A stretch of 32,000 nucleotides of DNA. Source: Ktedonobacterales bacterium (GTDB lineage Bacteria; Chloroflexota; Ktedonobacteria; Ktedonobacterales; JADMIN01). Shown here one piece after another: positions 1-32,000 of the stretch. The translations under genes were made by a program, and so were the position numbers. The stretch lies in contig CP126532.1 of assembly GCA_030167145.1 (NCBI GenBank), positions 4,080,001 through 4,112,000 on the forward strand, written 5' to 3'. The notes under the pieces were generated by a model. The model saw only the letters and a list, made by a program, of their open reading frames with translations. It was not told where the DNA came from and did no database searches. Each line of letters opens with the position of its first letter. Position 1 is the first letter of the stretch.

Positions 1-338
1 CCGCCGCTCAGCCGCGCGAGAAACGTCGCTTCCAGGCGCAGGCGATAGCCGCTGACCAACTGCAACAGCGCCAGTGGTTCGATCAGATAGCCCGTCTCCT
101 CGCGCACCTCGCGGCGCAGCGCGTCTTGCAGCGTCTCGCGCCGTTTGATGTAGCCGCCCGGCAGCCCCCACGAGCCTTCGCTCCAGAAGCGATGCCGCAG
201 CAGCAATACCTGCCCATCATCATTCAGCACCACCCCCGACACGCCGAAGATAAACTTCGCGTGCAGCAGCCACAGCACATACCACGGCGACCGCCCGCGC
301 AGCAGCCGCCACAGCTTTGCCAGCACCGTGTTCGTCAT
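1..338 (-). CDS. Nudix hydrolase (C-terminus runs off the window edge)
   Basis: Absent from the ORF track because it stays open to the window edge. Reverse-strand translation from the ATG at 338-336 gives MTNTVLAKLWRLLRGRSPWYVLWLLHAKFIFGVSGVVLNDDGQVLLLRHRFWSEGSWGLPGGYIKRRETLQDALRREVREETGYLIEPLALLQ... This contains a complete Nudix box (G-x5-E-x7-REVxEETGY). Its ATG overlaps the murD stop codon as ATGA. Confidence 0.8.
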   Translation of the reverse strand, partial: MTNTVLAKLWRLLRGRSPWYVLWLLHAKFIFGVSGVVLNDDGQVLLLRHRFWSEGSWGLPGGYIKRRETLQDALRREVREETGYLIEPLALLQLVSGYRLRLEATFLARLSG

Positions 339-1756
339 AGCGCCAGCACCAGCCGCCGAAACTGGTCGCCCCGGTCGAACTCGTGCAGGAACATGCCAAA
401 GCTGGTGAACCCTGGCGAGAGCAGCACCACCGCCCCCGGCTGCGCCGCCACGCGGGCCTCGGCCAGCGCCCGCGCGAAGTCGTCATACGGGCCGCTGACC
501 AGATCGGCACGCCCCAGCGCTCGCGCTTCCGCGCGCACCGCCGCCGCGAAGTCGTCCGAAGCGTTGCCCTTCAGCACGATCACCCGCTCTGCGCGGGCCG
601 CCGCCTCACGGGCGAAATCCCCGAAGTCGAGATTCTTCGAGTTCCCCCCCGCGATCAGCACCAGCGGCTCAGCAAAGCTGCGCAGCGCAGCAATACCCGC
701 CACCGGAGCCGTACTGGCGCTGTCGTTGACATACGTCACGCCGTCCAACTCGCGCACCACTTCCAGTCGGTGCGGCACCCCCCCGAAGCTGGCGACCGCG
801 TCGCGAATTGTCTCCGGCGCGACCCCGATCAGCTCAGCCGCCAGGGTCGCCGCCTGCACATTGCCCAGGTTGTGCGCGCCGCGCAGGCGAATCGCATCCG
901 CGTAGGCGAAGGGCTGCGTCTCATTGGGCATATCGCGCCGGAAGGCCACACGCTGCTCCGGGCTATACAGCCACACCGCGCCACCCGGCGCCTCATCCGC
1001 ATAGCTGCGCGTGTACTCGTTGTCGGCGTTGAAAAGCGCGATATCCTCCGCGCCCTGGTAGCGAAAGATGCTGGTCTTCGCCTCGCCGTAATCCGCCATC
1101 GAATCATAGGCGTTGAGGTGGTCGGGCAGCAGATTGGTGAAGATGGCAAGCCGCGGACTGCGGCGGATGGTATGCAGCCCTTCCAGCATCCAGTTGCCCA
1201 GTTCCAGCACCACCCAGCGGTCCGGCGTGATCTCCGGCAGCAGCGCCAGCGTTTCGATGTTGCCCAGGTTGCCGCCGAGCAGCGGACGCATGCCAGCGGC
1301 GCTGAGGATGTGGTGCAGCAAGATGGTGGTGGTGCTTTTGCCGCGTGTGCCCGTCACCCCCGCGATCTTGCCACGACAGGCGCGGAAGAACCAGGCAATC
1401 TCCATCTCCACACGGCGGCCAGCGGCGTGGGCGGCGGCCAGATATGGCGAGTCGCGGCGCACGTTGGGATTGCGAACGATCACATCGGCGCGCGTGAAAT
1501 CGTCTACGTCGTGCCGCCCCAACACGTAGCGGATCGGCAGACCGGCAAGTTGGGCGATGCTGGGCGCGAGCACGTCTTCACCGCGCAAATCCGTGACAAC
1601 CACCTCGGCTGCCCCCTGCTCCACGGCATAGCGCGCCGCGCCGACACCGCCGCCGAGCAACCCCAGTCCCATCACCAACACCCGCCGCCCACGCAGCGCA
1701 TTGGGGTCGTCTGGTGTCGTCGCCACATCATGCCAGTCGGTGTGTTCGTCGCTCAT
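335..1756 (-). CDS. murD: UDP-N-acetylmuramoyl-L-alanine--D-glutamate ligase (MurD)
   Basis: 473-aa ORF. It has an N-terminal Rossmann-like VLVMGLGLLGGGVGAARY, the Mur-ligase P-loop GVTGTRGKSTTT, and overall MurD length and domain order. Confidence 0.85.
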   Translation of the reverse strand: MSDEHTDWHDVATTPDDPNALRGRRVLVMGLGLLGGGVGAARYAVEQGAAEVVVTDLRGEDVLAPSIAQLAGLPIRYVLGRHDVDDFTRADVIVRNPNVRRDSPYLAAAHAAGRRVEMEIAWFFRACRGKIAGVTGTRGKSTTTILLHHILSAAGMRPLLGGNLGNIETLALLPEITPDRWVVLELGNWMLEGLHTIRRSPRLAIFTNLLPDHLNAYDSMADYGEAKTSIFRYQGAEDIALFNADNEYTRSYADEAPGGAVWLYSPEQRVAFRRDMPNETQPFAYADAIRLRGAHNLGNVQAATLAAELIGVAPETIRDAVASFGGVPHRLEVVRELDGVTYVNDSASTAPVAGIAALRSFAEPLVLIAGGNSKNLDFGDFAREAAARAERVIVLKGNASDDFAAAVRAEARALGRADLVSGPYDDFARALAEARVAAQPGAVVLLSPGFTSFGMFLHEFDRGDQFRRLVLAL

Positions 1757-1985
1757 CCCGTCCGTCCATCCTCGATCACTGAATGTGCCGCGTCAAGCCG
1801 CGCACACTGTATCACAATCCCATCAGCCAGTAGAAGTACGGTGGCAGGGCACGTACCTACATCGTACAATGAGCGGGATTCGCACGCGAGTGGTGGTGGA
1901 AGCATGGCTGCGGGCATCCGCACTGGCGCTGGCGTGATACGCGCGACGCAGGACGCGAGACGCGGGAGAAGAGAGCAGAACCGCG

Positions 1986-4900
1986 ATGAGCGATCGCGAG
2001 AAATCCAAAGAACAATTGCTCCAGGAACTCGCCCGATTGCGCGCCGAGGTGAAGGCGTACCGCCGGGCGGGCCAGCGCGACGCAGACTCTGCGGCGAGCG
2101 ATGGGGTAGCGCGGCGGGGGCCGGAAAGCCTCGCGGATAGCCTGGCCGCCTCGCTGGATGGCGCTGGTGTCTCGCCGGAGACATCCGAGCTGAACGCGCC
2201 CGCGATAGCTGCGGGGACCAACGGACACACGACGCTCCGCCCCCACCACGAGCACGTCATCGAGCAGGTGCGGCATCAGCTTGGCTTCTTGCGGGAACTC
2301 ACCGATGGGCTGGGCGAGGGCCTCTATGTCGTCAATCTCGCCGGCGAAGTCACCTATTGCAATCCGACCTGCGAACAACTGCTCGGCTGGCAACAGGGCG
2401 AAATGTTGGGGCGCAACTTCCATGACCTGGCGCACTATCAGCATGCCGATGGCTCGCCCTATCTCTGGGCGGACTGTCCATTACACAGCACCCTCCATGA
2501 GGGACGTGCGCTGCGGGTAGACGAAGACGTGTTCACACGCAAGGATGGCTCGCTCGTGCCAGTATCGTATCTGGCGTCGCCGCTGCTGAACGAAGGGCGT
2601 GTGGTGGGTGGGGCAACCGTCTTCCATGATCTGAGCGCGCGCAAGCGGGCGCAGCGGGGTCTGGCGCTGCAATACGCGATCAGCCGCACGCTGCTCGAAT
2701 GCGCGACACTCGAAGAAGCCGCGCCGCGCATCCTGCGCGAAACCGGCCAGGGCGCCTGGGATTTCGGTGTATTCTGGCTACTCGATGATTCCGGCGAAGC
2801 GCTGGACTGCTTTGCCACCTGGGCCGCGTCTGGCCCATCCTACGCGGAGTACGAGCGCGCGAGCCGCGAAGCGCATGTCACACCCGGTGAGGGATTGGTG
2901 GGGCGTGTCTGGCATTCTGGCAAGCCAGAGTGGGTCGAAGAAATAGCGGACGCCGCAGGGTTTAGACGCCGGGAGGCCGCAATTCATGACCTGTTGCGCA
3001 GCGTCTTTGTGTTTCCAGTCTTCGGCGCAAATGGATTGCTCGCGGTGATCGAAATGGTATCGCAGCGGTCACAAACGCCAGAAGAAAGCTTGCTTCAGGT
3101 GGCGGCGACACTGGGCAATCAGATTGGCCTCTTCATCGAACGCAAGCAGGCGGAGATGAAGATGCGCGAGAGCCACGCCCGCCGTGGAGCGATGTTGGCG
3201 TCAGCGCTGGATGCGATTGTCTCGATTGACGACCAGGGGCGTATCAGCGAGTTCAACCCCGCCGCTGAGCGGCTTTTTGGCTACGAGCGAGCGCAGGTCA
3301 TCGGGCAGGTCATGGCGGATCTCATCGTGCCCCCCGCACTACGTCAATCCCACCAGCGCGGCCTGGAACGCTATCTGGTGACCGGCGAAACTCGCCTGCT
3401 CGGCAGGCGCACGCCGATGAGCGCCGTGCGCTCCGACGGCACCGAGTTCCCCATCGAGCTAGCGATCACGCGGAACCAGCAAGCCGGAAATATCATGTTC
3501 ACCGCGTTTATCCGCGATATGACGGAGGTCAAGCGCGCGGAGGAAGAGCGTGCCCGTTTGCTGGAGAGCGAGCGCGCGGCCCGCGCCGAGCAGGAGGGCG
3601 TCGCGCGGCGTTTGCAGATGCTGCAATCCGTGACCGACACCGCGCTGGCGCATACAGGCCTTGAGCACCTGATGGATGGCATGCTGACGCGCGTGCGCAC
3701 CGAGATGCAACTCGACGACGTCGCAATCATGCTCTTAACGCCTGAGGGTCGCGAGTTGGCGCTCTTCGCCGCACAGGGACCAGAGACCAGCGCCATTGGG
3801 CGTACACGGCTGCCGCTCGGCTACGGAATGAGCGGACGTATCATGCGTGAACGTAAGCCGCTGATCGTGGAAGACATCTCGCGGGTCACCATCATGACGC
3901 AACTGCTGCGCGAGAAGATCAGCTCGCTGATCGGGGTGCCACTGCAAGTGGAAGACACCGTTCTGGGCGTCCTCTTCGCGGGCACAGTCCAGACTCGTCA
4001 CTTCAGCGAGGATGACACACATCTCTTGCTGCTGGTAGCGGATCGTATCGCCATGGCGATAGACCGCACGCGCCTCTACGAAGCCGAGCGCGCGGCCCGC
4101 CACGCCGCCGAAGCGGCGCAGGGACGTGTGGCGTTTCTCGCCGAGGCGAGTGGGCAGCTTGCCTCATCGCTGGATTACAAGGAAACGCTGCGCCATTTGG
4201 CTCAACTGACCGTTCCGTATCTGGCGGACTGGTGCATCATTCGCATTCTGCGCGACGATAACATGCCGCATCTAGCCGCCGTCGCCTATCGCGATCCCCG
4301 GCACGGCGCGATACTAGAAAAACTGCGCGATAGCGCCACATGGTTCAATCCGCGATCACCCTATGGCATGGCCAAGGTGCTGCGAACCGGAGAACCGGAA
4401 CTGCTCACCGAGGTCAGCGAGGAGGTCATCACACAGCTCGCCTCCGATGACAAGTATCGCGATCTGCTGCGCCAACTGGACTCCATATCGGCGATTTCCG
4501 TCCCGCTGCGTATCCGTGGCAGAGTTGCCGCCGCCATGACACTGATCTCCACCTCGCGTGAGCGGCTCTATGGCCCTGAGGAGCTTGCGCTAGCCGAAGA
4601 ACTCGCGCGCCGCGCGGCGATGGCGATTGATAACGCGCGGCTGTATACGGAGTCGCAGGCAAGTGTACGCCAGATTCGCGAGTGGGCGCACCGCTCCGAA
4701 CAGCAAGCAATCGAGTTACAGACAATTATTGAGGCGATTCCGGGGACGGTTTTCGTCAGCGACGCGACTGGACACATCGTGCGCACCAACCGCACCGCAT
4801 CGTTCGTCTTCGGGGGAGATGCCGAGACCGTTGACCGAACCGTCCGCGCCATGGCGGACTTCCGGCAATTGAGCGACCTGAGCGAGAACCCGCTGCCACT

Positions 4901-5795
4901 CGAAGACTACCCGTTGGAGCAAGCGCTACGCGGTACCATGCGCACCGATTTCCGCTGCCTGGCGCGCCTGCCAAGTGGGCAGCAGGTCCCGGTCCAGGTC
5001 AGTTTCGCGCCGATTGTGGATAGCGCGGGCGAGATCACCGGCGCGGTCGCGGTGGCGACCGATATATCCGGGCTATATGCGCTGGAGCAGCAAAAGGACG
5101 AGTTCTTGAGCGTGGCGTCGCATGAATTGAAGACCCCGCTGACGACGCTCAAGATTCTGGCCCAACTCACACGCAAGCGCCTGGAGAAATTGGAAGTGCT
5201 CAATACCAGCCAGGTGGTGCGGATGGAGCGCGCCATCGGGCGCATGGAACGGTTGGTGAATGACCTGCTCGACGTGACGCGCATCCAGGCAGGCAAGCTG
5301 GTGCTCCGCTTGGAACTCTGCGACCTCGTCGCGCTCTGCCAGATGGCCGCGGATGAACAGGAAGAGCTAGCGGCACGCGCGATCACGCGCGATCTGCCAG
5401 CGGGGCCGGTGCTAGTCTGGGCCGATCCCGAGCGATTAGAGCAGGTGCTGGCGAATTTGCTATCGAACGCGCTGAAATATTCGCCAGCGGAAACCGAGGT
5501 CACCCTGACGATGCGCCTGCGCGACGGCGAGGCGACTGTCGAGGTCGCCGATCACGGCATCGGCATACCGCGAGAGGCGCAGATCCATCTGTTCGATCAG
5601 TTCTATCGTGTGCCAGGTGTGGAGGTGCAGAGTGGGTCGGGCGTTGGGCTGGGCCTGGGCCTCTTCATCTCGCACAATATCATTCAGCGCCATGGGTGGC
5701 GGATCACGGTAGAGAGCGCGCCGGGTAAGGGGAGTTGCTTCCGCTTCTCGCTGCCAGTCGTCTCAGAGCCGCGGCCAGCAGCCGAGAAGCAGTAG
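1986..5795 (+). CDS. Large cytoplasmic multi-sensor histidine kinase (coiled-coil, PAS, GAF, PAS, GAF, GAF, PAS, HisKA, HATPase_c)
   Basis: 1269-aa ORF with no hydrophobic TM segment. H-box SVASHELKTPLTTL. N/G boxes LLSNALKYSP, ADHGIGIP, GSGVGLGLGLFISHNIIQRHGW. Upstream are PAS-like (VVNLAGEVTYCNPTCEQLLGW; SIDDQGRISEFNPAAERLFGY; VSDATGHIVRTNRTASFVFG) and GAF-like blocks. GGGAGAAGAGAG lies upstream of the ATG. Confidence 0.9.
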   Translation: MSDREKSKEQLLQELARLRAEVKAYRRAGQRDADSAASDGVARRGPESLADSLAASLDGAGVSPETSELNAPAIAAGTNGHTTLRPHHEHVIEQVRHQLGFLRELTDGLGEGLYVVNLAGEVTYCNPTCEQLLGWQQGEMLGRNFHDLAHYQHADGSPYLWADCPLHSTLHEGRALRVDEDVFTRKDGSLVPVSYLASPLLNEGRVVGGATVFHDLSARKRAQRGLALQYAISRTLLECATLEEAAPRILRETGQGAWDFGVFWLLDDSGEALDCFATWAASGPSYAEYERASREAHVTPGEGLVGRVWHSGKPEWVEEIADAAGFRRREAAIHDLLRSVFVFPVFGANGLLAVIEMVSQRSQTPEESLLQVAATLGNQIGLFIERKQAEMKMRESHARRGAMLASALDAIVSIDDQGRISEFNPAAERLFGYERAQVIGQVMADLIVPPALRQSHQRGLERYLVTGETRLLGRRTPMSAVRSDGTEFPIELAITRNQQAGNIMFTAFIRDMTEVKRAEEERARLLESERAARAEQEGVARRLQMLQSVTDTALAHTGLEHLMDGMLTRVRTEMQLDDVAIMLLTPEGRELALFAAQGPETSAIGRTRLPLGYGMSGRIMRERKPLIVEDISRVTIMTQLLREKISSLIGVPLQVEDTVLGVLFAGTVQTRHFSEDDTHLLLLVADRIAMAIDRTRLYEAERAARHAAEAAQGRVAFLAEASGQLASSLDYKETLRHLAQLTVPYLADWCIIRILRDDNMPHLAAVAYRDPRHGAILEKLRDSATWFNPRSPYGMAKVLRTGEPELLTEVSEEVITQLASDDKYRDLLRQLDSISAISVPLRIRGRVAAAMTLISTSRERLYGPEELALAEELARRAAMAIDNARLYTESQASVRQIREWAHRSEQQAIELQTIIEAIPGTVFVSDATGHIVRTNRTASFVFGGDAETVDRTVRAMADFRQLSDLSENPLPLEDYPLEQALRGTMRTDFRCLARLPSGQQVPVQVSFAPIVDSAGEITGAVAVATDISGLYALEQQKDEFLSVASHELKTPLTTLKILAQLTRKRLEKLEVLNTSQVVRMERAIGRMERLVNDLLDVTRIQAGKLVLRLELCDLVALCQMAADEQEELAARAITRDLPAGPVLVWADPERLEQVLANLLSNALKYSPAETEVTLTMRLRDGEATVEVADHGIGIPREAQIHLFDQFYRVPGVEVQSGSGVGLGLGLFISHNIIQRHGWRITVESAPGKGSCFRFSLPVVSEPRPAAEKQ

Positions 5796-5817
5796 CGTTC
5801 CGTACCGCCCGCGCTGC

Positions 5818-7773
5818 TTATTTGCCGCGCGGATCGCGCTTGGCGCGGCCAGGTCGTTCGGGACGACCCGCACGCTCGGGCCGGTTCCGTGGCCCATGTG
5901 ACGGGAAGCGCCGCGCCTCGCGCTGGGTGGCGATGGCGCGCCGCTTCCCACCTTCCGCCGGTTCGCCCTTGCGCTGACGCCAGCGGTCTTTGCGGGGCCG
6001 CTCGTCCTGGCTGGGGAAGCGCTCATCCTGCTCCACCTCCGGCCCGCGTGCCGAGGGGCGCGCCAGCGAGGTGCGCGGCGCGCGGCCCCGCACCGTCGTC
6101 GCGTTCAGCGCGTCGCGGATCATCTCCGCCTGCTCTTGCGGCACTTCCACGAACGAGAACGTGTCGTAAATGTCAATGTCGCCGATGATGTCGCTGGAAA
6201 CCTTCGCCTCATTGGCGACCGCCCCCACCAGATCCGCCGGGCGCACGCCGTCGCGGCGGCCCACCCGCAGCACCAGCCGCGCCATCTCGCGGTCGGGCGC
6301 ATGGCGCTCGCGCCTCCCACGTCCGCCTGGTCGCCGGTCTTCGTACTCACGCGACGGCAATTGGCTCGCGTCGGCGGTGGGTGGCGCCGTCTCCGTGAGC
6401 GGGGTCGTCCAGATGTCCGTGCGACCAGGATGCGAGGCGTCGCGCGCCAGCGCCGCCATCTTGAACGCGGCGGCGGCAAGCTCCGCTGGCTCGTGCGAGT
6501 CCGAGAGGTCCGTCACCAACGTCAGGAACGGGTCGAGTTGCCCCGATTCGAGAATATGCAGCACATCCTCGCGGAAGGCTGCGCGGCGGCGCACGGCGAT
6601 GTCCGTGGGCGTAGGAAGGCGCAGCCGCTCCAGCCGGCGGTGGATCGCATATTCGATCTGCGCCAGCAACCGCCGTTCACGCGGCGTCACCAGCGTCAGC
6701 GCCTCGCCCGCCTGGCCCGCGCGTCCCGTGCGCCCGATGCGATGCACGTAGGATTCCGCGTCGAGCGGCAGATCGTAGTTGATGACGTGGCTCACGTCCG
6801 GGATGTCCAGTCCGCGCGCCGCCACATCGGTCGCCACCAGCAATTGCGTATTGCCCGCACGGAACCGATTCAGCACACGCTCACGCTGCGCCTGGTTGAT
6901 CTCGCCGTGGATCGCCTGCGCCAGATAGCCCATGCCGTTGAGCTGCTCAGAGAGTTCATCGGCGGCCATGCGTGTGCGCACGAAGATGATTGCCGCTTCC
7001 GGCTCTTCCAGATCCAGGATGCGCGCCAGGGCTTCGGGCTTGGCCAACTGCGGCATCTCGTAGTAGACCTGCCGCACGCGCGGCGCGACGGCCTCACGCG
7101 CGGCGATGCTGATGTGCTCCGGCTCGCGCAGAAAGCGCTCGGCAAGCCGCGCGATGCGCGGCGGGACCGTGGCCGAGAACAGCGCCGTCTGCCGCTCCGT
7201 GGGCAGCGCGGCGAGAATCGCCTCGATATCTTCGATGAAGCCCATATTCAGCATCTCATCGGCTTCATCCAGCACCACCGTGCGCACCTGGCTCATATCC
7301 AGCGTGCCGCGTCCCAGGTGATCGAGCAGGCGTCCGGGCGTGCCGACCACCACCTGCACGCCACGTTTCAGCGCGCGCAGTTGCCGCTCATAGGGCGCGC
7401 CGCCGTAGATCGGCAGCGTCACCAGTTCGCGATATTTGCCCAGGCTGTGCATCGCCTCCGCCACCTGGATCGCCAGTTCGCGCGTCGGCACCACCACCAG
7501 CGCCTGCGGATATAATTGTGTTTCATCCAGCCGTTCGATAATCGGCAGGCCGAAGGCAGCGGTTTTGCCGGTACCTGTGGGGGCCTGCGCCACCAGATCG
7601 CGTCCGGCCAGCAACAGCGGAATCGTCTGCCCCTGGATGGGCGTTGGCTCACCGTAGCCGAGGTCGGCAATGGCGCGCAAACTTGCCTCGCTCATGCCGA
7701 GCGCGGCGAACGCCTCGCGTCCGCCCTCCGTGGGGGGCGTCGTCGGGGCGTCGGTCTGTGTTGTGCTGTTCAT
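5818..7773 (-). CDS. deaD: DEAD-box ATP-dependent RNA helicase, DeaD/CsdA-like, with a DbpA-type C-terminal RNA-binding domain and an Arg-rich tail
   Basis: Motifs present: Q-motif region GYGEPTPIQ, motif I AQAPTGTGKTAAF, motif II VLDEADEM, SAT, and HRIGRTGRAG. The ORF track begins at a TTG (7848). The ATG at 7773-7771 (MNSTTQTD...) gives a typical N-terminus, so that start is preferred. Confidence 0.9.
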   Translation of the reverse strand: MNSTTQTDAPTTPPTEGGREAFAALGMSEASLRAIADLGYGEPTPIQGQTIPLLLAGRDLVAQAPTGTGKTAAFGLPIIERLDETQLYPQALVVVPTRELAIQVAEAMHSLGKYRELVTLPIYGGAPYERQLRALKRGVQVVVGTPGRLLDHLGRGTLDMSQVRTVVLDEADEMLNMGFIEDIEAILAALPTERQTALFSATVPPRIARLAERFLREPEHISIAAREAVAPRVRQVYYEMPQLAKPEALARILDLEEPEAAIIFVRTRMAADELSEQLNGMGYLAQAIHGEINQAQRERVLNRFRAGNTQLLVATDVAARGLDIPDVSHVINYDLPLDAESYVHRIGRTGRAGQAGEALTLVTPRERRLLAQIEYAIHRRLERLRLPTPTDIAVRRRAAFREDVLHILESGQLDPFLTLVTDLSDSHEPAELAAAAFKMAALARDASHPGRTDIWTTPLTETAPPTADASQLPSREYEDRRPGGRGRRERHAPDREMARLVLRVGRRDGVRPADLVGAVANEAKVSSDIIGDIDIYDTFSFVEVPQEQAEMIRDALNATTVRGRAPRTSLARPSARGPEVEQDERFPSQDERPRKDRWRQRKGEPAEGGKRRAIATQREARRFPSHGPRNRPERAGRPERPGRAKRDPRGK

Positions 7774-7953
7774 GCGAAGTCGTTCCACCAGTCTGTGTTT
7801 TGGGATGTTGTGGGCGCACGCAACCGAATCCTGGTGACGTGCTGGCAATACGCGCGGCGAGAGAGCGAGAGCGAAACCGCGTCAACATATCCCATCGGGC
7901 ACGGGCAAACCACAGCCCACATACGCCCATACAGCACAGGAGGATCAGCTATC

Positions 7954-8043
7954 ATGCGTCAGTCAGAGAACTCAACGTGCTATTATACCGCACTTTCGCG
8001 CCCGCATGCGAAATACAGGACGTTAAGGCATCGCTGCACATGA
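7954..8043 (+). CDS. Candidate 29-codon small ORF (MRQSENSTCYYTALSRPHAKYRTLRHRCT)
   Basis: A perfect AGGAGG (7938-7943) sits 10 nt upstream of the ATG at 7954, in an AT-richer divergent intergenic region. There is no homology evidence. It could instead be part of the deaD or BNR-gene regulatory region. Confidence 0.2.
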   Translation: MRQSENSTCYYTALSRPHAKYRTLRHRCT

Positions 8044-8187
8044 AATCGCCCCGCATAGCAAGTCGTGTGACGAAGCTCACTGTGTGGCGCATCTCACAGC
8101 CCTTGCCTGTGAGCGCGCTTTACGATGCCCTCAGGCTTCTGGAATTGCGCTGGAATGTGTCCGTGTCGGTGGGGAGGAGAGTGCGCT

Positions 8188-9429
8188 ATGGAATCTCGCT
8201 CGTTCATCCGCAACGTATCATGCCTGTATCTGATGCTCTGCATCCTCCTGCTGGCGGCCTGCGACGCCCCTGCGCGTGGGAAGGCCAAAGAGACGCCCAC
8301 CACCCTGTCTGCATCCACGTCCACCCCCACGCCACCCCACGCGGAATGGCACAACATCCCCGGCGTGCCACAAAACGAGCCAAATATCGTCTTCGCCCCC
8401 AGCGCGCCCAACACTGGCTTCGCGTGCGGCGGCTCGCCCATCGCCGAGTCCACCACTCCTACGTTCTTCAAGTCCACCAACACCGGCAAGACCTGGCAGG
8501 CGCAGACGCATGCCCCCTTACCGAAGATGCCATGCGATGTCTTCGTGGACGCCAGCGACGCCAACGACATCTTCCTCCAGCACGTGTTGCAAAACACACT
8601 AGGAAGCGATCCCATCAGCGCAACACTCTGGCGTTCGCGCGATGGCGGCGCCACCTGGAAGCAACTGACCCTGCTCCCGCACACCTTTGGCTGGGGCCAG
8701 CTAGCCGTCGTTGGCACACGCCTCATCGTCCGCGCCTCATTCACCGACGAACCCGTTGATTGCCCGCCGCCCGGAAGCACGCAACTGCCTCGGCATCCGA
8801 ATCAACTCTATGTCAGCGATGACGGCGGCACAACCTGGCAGCCCTTCGCGCAGAGCATCGCCCTGCAAAAACTGGCCATGCACGAATTCTACGCGGTCGG
8901 TGACACGCTTTTTGTGCCCGCGGAGACCATCGCGCCACTCTGCACGCCGACCACCCCATCGCTCTGGAAATCCACCGACCAGGGCCACACCTGGGCGCGC
9001 GTCGCCTTGCCTGCAGCCATGCAGTGGTTCTCCATCGCCTGCTTCACGCCATCCGCCACCGGAGCGGGCTTTTACGCCGTCGCCGTGGTAGGGTATGCTG
9101 CTCAGCCGAACGCGCAATCGCTCATCTACAGTGCGGATAGCGGCGTCACCTGGACTTCGCTGCCTGCCTTCCCCGGCTCCCAAAGCTCAGCAAATATCAG
9201 TTTCCAGCCAGTCGTCGTCGCGCCAGATGGCACTGCGCTAGTCGAAGCCTACGATTCCTCGAAGGGGCAACAAGGCGATCTTGGCATCTCCTTTTTGCGG
9301 CCCAGCGACCCCACCACGGCCTGGCAGCCATACGCGCCGGGCTTCGGCGGCTCCTGGCAGGTGCTGCACGGAACCATCTACGGCGACGTGATAATGGCCG
9401 GCACGCTCGCCTACCTGCCGCTGCCCTGA
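8188..9429 (+). CDS. Secreted BNR/Asp-box repeat protein (sialidase / Ycf48-like beta-propeller fold), probable lipoprotein
   Basis: GGAGGAG RBS at 8173-8179 with the ATG at 8188. Signal peptide with lipobox MESRSFIRNVSCLYLMLCILLLAAC. Five Asp-box motifs (S-x-D/N-x-G-x-T-W): STNTGKTW, SRDGGATW, SDDGGTTW, STDQGHTW, SADSGVTW. Confidence 0.75.
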   Translation: MESRSFIRNVSCLYLMLCILLLAACDAPARGKAKETPTTLSASTSTPTPPHAEWHNIPGVPQNEPNIVFAPSAPNTGFACGGSPIAESTTPTFFKSTNTGKTWQAQTHAPLPKMPCDVFVDASDANDIFLQHVLQNTLGSDPISATLWRSRDGGATWKQLTLLPHTFGWGQLAVVGTRLIVRASFTDEPVDCPPPGSTQLPRHPNQLYVSDDGGTTWQPFAQSIALQKLAMHEFYAVGDTLFVPAETIAPLCTPTTPSLWKSTDQGHTWARVALPAAMQWFSIACFTPSATGAGFYAVAVVGYAAQPNAQSLIYSADSGVTWTSLPAFPGSQSSANISFQPVVVAPDGTALVEAYDSSKGQQGDLGISFLRPSDPTTAWQPYAPGFGGSWQVLHGTIYGDVIMAGTLAYLPLP

Positions 9430-9820
9430 TGCGGTATCGCCCGCGACGGGCGCCCGCCGGACGCCTCTACGCATAGCGTACTGCCACTACTCTTCGGACG
9501 AGTTTTGCGCCTGGGGCAGCTTCCCTGCAAGAAAGCCACAGCTCATTCCGCCCGCATATCCCTTCCATCGCCCTAAAGCTAGACTCTCGCTACAGGATGA
9601 GCTGCGGCCTTTTGGCTGAGAATTGCCACCATCGCACAGCTCGCCCCACCGCTACCGGATGAGCCGTGGCACAGGTCGTGCATTGCTGCCACATCAGCCT
9701 GCGGCGCCGGCCCTGGCTCACGCGCTCTCTTCGACTACCCGTAATGCGCTCCCCCTAACCGCCATCTGGCATCCATCCCATCAGCGACACCCGCTCCGCC
9801 ACTCCCTCAGGAGGCCCACC

Positions 9821-10054
9821 ATGTCCGCACTCGACTGGATCTTTACCGCCATCTTCTTCACCTTCTATCTCGTGTGTCTCTTCACCGTCTGTATGTTGAC
9901 CTTCCAGAAAGGCTACATCGTCCTCGGCATCATCGGCATCTTTATCCCATTTCTCTGGCTCATCGGCGCGATCCTTCCCGCCAAACGCGGCTCGCGCTGG
10001 GAAGTCGCACAGAGCATGCGCCAGCAAGCGCAACTCAATCAGATGACCAGCTAA
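9821..10054 (+). CDS. Small two-TM membrane protein (77 aa)
   Basis: AGGAGG at 9809-9814 lies 6 nt before the ATG at 9821. Product is MSALDWIFTAIFFTFYLVCLFTVCMLTFQKGYIVLGIIGIFIPFLWLIGAILPAKRGSRWEV..., with two clear hydrophobic helices. The upstream part of the 143-aa ORF is Pro/Arg-rich and not protein-like. Confidence 0.5.
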   Translation: MSALDWIFTAIFFTFYLVCLFTVCMLTFQKGYIVLGIIGIFIPFLWLIGAILPAKRGSRWEVAQSMRQQAQLNQMTS

Positions 10055-10393
10055 TCCCGTTCGCACGGATGAGCGCGGCAGTAGGTCACGTAGCGAAGCG
10101 CAGCACTTCAATCTCAGCGCCCTGGGCGACGGCCTGCTCTGCCAGGGCAAGCGCGCGCGTGGCCTCGATTCTGCGAGAGCGGGTTCGTGGTCGTAGGCGC
10201 AGTGCGAGTCAACCGAGCAATACAATACCCCCAACATGAATAGAGCCTAAGGGCCAGCATGCGGCTTGACGCTGCTTGCCACGGCATGACTCCACTTGAC
10301 CAACGGCATTGCTCACCACCATCCAACGCACGATGTGTATCTGTGCGTAGGTCCAGGTCCACCTATCAGGTCTCGCCATCAGGAGGCTTCATC

Positions 10394-11827
10394 ATGGCAG
10401 CGGTTCAATTTGTCACCAGCATGCCTGTGACCGCTACGCGCGCAGAGCGCCATGCCGCTGGCAAAGATCTCCGCTCAAAAACGCCCCGCACCAGTCACGG
10501 CGCATGGGCCGCCGCCGCTGATCGTCCCGACCCGATCCGCCTGCTCGAACAGTCCAACCGCACCCGCGTGCCAGAGCTGGTGCCCATCCGCTATGGTCGT
10601 ATGTCACTCTCCCCTTTCACCTTCCTGCGCGGCGCGGCGATCATCATGGCCAGCGACCTCGCGGACACCCCCATATCCGGCCTGCGCATGCAGATCTGCG
10701 GCGACGCGCACCTCAGCAACTACGGTGGCTTCGCTACGCCCGAACGCATCCTGGACTTCGATGTCAACGACTTCGATGAGACCCTGCCAGGACCCTGGGA
10801 ATGGGACATAAAGCGCCTGGCCGCCAGCATCGTGGTCGCGGGCCGCCAAAATGCCTACACCGCACAGGACAATCACCAGGCAGTCGTAGACAGCATCCGC
10901 GAGTACCAGACTTCGATGCGCAGCCTGGCACAGATGGGACGGCTTGACGTGTGGTATCAGCATATAGACCTGGAGGAGATCCTGGGAATAGTCAAAGGCA
11001 AAGAACTCAAGCGTATCCGCAAGCAAGAGCACAAGGCCGCCCACCATACCAGCGAAGGGGTCTTTCCCAAGCTGGCCGAAGTGGTGGATGGACACTACCA
11101 AATCAAAGATGAGCCGCCGCTGATCGTACACGTGGCCGAGCAGGCTCCCATCAAGACCAAACACAACGGCAAGGCAAAAGGCGCCGCCACCATCACCGCG
11201 CAGGATGAACATGAACAGATCAAGGGCGCCTTAGCGGCCTATAGCGCAACCCTGCCCGAGGCATGCCGCCAACTCCTCAGCAAGTATCGCTTTGTAGACG
11301 TTGCGCGCAAAGTGGTCGGCGTCGGCAGCGTGGGCACGCGCTGCTGGGTCGCGTTGTTCATGGCCGGCGGTGACGGAGACGACCCGCTCTTCTTGCAGAT
11401 CAAAGAAGCCGACGCCTCCACGCTTGAACGCTACCTGGGCGCAAGCGCCAACGCCAATCACGGCGAGCGCGTGGTGCAAGGGCAGCGCTTGATGCAGGAA
11501 GCCAGCGACATCTTCCTCGGCTGGACCCATGTGAACGTGGACCTCTACGTGCGGCAACTACGCGATATGAAATGGTCGGTTGATATCGAAACCATGACCA
11601 GACATGAGTTCGAGCAATACACCCGGCTCTGTGCCATGGCCCTGGCGCGTGCCCACGCGCGCACCGGCGACCCAGCGATGATCAGTGGCTACCTGGGCAG
11701 CAACGATATCTTTGCGGAAGCCATTGCCCTCTTCGCCGAAGCGTATGCCGATCAGACCGAACGCGATCATGCCGCCCTACTCGCGGCGATCAAAGACGGC
11801 CGCGTTCAGGCAGAGGTGGATGTATGA
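10394..11827 (+). CDS. DUF2252 family protein (function unknown)
   Basis: AGGAGG at 10381-10386 with the ATG at 10394. Family-typical blocks: RYGRMSLSPFTFLRGAA, CGDAHLSNYGGFATPERILDFDVNDFDETLPGPWEWDIKRLAAS. Confidence 0.8.
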   Translation: MAAVQFVTSMPVTATRAERHAAGKDLRSKTPRTSHGAWAAAADRPDPIRLLEQSNRTRVPELVPIRYGRMSLSPFTFLRGAAIIMASDLADTPISGLRMQICGDAHLSNYGGFATPERILDFDVNDFDETLPGPWEWDIKRLAASIVVAGRQNAYTAQDNHQAVVDSIREYQTSMRSLAQMGRLDVWYQHIDLEEILGIVKGKELKRIRKQEHKAAHHTSEGVFPKLAEVVDGHYQIKDEPPLIVHVAEQAPIKTKHNGKAKGAATITAQDEHEQIKGALAAYSATLPEACRQLLSKYRFVDVARKVVGVGSVGTRCWVALFMAGGDGDDPLFLQIKEADASTLERYLGASANANHGERVVQGQRLMQEASDIFLGWTHVNVDLYVRQLRDMKWSVDIETMTRHEFEQYTRLCAMALARAHARTGDPAMISGYLGSNDIFAEAIALFAEAYADQTERDHAALLAAIKDGRVQAEVDV

Positions 11828-11895
11828 CGCGCTGCTGAGATTACTCGCGGCATCATGCGCTTTTGCTCATTACTGCGGACACCTACGCGGTCTCC

Positions 11896-11914
11896 AACCC
11901 GCGCAGGCGGGTTT
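11896..11914 (+). terminator. Possible weak intrinsic terminator after the DUF2252 gene
   Basis: AACCCGC-GCAG-GCGGGTT hairpin (7-bp stem, 4-nt loop) followed by only TTT. It lies 69 nt after the stop codon. Confidence 0.3.
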
Positions 11915-11970
11915 CGCGGCGGCACGCCATTCAGGCGCGGTTTCAACCGCCCGCCCGTGCCGTGTCCGCT

Positions 11971-12005
11971 CCCATTCCCATTCCCATCCCCATCCCCGCG
12001 TCCCC
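11971..12005 (-). repeat. C-tract hexamer repeat; G-quadruplex-type motif on the minus strand, i-motif-type on the plus strand
   Basis: CCCATTCCCATTCCCATCCCCATCCCCGCGTCCCC: six C3-4 tracts separated by 2-4 nt loops (tracts at 11971, 11977, 11983, 11988, 11994, 12002). Confidence 0.6.
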
Positions 12006-12146
12006 ACCTGACCGCTGCTGACCCCATCTGACCGCGCGCCACCACCCACCCCGCATGCTACACTACCCTAACGACCGCTTCCCGCGCCGCGAAGGACCAC
12101 GCCCCCATGTTGATGACAATAAATCGGCCACATCGGCCACTGGTAG

Positions 12147-12168
12147 GGCAGACAGGAGAATGTCTGCC
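12147..12168. other. Perfect 8-bp-arm palindrome GGCAGACA-GGAGAA-TGTCTGCC (founder copy of the palindrome family)
   Basis: The arms at 12147-12154 and 12161-12168 are exact reverse complements. The same arms recur in the 44-bp repeats downstream, with the loop in the opposite orientation (TTCC versus the complement of GGAGAA). Confidence 0.8.
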
Positions 12169-12210
12169 ATCTACCTGCACAAATCGGCAGAATCGGCAAC
12201 TCCCATTATC

Positions 12211-12342
12211 GGTGGGGGGGACATTCCTGTCTGCCAGCGGCCACCTCGGCCACTGGTGGGGCGGACATTCCTGTCTGCCAGCGGCCACCTCGGCCACTGG
12301 TGGGGCGGACATTCCTGTCTGCCAGCGGTCACTCCGGCCACT
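12211..12342 (+). repeat. 44-bp tandem repeat x3, each unit carrying the palindrome GG[C/G]GGACA-TTCC-TGTCTGCC plus a CGGCCAC doublet
   Basis: Unit GGTGGGGCGGACATTCCTGTCTGCCAGCGGCCACCTCGGCCACT begins at 12211, 12255 and 12299. Palindromes lie at 12216-12235, 12260-12279 and 12304-12323. A diverged fourth unit lies at 12128-12168. Confidence 0.9.
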
Positions 12343-13084
12343 CCGGCAATTGCACAAATCGGCAGAATCGGCAACTCCCCTCTGTGTCCATCACCCGAAA
12401 TTGCGGCGAAAACGGCGAAAAATCTCCCGACATCCCCAGCCAGCTCTCGTCATTCACCCCCAACATGCTCGCGAAAACGGCAGAATCGGCAACTCCGCCA
12501 ACTCCGGCAACTCTCATCTGCGGCGAAAACGGCGAAAATTATCGGTCATCTCTTGTCATCTCTTGTCATTGGAGCCGCAAAATCGGCAGAATCGGCAACT
12601 CACATACCGGCAACTCTGGCCACTGCGATCAACACAAATCTGCGGCGAAAACGGCGAAAAATCTCTACCCATTTCCCGTCATTTCCGCTCATATCCCCCC
12701 AACAACGCCGCAAAATCGGCCACTTCGGCCACTGCCCTCAACGTGCAAATCGAAATATCGGCAAAATCGGCAACTGCCTTCACGACCACGAATATCGGCC
12801 ATTTCGGCCACTGGCGCCTGTACCGCCAGCGTCTCGCTGGCAACTGCGGCAACTACCCTTCACGAGCCAATCGCAAAATCGGCAGAATCGGCAACTCCGC
12901 GCGACCTGTGTGGACGGGATTACCCGTGGCATTCATGCTACGTCCTCGCCCCACCACCTGGCCCGCCCCCATGCGCCCGCTCCCCCGCGCCCTTGCCGCC
13001 GCAATCGCCCATGTGGTACGCATACCCAAGGAAGCGGGTGTTTCGCGCCGGAATATGCCAGCGAAGGAGAAGGAGGTGTACGCG

Positions 13085-14623
13085 ATGCAGGTGGTCACGG
13101 TTGCCGAGATGCGCGAGATCGAAGCGCGCGCCGAGCGAGACTATGCCCTCAGCTCGCCGATGCTGATGGAGCACGCCGGGCGCAGTGTCGCCGAATGGCT
13201 GCGGGCGCGGCTGGGCGGCGAGATGCGCGGGCGCAATGTGCTCGTCTTCGTTGGGCCGGGCAACAACGGCGGCGATGGCCGGGTGATGGGCAAGTATCTC
13301 GCACAGTGGGGCGCGACCGTCACCTACTACGCCTGGAAAGAGCGCCGCATGGAAGTGGGTAGCCGCCTCATCCCTGTCAACGACGATCTCGCCGCCGTGC
13401 GCGAAGCCCTGGGCCGCGCCGATGTCGTCGCCGACGCCCTGCTCGGCACCGGCGCATCACGCCCACTCGACCCCGCCATGCGTCACCTCATCGCCCTGGC
13501 CCACGACGAGAAGCAGCGCCGTCCGCGTCTCACGCTGCTCGCCGTAGACCTGCCAACCGGCCTCAACGCCGACACCGGCGCGGTTGATGAAGGCGTATTC
13601 CACGCCGATTTCACCGTCACCCTCGCCTTCCCCAAGGTCGGCCTCTTCATGTTCCCCGGCGCGAACACTGTTGGCGCGCTGGAGGTCGGCGGCATCGGCC
13701 TACCCGCCGACATGCCCATCACCAGCGGCCTGGAACTGCTCGATGCGCCGCTGTTGCGCTCGCTCCTGCCAGCGCGCCCGATGGAGAGCAACAAAGGCAC
13801 GTATGGCAAAATCATGGCGCTGGCTGGCTCGGCGCAGTATATCGGCGCGGCGTATTTCGTCTCCGCCGCCGCCGCGCGCATCGGCGCGGGCCTCGTCACC
13901 CTGGCCACCACGCCTGAGCATGCAGTGTTCTACGCCATGCGGCTGCCTGAAATCACCTATGCGCTGCTGCCGCCAGAGAGCGCCCCACCAGAGGAACGCG
14001 CCGACGCGGTGCTGAGTGCGCTGGCGGGTTACACCGCGCTGGTGATCGGGCCAGGGCTGGGGCAGAGCGACGCCACATGCGCCATGCTCGAACGAGTGCT
14101 GACGGGCATCACCGCGATCCCTGATACGCAGCGCCCACGCTTGATCGTAGACGCCGACGGGCTGAACAATCTGGCGCAACTCGAACGCTGGTGGCAGCGC
14201 CTGCCCGCCGATACGGTCATCACCCCGCATCCAGGCGAGATGGCGCGGCTGCGCGGCGGCGAAAAGGTCTCCGGCGGCGAAATAGACCGGCTGGCGGTGG
14301 TCCGCGACTGCGCCAAGGCGTGGAATCTGGTCGTCGTCTTGAAGGGCGCGGCGACGCTGATTGCCGCGCCCGATGGTCGCACGCGTGTGAACTGGCCGGG
14401 CAACGCGGCGATGGCCACCGCTGGTACCGGCGACGTGCTCTCCGGCACGGTGGGCGGGCTGCTGGCGCAGGGCATGGCCCCGTTCGACGCCGCCAGCGCC
14501 GCCGTCTACCTGCACAGCCGCGCGGGCCTGCTGGTGAGCGAGCGCACCGGCGACGCCGGGCTGCTCGCGGGCGACCTGCTGCCCCAACTACCAGTCGCGC
14601 TCAAACAGTTGAAACACGGGTGA
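13085..14623 (+). CDS. nnr: Bifunctional NAD(P)H-hydrate repair enzyme Nnr (YjeF_N epimerase + ADP-dependent dehydratase)
   Basis: GGAGAAGGAGG (13066-13076) lies 8 nt before the ATG at 13085. N-terminal domain VLVFVGPGNNGGDGRVMGKYL. C-terminal carbohydrate-kinase domain KGTYGKIMALAGS...TAGTGDVLSGTVGGLLAQG. The 838-aa ORF in the track is an in-frame read-through artefact of the upstream repeat region. Confidence 0.9.
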   Translation: MQVVTVAEMREIEARAERDYALSSPMLMEHAGRSVAEWLRARLGGEMRGRNVLVFVGPGNNGGDGRVMGKYLAQWGATVTYYAWKERRMEVGSRLIPVNDDLAAVREALGRADVVADALLGTGASRPLDPAMRHLIALAHDEKQRRPRLTLLAVDLPTGLNADTGAVDEGVFHADFTVTLAFPKVGLFMFPGANTVGALEVGGIGLPADMPITSGLELLDAPLLRSLLPARPMESNKGTYGKIMALAGSAQYIGAAYFVSAAAARIGAGLVTLATTPEHAVFYAMRLPEITYALLPPESAPPEERADAVLSALAGYTALVIGPGLGQSDATCAMLERVLTGITAIPDTQRPRLIVDADGLNNLAQLERWWQRLPADTVITPHPGEMARLRGGEKVSGGEIDRLAVVRDCAKAWNLVVVLKGAATLIAAPDGRTRVNWPGNAAMATAGTGDVLSGTVGGLLAQGMAPFDAASAAVYLHSRAGLLVSERTGDAGLLAGDLLPQLPVALKQLKHG

Positions 14624-14706
14624 GCGTACACCATGACGTTACAAGTGCTACGTGCTACACTGCCAAAAGACGAGGTTTCGCAGGGCCATATTGAGGGAGG
14701 CGCGCC

Positions 14707-15729
14707 ATGACCACGCTCTATCTTGCGATGCCTGATGGCCTGCTCATCATCCGCAACGCGAACGGCCAGTGGCAGGTCGAGCGGCGCATGGACGGCCTGC
14801 CCGTGCAGTGCGTGGCGATAGACCCCTTCCGCCCGGAGCGCCAGTATTGCGGCACATTCGGGCAGGGTTTGTGGCGCAGCCGCGACGGCGGCGACACCTG
14901 GCGGCAGATGGAAACTCCCGTGTTCCGCTCGCTCCAATTCACTGCGCTGGCCGTCAGCATGAATCAGCGCACCGGCGACCTCGGCAACCTCTACGCGGGC
15001 ACCGAGCCGACCGCGCTCTACCGCTCCGACGACGGCGGCGACACCTGGCGCGAGCTGCCCAACCTGCTGACGCTGATCTCCGCCCCGACGTGGAGCTTTC
15101 CGCCGCGTCCGTACACCAGCCATGTGCGCGCCATCGGGCTTGACCCCGGCGTGCCGGGCGGCCTCTATGTCGCCATCGAGGCCGGCGCGCTGGTGCATAG
15201 CAGCAATCGCGGCGACTCCTGGGACGACCGTGTCTCCGGCAGCCCGTATGACACCCACACGCTCGCCCTGCCGCCCAATGCCCCGCTGACCCTCTATGCG
15301 GCGGCGGGTGATGGCTACTTCGAGAGCTATGACGGCGGCGACCGCTGGGGCACTCCACGCGCGGGGCTGCGCCATCACTACTTGTGGGGTCTCGCCGTGG
15401 ACCCCGCTGGCCCGGAGACGCTCATCGTCTCCGCCGCGAGTGGTCCCAACGCCGCGCACCGCGCCGAGCATGCCGCGTCGGTCATCTATCGCCGCAGCGG
15501 CTTCTCAGACTGGCAGCGCGTCACCGACGGGCTACCCGATGAGCAGGGCACGCTCGCCTCCGTCCTTGCCGCGCACGAAGCCGAGCCGCACGTCTTCTAC
15601 GCCGCCAACAACCACGGTATCTATCGCTCAGCGGATACCGGTCTCACCTGGCAGCGGCTCGATATTCCCTGGCCCGACGCCTACCGCACACAGCGCCCAG
15701 CGGAAATGGTGGTGGTGGATGTGAATTGA
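14707..15729 (+). CDS. Cytoplasmic BNR/Asp-box repeat beta-propeller protein
   Basis: GAGGGAGG RBS before the ATG at 14707, with no signal peptide. Asp-box motifs SRDGGDTW, SDDGGDTW, SNRGDSW, SYDGGDRW, SADTGLTW. Confidence 0.7.
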   Translation: MTTLYLAMPDGLLIIRNANGQWQVERRMDGLPVQCVAIDPFRPERQYCGTFGQGLWRSRDGGDTWRQMETPVFRSLQFTALAVSMNQRTGDLGNLYAGTEPTALYRSDDGGDTWRELPNLLTLISAPTWSFPPRPYTSHVRAIGLDPGVPGGLYVAIEAGALVHSSNRGDSWDDRVSGSPYDTHTLALPPNAPLTLYAAAGDGYFESYDGGDRWGTPRAGLRHHYLWGLAVDPAGPETLIVSAASGPNAAHRAEHAASVIYRRSGFSDWQRVTDGLPDEQGTLASVLAAHEAEPHVFYAANNHGIYRSADTGLTWQRLDIPWPDAYRTQRPAEMVVVDVN

Positions 15730-15743
15730 CGCGCCCGACCGTA

Positions 15744-15938
15744 TCATTCGTCATCCTTGGGTAGCGGCATGCTCCAGGCGATAACGCCCACCCCCGCGAC
15801 GACGATGAAACAGGCGAGTGGTATCCGCAGCAACGGCGGGGTAAGCAGCAGCGCCAGCACCGCAAACAGCCCAACGCTGACGCCGAAGAGGATGCGCGGC
15901 CAGTGACGAGTTGCCTTCCGCGTCTGTGTTGAGAGCAT
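15744..15938 (-). CDS. Small two-TM membrane protein (64 aa)
   Basis: An AGGAG lies about 8 nt upstream of the internal ATG at 15938-15936. Product is MLSTQTRKATRHWPRILFGVSVGLFAVLALLLTPPLLRIPLACFIVVAGVGVIAWSMPLPKDDE. The longer 94-aa version has an Arg-rich, non-protein-like N-terminus. Confidence 0.45.
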   Translation of the reverse strand: MLSTQTRKATRHWPRILFGVSVGLFAVLALLLTPPLLRIPLACFIVVAGVGVIAWSMPLPKDDE

Positions 15939-16091
15939 GTTCCTACTCCTGGATCGTGTTCTTCTCCTCTTTAGCATAGCGGCGAAGTGTTGCGCGCCTA
16001 TCACGCATTTGTCGCGAATCTGTCGCAATCAGCGGACGATCAGGTCCGCCCGCTGATGGTGCGCGGTGGACCTGATGTTCAGGAAGGGATA

Positions 16092-17051
16092 CTAGCTGAT
16101 GCGGCGGCGCACCCACCAGATGGTCAGCGCGACCAACGCCAGCGCCAGCGCGGCGAAGATGGCCGTCTCGATCCCCTGGAAGAGGTCCAGCCGGTCGCCG
16201 GGCTGATACACACTGAGGAAAAAGATGCCGTGGTCGTGTATACACTGGAAGGCTTGCATCTTGGTCTGCACGTCTCCACACGTCTGGTTGACAGTGACAT
16301 CCGAGATATGCTGCCCCAGGTGATCAGCCCAGCCACTATCCACCTGCCAGGTATTGAAGGCAGAGGCGGACTGTGGTCCGAGCATCGCCAGCGCGTCGGT
16401 TGTGGTGTGCAGCGGCGGCAGATAGCGTGGCCGCAGGAAGAACTCGACCGGCAGCCGCACCGCCAGAAAGTCGGCAATCGTCACCACCATCGCGGGGATG
16501 GTTCGCCGCAGCAGCGCGCCCGCCGCGATGCCCAGCGCCAGCGCGAAGGCCGCGTAGGCCAGCGGCACGCCGCCCTCGAAGTCGAAGACCGACGGGATGA
16601 AGTTGCCGCGTATCGTATACAGCGGCGTGAACCACCACGTCGTGAGCACAGTGAAGAGCGCGGTCGCCAGCAGCACCGCGCCGAAGAGCGCGACCAGCTT
16701 CACGGCCAGCCAGCGCATGCGCGACACACTCTGTGTCCAAACCAGCCGGTGCGTGCCCTGCTCCAACTCGTGGGCGACCAGCGGCGCGCCGATCAGCACG
16801 CCAATCAGCGCGGGCAGCAGGTTCAGCCATTGCAGCGCGGAGACCCACGGATCTACCTGATCCAGGAATCCGCCGAGCACATTGTCGCAGTTCGGGCGGT
16901 CCGGATGAGCAATGCAGTTCGCTACCCCCAATTGCTGGTAGAGGGTGGCAATATTGTGGCCCGTGATGAGTACTATTACCACAAGCAGCGCGAATACACC
17001 GCCAAACAGATATGCGGCGGCGCGGTGTTGCCGCCAGGTCAGCCAGATCAT
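16092..17051 (-). CDS. ABC transporter permease (ABC-2-like, 6 TM, Cys-containing external loops)
   Basis: 319-aa polytopic ORF. Its ATG overlaps the stop of the upstream ATPase gene (ATGA at 17048-17051), so the two form an operon. Confidence 0.7.
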   Translation of the reverse strand: MIWLTWRQHRAAAYLFGGVFALLVVIVLITGHNIATLYQQLGVANCIAHPDRPNCDNVLGGFLDQVDPWVSALQWLNLLPALIGVLIGAPLVAHELEQGTHRLVWTQSVSRMRWLAVKLVALFGAVLLATALFTVLTTWWFTPLYTIRGNFIPSVFDFEGGVPLAYAAFALALGIAAGALLRRTIPAMVVTIADFLAVRLPVEFFLRPRYLPPLHTTTDALAMLGPQSASAFNTWQVDSGWADHLGQHISDVTVNQTCGDVQTKMQAFQCIHDHGIFFLSVYQPGDRLDLFQGIETAIFAALALALVALTIWWVRRRIS

Positions 17052-17974
17052 CGGGATGCCTCCTCCATTGGTTCATGCGCCACGGCTGGCGCGGCCATGC
17101 GTGCCACATCTTCCGGCGACTGGCTCAGATACGCCAGCACGATTTCTTCGAGCGTCGCCTCGCGCGTCTGCCAGGCGGGATTATCCGGCATGCGCTCGGT
17201 TCGCAGCAGCAGCGTCGCGTCGCGCCCGCCATAGCTCGTTTCGATGGCGGCGTGCGCTGCCGCGACCACTGGGGCGTCCTGCCGTGGGACCGTCACCAGC
17301 CGGTGCTGGCGCACGATCTCGGCGATGTCACCGGCAAGCTGCACCCGCGACGCGGAGAGGATGATGAGGTAGTCGCAGACCTGTTCCAGATCGGCGAGGA
17401 TATGCGAGGAGAGCAGCACCGTCAGCCCACTGCGCGAGGCGGCATCGGTCAGCGCCCGTAAGAACTCGCGTCGCGCCAGCGGGTCCAGGCTGGCGACTGG
17501 CTCATCCAGCAGCAGCAGATCGGGCTGCTTGGCGATGGCGACCGCCAGCGCCACCTGCGCCTGCTGCCCGCCAGAGAGCTTGCCCACGCGGCGATTCAGC
17601 GGGATGCCCAGTTGTTGCAGCCGTGCGCGCGCCGGGCCGTCGTCCCAGCGCGGATTCAGCTTGCGGCCCAGCGTCAGTGTATCCGCGACGGTGAAGCCTT
17701 TGTAGAGCGGGTGATCCTGCGCGAGGAAGCCGATGCGCGGCAGCACCTCGTGCGGCTGCTCGAAGGGCGCGCGCCCGAAAACTTCGACGCTGCCCGCCGT
17801 CGGCTGCAATAAGCCAACGGCCAAATGCAGGAGCGTGGTCTTACCCGCGCCGTTGGGGCCGACCAGCGCCGCGACACGCCCGGCGGGCAGGTGCAGCGTG
17901 CAGTCGCGCAGCGCCCACCCCCGTCCATAGCGTTTGCCCAGCGCGGATGTCACCAGGGCATAGTCACTACTCAT
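17048..17974 (-). CDS. ABC transporter ATP-binding protein
   Basis: Walker A GPNGAGKTTLL, signature LSGGQQAQV, Walker B LLLLDEP. Confidence 0.9.
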   Translation of the reverse strand: MSSDYALVTSALGKRYGRGWALRDCTLHLPAGRVAALVGPNGAGKTTLLHLAVGLLQPTAGSVEVFGRAPFEQPHEVLPRIGFLAQDHPLYKGFTVADTLTLGRKLNPRWDDGPARARLQQLGIPLNRRVGKLSGGQQAQVALAVAIAKQPDLLLLDEPVASLDPLARREFLRALTDAASRSGLTVLLSSHILADLEQVCDYLIILSASRVQLAGDIAEIVRQHRLVTVPRQDAPVVAAAHAAIETSYGGRDATLLLRTERMPDNPAWQTREATLEEIVLAYLSQSPEDVARMAAPAVAHEPMEEASR

Positions 17975-18168
17975 ACTCCGTCCTTCACTTTCACTAGCGA
18001 ACTGTTATCGAACCAACATGCCCGTCCAATTCGGGTGTCTGGCGCAACTGTAGCAGCCGCACATGACTCCGGCATGACGCGCCGAAGGGTGGGTTGTCAT
18101 CCGCGTGTCATCTTCACGCGCGATAATGGTGGAGGGAAGGACTTTGCATAGGACTGTGGGAGATAGGC

Positions 18169-18846
18169 ATGCGTATTCTGGTGATCGAAGACAACCGCAG
18201 GCTCAGCGCCGCCCTCGCCCAAAGCCTGAGCGACGCGGGCTATGCGGTAGATACGGCCTATGATGGGCAGGAGGGGCAGGAGTTTGCCGAGGCGGCGCCG
18301 TATGACGCGATCATTCTGGATATTCTGCTTCCGGTGCGCGATGGCCTGGTGGTCTGTCGCGCGCTGCGGGCGCGGCGCGTGAATACCCCGGTCATCATGC
18401 TCACCGCGCGCGACACAGTGGCCGACCGCGTGCGCGGGCTGGATAGCGGCGCGGACGACTATCTAGTGAAGCCGTTCGCGCTGAGCGAGTTGCTGGCTCG
18501 CTTGCGCGCGCTGCTGCGGCGCGAGGCTCCCAGCAAGGGCGGGCTGCTCGAAGCCGGTGATCTGCGGCTCGACCCAGCGACGCGCTTCGTCGAACGTGCG
18601 GGCCATAGCATCGAACTGACCGCCAAACAATACGCGCTGCTGGAGTATTTCCTGCGCCACCCCAACCAACTGCTGACGCGCGAGATGATCGAGAGCCACG
18701 TCTGGAGCTACGACTTCGACGCGACCTCGAATGTCGTGGATGTCTACGTGCGGCGGCTGCGCCGCGAGATAGATGACCCGTTCGACGTGAAGCTGCTTGA
18801 GACGGTGCGTGGGGCGGGCTACCGGCTGCGCGTCCCACACGTATGA
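18169..18846 (+). CDS. OmpR/PhoB-family response regulator
   Basis: Receiver domain MRILVIEDN...DAIILDILLP...MLTARD...DDYLVKPF. Winged-helix domain LTAKQYALLEYFLRHPNQLLTRE...VDVYVRRLRREID...TVRGAGYRL. Confidence 0.9.
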   Translation: MRILVIEDNRRLSAALAQSLSDAGYAVDTAYDGQEGQEFAEAAPYDAIILDILLPVRDGLVVCRALRARRVNTPVIMLTARDTVADRVRGLDSGADDYLVKPFALSELLARLRALLRREAPSKGGLLEAGDLRLDPATRFVERAGHSIELTAKQYALLEYFLRHPNQLLTREMIESHVWSYDFDATSNVVDVYVRRLRREIDDPFDVKLLETVRGAGYRLRVPHV

Positions 18847-20426
18847 GCGCCAAGAGAGTGAGCCGAAGACCTATGCGCCTGCGATTGCGGTTTGCCACGT
18901 TTCGACACTGGCTGGGCAGCGTGCGCGTGCGCCTGACGCTCTGGTATCTGGCGATTCTCGCGCTGATCTTCCTGGTCTTTGGCGCGATCCTCTCCGGCGT
19001 GGCGGTGCATCAGGCGCAGGTGGCGAACCAGGAGACGCTCCACTCCATCTCGCAGCAACTTGCCTCCACCCTTGGCGCGGACGGCACGCTGCATGTGGAC
19101 GCAGCGTTTGGCGACTATCCCTATTTCTCTGGGAAACAGACGATTGAGAACCTGACTGGCAAAGGCTATCCCCTTGGCCCATTCGACATCGCCGTATACT
19201 TCAGTGTATCCGACGCCACACAGCAATTTGGGCCGATTGCCGCCGATGGCGTCGCGCGGCTGCGAACGCTTGTGGCTCTCAGAAGCGGCGACCAGTCGTC
19301 ATACGCCCAGATGAATCTGCCCGTATCCTTGGGAAAAAGCGCCGCTACTGACATGACCTATAGCCTCGCTTTCACCGACATCCAGCGGCAGGGAACATCG
19401 GTTGGGACGCTGGTCGTGGGCCGTCAGGTGGATTACACCAGCACCTTCGATACCCTGGTGCCCGGCTTGATCGTGGCGGGGCCGATCACGCTGCTCATCG
19501 CCGCACTCGGCGGCTACTGGCTGGCGTCGCGCGCCATGCGTCCGGTGCGGCTGATTACGCGGACGGCGCGTGAGATCGGCGAGACCGATCTGAGCCGCCG
19601 CCTGCACCTGAAACGTCACGATGAGATGGGCGAGCTGGCCTCTACTTTCGACCGCATGCTCGCGCGCCTGGAAGCCGCTTTCGACCGCCAACGCCAGTTC
19701 ACCGCCGATGCCAGCCACGAACTACGCACCCCGCTCACCGTGGTCAATCTGGAAGTCAACCGCGCGCTGGCGCAGCGCCGTTCGCCCGAAGAGTATGAGC
19801 GCGCGCTACAGGTGGTGCAGGCCGAGAACGACTACATGAGCCGTCTGGTCGCAAATCTGCTCACGCTGGCCCGCGCCGATGCGGGCGAGGCCGCGCTGCG
19901 CTTCGAGCGGGTGGATCTCGGCGATGTCGCGCTGGAAGTAGTGGAACGGCTGGCTCCGCTGGCCCGCGAGCATGACATCACGCTGGCAGTGGGCGAACTG
20001 CCAGAACTCACGGTCGCGGGCGACCGCATGTACCTGACGCACATGCTGAGTAATCTCGTCGAAAACGCCATCAAGTACACGGCTGGAACTGGCACGCGCG
20101 TCGGCGTGGCGACCTGCGCCGCAACTCGCGACGGCTCCGCGTGGGCTTGCGTGCGCGTGGAAGACGACGGGCCAGGTATCGCGCCAGAGCACCTTCCGCA
20201 TCTCTTCGAGCGGTTCTATCGCGTGGATACGGCACGCAGCCAGTCGGGTGACGATGATACACCGGACGGCAGCGGACTGGGCCTTGCCATCGCGCAATGG
20301 GTCGCGCATTCGCATGGCGGCGACGTGCAGGTGCGCAGCGACGTGGGCAGCGGGACCACGTTTGAGGTGTGGCTGCCGCTGTCGCCCCCGCTCCACGCGG
20401 GAACGGGGACGGGAAGCGCAGACTAG
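18843..20426 (+). CDS. Membrane sensor histidine kinase (2 TM, extracytoplasmic loop of about 170 aa, HAMP, HisKA, HATPase_c)
   Basis: Its ATG overlaps the regulator stop codon (ATGA at 18843-18846). H-box ADASHELRTPLT. G-boxes DDGPGIAPE and GSGLGLAIAQWVAHSHGG. Confidence 0.9.
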   Translation: MSAKRVSRRPMRLRLRFATFRHWLGSVRVRLTLWYLAILALIFLVFGAILSGVAVHQAQVANQETLHSISQQLASTLGADGTLHVDAAFGDYPYFSGKQTIENLTGKGYPLGPFDIAVYFSVSDATQQFGPIAADGVARLRTLVALRSGDQSSYAQMNLPVSLGKSAATDMTYSLAFTDIQRQGTSVGTLVVGRQVDYTSTFDTLVPGLIVAGPITLLIAALGGYWLASRAMRPVRLITRTAREIGETDLSRRLHLKRHDEMGELASTFDRMLARLEAAFDRQRQFTADASHELRTPLTVVNLEVNRALAQRRSPEEYERALQVVQAENDYMSRLVANLLTLARADAGEAALRFERVDLGDVALEVVERLAPLAREHDITLAVGELPELTVAGDRMYLTHMLSNLVENAIKYTAGTGTRVGVATCAATRDGSAWACVRVEDDGPGIAPEHLPHLFERFYRVDTARSQSGDDDTPDGSGLGLAIAQWVAHSHGGDVQVRSDVGSGTTFEVWLPLSPPLHAGTGTGSAD

Positions 20427-20430
20427 CAGC

Positions 20431-22791
20431 CTACTCGTAGCGCAGAGTATCGGCGATGCGCACTCGTGCGGCGCTGAGCGCCGGAATCAGGCTCGCCAGC
20501 GTGGCGATGACCAGGATGAACACCAGCATCACGATCAGCGAGATGGGGTCGAAAGCGAAGGGAATCGGCAGCAGCGCCGCGCTAATCAACCCCAGGAAGC
20601 CGTAGGCGGCTGGAATGCCGATGACCACGGCGACAAGCCAGGCGATGACCGAGAGCGCCAGCCCTTCCGTCCAGAAGACGCCCGCCACGCGCCAGCCTGT
20701 CGCGCCCATCGAGCGCAGGATGCCGATCTCGCGCCGCCGCTCCAGCACCGAGGTCGTCAGCGTGTTGAAGAGGCCCAGGATGCCGACCATTGCGACGATT
20801 GCCGCGACGGAATACAGCAGCACATACAGAATCTGGAACTGGTTCTTGTTGCGGGCAATCTGCTGCTGCGCCGTCGAGACGGACGGATTCAGCCCTTGCG
20901 CGCTGAGCGTACTATCGAGGGTATTCGCGAGTTGATTCACCGCCGCTGGCGAGCGGTCCACGGCCTGAATCATAAAGCTGCCGCTGAGGTCGCTGGGGGC
21001 GTGTTGCAGCGCATTGAAGTTATCTATGGTGGTCAGTCCGACGCCGATCAACCCCAAGCCGCCGTTGACATCATGCACTTCGCCGATGATGTGCCAGGTG
21101 ACGGTATCCGTCGAGGTCGAGAAGGTGATGCTGTCGCCGACATGTAGGCCCGTCTTGGTAGCCAGGTTGTCGCTCATCACCAGCGCGTTCGGCTCGCCCG
21201 GATTGAACCAGCGCCCGGCGATGATCGTGTGGTGATAGAGTTGCGCGTCCTGCTCCACGCCGGTCAGCAGCATCGTGCCCCAGGTCGTCTTAACGGTGTC
21301 CTGTTGCAGACGCTCCACCTGCGCGACGTTGGGAATCGCCAGCAGTTTCGCCCGCATCTGGGCGTAGGGTTGCGGCTTGGCGCCGACGAAGACATCGAAG
21401 CCGTATTGGTTGAAGAGTTGGCCGATGAACCGGTCGGCGGAGTAGGTGGTGGTCTGGATCGAGAGGAACGCCGCCGCCGAGAGGGTAAGCGCCAGCAGCG
21501 TCAGCACGGCGCGTCCGCGCTTGCGGAAGATGCCGCGCAGCCCCAGCAACATGGTCTGTGGCGCCCAGGCCAGCAGCCGCGAGGGCCGGTATGCGCGCCT
21601 TCCGTTGCCGCCACTGACACCATACGCCGCCATCGCCTCGCGCACGGTGATGCGTGTGCCCGTCCAGAGCGGCACGAGCGCCGCCGCGAAGGGGATGCCC
21701 AGCCCGACGAGAATACTGACAACGATCACGCCCGCATCCACGCTGAACGGGCCAAGGTCCAGGGTGATGACCGTCGCCAGATATGACGCGAGCGCATAGC
21801 CCGCCACGATGCCCAGGCCGATGCCCAGCGCCGTGCCGATGATGCCATAGACGCCGACCGACGTGAGGTAGCCGCGCATCACCGTCCACCGTGTCGCGCC
21901 CACCGCTTTCATCGTGCCGATGATCTTGGTCTGCTCAGCTACCAGTGTGGTGACGGTATTGAGAATCAGGAAGCTGGTCAGCACCAGCGCAATGAGCGAA
22001 AGTGCGCGCATCACGGTGAAGAGGCCGTTGATTGGTCCCGGATCCCAGTAATCGTCAATCGTCGAACCGCCGGTGACGGTGATATGTTGCGGCGCGAGCA
22101 GCGCCGTGAGCGCCTTCAGTGTGTCGCGCTCGTGCGCTTTATCGAAGACCTGCGCCTGCACCTGTGTCGGGCCGGAGACGCCATCAATCGCGCTCAGCGT
22201 GTTGGCGTCCATATAGGCGCGGGCATTCGACGAGAAGGCCGCGCTCAACCGGCCCAGGGTGCGCGAGGTGCCGACGATGGTAAGCTTTGTCGGGCCGTGG
22301 GGTGTCTCGATGGTCACGGTATCGCCGAGGTTGAAGTTTTGCAGCACGCGGTCGCTGGTCTCCATCACGATCTCGCCTGGCCCCGGCGTATGGCCGCTGG
22401 TGATCTGAAATGGGTTGAGCTTGATGTTGTTGAAGTCGTAGTAGCCAGCGATGACAATGTTCGCATGGCCAGGGGTGGCCGCAATCTGCCAGCGTGTGCT
22501 GTAGGTATGCACGACTTGCACGGTCTTGACGTTCGGCTGACCCGTCACCAGCGCCGCAACGTCTGGCGTCGCCCCTTCGACGCTGAGGACGACATCCGGC
22601 GTGGGGGTCTTGCCGCCGCTGTAGGCAAAGGCCGCGCCCAGTGACCCCGCCGCGACATTGATCGCCGTCAGCCCCAGCACGCCAATCAGTATCCCTAGCA
22701 CTACGAGCAGCGTGCGCCCCTTGCGGCGCGTCACATCGGCGAGCGATTTGCGCGCGAGCGGGGTGGGTGCCAGGAGTGTGCGTATGCTCAT
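20431..22791 (-). CDS. MacB/FtsX-type ABC permease with two tandem FtsX halves (786 aa)
   Basis: Two repeats of [TM, large external domain, three TM]. FtsX-type helices near residues 270-390 and 660-780. The start overlaps the stop of the ATPase gene (22788-22791). Confidence 0.85.
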   Translation of the reverse strand: MSIRTLLAPTPLARKSLADVTRRKGRTLLVVLGILIGVLGLTAINVAAGSLGAAFAYSGGKTPTPDVVLSVEGATPDVAALVTGQPNVKTVQVVHTYSTRWQIAATPGHANIVIAGYYDFNNIKLNPFQITSGHTPGPGEIVMETSDRVLQNFNLGDTVTIETPHGPTKLTIVGTSRTLGRLSAAFSSNARAYMDANTLSAIDGVSGPTQVQAQVFDKAHERDTLKALTALLAPQHITVTGGSTIDDYWDPGPINGLFTVMRALSLIALVLTSFLILNTVTTLVAEQTKIIGTMKAVGATRWTVMRGYLTSVGVYGIIGTALGIGLGIVAGYALASYLATVITLDLGPFSVDAGVIVVSILVGLGIPFAAALVPLWTGTRITVREAMAAYGVSGGNGRRAYRPSRLLAWAPQTMLLGLRGIFRKRGRAVLTLLALTLSAAAFLSIQTTTYSADRFIGQLFNQYGFDVFVGAKPQPYAQMRAKLLAIPNVAQVERLQQDTVKTTWGTMLLTGVEQDAQLYHHTIIAGRWFNPGEPNALVMSDNLATKTGLHVGDSITFSTSTDTVTWHIIGEVHDVNGGLGLIGVGLTTIDNFNALQHAPSDLSGSFMIQAVDRSPAAVNQLANTLDSTLSAQGLNPSVSTAQQQIARNKNQFQILYVLLYSVAAIVAMVGILGLFNTLTTSVLERRREIGILRSMGATGWRVAGVFWTEGLALSVIAWLVAVVIGIPAAYGFLGLISAALLPIPFAFDPISLIVMLVFILVIATLASLIPALSAARVRIADTLRYE

Positions 22792-23600
22792 GGCTGCGCC
22801 TCTCTGGCGGTCGCCGCGCCCTTTGCCGCGCCATTCCCGTTACCATTGCCATACACGGTGACGACAGCCTCTGCGCCAGCATGGGCGACGATGCGCCCGT
22901 CCAGCAGGTCCACGCGAGCGGTGGCGCGAGCGGCAAGCCTGGGATCGTGCGTGACGTAGATGACGGTTTTGCCGCGCTGGGTCAACTCTTCAAGGAGGCC
23001 GAAGACCTGCGCCGCCGTTTTTGAATCGAGGTTTCCGGTTGGCTCATCGGCCACCAGCGCGGGTGGATCGTTGGCCAGCGCCCGCGCGATGGCGATGCGC
23101 TGCTGCTGCCCGCCGGAAAGCTCGCTCGGCAGCCGGTCCGCGTAGTCGGCGAGTCCCACCAGATCGAGGCAGGTGTGCGCTCGCTCGCGCCACTCGCGCC
23201 GTGGCAGCGCGCCGCCAAGCTGGAGCGCAAGTTGCACGTTTTCCCGCGCGGTGAGGGTGGGAATCAACTGGAAGAATTGGAAGACGATGCCGACATGCCG
23301 CCCGCGCCATCTGGCGAGCCGGTTCTCGCTCATCTTGCGCACTTCCTCGCCCGCGAAGACGATGTGTCCGCTGGTGGGCCGGTCAATGCCGGTGAGCATA
23401 TTCAGCAGCGTAGATTTGCCGCTGCCCGATGGCCCATTGATCGCGAAGAGGCTCCGCGCAGGCACACTGAAGGTGATGTCGTCGAGAATCGCTGTGCGCT
23501 GCGCGCGGGTGGCAATCACCCGCGTGACATGCTCGACGCGCACGAGCGCCGTATCGGGATGCGCGCTGGTGGCGCTGAGCGTAAGCTGAGATTCCGCCAT
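22788..23600 (-). CDS. MacB/LolD-type ABC ATP-binding protein
   Basis: Walker [13 protein letters not shown], signature [15 protein letters not shown], Walker [22 protein letters not shown] upstream of the ATG at 23600. Confidence 0.9.
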
Positions 23601-23847
23601 GGTGTGTCGTCTCCTGAGCAGGTTTGGTGGCCGCGTGCTGTGTCGGGTGAATGAGACTGGATATACAGGAGTATACGGGTCAGGTATCGCGGACTGATGG
23701 CAGAAATGTACGTGTTTCGTTCGCCACTACGCCACTGTTGACACACTTTCGCAACATCTCCGTTGCCATCCGCTATCCGCTGTAGATGCCAATACGCAGC
23801 GTTGTCCTAGCGCTGGGCAAAGTGATGCGCGACTGGTGCGTCAGCGT

Positions 23848-24348
23848 CTACGGCATAGGTGGATATGCCGGATTGATGACTTGGAAACCCTCGAACCGCG
23901 CGATAGTGGAGAGGCGTGTATCTGCTGTGATAAAAATGAGTTCATCCGAGAGATTCCTGGCAGCCAGGAGCGCAGATGCGAGTTGTAGCGCATCAAGGCT
24001 ACGAATCGGGTGCGGCTCCGTCGCCGCATAGGTGCTGCAAAGAGTGGCAGCCAGCGTCACCGTGAGCGGTGATAGCGGAACGATGGTGTAGACCGGGGTA
24101 CTTCGCGCAGGATCACTGAGTATAATGTGACGCTCGAATGGATTGACCATGGCGTCTACAAATGAATGGTGAAGGTTCTCACGCCGCCCGGCTCTTCGGA
24201 GTGCAGCTACAACCTCAACCTGGGCAAGTTGCGATAAATGCAAAGACGGCCGCGTATGGGACTCGCACACGGCTCTAACCCAATTGCTGCCTAGTTCATA
24301 ATAGTACCGCTTTACGATGGCGCTGCTGTCGAAGAAATACTGCGGCAC
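23848..24348 (-). CDS. vapC: PIN-domain ribonuclease toxin (VapC-like)
   Basis: GTG start. The PIN acidic residues are in the expected context: FFDSSAIVKRY (N-terminal Asp), AQVEVVAAL (Glu), SLDALQLASALLA (Asp), FITADTRL (Asp). The start overlaps the upstream ORF stop by 1 nt (TAGTG). Confidence 0.8.
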   Translation of the reverse strand: MPQYFFDSSAIVKRYYYELGSNWVRAVCESHTRPSLHLSQLAQVEVVAALRRAGRRENLHHSFVDAMVNPFERHIILSDPARSTPVYTIVPLSPLTVTLAATLCSTYAATEPHPIRSLDALQLASALLAARNLSDELIFITADTRLSTIARFEGFQVINPAYPPMP

Positions 24349-24593
24349 TACTCGCCCCGATCCTCATCCACCGCTTCAGCGGCGGGTTCGCCGGGTCGCT
24401 TTTGCGCCCTTTGCCCTTCGGAAGTATTCCATAACTGCTCGATCTCTTCGCCATCGCGCAAAATGCTTGCGTATTCCTCGTCTGAATATGGTGGCAAACG
24501 ATGTCCGATGTGTGGATTCAGTTGCTTGACTTCAGCAGCGCCTCGTAGGATCAACGCTTCCAATTCAGGAGTATGCTTTTTGTTCAAGGCCAT
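24348..24593 (-). CDS. Putative cognate antitoxin (81 aa, acidic C-terminus, family not recognised)
   Basis: Its position and 1-nt translational coupling to vapC support the call. It has an acidic tail ...EAVDEDRGE. I see no RHH, AbrB or Phd signature. Confidence 0.55.
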   Translation of the reverse strand: MALNKKHTPELEALILRGAAEVKQLNPHIGHRLPPYSDEEYASILRDGEEIEQLWNTSEGQRAQKRPGEPAAEAVDEDRGE

Positions 24594-24810
24594 GACGCTA
24601 CTCCTCGCGCGCTCTTCTGGCTATGCTCGATAGAGGCCACCCAATGCTTTGCAATAGTCTACCATATGCCAGCATGTTTGATACAGGCATCAGCATCGTA
24701 TTGTGTGCTTCAAATGCTTCTGGCAATCTGTGCAACGCTGCCACTAGCGCCATACAGGGCGATTCCCCTGCCACACGAGCCGCGAATGTAGCGGGGGAAT
24801 ACGCTTGACT

Positions 24811-25923
24811 TTACGCTGCCTCTACGGTGACGTTGCCAGCGGTCATGCTGATGTGGATGTGGCCGGTGGGATTCGGGCTGAGGTCGGCGCTGACGGTGGT
24901 CTCGGCTGCCTGGTGCGAGATGTTGGCCTGCCAGCCGTTGACGTTGATATTGCCCGCCGATGCCGTGCCATCGAGATGGGCGTCGGTATTCTGTGGCAGT
25001 GACAGCGTGGCGTTCCCCGCTGATATCGTGACATTCAGATTGGTGGCCGGCTGCATCGCGCCCTGGAAGTCTACGTTGCCCGCCTGGAGCGTGAGCACGG
25101 AGTTGCCGGTGAGGGTGACGTTGCGCATTTCCAGGTTGCCTGCGCTCAAGTCGGCATTCAGTATTCCGGTGATGTCATCCACATGCATGTTGCCCGCCGA
25201 GAGGTTAGCGGTGAGGTTGGTGGTGGCGGGCACCGTGATGGTGACATCCAGCTTGCGCATCAGAAAGAAGCGCGGGCCAGATAGGCCTTGCGAGTCGGTC
25301 TTTACATGAACGGTATTGCCGTCCTGTGTCGCGCTGGTGGTGATATTATCGAGCGCCTGGCGTGCCGCGCCATGGGTGATGGCGCGCACCTCTTTTTCGA
25401 CCTTCACGGTGATCTGGCTGCTGCTGCCGGTCTCCACCTGCACATTGGCTGCTGCTGCGTCCACGATGAGCGTTGGCGTACCTGTGACAGAGAACGTCTG
25501 CGAGCTAGTGGATGTGGCGGGTTCGCTGGCGATGGCCATGCCCCAGGTGATACCCGTGACGGCCGCGCCGCAGGCCAGCAGCAGCGCCACCAGGACCAAA
25601 CATCCGCCCAATACCTTGACCCAGCCGCTGGCGCCCCGCTCGCGTGGTTGTGGGCGCGGCGGCGCATAGGGATAGGGATACGGGTAAGCAGCGTTGGGCT
25701 GCGGATAGGGATAGACGGGCGTTTGCTGCTGTGGCTGATACGCTCCGCCTAGACGCTCAGATATGGGCTGCGCGCGGCGCGGCATGTCGGGTGGTTCATC
25801 CCGACCCGCGAGTGGGGTGGTCGGTGAATCGTTCCACTCGCCAGGTGTAGGTTCCATCGCCGGCGCATGCTCTGGCTCCGGTGTCGGCTGATCGGGCAGA
25901 TTTTGGGTATGTTCGTCGCTCAT
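24811..25923 (-). CDS. Single-pass membrane protein with a Pro/Tyr-rich cytoplasmic N-terminus and an external beta-helical repeat domain (DUF4097 / putative-adhesin / LiaF-C-terminal-like)
   Basis: The N-terminus is low-complexity (YPYPQPNAAYPYPYPYAPPRPQP). TM is VKVLGGCLVLVALLLACGAAV. After the TM there are several repeats of [S/Q/T]AGN[V/M/L/I/A] spaced about 15-25 aa apart (SAGNMHV, SAGNLEM, QAGNVDF, SAGNATL, SAGNINV, TAGNVTV). Confidence 0.65.
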   Translation of the reverse strand: MSDEHTQNLPDQPTPEPEHAPAMEPTPGEWNDSPTTPLAGRDEPPDMPRRAQPISERLGGAYQPQQQTPVYPYPQPNAAYPYPYPYAPPRPQPRERGASGWVKVLGGCLVLVALLLACGAAVTGITWGMAIASEPATSTSSQTFSVTGTPTLIVDAAAANVQVETGSSSQITVKVEKEVRAITHGAARQALDNITTSATQDGNTVHVKTDSQGLSGPRFFLMRKLDVTITVPATTNLTANLSAGNMHVDDITGILNADLSAGNLEMRNVTLTGNSVLTLQAGNVDFQGAMQPATNLNVTISAGNATLSLPQNTDAHLDGTASAGNINVNGWQANISHQAAETTVSADLSPNPTGHIHISMTAGNVTVEAA

Positions 25924-26076
25924 GGTCGTCGCGCTCTTTTCTGATATGGCTCCGGCGGCGCTTGTCGCCTGAAGTGGCTCATTCGTGCCATCTGTAGTAT
26001 GGAGCGCGAGTGTGTGCGGGCTATCGCCGATTTGTAACGGAAGTGTGGCGTTGAGTCAGCATTTGTGTCGCAGAGT

Positions 26077-26811
26077 CTAGGCCGTGAAACGATAGCCCAC
26101 GCCCCAGACTGTGACGATATGCTCGCCGAGCGGGCCGAGCTTCTTTCGCAGGCGGACAATGTGCGTATCAACGGTGCGGTCGACGCCGTCATAGTCGTAG
26201 CCCCAGAGACGCTCCAGCAGGAATTCGCGGCTAAAGGCACGGCCTGGGTGACCGGCCAGCAGCGCGAGCAGATCGAACTCTTTGGGTGTCAGGTCCACTT
26301 CCCGGCCGTCCAGCGAGACGCTATGATCGGCAAGATTGACGCGCAGCGGCCCGCGTATGATCGGTTCCGGCGCGGGTGGCACGGTGTCGTTGGCATCCTG
26401 GTCGCTTGCGGCGGGCGATGGCGTTGCGGCGATAGCGCCCTGGCTATCGAGCGCGACCCGCCGCAGCATCGCTCGCACCCGCGCGAGCAACTCGCGCATG
26501 CTAAACGGCTTGACGACATAGTCATCAGCGCCGACCTCAAGGCCGAGGACGCGGTCAATCTCTTCGTTGCGGGCGGTGAGCATGAGGATTGGCATTAGGT
26601 GGTCGCGCCGGATCTGGCGGCAGACCGCCAGTCCATCCATACCCGGCAGCATCCAATCGAGGATGACAAGCTGCGGCGTATGAGCTGCCACCAGCCGCAG
26701 CGCCGCCGGGCCGTCGAACGCCTGATACACGGTGTGGCCATCCGCTTGGAGTTGCGTGCGAATCAGGTTGTTTAAATCAACCTCATCCTCAACGATGAGT
26801 ACTACCGGCAT
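26077..26811 (-). CDS. OmpR-family response regulator with an unusually long Pro/Ala-rich interdomain linker; no adjacent kinase
   Basis: MPVVLIVEDEVDL...LVILDWMLPGMDG...MLTARNEE...DDYVVKPF, then a linker of about 35 aa (SQGAIAATPSPAASDQDANDTVPPAPEP), then the winged helix (LTPKEFDLLALLAGHPGRAFSRE...VDTHIVRLRKKL...VWGVGYRF). The start is chosen at the ATG 9 nt after GAGG. Alternative starts are ATG 26817 and GTG 26826. Confidence 0.9.
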   Translation of the reverse strand: MPVVLIVEDEVDLNNLIRTQLQADGHTVYQAFDGPAALRLVAAHTPQLVILDWMLPGMDGLAVCRQIRRDHLMPILMLTARNEEIDRVLGLEVGADDYVVKPFSMRELLARVRAMLRRVALDSQGAIAATPSPAASDQDANDTVPPAPEPIIRGPLRVNLADHSVSLDGREVDLTPKEFDLLALLAGHPGRAFSREFLLERLWGYDYDGVDRTVDTHIVRLRKKLGPLGEHIVTVWGVGYRFTA

Positions 26812-27161
26812 GAGCATGCGCCTCACTCTCTTTGCGCTCGAAGATCATCCGGCTGGTGTGTACCAGTTTCAATTGACTTTTCCACGGCATCGTATTACCA
26901 TGAAAGTCACAGTAGGGAAAGGGCACCTTAGAGTCGCCACGTATCTGCCGCTGGACTCGCCAGCAGATATGTCGGTCTGCATCGTACCTTCGCCTATTAT
27001 CGCACCTGCTGCCGTCGCAGCCCAATCGAGACGACACCAGAAATACTCCTGCTGACGCTTGCCCAAACTGTGGCGATGCGCTCTCGCGAAATCTGCGTCA
27101 TCATACACGCGCCTGAGCAGTCCGCGCCTGAACTACGACTTCAGAGACAGGAGAAACAGCC

Positions 27162-28187
27162 ATGCCAGCGCGATTCTGTCCATTCTGCGGAACGTCGCTT
27201 GAGGGCATATCCGCGGCGTTTTGTCCCCGGTGCGGGCGGCAGCTACCCGATGTCACTCCTACCAAATTCGTCCCCGTCGAGGTTGCTCCACACGTAACTC
27301 CCGCACCCAGCGCCGCGCCGCAAGTGGCGCGGCCCGCGTCCGTGCCCACGGCGCCCATCGGCGATTCCACCACGTCCGCGCCTGCGCCTGTGGGAGCGAC
27401 GCCTCTGCCCACCTATCCGCCTGCTGCGCGGGCGCAAGCCTACGCGCCCCCATCTGCACTTCCCGCCGCCGTGGCTTCCACCCCGTCGCTAGAGCCGCGT
27501 ATGTCAGTGGCCGCTCCGGCGTCCGTGCCGAACACAAAGACGGCTACGAAGACGGATACGCGCATGGTACGTATCGCGCTGGTCTTCATTATTACTGCCG
27601 CCTGCGCCGCGCTCCCCGGAGCCAGCAAGTCACGTTTGGATGACGCCTTCTACGCGGTCTTCAATTTCGCCTTTTTCTCGCCATTTGTACTGGCCAGCGT
27701 CTTCTGGCTGGCCAGCAGACTGCTGTCTCGGCAGCGCTTCGGGGCAGTGCTGGCGCAGGTGTTGCTCGCTTCTGCCGCGCTGCTGCTGGTGATGCCGATC
27801 ATCCGGGCGAGCGAGTTGACACTCTTCGCGGGCGTGCAGTCAGATCGCTTCGCCTGGCTGGGGCGCTTGCGTACACATCCTACATTGCTGCTCTGGGGGA
27901 TCGTCTTCACGCTGGCCTGCGCGCTGCTTGGCTCGCTGCTGGCGCTGCTTCTGGTGCGCTGGGCGGCATCTCAGTCGCGGGACACGAAGGAGAACTTCTT
28001 TCTCGCCTATCTCATGCCACTGGCAGGCAGCCTGGGGCTGTTCGTAGTCTTATATGCCACCGCTCTCAGTGTTCCGGCATTTGCACACACCGTGGGCGCG
28101 GGGCTGCGCTGGATGACCGCGACTGCCATCCTGATCGCGCTGATCGCCTGCCTGTTGTATGTGCGTGACGTGCGGCGAAGCGCCTGA
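27162..28187 (+). CDS. Zinc-ribbon membrane protein (N-terminal CxxC...CxxC, Pro/Ala linker, about 6 TM)
   Basis: AGGAGA RBS before the ATG at 27162. N-terminus MPARFCPFCGTSLEGISAAFCPRCGRQLP. A low-complexity linker of about 100 aa is followed by multiple hydrophobic helices. Confidence 0.7.
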   Translation: MPARFCPFCGTSLEGISAAFCPRCGRQLPDVTPTKFVPVEVAPHVTPAPSAAPQVARPASVPTAPIGDSTTSAPAPVGATPLPTYPPAARAQAYAPPSALPAAVASTPSLEPRMSVAAPASVPNTKTATKTDTRMVRIALVFIITAACAALPGASKSRLDDAFYAVFNFAFFSPFVLASVFWLASRLLSRQRFGAVLAQVLLASAALLLVMPIIRASELTLFAGVQSDRFAWLGRLRTHPTLLLWGIVFTLACALLGSLLALLLVRWAASQSRDTKENFFLAYLMPLAGSLGLFVVLYATALSVPAFAHTVGAGLRWMTATAILIALIACLLYVRDVRRSA

Positions 28188-28248
28188 TACAGCGATGTGG
28201 CGCACACGATGTGGATTATGCCTGGTGTAGAGCGCAGCGGCGGACAGC

Positions 28249-29598
28249 TTACGCCGGTACGAGCGCGGGCGCTGGCTCCAGTGTCATGGCGATGCCGTAC
28301 TTGGGACGCAGCGTGACTCGCGGGCGCGGCACAACCGGAAAGCCAGAGACGAGTTGTGGGGTGTAGCGCTGGAGGATTGTCGCCAGCAGCAGCCGCGCCT
28401 CAAGCTGGGCAAAGGGCATGCCGATGCATATGCGCGGGCCGCCACCAAAGGGGAAATAGGCACCGGATGGTATGCTTTCGCCGCGCGCTGGATCCCACCG
28501 TTCGGGGCGGAATGTGTCGGGATCGCCCCACACATCGGGGAGGCGGTGGATTACCCACTGGCTGAACAGTACAAGTGTGCCCGCAGGGAAAGTATAGCCT
28601 TCCAGGTCGAACGCCTCAATCGCACGTCGTCCTTGTGTCCAGGCGGGCGGATACAGGCGCATGGACTCGGTGACGACCCAATCGAGATAGGGCAGTCGTG
28701 CGATGTCGTCCACCGTCGGGTCGCGCCCCGCGAGCACCGTGTGTAGTTCGGCCAGCAGCTTTGCACGCACGGCGGGATGCTCGGAGAGCAAGTAGAAGGT
28801 CCATGCGAGGGCGTTGGCGGTGGTCTCGTGGCCCGCCGCGAAGAGTGTCATCGTTTGGTCGCGTACCTGCGTATCGCTGAACGCCGCGCCATCGTCGTCG
28901 CGCGCCGCCAGCAGCATCGAAAGCACGTCACCCGTGTCGCGCCCCTCCGCGCGCCGCCGGGTAATCAGCCCGTAGACGTAGGCATCCAGGGTTCTGCGCC
29001 CCGCCATGTTCTTGCCATAGGGAGTAAATGGCAGGTCAAGCTGGATGGAAGCGATAGACCAGGGGATCTGGGTGGGATTCTCGATGACCTGCCGGAACGC
29101 CTGCCCCAGTTGCGCGTTTTCGGCCTTCAGGTCTACGTCGAAGAGCGCCTTCGCGACGATGCGCAGTGTCAGTTCTTGCATGGCGCGGGCGATGTCTATA
29201 CGTGCGCCGGATTGCCATTCGTCCAGCATGTCGCACGTATGCCGCACCATGATGTCGGCGTAGCTCTCGACACGGCGCTTGTGAAACGCGGGCTGCACCA
29301 GCCGCCGCTGCTGACGGTGGAACTCGCCGTCGGAGGTGAGCAAACCATCACCCAGCAGCCGTCGCAGACCGCGTGCGACCTCGCGATTGGTGAAATTGCG
29401 CGGCTGCTCGATCAAGAAGTAGCGTACATGCTCCGGGCGAAAAAACATCACCACCGGAAATCCGGCGAACCGCACCGTGGCGACGCTGCCGAAGGCGCGC
29501 TGTGCGCCGCGCACGAACGCCAGCGGATCGCGCCGGAACTGAAACGCATTGCCGAAGTAGGGCAGCCCCTCTGGCCCTGGGGGTAACACCGGTTGCAT
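28249..29598 (-). CDS. Cytochrome P450 monooxygenase
   Basis: Heme-ligand loop FGGGPRICIGMPFA, I-helix AGHETT, ExxR ESMRLYPP, N-terminal PPGPEGLPYFGN. GGGAGG lies 9 nt before the ATG at 29598-29596. The 56 extra N-terminal codons in the ORF track read through a tandem repeat and are rejected. Confidence 0.92.
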   Translation of the reverse strand: MQPVLPPGPEGLPYFGNAFQFRRDPLAFVRGAQRAFGSVATVRFAGFPVVMFFRPEHVRYFLIEQPRNFTNREVARGLRRLLGDGLLTSDGEFHRQQRRLVQPAFHKRRVESYADIMVRHTCDMLDEWQSGARIDIARAMQELTLRIVAKALFDVDLKAENAQLGQAFRQVIENPTQIPWSIASIQLDLPFTPYGKNMAGRRTLDAYVYGLITRRRAEGRDTGDVLSMLLAARDDDGAAFSDTQVRDQTMTLFAAGHETTANALAWTFYLLSEHPAVRAKLLAELHTVLAGRDPTVDDIARLPYLDWVVTESMRLYPPAWTQGRRAIEAFDLEGYTFPAGTLVLFSQWVIHRLPDVWGDPDTFRPERWDPARGESIPSGAYFPFGGGPRICIGMPFAQLEARLLLATILQRYTPQLVSGFPVVPRPRVTLRPKYGIAMTLEPAPALVPA

Positions 29599-29630
29599 TG
29601 GCCTCTGCCTCCCTGTGTCGTTTGACCTGT

Positions 29631-29712
29631 TGGCGCACCACCTGCTCGCACACAATGGCGCACCACCTGCTCGCACACAATGGCGCACCACCTGCTCGCA
29701 CACAATGGCGCA
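29631..29712. repeat. Perfect 25-bp tandem repeat x3.3 (TGGCGCACCACCTGCTCGCACACAA) in the P450 upstream region
   Basis: Identical copies at 29631-29655, 29656-29680 and 29681-29705, a partial copy TGGCGCA at 29706-29712, and a degenerate relic TGGCGCACTGCTCGCGCGAA at 29738-29757. CGCAC recurs every 12-13 bp. Confidence 0.95.
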
Positions 29713-29781
29713 GTAACATGAGCCTCGCCTCACATTTTGGCGCACTGCTCGCGCGAAGTCAAGCACAACGGTACGGGTACG

Positions 29782-31266
29782 CTACATCGGCGCCGGTATC
29801 CAGCAGAGATTGTCCCGTGCGAGAATGCCTTCATCCACCTGCGCCTGCCAGGGAGGATCAGGCATTCCGGGCACGACAACGAGCGTACCGTGATGATTGG
29901 TGGGCGAAGGGTCATCGCAGGCGTATGCGAGCAGGTTGACCGTCGCGCCAGCCTGATGCGCCCACGCTGGATCGGTGCATCCTGGGCGGCTCATAGTATC
30001 CGCCGGTGAACGCGCGGCGAAACTGGGCGTATGTGAGAGCGCCGCCAGCGCCACCATATAGATCGAAGATTTGCCCGATGCGTTGGCGTTTGATGCGAAC
30101 GCGAGCAACAGGCTGTCTGGCGACCATGCGGGACGCCAGGATGGAGCATAGCCGGAGAGGTAGCGCGCTCCGGTCCATGGATTTTGCACCGGCAGGCAAC
30201 CATGCGCGGGTAACGCGACGATGTCATTCAGCCTTCCCGCCGCGCGCTGGAAGGCGAGCCAGCGACCATCAGGCGAACAAGCGGGCCATGCGTCATTCGC
30301 CTCGTTCGTCACCTGCTCCTGCGCGCCTGTGTCGGGCGAGAGCGCGACTAGCCCGGCGCTTCCGTTATAGAGCAGCCAGTTGCCATCAGGCGACCAGGCG
30401 AGCGTGGAGCATGGCGAGCAATCGCCGACCAACATACGCGGACCGGCGCCGGCGACCTCCAGCCAGCCATCGCGTGTTGCGCTCAATTGCGCCAGCCACA
30501 GGCTGGATTTCCCGCCTGCGCCAGAGATAAACGCCAGGATGTGTGTACGCGGCGCATAGACCGGAGAAAATAGTGCCGAAAATACGTCCGCTGTTGCCGG
30601 TGTGGGGGTTCCACCTTCCAGGCTTGCCTCCGTGGGCCAGAGGACGCGCCATGCCCCAGTACGCGCATTGACCTCGCCCAGAATGCGCGGCTCGCCGACG
30701 ACCCACTGCCGCGCAACGAACCACCCGTCCAGGCGCACTGCATCTAGCGAACGTATCCCCAGACCCAGCGGCGCATCGAGAACACCGCGCACGCCGCACG
30801 CGAGGATGATCGTCAGCAACGCCAGCGCCACCGCGAAGGTCTGCCGCACCGTGGGGCGCGCGGCCTGCCAGTGTGTCTGGTGTATGTCGCGGCGCTTCGA
30901 TTCGGGCAGGGCAGGGTAAGTAAGACGATCTGGTGGCGACTGTTGCGCTGAAGCTGGCTCAACCGCGAGCGCACCGGCGTTTGACGCTTTCTTCGCTGCC
31001 ACCGCGGTCTCGGCATCCCTATGGAGGGCGTCAAGCTTCTCACGTTCGGCGGCGTCGAGCCCCAGCGCTCCAACGATGCGCTTATACGCGGCGACAGGAG
31101 GTACGCGTTCACCCTCGTACTTGCGAATCGTGATCGTAACATAGCCCGCTTTCGCGCCCAGTTCTGCCTGTGTGAGGCCCGCACGATCACGATAACTCTT
31201 GAGCGCGTTCCAGAACGCGCGCTCCTCACGCGTCTCATCCGCAGTCGTCTCGTCGTCTGTTTTCAT
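29782..31266 (-). CDS. Membrane-tethered XRE-family HTH protein with an extracytoplasmic PD40/TolB-like beta-propeller
   Basis: HTH region RDRAGLTQAELGAKAGYVTITIRKYEGERVP. Single TM FAVALALLTIILACGV. PD40-type repeats AWSPDGNWLLY, ACSPDGRWLAFQ, AWSPDSLLLAFAS. Confidence 0.8.
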   Translation of the reverse strand: MKTDDETTADETREERAFWNALKSYRDRAGLTQAELGAKAGYVTITIRKYEGERVPPVAAYKRIVGALGLDAAEREKLDALHRDAETAVAAKKASNAGALAVEPASAQQSPPDRLTYPALPESKRRDIHQTHWQAARPTVRQTFAVALALLTIILACGVRGVLDAPLGLGIRSLDAVRLDGWFVARQWVVGEPRILGEVNARTGAWRVLWPTEASLEGGTPTPATADVFSALFSPVYAPRTHILAFISGAGGKSSLWLAQLSATRDGWLEVAGAGPRMLVGDCSPCSTLAWSPDGNWLLYNGSAGLVALSPDTGAQEQVTNEANDAWPACSPDGRWLAFQRAAGRLNDIVALPAHGCLPVQNPWTGARYLSGYAPSWRPAWSPDSLLLAFASNANASGKSSIYMVALAALSHTPSFAARSPADTMSRPGCTDPAWAHQAGATVNLLAYACDDPSPTNHHGTLVVVPGMPDPPWQAQVDEGILARDNLCWIPAPM

Positions 31267-31670
31267 GGCCGTGCGCCCCCTTCTGCCGCCCGGTCATCCA
31301 CCTCTTCGCCTGCGACATATGGTGTCCTCTGGGCACCTGCTACACGCCGCGCGCCGCTATCCCACACCGTCATTTCGCCCGCTGTATCGCTCTAGTATCG
31401 CTTGTATCTCTGGAATTTCCGCTGTTCCCACCGCACACTCAAGATGCCAGCGCGGAACGGGTAGCCACCGCTTCGGGCTGGCGCCGTACCGACCGGGTGG
31501 GTACTGCTCTTTCCGCATTTCGCGCCATAGGCCGTATATCACCTTCTAGCGCCGATGGAGCTGGACGCGAACCAGCGGCCGTGGCGAAGCGCCACGGATG
31601 CCAACCACCCATACATCAGCCATATATCGGTGACACGAAGCGGAAAGGAGCAACAGCGTATGCCGTATAG

Positions 31671-31871
31671 CTAATCGCCCTTCCAGGTAGCGAAAGAGCC
31701 TGAATCCGCCGGGTACCAGCCGCGCGGCTCAAGCTCTCTCGAAGCGTCTTCCTGGCGCTGCGTTGCGCAGCTCGCGCACATTCCCTCGAATGGTTTTTTC
31801 ACAGCCTCCACAGGAGTCGCATCAAGCGTATGATACAGATGCTTTCCCGTGGCGCGCAAGTCCGCGCGCAT
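31671..31871 (-). CDS. Hypothetical 66-aa ORF (weak support)
   Basis: It is the only ORF in a stretch of about 600 bp. It has moderate GC3 but no convincing RBS and no recognisable motif. Confidence 0.2.
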   Translation of the reverse strand: MRADLRATGKHLYHTLDATPVEAVKKPFEGMCASCATQRQEDASRELEPRGWYPADSGSFATWKGD

Positions 31872-32000
31872 TCACGGCACAATTCTCGCTGTTCTCTCGT
31901 TCGCCCACAGCATGCGCGGCTGCGCGCAGTGCGTCGCTGGGTGCTCTCCGCCACACTGGCGGTGGCGCTCGCCAGCGGTGTCTCGCTGCCCGGCCTCGTG

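What the first reader, a model, noticed from the sequence alone, without database searches (positions are those of the whole stretch)
12121..12897. Strand-locked array of about 19 stuttered 9-bp doublets filling the largest gene-free gap in the window
The gap between the DUF2252 stop (11827) and the nnr start (13085) is 1257 bp. Within 12121-12897, roughly 60% of bases belong to short words that are immediately repeated once (sometimes 3-4 times) with a 9-bp period (10 bp for two families). Examples are AAATCGGCC/ACATCGGCC-ACTGG, AAATCGGCAG/AATCGGCAA-CTC, AGCGGCCAC/CTCGGCCAC-T, GCGGTCACT/CCGGCCACT/CCGGCAATT, TCGGCAACT/CCGCCAACT/CCGGCAACT, TGCGGCGAA/AACGGCGAA-AAATCTC, TCATCTCTTG x2.6, CATTTCCCGT/CATTTCCGCT and CTGGCAACT/GCGGCAACT. 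The exact 22-mer AAATCGGCAGAATCGGCAACTC occurs at 12181, 12356, 12580 and 12876, with a 1-mismatch copy at 12474. GGC[A/C]ACT occurs 18 times and TCGGC 19 times, all on the plus strand, and I saw no reverse-complement copy. With equal base frequencies, about 0.1 copies of the heptamer would be expected. The 22-mer copies fall in all three codon phases (start coordinates mod 3 = 1, 2, 1, 0), so selection is not acting at the protein level. Spacing is irregular and the intervening segments are themselves repetitive, so it is not a CRISPR array. I see no terminal inverted repeats, transposase or integrase. Three hypotheses, all inference: (i) a multi-site platform for a DNA-binding protein, resembling iterons, centromeres or arm-type sites; (ii) a long nnr leader or independent ncRNA whose single-orientation motifs titrate an RNA-binding protein, resembling a CsrB-type sponge; (iii) a locally expanding satellite with no function.
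Basis: partly seen in the sequence, partly recalled or inferred. Interest (0 to 1): 0.8.

Follow-up and report, generated by a model that had tools for sequence, protein, structure and literature searches.

The report
Strand-locked CGGC doublet array, Ktedonobacterales
A 777-base non-coding stretch in a Ktedonobacterales chromosome holds about 17 copies of a two-part motif, all pointing the same way; the same motif forms a similar array in another Chloroflexota genome, so it is probably a multi-site docking platform for an unknown protein rather than junk, but its partner and function are unknown.

Summary
Window 12121-12897 holds 33 CGGC cores on the + strand against 2 on the - strand. They form about 17 clusters of two to four contiguous 9-bp half-sites, with consensus (A)AT-CGGC-NNN-AT-CGGC-MAC-T. 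58.8% of bases lie in immediate 9/10-bp duplicates, against 2.2% in shuffles.

It matches no Rfam family and is not CRISPR, not coding, and not a dispersed REP/MITE family. It is not a conserved nnr leader: six relatives have 105-343 bp upstream of nnr and no array, and the conserved nnr core promoter lies downstream of the array.

Two results argue against a neutral satellite. First, in three ~120-bp higher-order units the 22-mer and a 25-mer are 92-100% identical, while the spacers are at shuffled level. Second, the same 21/22-mer recurs in a nine-unit, same-orientation array in a Chloroflexia MAG, downstream of a strong promoter-like site, and as a pair inside a sucA-like CDS of another Ktedonobacterales MAG.

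Best reading: a selected, multivalent, orientation-specific binding platform that grew by nested tandem duplication. I slightly favour it being read as + strand RNA (a decoy or sponge) over dsDNA. The binder is unknown and only three loci are in hand. Interest is moderate to high.

The parts
12121..12897 (+). The whole array: about 17 clusters (38 half-sites by eye, 33 with an exact CGGC core) of contiguous 9-bp half-sites NN-CGGC-NNN, all on the + strand.
12181..12202 (+). Exact 22-mer unit AAATCGGCAGAATCGGCAACTC. Further copies are exact at 12356-12377, 12580-12601 and 12876-12897, have 1 mismatch at 12474-12495, and 3 mismatches at 12755-12776.
   Evidence: the same 21/22-mer occurs in L003 and L022
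12402..12426 (+). 25-mer unit TGCGGCGAAAACGGCGAAAAATCTC (the GCGAA-type doublet). Further copies lie at 12519-12543 and 12641-12665.
   Evidence: 92-100% identical
12351..12711 (+). Three higher-order units of 118, 106 and 132 bp. Each runs 22-mer, spacer, 25-mer, spacer. The motif blocks are conserved and the spacers are at shuffled-level identity.
   Evidence: (A1)
12211..12342 (+). Young 44-bp x3 tandem duplication (91-98% identical). Each unit is the hairpin GGCGGACAttccTGTCTGCC plus a CCAC-type doublet AGCGGCCACCTCGGCCACT.
12149..12170 (+). Hairpin module in the inverted orientation (GGCAGACAggagaaTGTCTGCC), flanked by doublets.
   Evidence: read directly; one search gives a weak miRNA-like hit that reflects this inverted repeat
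12123..12143 (+). First doublet, ATCGGCCAC ATCGGCCAC TGG. Other CCAC- or CAAC-type doublets lie at 12606-12625, 12713-12734, 12792-12813 and 12837-12855.
12545..12569 (+). Non-CGGC 10-bp stutter GTCATCTCTT x2.5. A second one, CATTTCCCGT/CATTTCCGCT, lies at 12670-12698.
12056..12064 (+). TGC-TACACT, a candidate extended -10 element pointing into the array. It resembles the TG-n-TAC-nn-T signature of the conserved nnr promoter. Inferred only.
   Evidence: not called by the consensus scan
12994..13023 (+). Probable nnr core promoter, TTGCCG-N18-TACGCA. Its position is conserved in six relatives. It lies about 100 bp downstream of the array end.
   Evidence: A3
11897..11917 (+). Hairpin AACCCGC-GCAG-GCGGGTT followed by TTC, about 70 nt after the DUF2252 stop. 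It may be a weak terminator. It gives a sub-threshold CRISPR-DR28 hit, and the short-read contig of the same strain ends near here.
12145..13084 (+). A 940-nt stretch with no TAA, TAG or TGA in any + frame, which creates the artefactual ORFs 12107-14623 and 12055-13362.

Best explanation
The array is a selected, multivalent, orientation-specific binding platform.

**The site.** Each site holds two (sometimes three or four) contiguous 9-nt half-sites with an invariant CGGC core. The 3' half-site is the best conserved, as CGGC[A/C]ACT. A still unidentified sequence-specific factor would read two cores 9 nt apart. This could be a tandem-domain protein or a head-to-tail dimer.

**How it grew.** The platform grew by nested tandem duplication at 9/10 bp, 44 bp and about 120 bp, while selection kept the sites and let the spacers decay.

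**How it is read.** I slightly favour reading on the + strand transcript. In that case it would act as a decoy or sponge, or as a regulatory untranslated RNA that titrates or recruits the factor. It is not the primary nnr leader.

**Shown:** anatomy, strand lock, site-versus-spacer conservation, recurrence in other Chloroflexota, absence from relatives' nnr loci.

**Inferred:** that a factor binds it, that the RNA is the substrate, and that titration is the role.
For: 1. **Site conservation against spacer decay.** In the three higher-order units the 22-mer is 95-100% identical and the 25-mer 92-100% identical. The spacers are 49-68% identical, against 43-58% for shuffled spacers.
2. **Same motif elsewhere.** L003, a Chloroflexia MAG, carries nine units of NCGGCA-RAAN-GGCAA with the same 9-nt core spacing. 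All are in one orientation, 40-62 bp apart, with unalignable spacers. L022, L185 and L156, from another Ktedonobacterales MAG, carry the exact 22-mer plus a second copy 57-60 bp away.
3. **Sites occur only in arrays.** A PWM scan finds 19 sites in the window (18 of them in the array), 8 in L003 and 2 in L022. It finds one weak hit in about 80 kb of relatives. A looser half-site-pair pattern finds no array in 20 kb of extra host DNA.
4. **Sense orientation in all three loci.** The motif is co-directional with both flanking genes in the window and in L003, and lies on the sense strand of the CDS in L022.
5. **Promoter-like elements face into both arrays.** L003 has TTGCGA-16-TATAAT (10 of 12 matches) about 110 bp upstream. 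The window has TGCTACACT at 12056-12064, which resembles the lineage's nnr -10 element.
6. **Spacing and folding.** Inter-site spacing is irregular and not helically phased. The + RNA is no more structured than shuffles (z = -1.1).
7. **Strand asymmetry across the gap.** GC skew is -0.10 to -0.30 over the gap. ATG and the stop triplets are depleted on + only.
Against: - No binder, transcript or terminator has been shown.
- Only three independent loci are in hand. Sense orientation in three out of three has about a 1-in-4 chance expectation.
- CGGC cores are not preferentially unpaired in predicted RNA folds (0.285 against 0.539 for the rest), unlike the GGA loops of CsrB.
- Both arrays sit just upstream of a promoter, which suits a dsDNA upstream-site reading equally well.
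- The two half-sites within a doublet share a subtype (CAC/CAC, GAA/GAA, AGA/AAC). Non-CGGC words also stutter at 10 bp. A purely mutational stutter process therefore contributes.
- The array is absent upstream of nnr in relatives at 68-76% Nnr identity. No closer relatives were available.
- The stop depletion is not shared by the L003 array.
Confidence: 0.35

Rival explanations
1. It is the same kind of platform but read as double-stranded DNA. In this reading it is an upstream cluster of direct-repeat operator or iteron-like sites. It could recruit or titrate a transcription factor, an initiator-like protein or a partition-type protein, or act as a polar roadblock or insulator between DUF2252 and nnr.
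For: - The array ends about 100 bp upstream of the conserved nnr -35 element. The L003 array ends about 80 bp upstream of a TGG-TATGCT -10-like element for the ABC-ATPase gene.
- Contiguous 9-bp direct repeats do serve as iteron-like sites. Viral contigs L059 and L037 carry TCGGCAACT x2, x3 and x4 in the AT-rich gap of a replication module with a VapE-type primase-helicase, VRR-NUC and SNF2.
- Few arrays per genome would fit a cis-acting chromosomal element.
Against: - Spacing between sites is irregular (9-127 bp) with no helical phasing.
- No Rep, Par or initiator gene was found by Pfam in the window or in the JGI calls on either side.
- There is no strongly AT-rich unwinding region; the lowest GC is 53%.
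- There is no GC-skew switch.
- A 9-bp period places tandem half-sites off-phase on B-DNA.
- In L022 the sites sit inside an essential-looking CDS.
- Strict single orientation is not required for most dsDNA regulators.
Confidence: 0.25
2. It is a non-functional, locally expanding micro/minisatellite. A founder 9-mer stuttered and then duplicated at larger scales. All copies point the same way simply because tandem duplication preserves orientation.
For: - Periods are nested at 6, 9, 10, 14, 44 and about 120 bp across the gap, and include non-CGGC words.
- Half-sites within a doublet share a subtype, as expected for recent duplicates.
- The array is missing at nnr in all six relatives and sits at a synteny break.
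- Short-read contigs of the same strain break at about 11920 and at 12929, which is compatible with repeat-driven or heterogeneous assembly.
Against: - Uniform neutral decay cannot give 92-100% identical motif blocks next to spacers at shuffled-level identity.
- It does not explain the same 21/22-mer with the same 9-nt architecture in arrays with unrelated spacers in a different class (L003) and in another Ktedonobacterales genome (L022).
Confidence: 0.2
3. It is a trace or target field of a mobile or guided system. One version is footprints of repeated insertion and excision of an element that makes 9-bp target duplications at a preferred CGGC-containing target. Another is a field of about 22-nt target or decoy sites for a guide RNA, such as an sRNA or a transposon-associated guide.
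For: - Immediate 9-10-bp duplications are what target-site duplications look like.
- The conserved unit is about 22 nt.
- The pair in L022 is an in-frame insertion-like segment in a CDS linker.
- IS605/TnpB genes occur in relatives.
Against: - No transposase, integrase or terminal inverted repeats occur in the window or within 10 kb either side.
- No antisense copy of the 22-mer occurs in the 32 kb window.
- The doublets show a consistent asymmetry, AGA/AAC, in L003 and in the window. That is not expected of simple duplications.
- Excision footprints are not an established bacterial phenomenon (my own knowledge).
Confidence: 0.08
4. It is protein-coding, either as an N-terminal extension of Nnr (ORF 12107-14623, 838 aa, or the 740-aa JGI call) or as a separate repetitive protein.
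For: - All three + frames are open from 12145 to 13084: 0 stop triplets against 14.6 +/- 2.9 expected.
- An ATG at 12107 follows a GAAGGA and is in frame with nnr.
- JGI annotated a 740-aa Nnr.
Against: - The exact 22-mer sits in all three phases.
- The translations are Cys/His/Arg-rich nonsense, and only the self-hit P0001 was found among 5.8 billion proteins.
- The 120 best-scoring Nnr homologues listed are about 484-553 aa and start at the 13085-equivalent.
- A promoter and a ribosome-binding site are conserved immediately upstream of 13085.
Confidence: 0.02
5. It is a chromosomal or integrated-element replication origin built from 9-mer DnaA-box-like sites.
For: - There are about 38 9-mers in about 0.8 kb, comparable in number to actinobacterial oriC (my own knowledge).
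- TCGGCCACA matches TTGTCCACA at 7 of 9 positions (read directly).
Against: - Most half-sites match the DnaA box at only 5-6 of 9 positions.
- All sites are in one orientation.
- There is no dnaA, dnaN or rep gene nearby, no AT-rich unwinding element, and no skew inflection.
- The L003 units are not DnaA-box-like.
Confidence: 0.03

Closest known systems
CsrB/RsmZ- and CrcZ-type protein-sponge RNAs
   Same: Many copies of a short binding motif sit in one orientation, irregularly spaced, in a non-coding stretch. Only the motif is conserved between species, and the number of sites changes by duplication.
   Different: The motif is a CGGC doublet with a 9-nt period, not GGA in hairpin loops or AANAANAA. 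There is no Rfam match. The cores are not predicted to be exposed. No terminator, transcript or binding protein has been shown.
Plasmid and phage iterons, and centromere-like direct-repeat arrays (for example the 22-bp R6K iterons and R1 parC). An analogue seen here is the 9-bp TCGGCAACT repeats in viral contigs L059 and L037.
   Same: The repeats are direct, about 22 bp long and built from two sub-sites, all in one orientation and clustered. The half-site word TCGGCAAC is even identical to the phage example.
   Different: There is no regular or helical spacing, no adjacent rep or par gene, and no AT-rich unwinding element. The context is chromosomal housekeeping genes. The phage match was selected by my own search pattern, so it is an analogy, not homology.
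CRISPR arrays
   Same: In L003 and in the central part of the window array, repeated units of about 22-25 nt alternate with unrelated spacers.
   Different: Units are only about 70-100% alike and fall into three subtypes. Spacer lengths run from 0 to about 100 bp. There are no cas genes. The only CRISPR-like Rfam hit is sub-threshold and lies outside the array. The spacer 20-mers have no viral match.
REP/BIME and MITE families
   Same: These are short intergenic repeats, and a hairpin module is present (four copies).
   Different: The array is not dispersed: no copies occur in 52 kb of host DNA or about 80 kb of relatives. The main unit is a direct repeat, not a palindrome. There are no terminal inverted repeats or target duplications, and strict single orientation is seen.
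Bacterial minisatellites / VNTR loci
   Same: Head-to-tail duplications occur at several nested periods, and assembly breaks in short reads.
   Different: Conservation is site-specific against decayed spacers, and the motif is shared across classes.

Membership tests
CsrB/RsmZ-type sponge RNA | Match to a described RNA family or covariance model | tested here: not met
   Rfam 15 gives no hit at gathering thresholds in the window, and nothing relevant at E<=10 in 11700-13200 or at E<=5 in the L003 array.
CsrB/RsmZ-type sponge RNA | Repeated GGA motifs presented in hairpin loops or single-stranded stretches | tested here: not met
   The motif is CGGC-N5-CGGC. The cores are more paired than the rest in local folds (0.285 against 0.539 unpaired).
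CsrB/RsmZ-type sponge RNA | Independent transcript with its own promoter and terminator | tested here: inconclusive
   Promoter-like elements lie upstream of both arrays. No + strand terminator was found. No expression data are available.
CsrB/RsmZ-type sponge RNA | Cognate RNA-binding protein titrated by the RNA | not testable with these tools
   This needs a pull-down or CLIP.
Iteron-type replication origin | Several direct repeats of about 17-22 bp in one orientation | tested here: met
   There are 6 copies of the 22-mer family and 15 doublet units, all on +.
Iteron-type replication origin | Regular, helically phased or contiguous spacing of the iterons | tested here: not met
   Start-to-start spacings are 175, 118, 106, 175 and 121 bp for the 22-mer family, and 9-127 bp for the units.
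Iteron-type replication origin | Adjacent initiator (rep) gene, AT-rich unwinding element and DnaA boxes | tested here: not met
   No Rep-like Pfam domain occurs in the window or the flanks. The minimum GC is 0.53.
CRISPR array | Near-identical repeats of 23-47 bp with unique spacers of near-constant length | tested here: not met
   Units are 66-100% identical and of three subtypes. Spacers are 0 to about 100 bp, and some contain further half-sites.
CRISPR array | cas genes or a known repeat family nearby | tested here: not met
   There are no Cas domains. The CRISPR-DR28 hit scores 29.1 bits against a gathering score of 35, and lies at 11895-11918, outside the array.
REP/BIME or MITE | Many dispersed copies in intergenic regions of the same genome | tested here: inconclusive
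   There are none in the 52 kb of host DNA available. The other 5 Mb of the host genome could not be scanned.
REP/BIME or MITE | Palindromic unit or terminal inverted repeats with target duplication | tested here: not met
   The main unit is a direct doublet. Only two weak long-range inverted pairs were found.
oriC (DnaA-box cluster) | 9-mers matching TTATCCACA/TTGTCCACA in both orientations near dnaA/dnaN, with a skew switch | tested here: not met
   The best match is 7 of 9, and most are 5-6 of 9. All sites are in one orientation. There is no dnaA or dnaN gene and no skew inflection.
Neutral minisatellite / VNTR | Tandem head-to-tail copies | tested here: met
   Periods of 9, 10, 44 and about 120 bp are present.
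Neutral minisatellite / VNTR | Uniform divergence along the unit (no site-specific constraint) | tested here: not met
   Motif blocks are 92-100% identical, against 49-68% for spacers, which is shuffled level.

The most novel reading that the evidence does not exclude
Chloroflexota carry a previously undescribed class of multivalent, strand-specific titration element. Each element is an array of CGGC-N5-CGGC doublets, about 22 nt per site. It would sequester or recruit a conserved but patchily distributed sequence-specific factor, which could be a protein or a guide RNA. This would be the first sponge- or decoy-type element in this phylum, with an architecture unlike CsrB, CrcZ or iterons.
Probability: 0.25. 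Interest if true: 0.8.

Novelty: new variant of a known kind. Interest (0 to 1): 0.55.

Why it matters
Post-transcriptional and nucleoid-level regulation in Chloroflexota, including the actinomycete-like Ktedonobacteria, is almost unexplored, and no decoy or sponge element is known there.

A motif kept identical across classes, always in one orientation and concentrated in a few arrays per genome, gives a defined 22-nt bait for finding the factor that reads it. It also gives a simple pattern for finding the whole family.

If instead the array is a neutral product, it would be an unusually clear record of a 9/10-bp stutter process. It also causes annotation artefacts: Nnr is called as 740 aa, and the short-read assembly breaks here.

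Tried and rejected
- **Rfam.** A gathering-threshold scan of the whole window and permissive scans of the gap and of the L003 array gave nothing relevant.
- **Searching for other arrays through proteins.** I translated the array in three and in six frames to find other arrays miscalled as proteins. Only the self-hit P0001 came back. This used two of the three protein searches.
- **Exact 19-mer scans.** The genome scan gave 23 single hits, of which only L003 and L022 are real. The metagenome scan gave 50 single hits, of which only L185 and L156 are real, and these are the same locus as L022. The host contig is not in that collection.
- **Viral, plasmid and phage searches.** Viral scans of the 18-mer, a degenerate doublet pattern, two spacer 20-mers and the GCGAA 20-mer gave chance hits, phage iterons or a coding 27-bp repeat (L092). 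blastn of the array against plasmids and phages gave no match.
- **Synteny.** Six Nnr relatives were fetched and none has an array.
- **Shared neighbours.** tblastx of L003 against 52 kb of host DNA found only generic ABC-ATPase similarity.
- **RNA structure.** The + strand folds at z = -1.1 and the - strand at z = -3.9. The latter probably reflects G-U pairing of the G/U-rich strand. Core accessibility is not elevated.
- **Other readings considered and dropped.** I rejected oriC or DnaA boxes, sigma-54 or -35-like promoter arrays, type III toxin-antitoxin repeats, collagen-like or RiPP coding repeats, and DGR-type variation. Each failed on sequence pattern or gene context.
- **Literature.** Four searches found nothing on such arrays in Ktedonobacteria or Chloroflexi.
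Full report
**1.

The window is part of a closed 5.07-Mb contig, JGI 3300045419 Ga0494333_323. The window lies at about 4,080,001-4,112,000 on it. NCBI holds the genome as 'MAG: Ktedonobacterales bacterium'.

DUF2252 (10259-11827) and the bifunctional Nnr (13085-14623) flank a 1257-bp gap.

- GGC[A/C]ACT occurs 18 times on + and 0 on -. TCGGC occurs 19 times on + and 0 on -.
- The 22-mer is exact at 12181, 12356, 12580 and 12876, in all three phases, with a 1-mismatch copy at 12474.
- CGGC occurs 33 times on + and twice on -. 15 of the 32 successive core-to-core distances are exactly 9.
- Autocorrelation peaks at lags 9, 44 and 121.
- 58.8% of bases lie in immediate 9/10-bp duplicates. Shuffles give 2.2% and flanking genes 3-5%.

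**2. Anatomy**

Read in register, the array has about 17 clusters of contiguous 9-bp half-sites NN-CGGC-NNN.

- The last half-site of a cluster is the best conserved, as CGGC[A/C]ACT.
- There are three subtypes: AGA/AAC, CAC/CAC and GAA/GAA. The two halves of a doublet almost always share a subtype.
- The array is nested. It holds a young 44-bp x3 tandem (hairpin plus CCAC doublet, 91-98% identical) and three older units of about 120 bp (12351-12711).
- In those older units the 22-mer and the 25-mer TGCGGCGAAAACGGCGAAAAATCTC are 92-100% identical. The spacers between them are no more alike than shuffled sequence.
- Two non-CGGC words also stutter at 10 bp.
- A hairpin module occurs four times, once inverted.

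**3. What it is not**

- *A known RNA.* There are no Rfam hits.
- *CRISPR.* The units are degenerate, spacer lengths vary, and there are no cas genes.
- *Coding.* The 22-mer sits in three phases, the translations are nonsense, and they hit only the mis-called 740-aa Nnr of the same genome.
- *A mobile element.* There is no transposase or integrase in the window or within 10 kb either side.
- *An origin.* The DnaA-box match is poor, there is no rep or dnaA gene, and there is no skew switch.
- *A conserved nnr leader.* Six relatives at 68-76% Nnr identity have 105-343 bp upstream of nnr, different upstream genes and no array. The nnr core promoter, TTGCCG-N18-TACGCA at 12994-13023, is conserved in position in all of them and lies downstream of the array.

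**4. Related sequences**

The exact 19-mer was scanned across 185,579 species-representative genomes. It gave 23 single hits, mostly chance, but two are real.

- *L003, an uncultured Chloroflexia MAG.* It carries nine units of the same bipartite motif, with cores 9 nt apart. All are in one orientation, 40-62 bp apart, and the spacers are unalignable. The array lies between co-directional genes. It sits about 110 bp downstream of a strong sigma-70-like promoter (TTGCGA-16-TATAAT) that points into it.
- *L022, a Ktedonobacterales MAG, with the same locus in soil contigs L185 and L156.* It carries the exact 22-mer plus a second copy 57-60 bp away, in frame in the linker of a sucA-like CDS.

Similarity between arrays is confined to the motif. 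A PWM built from the units finds sites only inside these arrays. It finds none in 31 kb of the rest of the window above chance, and none in about 80 kb of relatives apart from one weak hit. A looser half-site-pair pattern finds no array in 20 kb of extra host DNA.

**5. Interpretation**

Two facts are hard to reconcile with a neutral satellite. One is the conservation of sites against decayed spacers. The other is the recurrence of the same 21/22-mer, with the same internal 9-nt architecture, in arrays with unrelated spacers in another class. Tandem duplication explains how the array grew and why all copies face one way. It does not explain why the sites persist. I therefore read it as a selected multivalent binding platform.

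*For an RNA-level reading:*
- The motif is in sense orientation in all three loci.
- Promoter-like elements face into both arrays.
- The spacing is irregular and not helically phased.
- The + strand is C-rich, G-poor and predicted to be unstructured.
- ATG and stop triplets are depleted on the + strand only.

*For a dsDNA reading:*
- Both arrays end 80-100 bp upstream of a promoter.
- Contiguous 9-bp direct repeats do function as iteron-like sites. A phage replication module found in passing even uses the word TCGGCAACT. My own search pattern selected that match, so it is an analogy only.

*Against the RNA reading:* predicted core accessibility gives it no support.

My estimates are 0.35 for an RNA-read platform, 0.25 for a DNA-read platform and 0.20 for a functionless satellite. 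The rest is shared among mobile or guided-system traces, an origin and coding.

**6. Unexplained**

From 12145 to 13084 the + strand has no TAA, TAG or TGA in any frame. Dinucleotide shuffles give 14.6 +/- 2.9. After removing redundant repeat copies the count is 1 against 7.3, with P about 0.003. The non-repetitive right flank alone has 0 against 4.7. Real genes in the window keep 72-79% of the expected count. ATG, GAT and GCT are similarly depleted. The L003 array does not share the depletion.

Short-read contigs of the same strain stop at about 11920 and resume at 12929. I cannot tell whether this reflects repeats, coverage or strain heterogeneity.

**7. Verdict**

The feature is real, statistically extreme and not ordinary. 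It belongs to no described family that I could test. It works most like a sponge- or iteron-type multi-site platform. The evidence is thin: three loci, and no expression or binding data. The host genome outside 52 kb could not be scanned.

Noticed in passing
window 29631-29712: A perfect 25-bp x3.3 tandem repeat (TGGCGCACCACCTGCTCGCACACAA) lies in the 184-bp gap between the cytochrome P450 gene (start at 29598, - strand) and the HTH_31/PD40 gene (stop at 29782). It may be an operator-like direct repeat or a very recent duplication.
   Followed up: no
window 12145-13084 (+ strand): No stop triplet occurs in any + frame over 940 nt (0 against 14.6 +/- 2.9 expected). This includes the non-repetitive 187 nt before nnr. 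ATG, GAT and GCT are also depleted. The effect is absent from other intergenic regions of the window and from the L003 array.
   Followed up: partly
window 11965-11997 and 12944-12992: The array is bracketed by C-tract runs on the + strand: (TCCCAT)x4.7 on the left and GCCCGCCCCCACGC x2.3 on the right. The - strand therefore carries G-tract runs that could form a quadruplex.
   Followed up: no
window 12401-14623; L145 10001-12223: The JGI annotation calls Nnr as 740 aa from a TTG inside the array. This is an artefact of the stop-free repeats. The listed homologues are about 484-553 aa and start at the 13085-equivalent.
   Followed up: yes
L001 start (= window 12929) and L211 / Logan contig end (= window about 11920): The short-read assembly of the same strain (SRR22113990, identical proteins) has no contig across 11920-12929. 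That covers the whole array plus its left flank.
   Followed up: partly
L022 5608-5695 (also L185 2352-2440 and L156 about 250-335): Two copies of the motif sit in frame in the Ala/Pro/Ser-rich linker near the N-terminus of a sucA-like 2-oxoglutarate dehydrogenase E1 gene of another Ktedonobacterales MAG. They encode ...AEKSAESAT...FPAESAT....
   Followed up: partly
L059 6720-6990 and L037 9480-9850: Viral contigs carry clusters of 2, 3 and 4 contiguous 9-bp TCGGCAACT repeats, plus inverted copies, in an AT-rich gap. The gap lies between a VapE-type primase-helicase gene and VRR-NUC/SNF2 genes. This is probably a phage origin with iterons.
   Followed up: partly
L092 10850-11244: A viral contig has a 27-bp coding repeat (…KIGSSGNSA…) whose DNA unit ATCGGCAGCAGCGGCAACTCC is 18 of 21 identical to the array 22-mer. 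I take this as coincidence caused by the search pattern.
   Followed up: no
window 11828-13084 compared with L196, L199-L203: The gap sits at a synteny break. Relatives have a TreT-type glycosyltransferase or a histidine kinase upstream of nnr, not DUF2252.
   Followed up: partly
window 23848-24600 (- strand): A PIN-domain toxin lies next to a small upstream ORF, which looks like a VapBC-type pair. A second PIN_3 pair lies just outside the window (L208 4176-4879).
   Followed up: no
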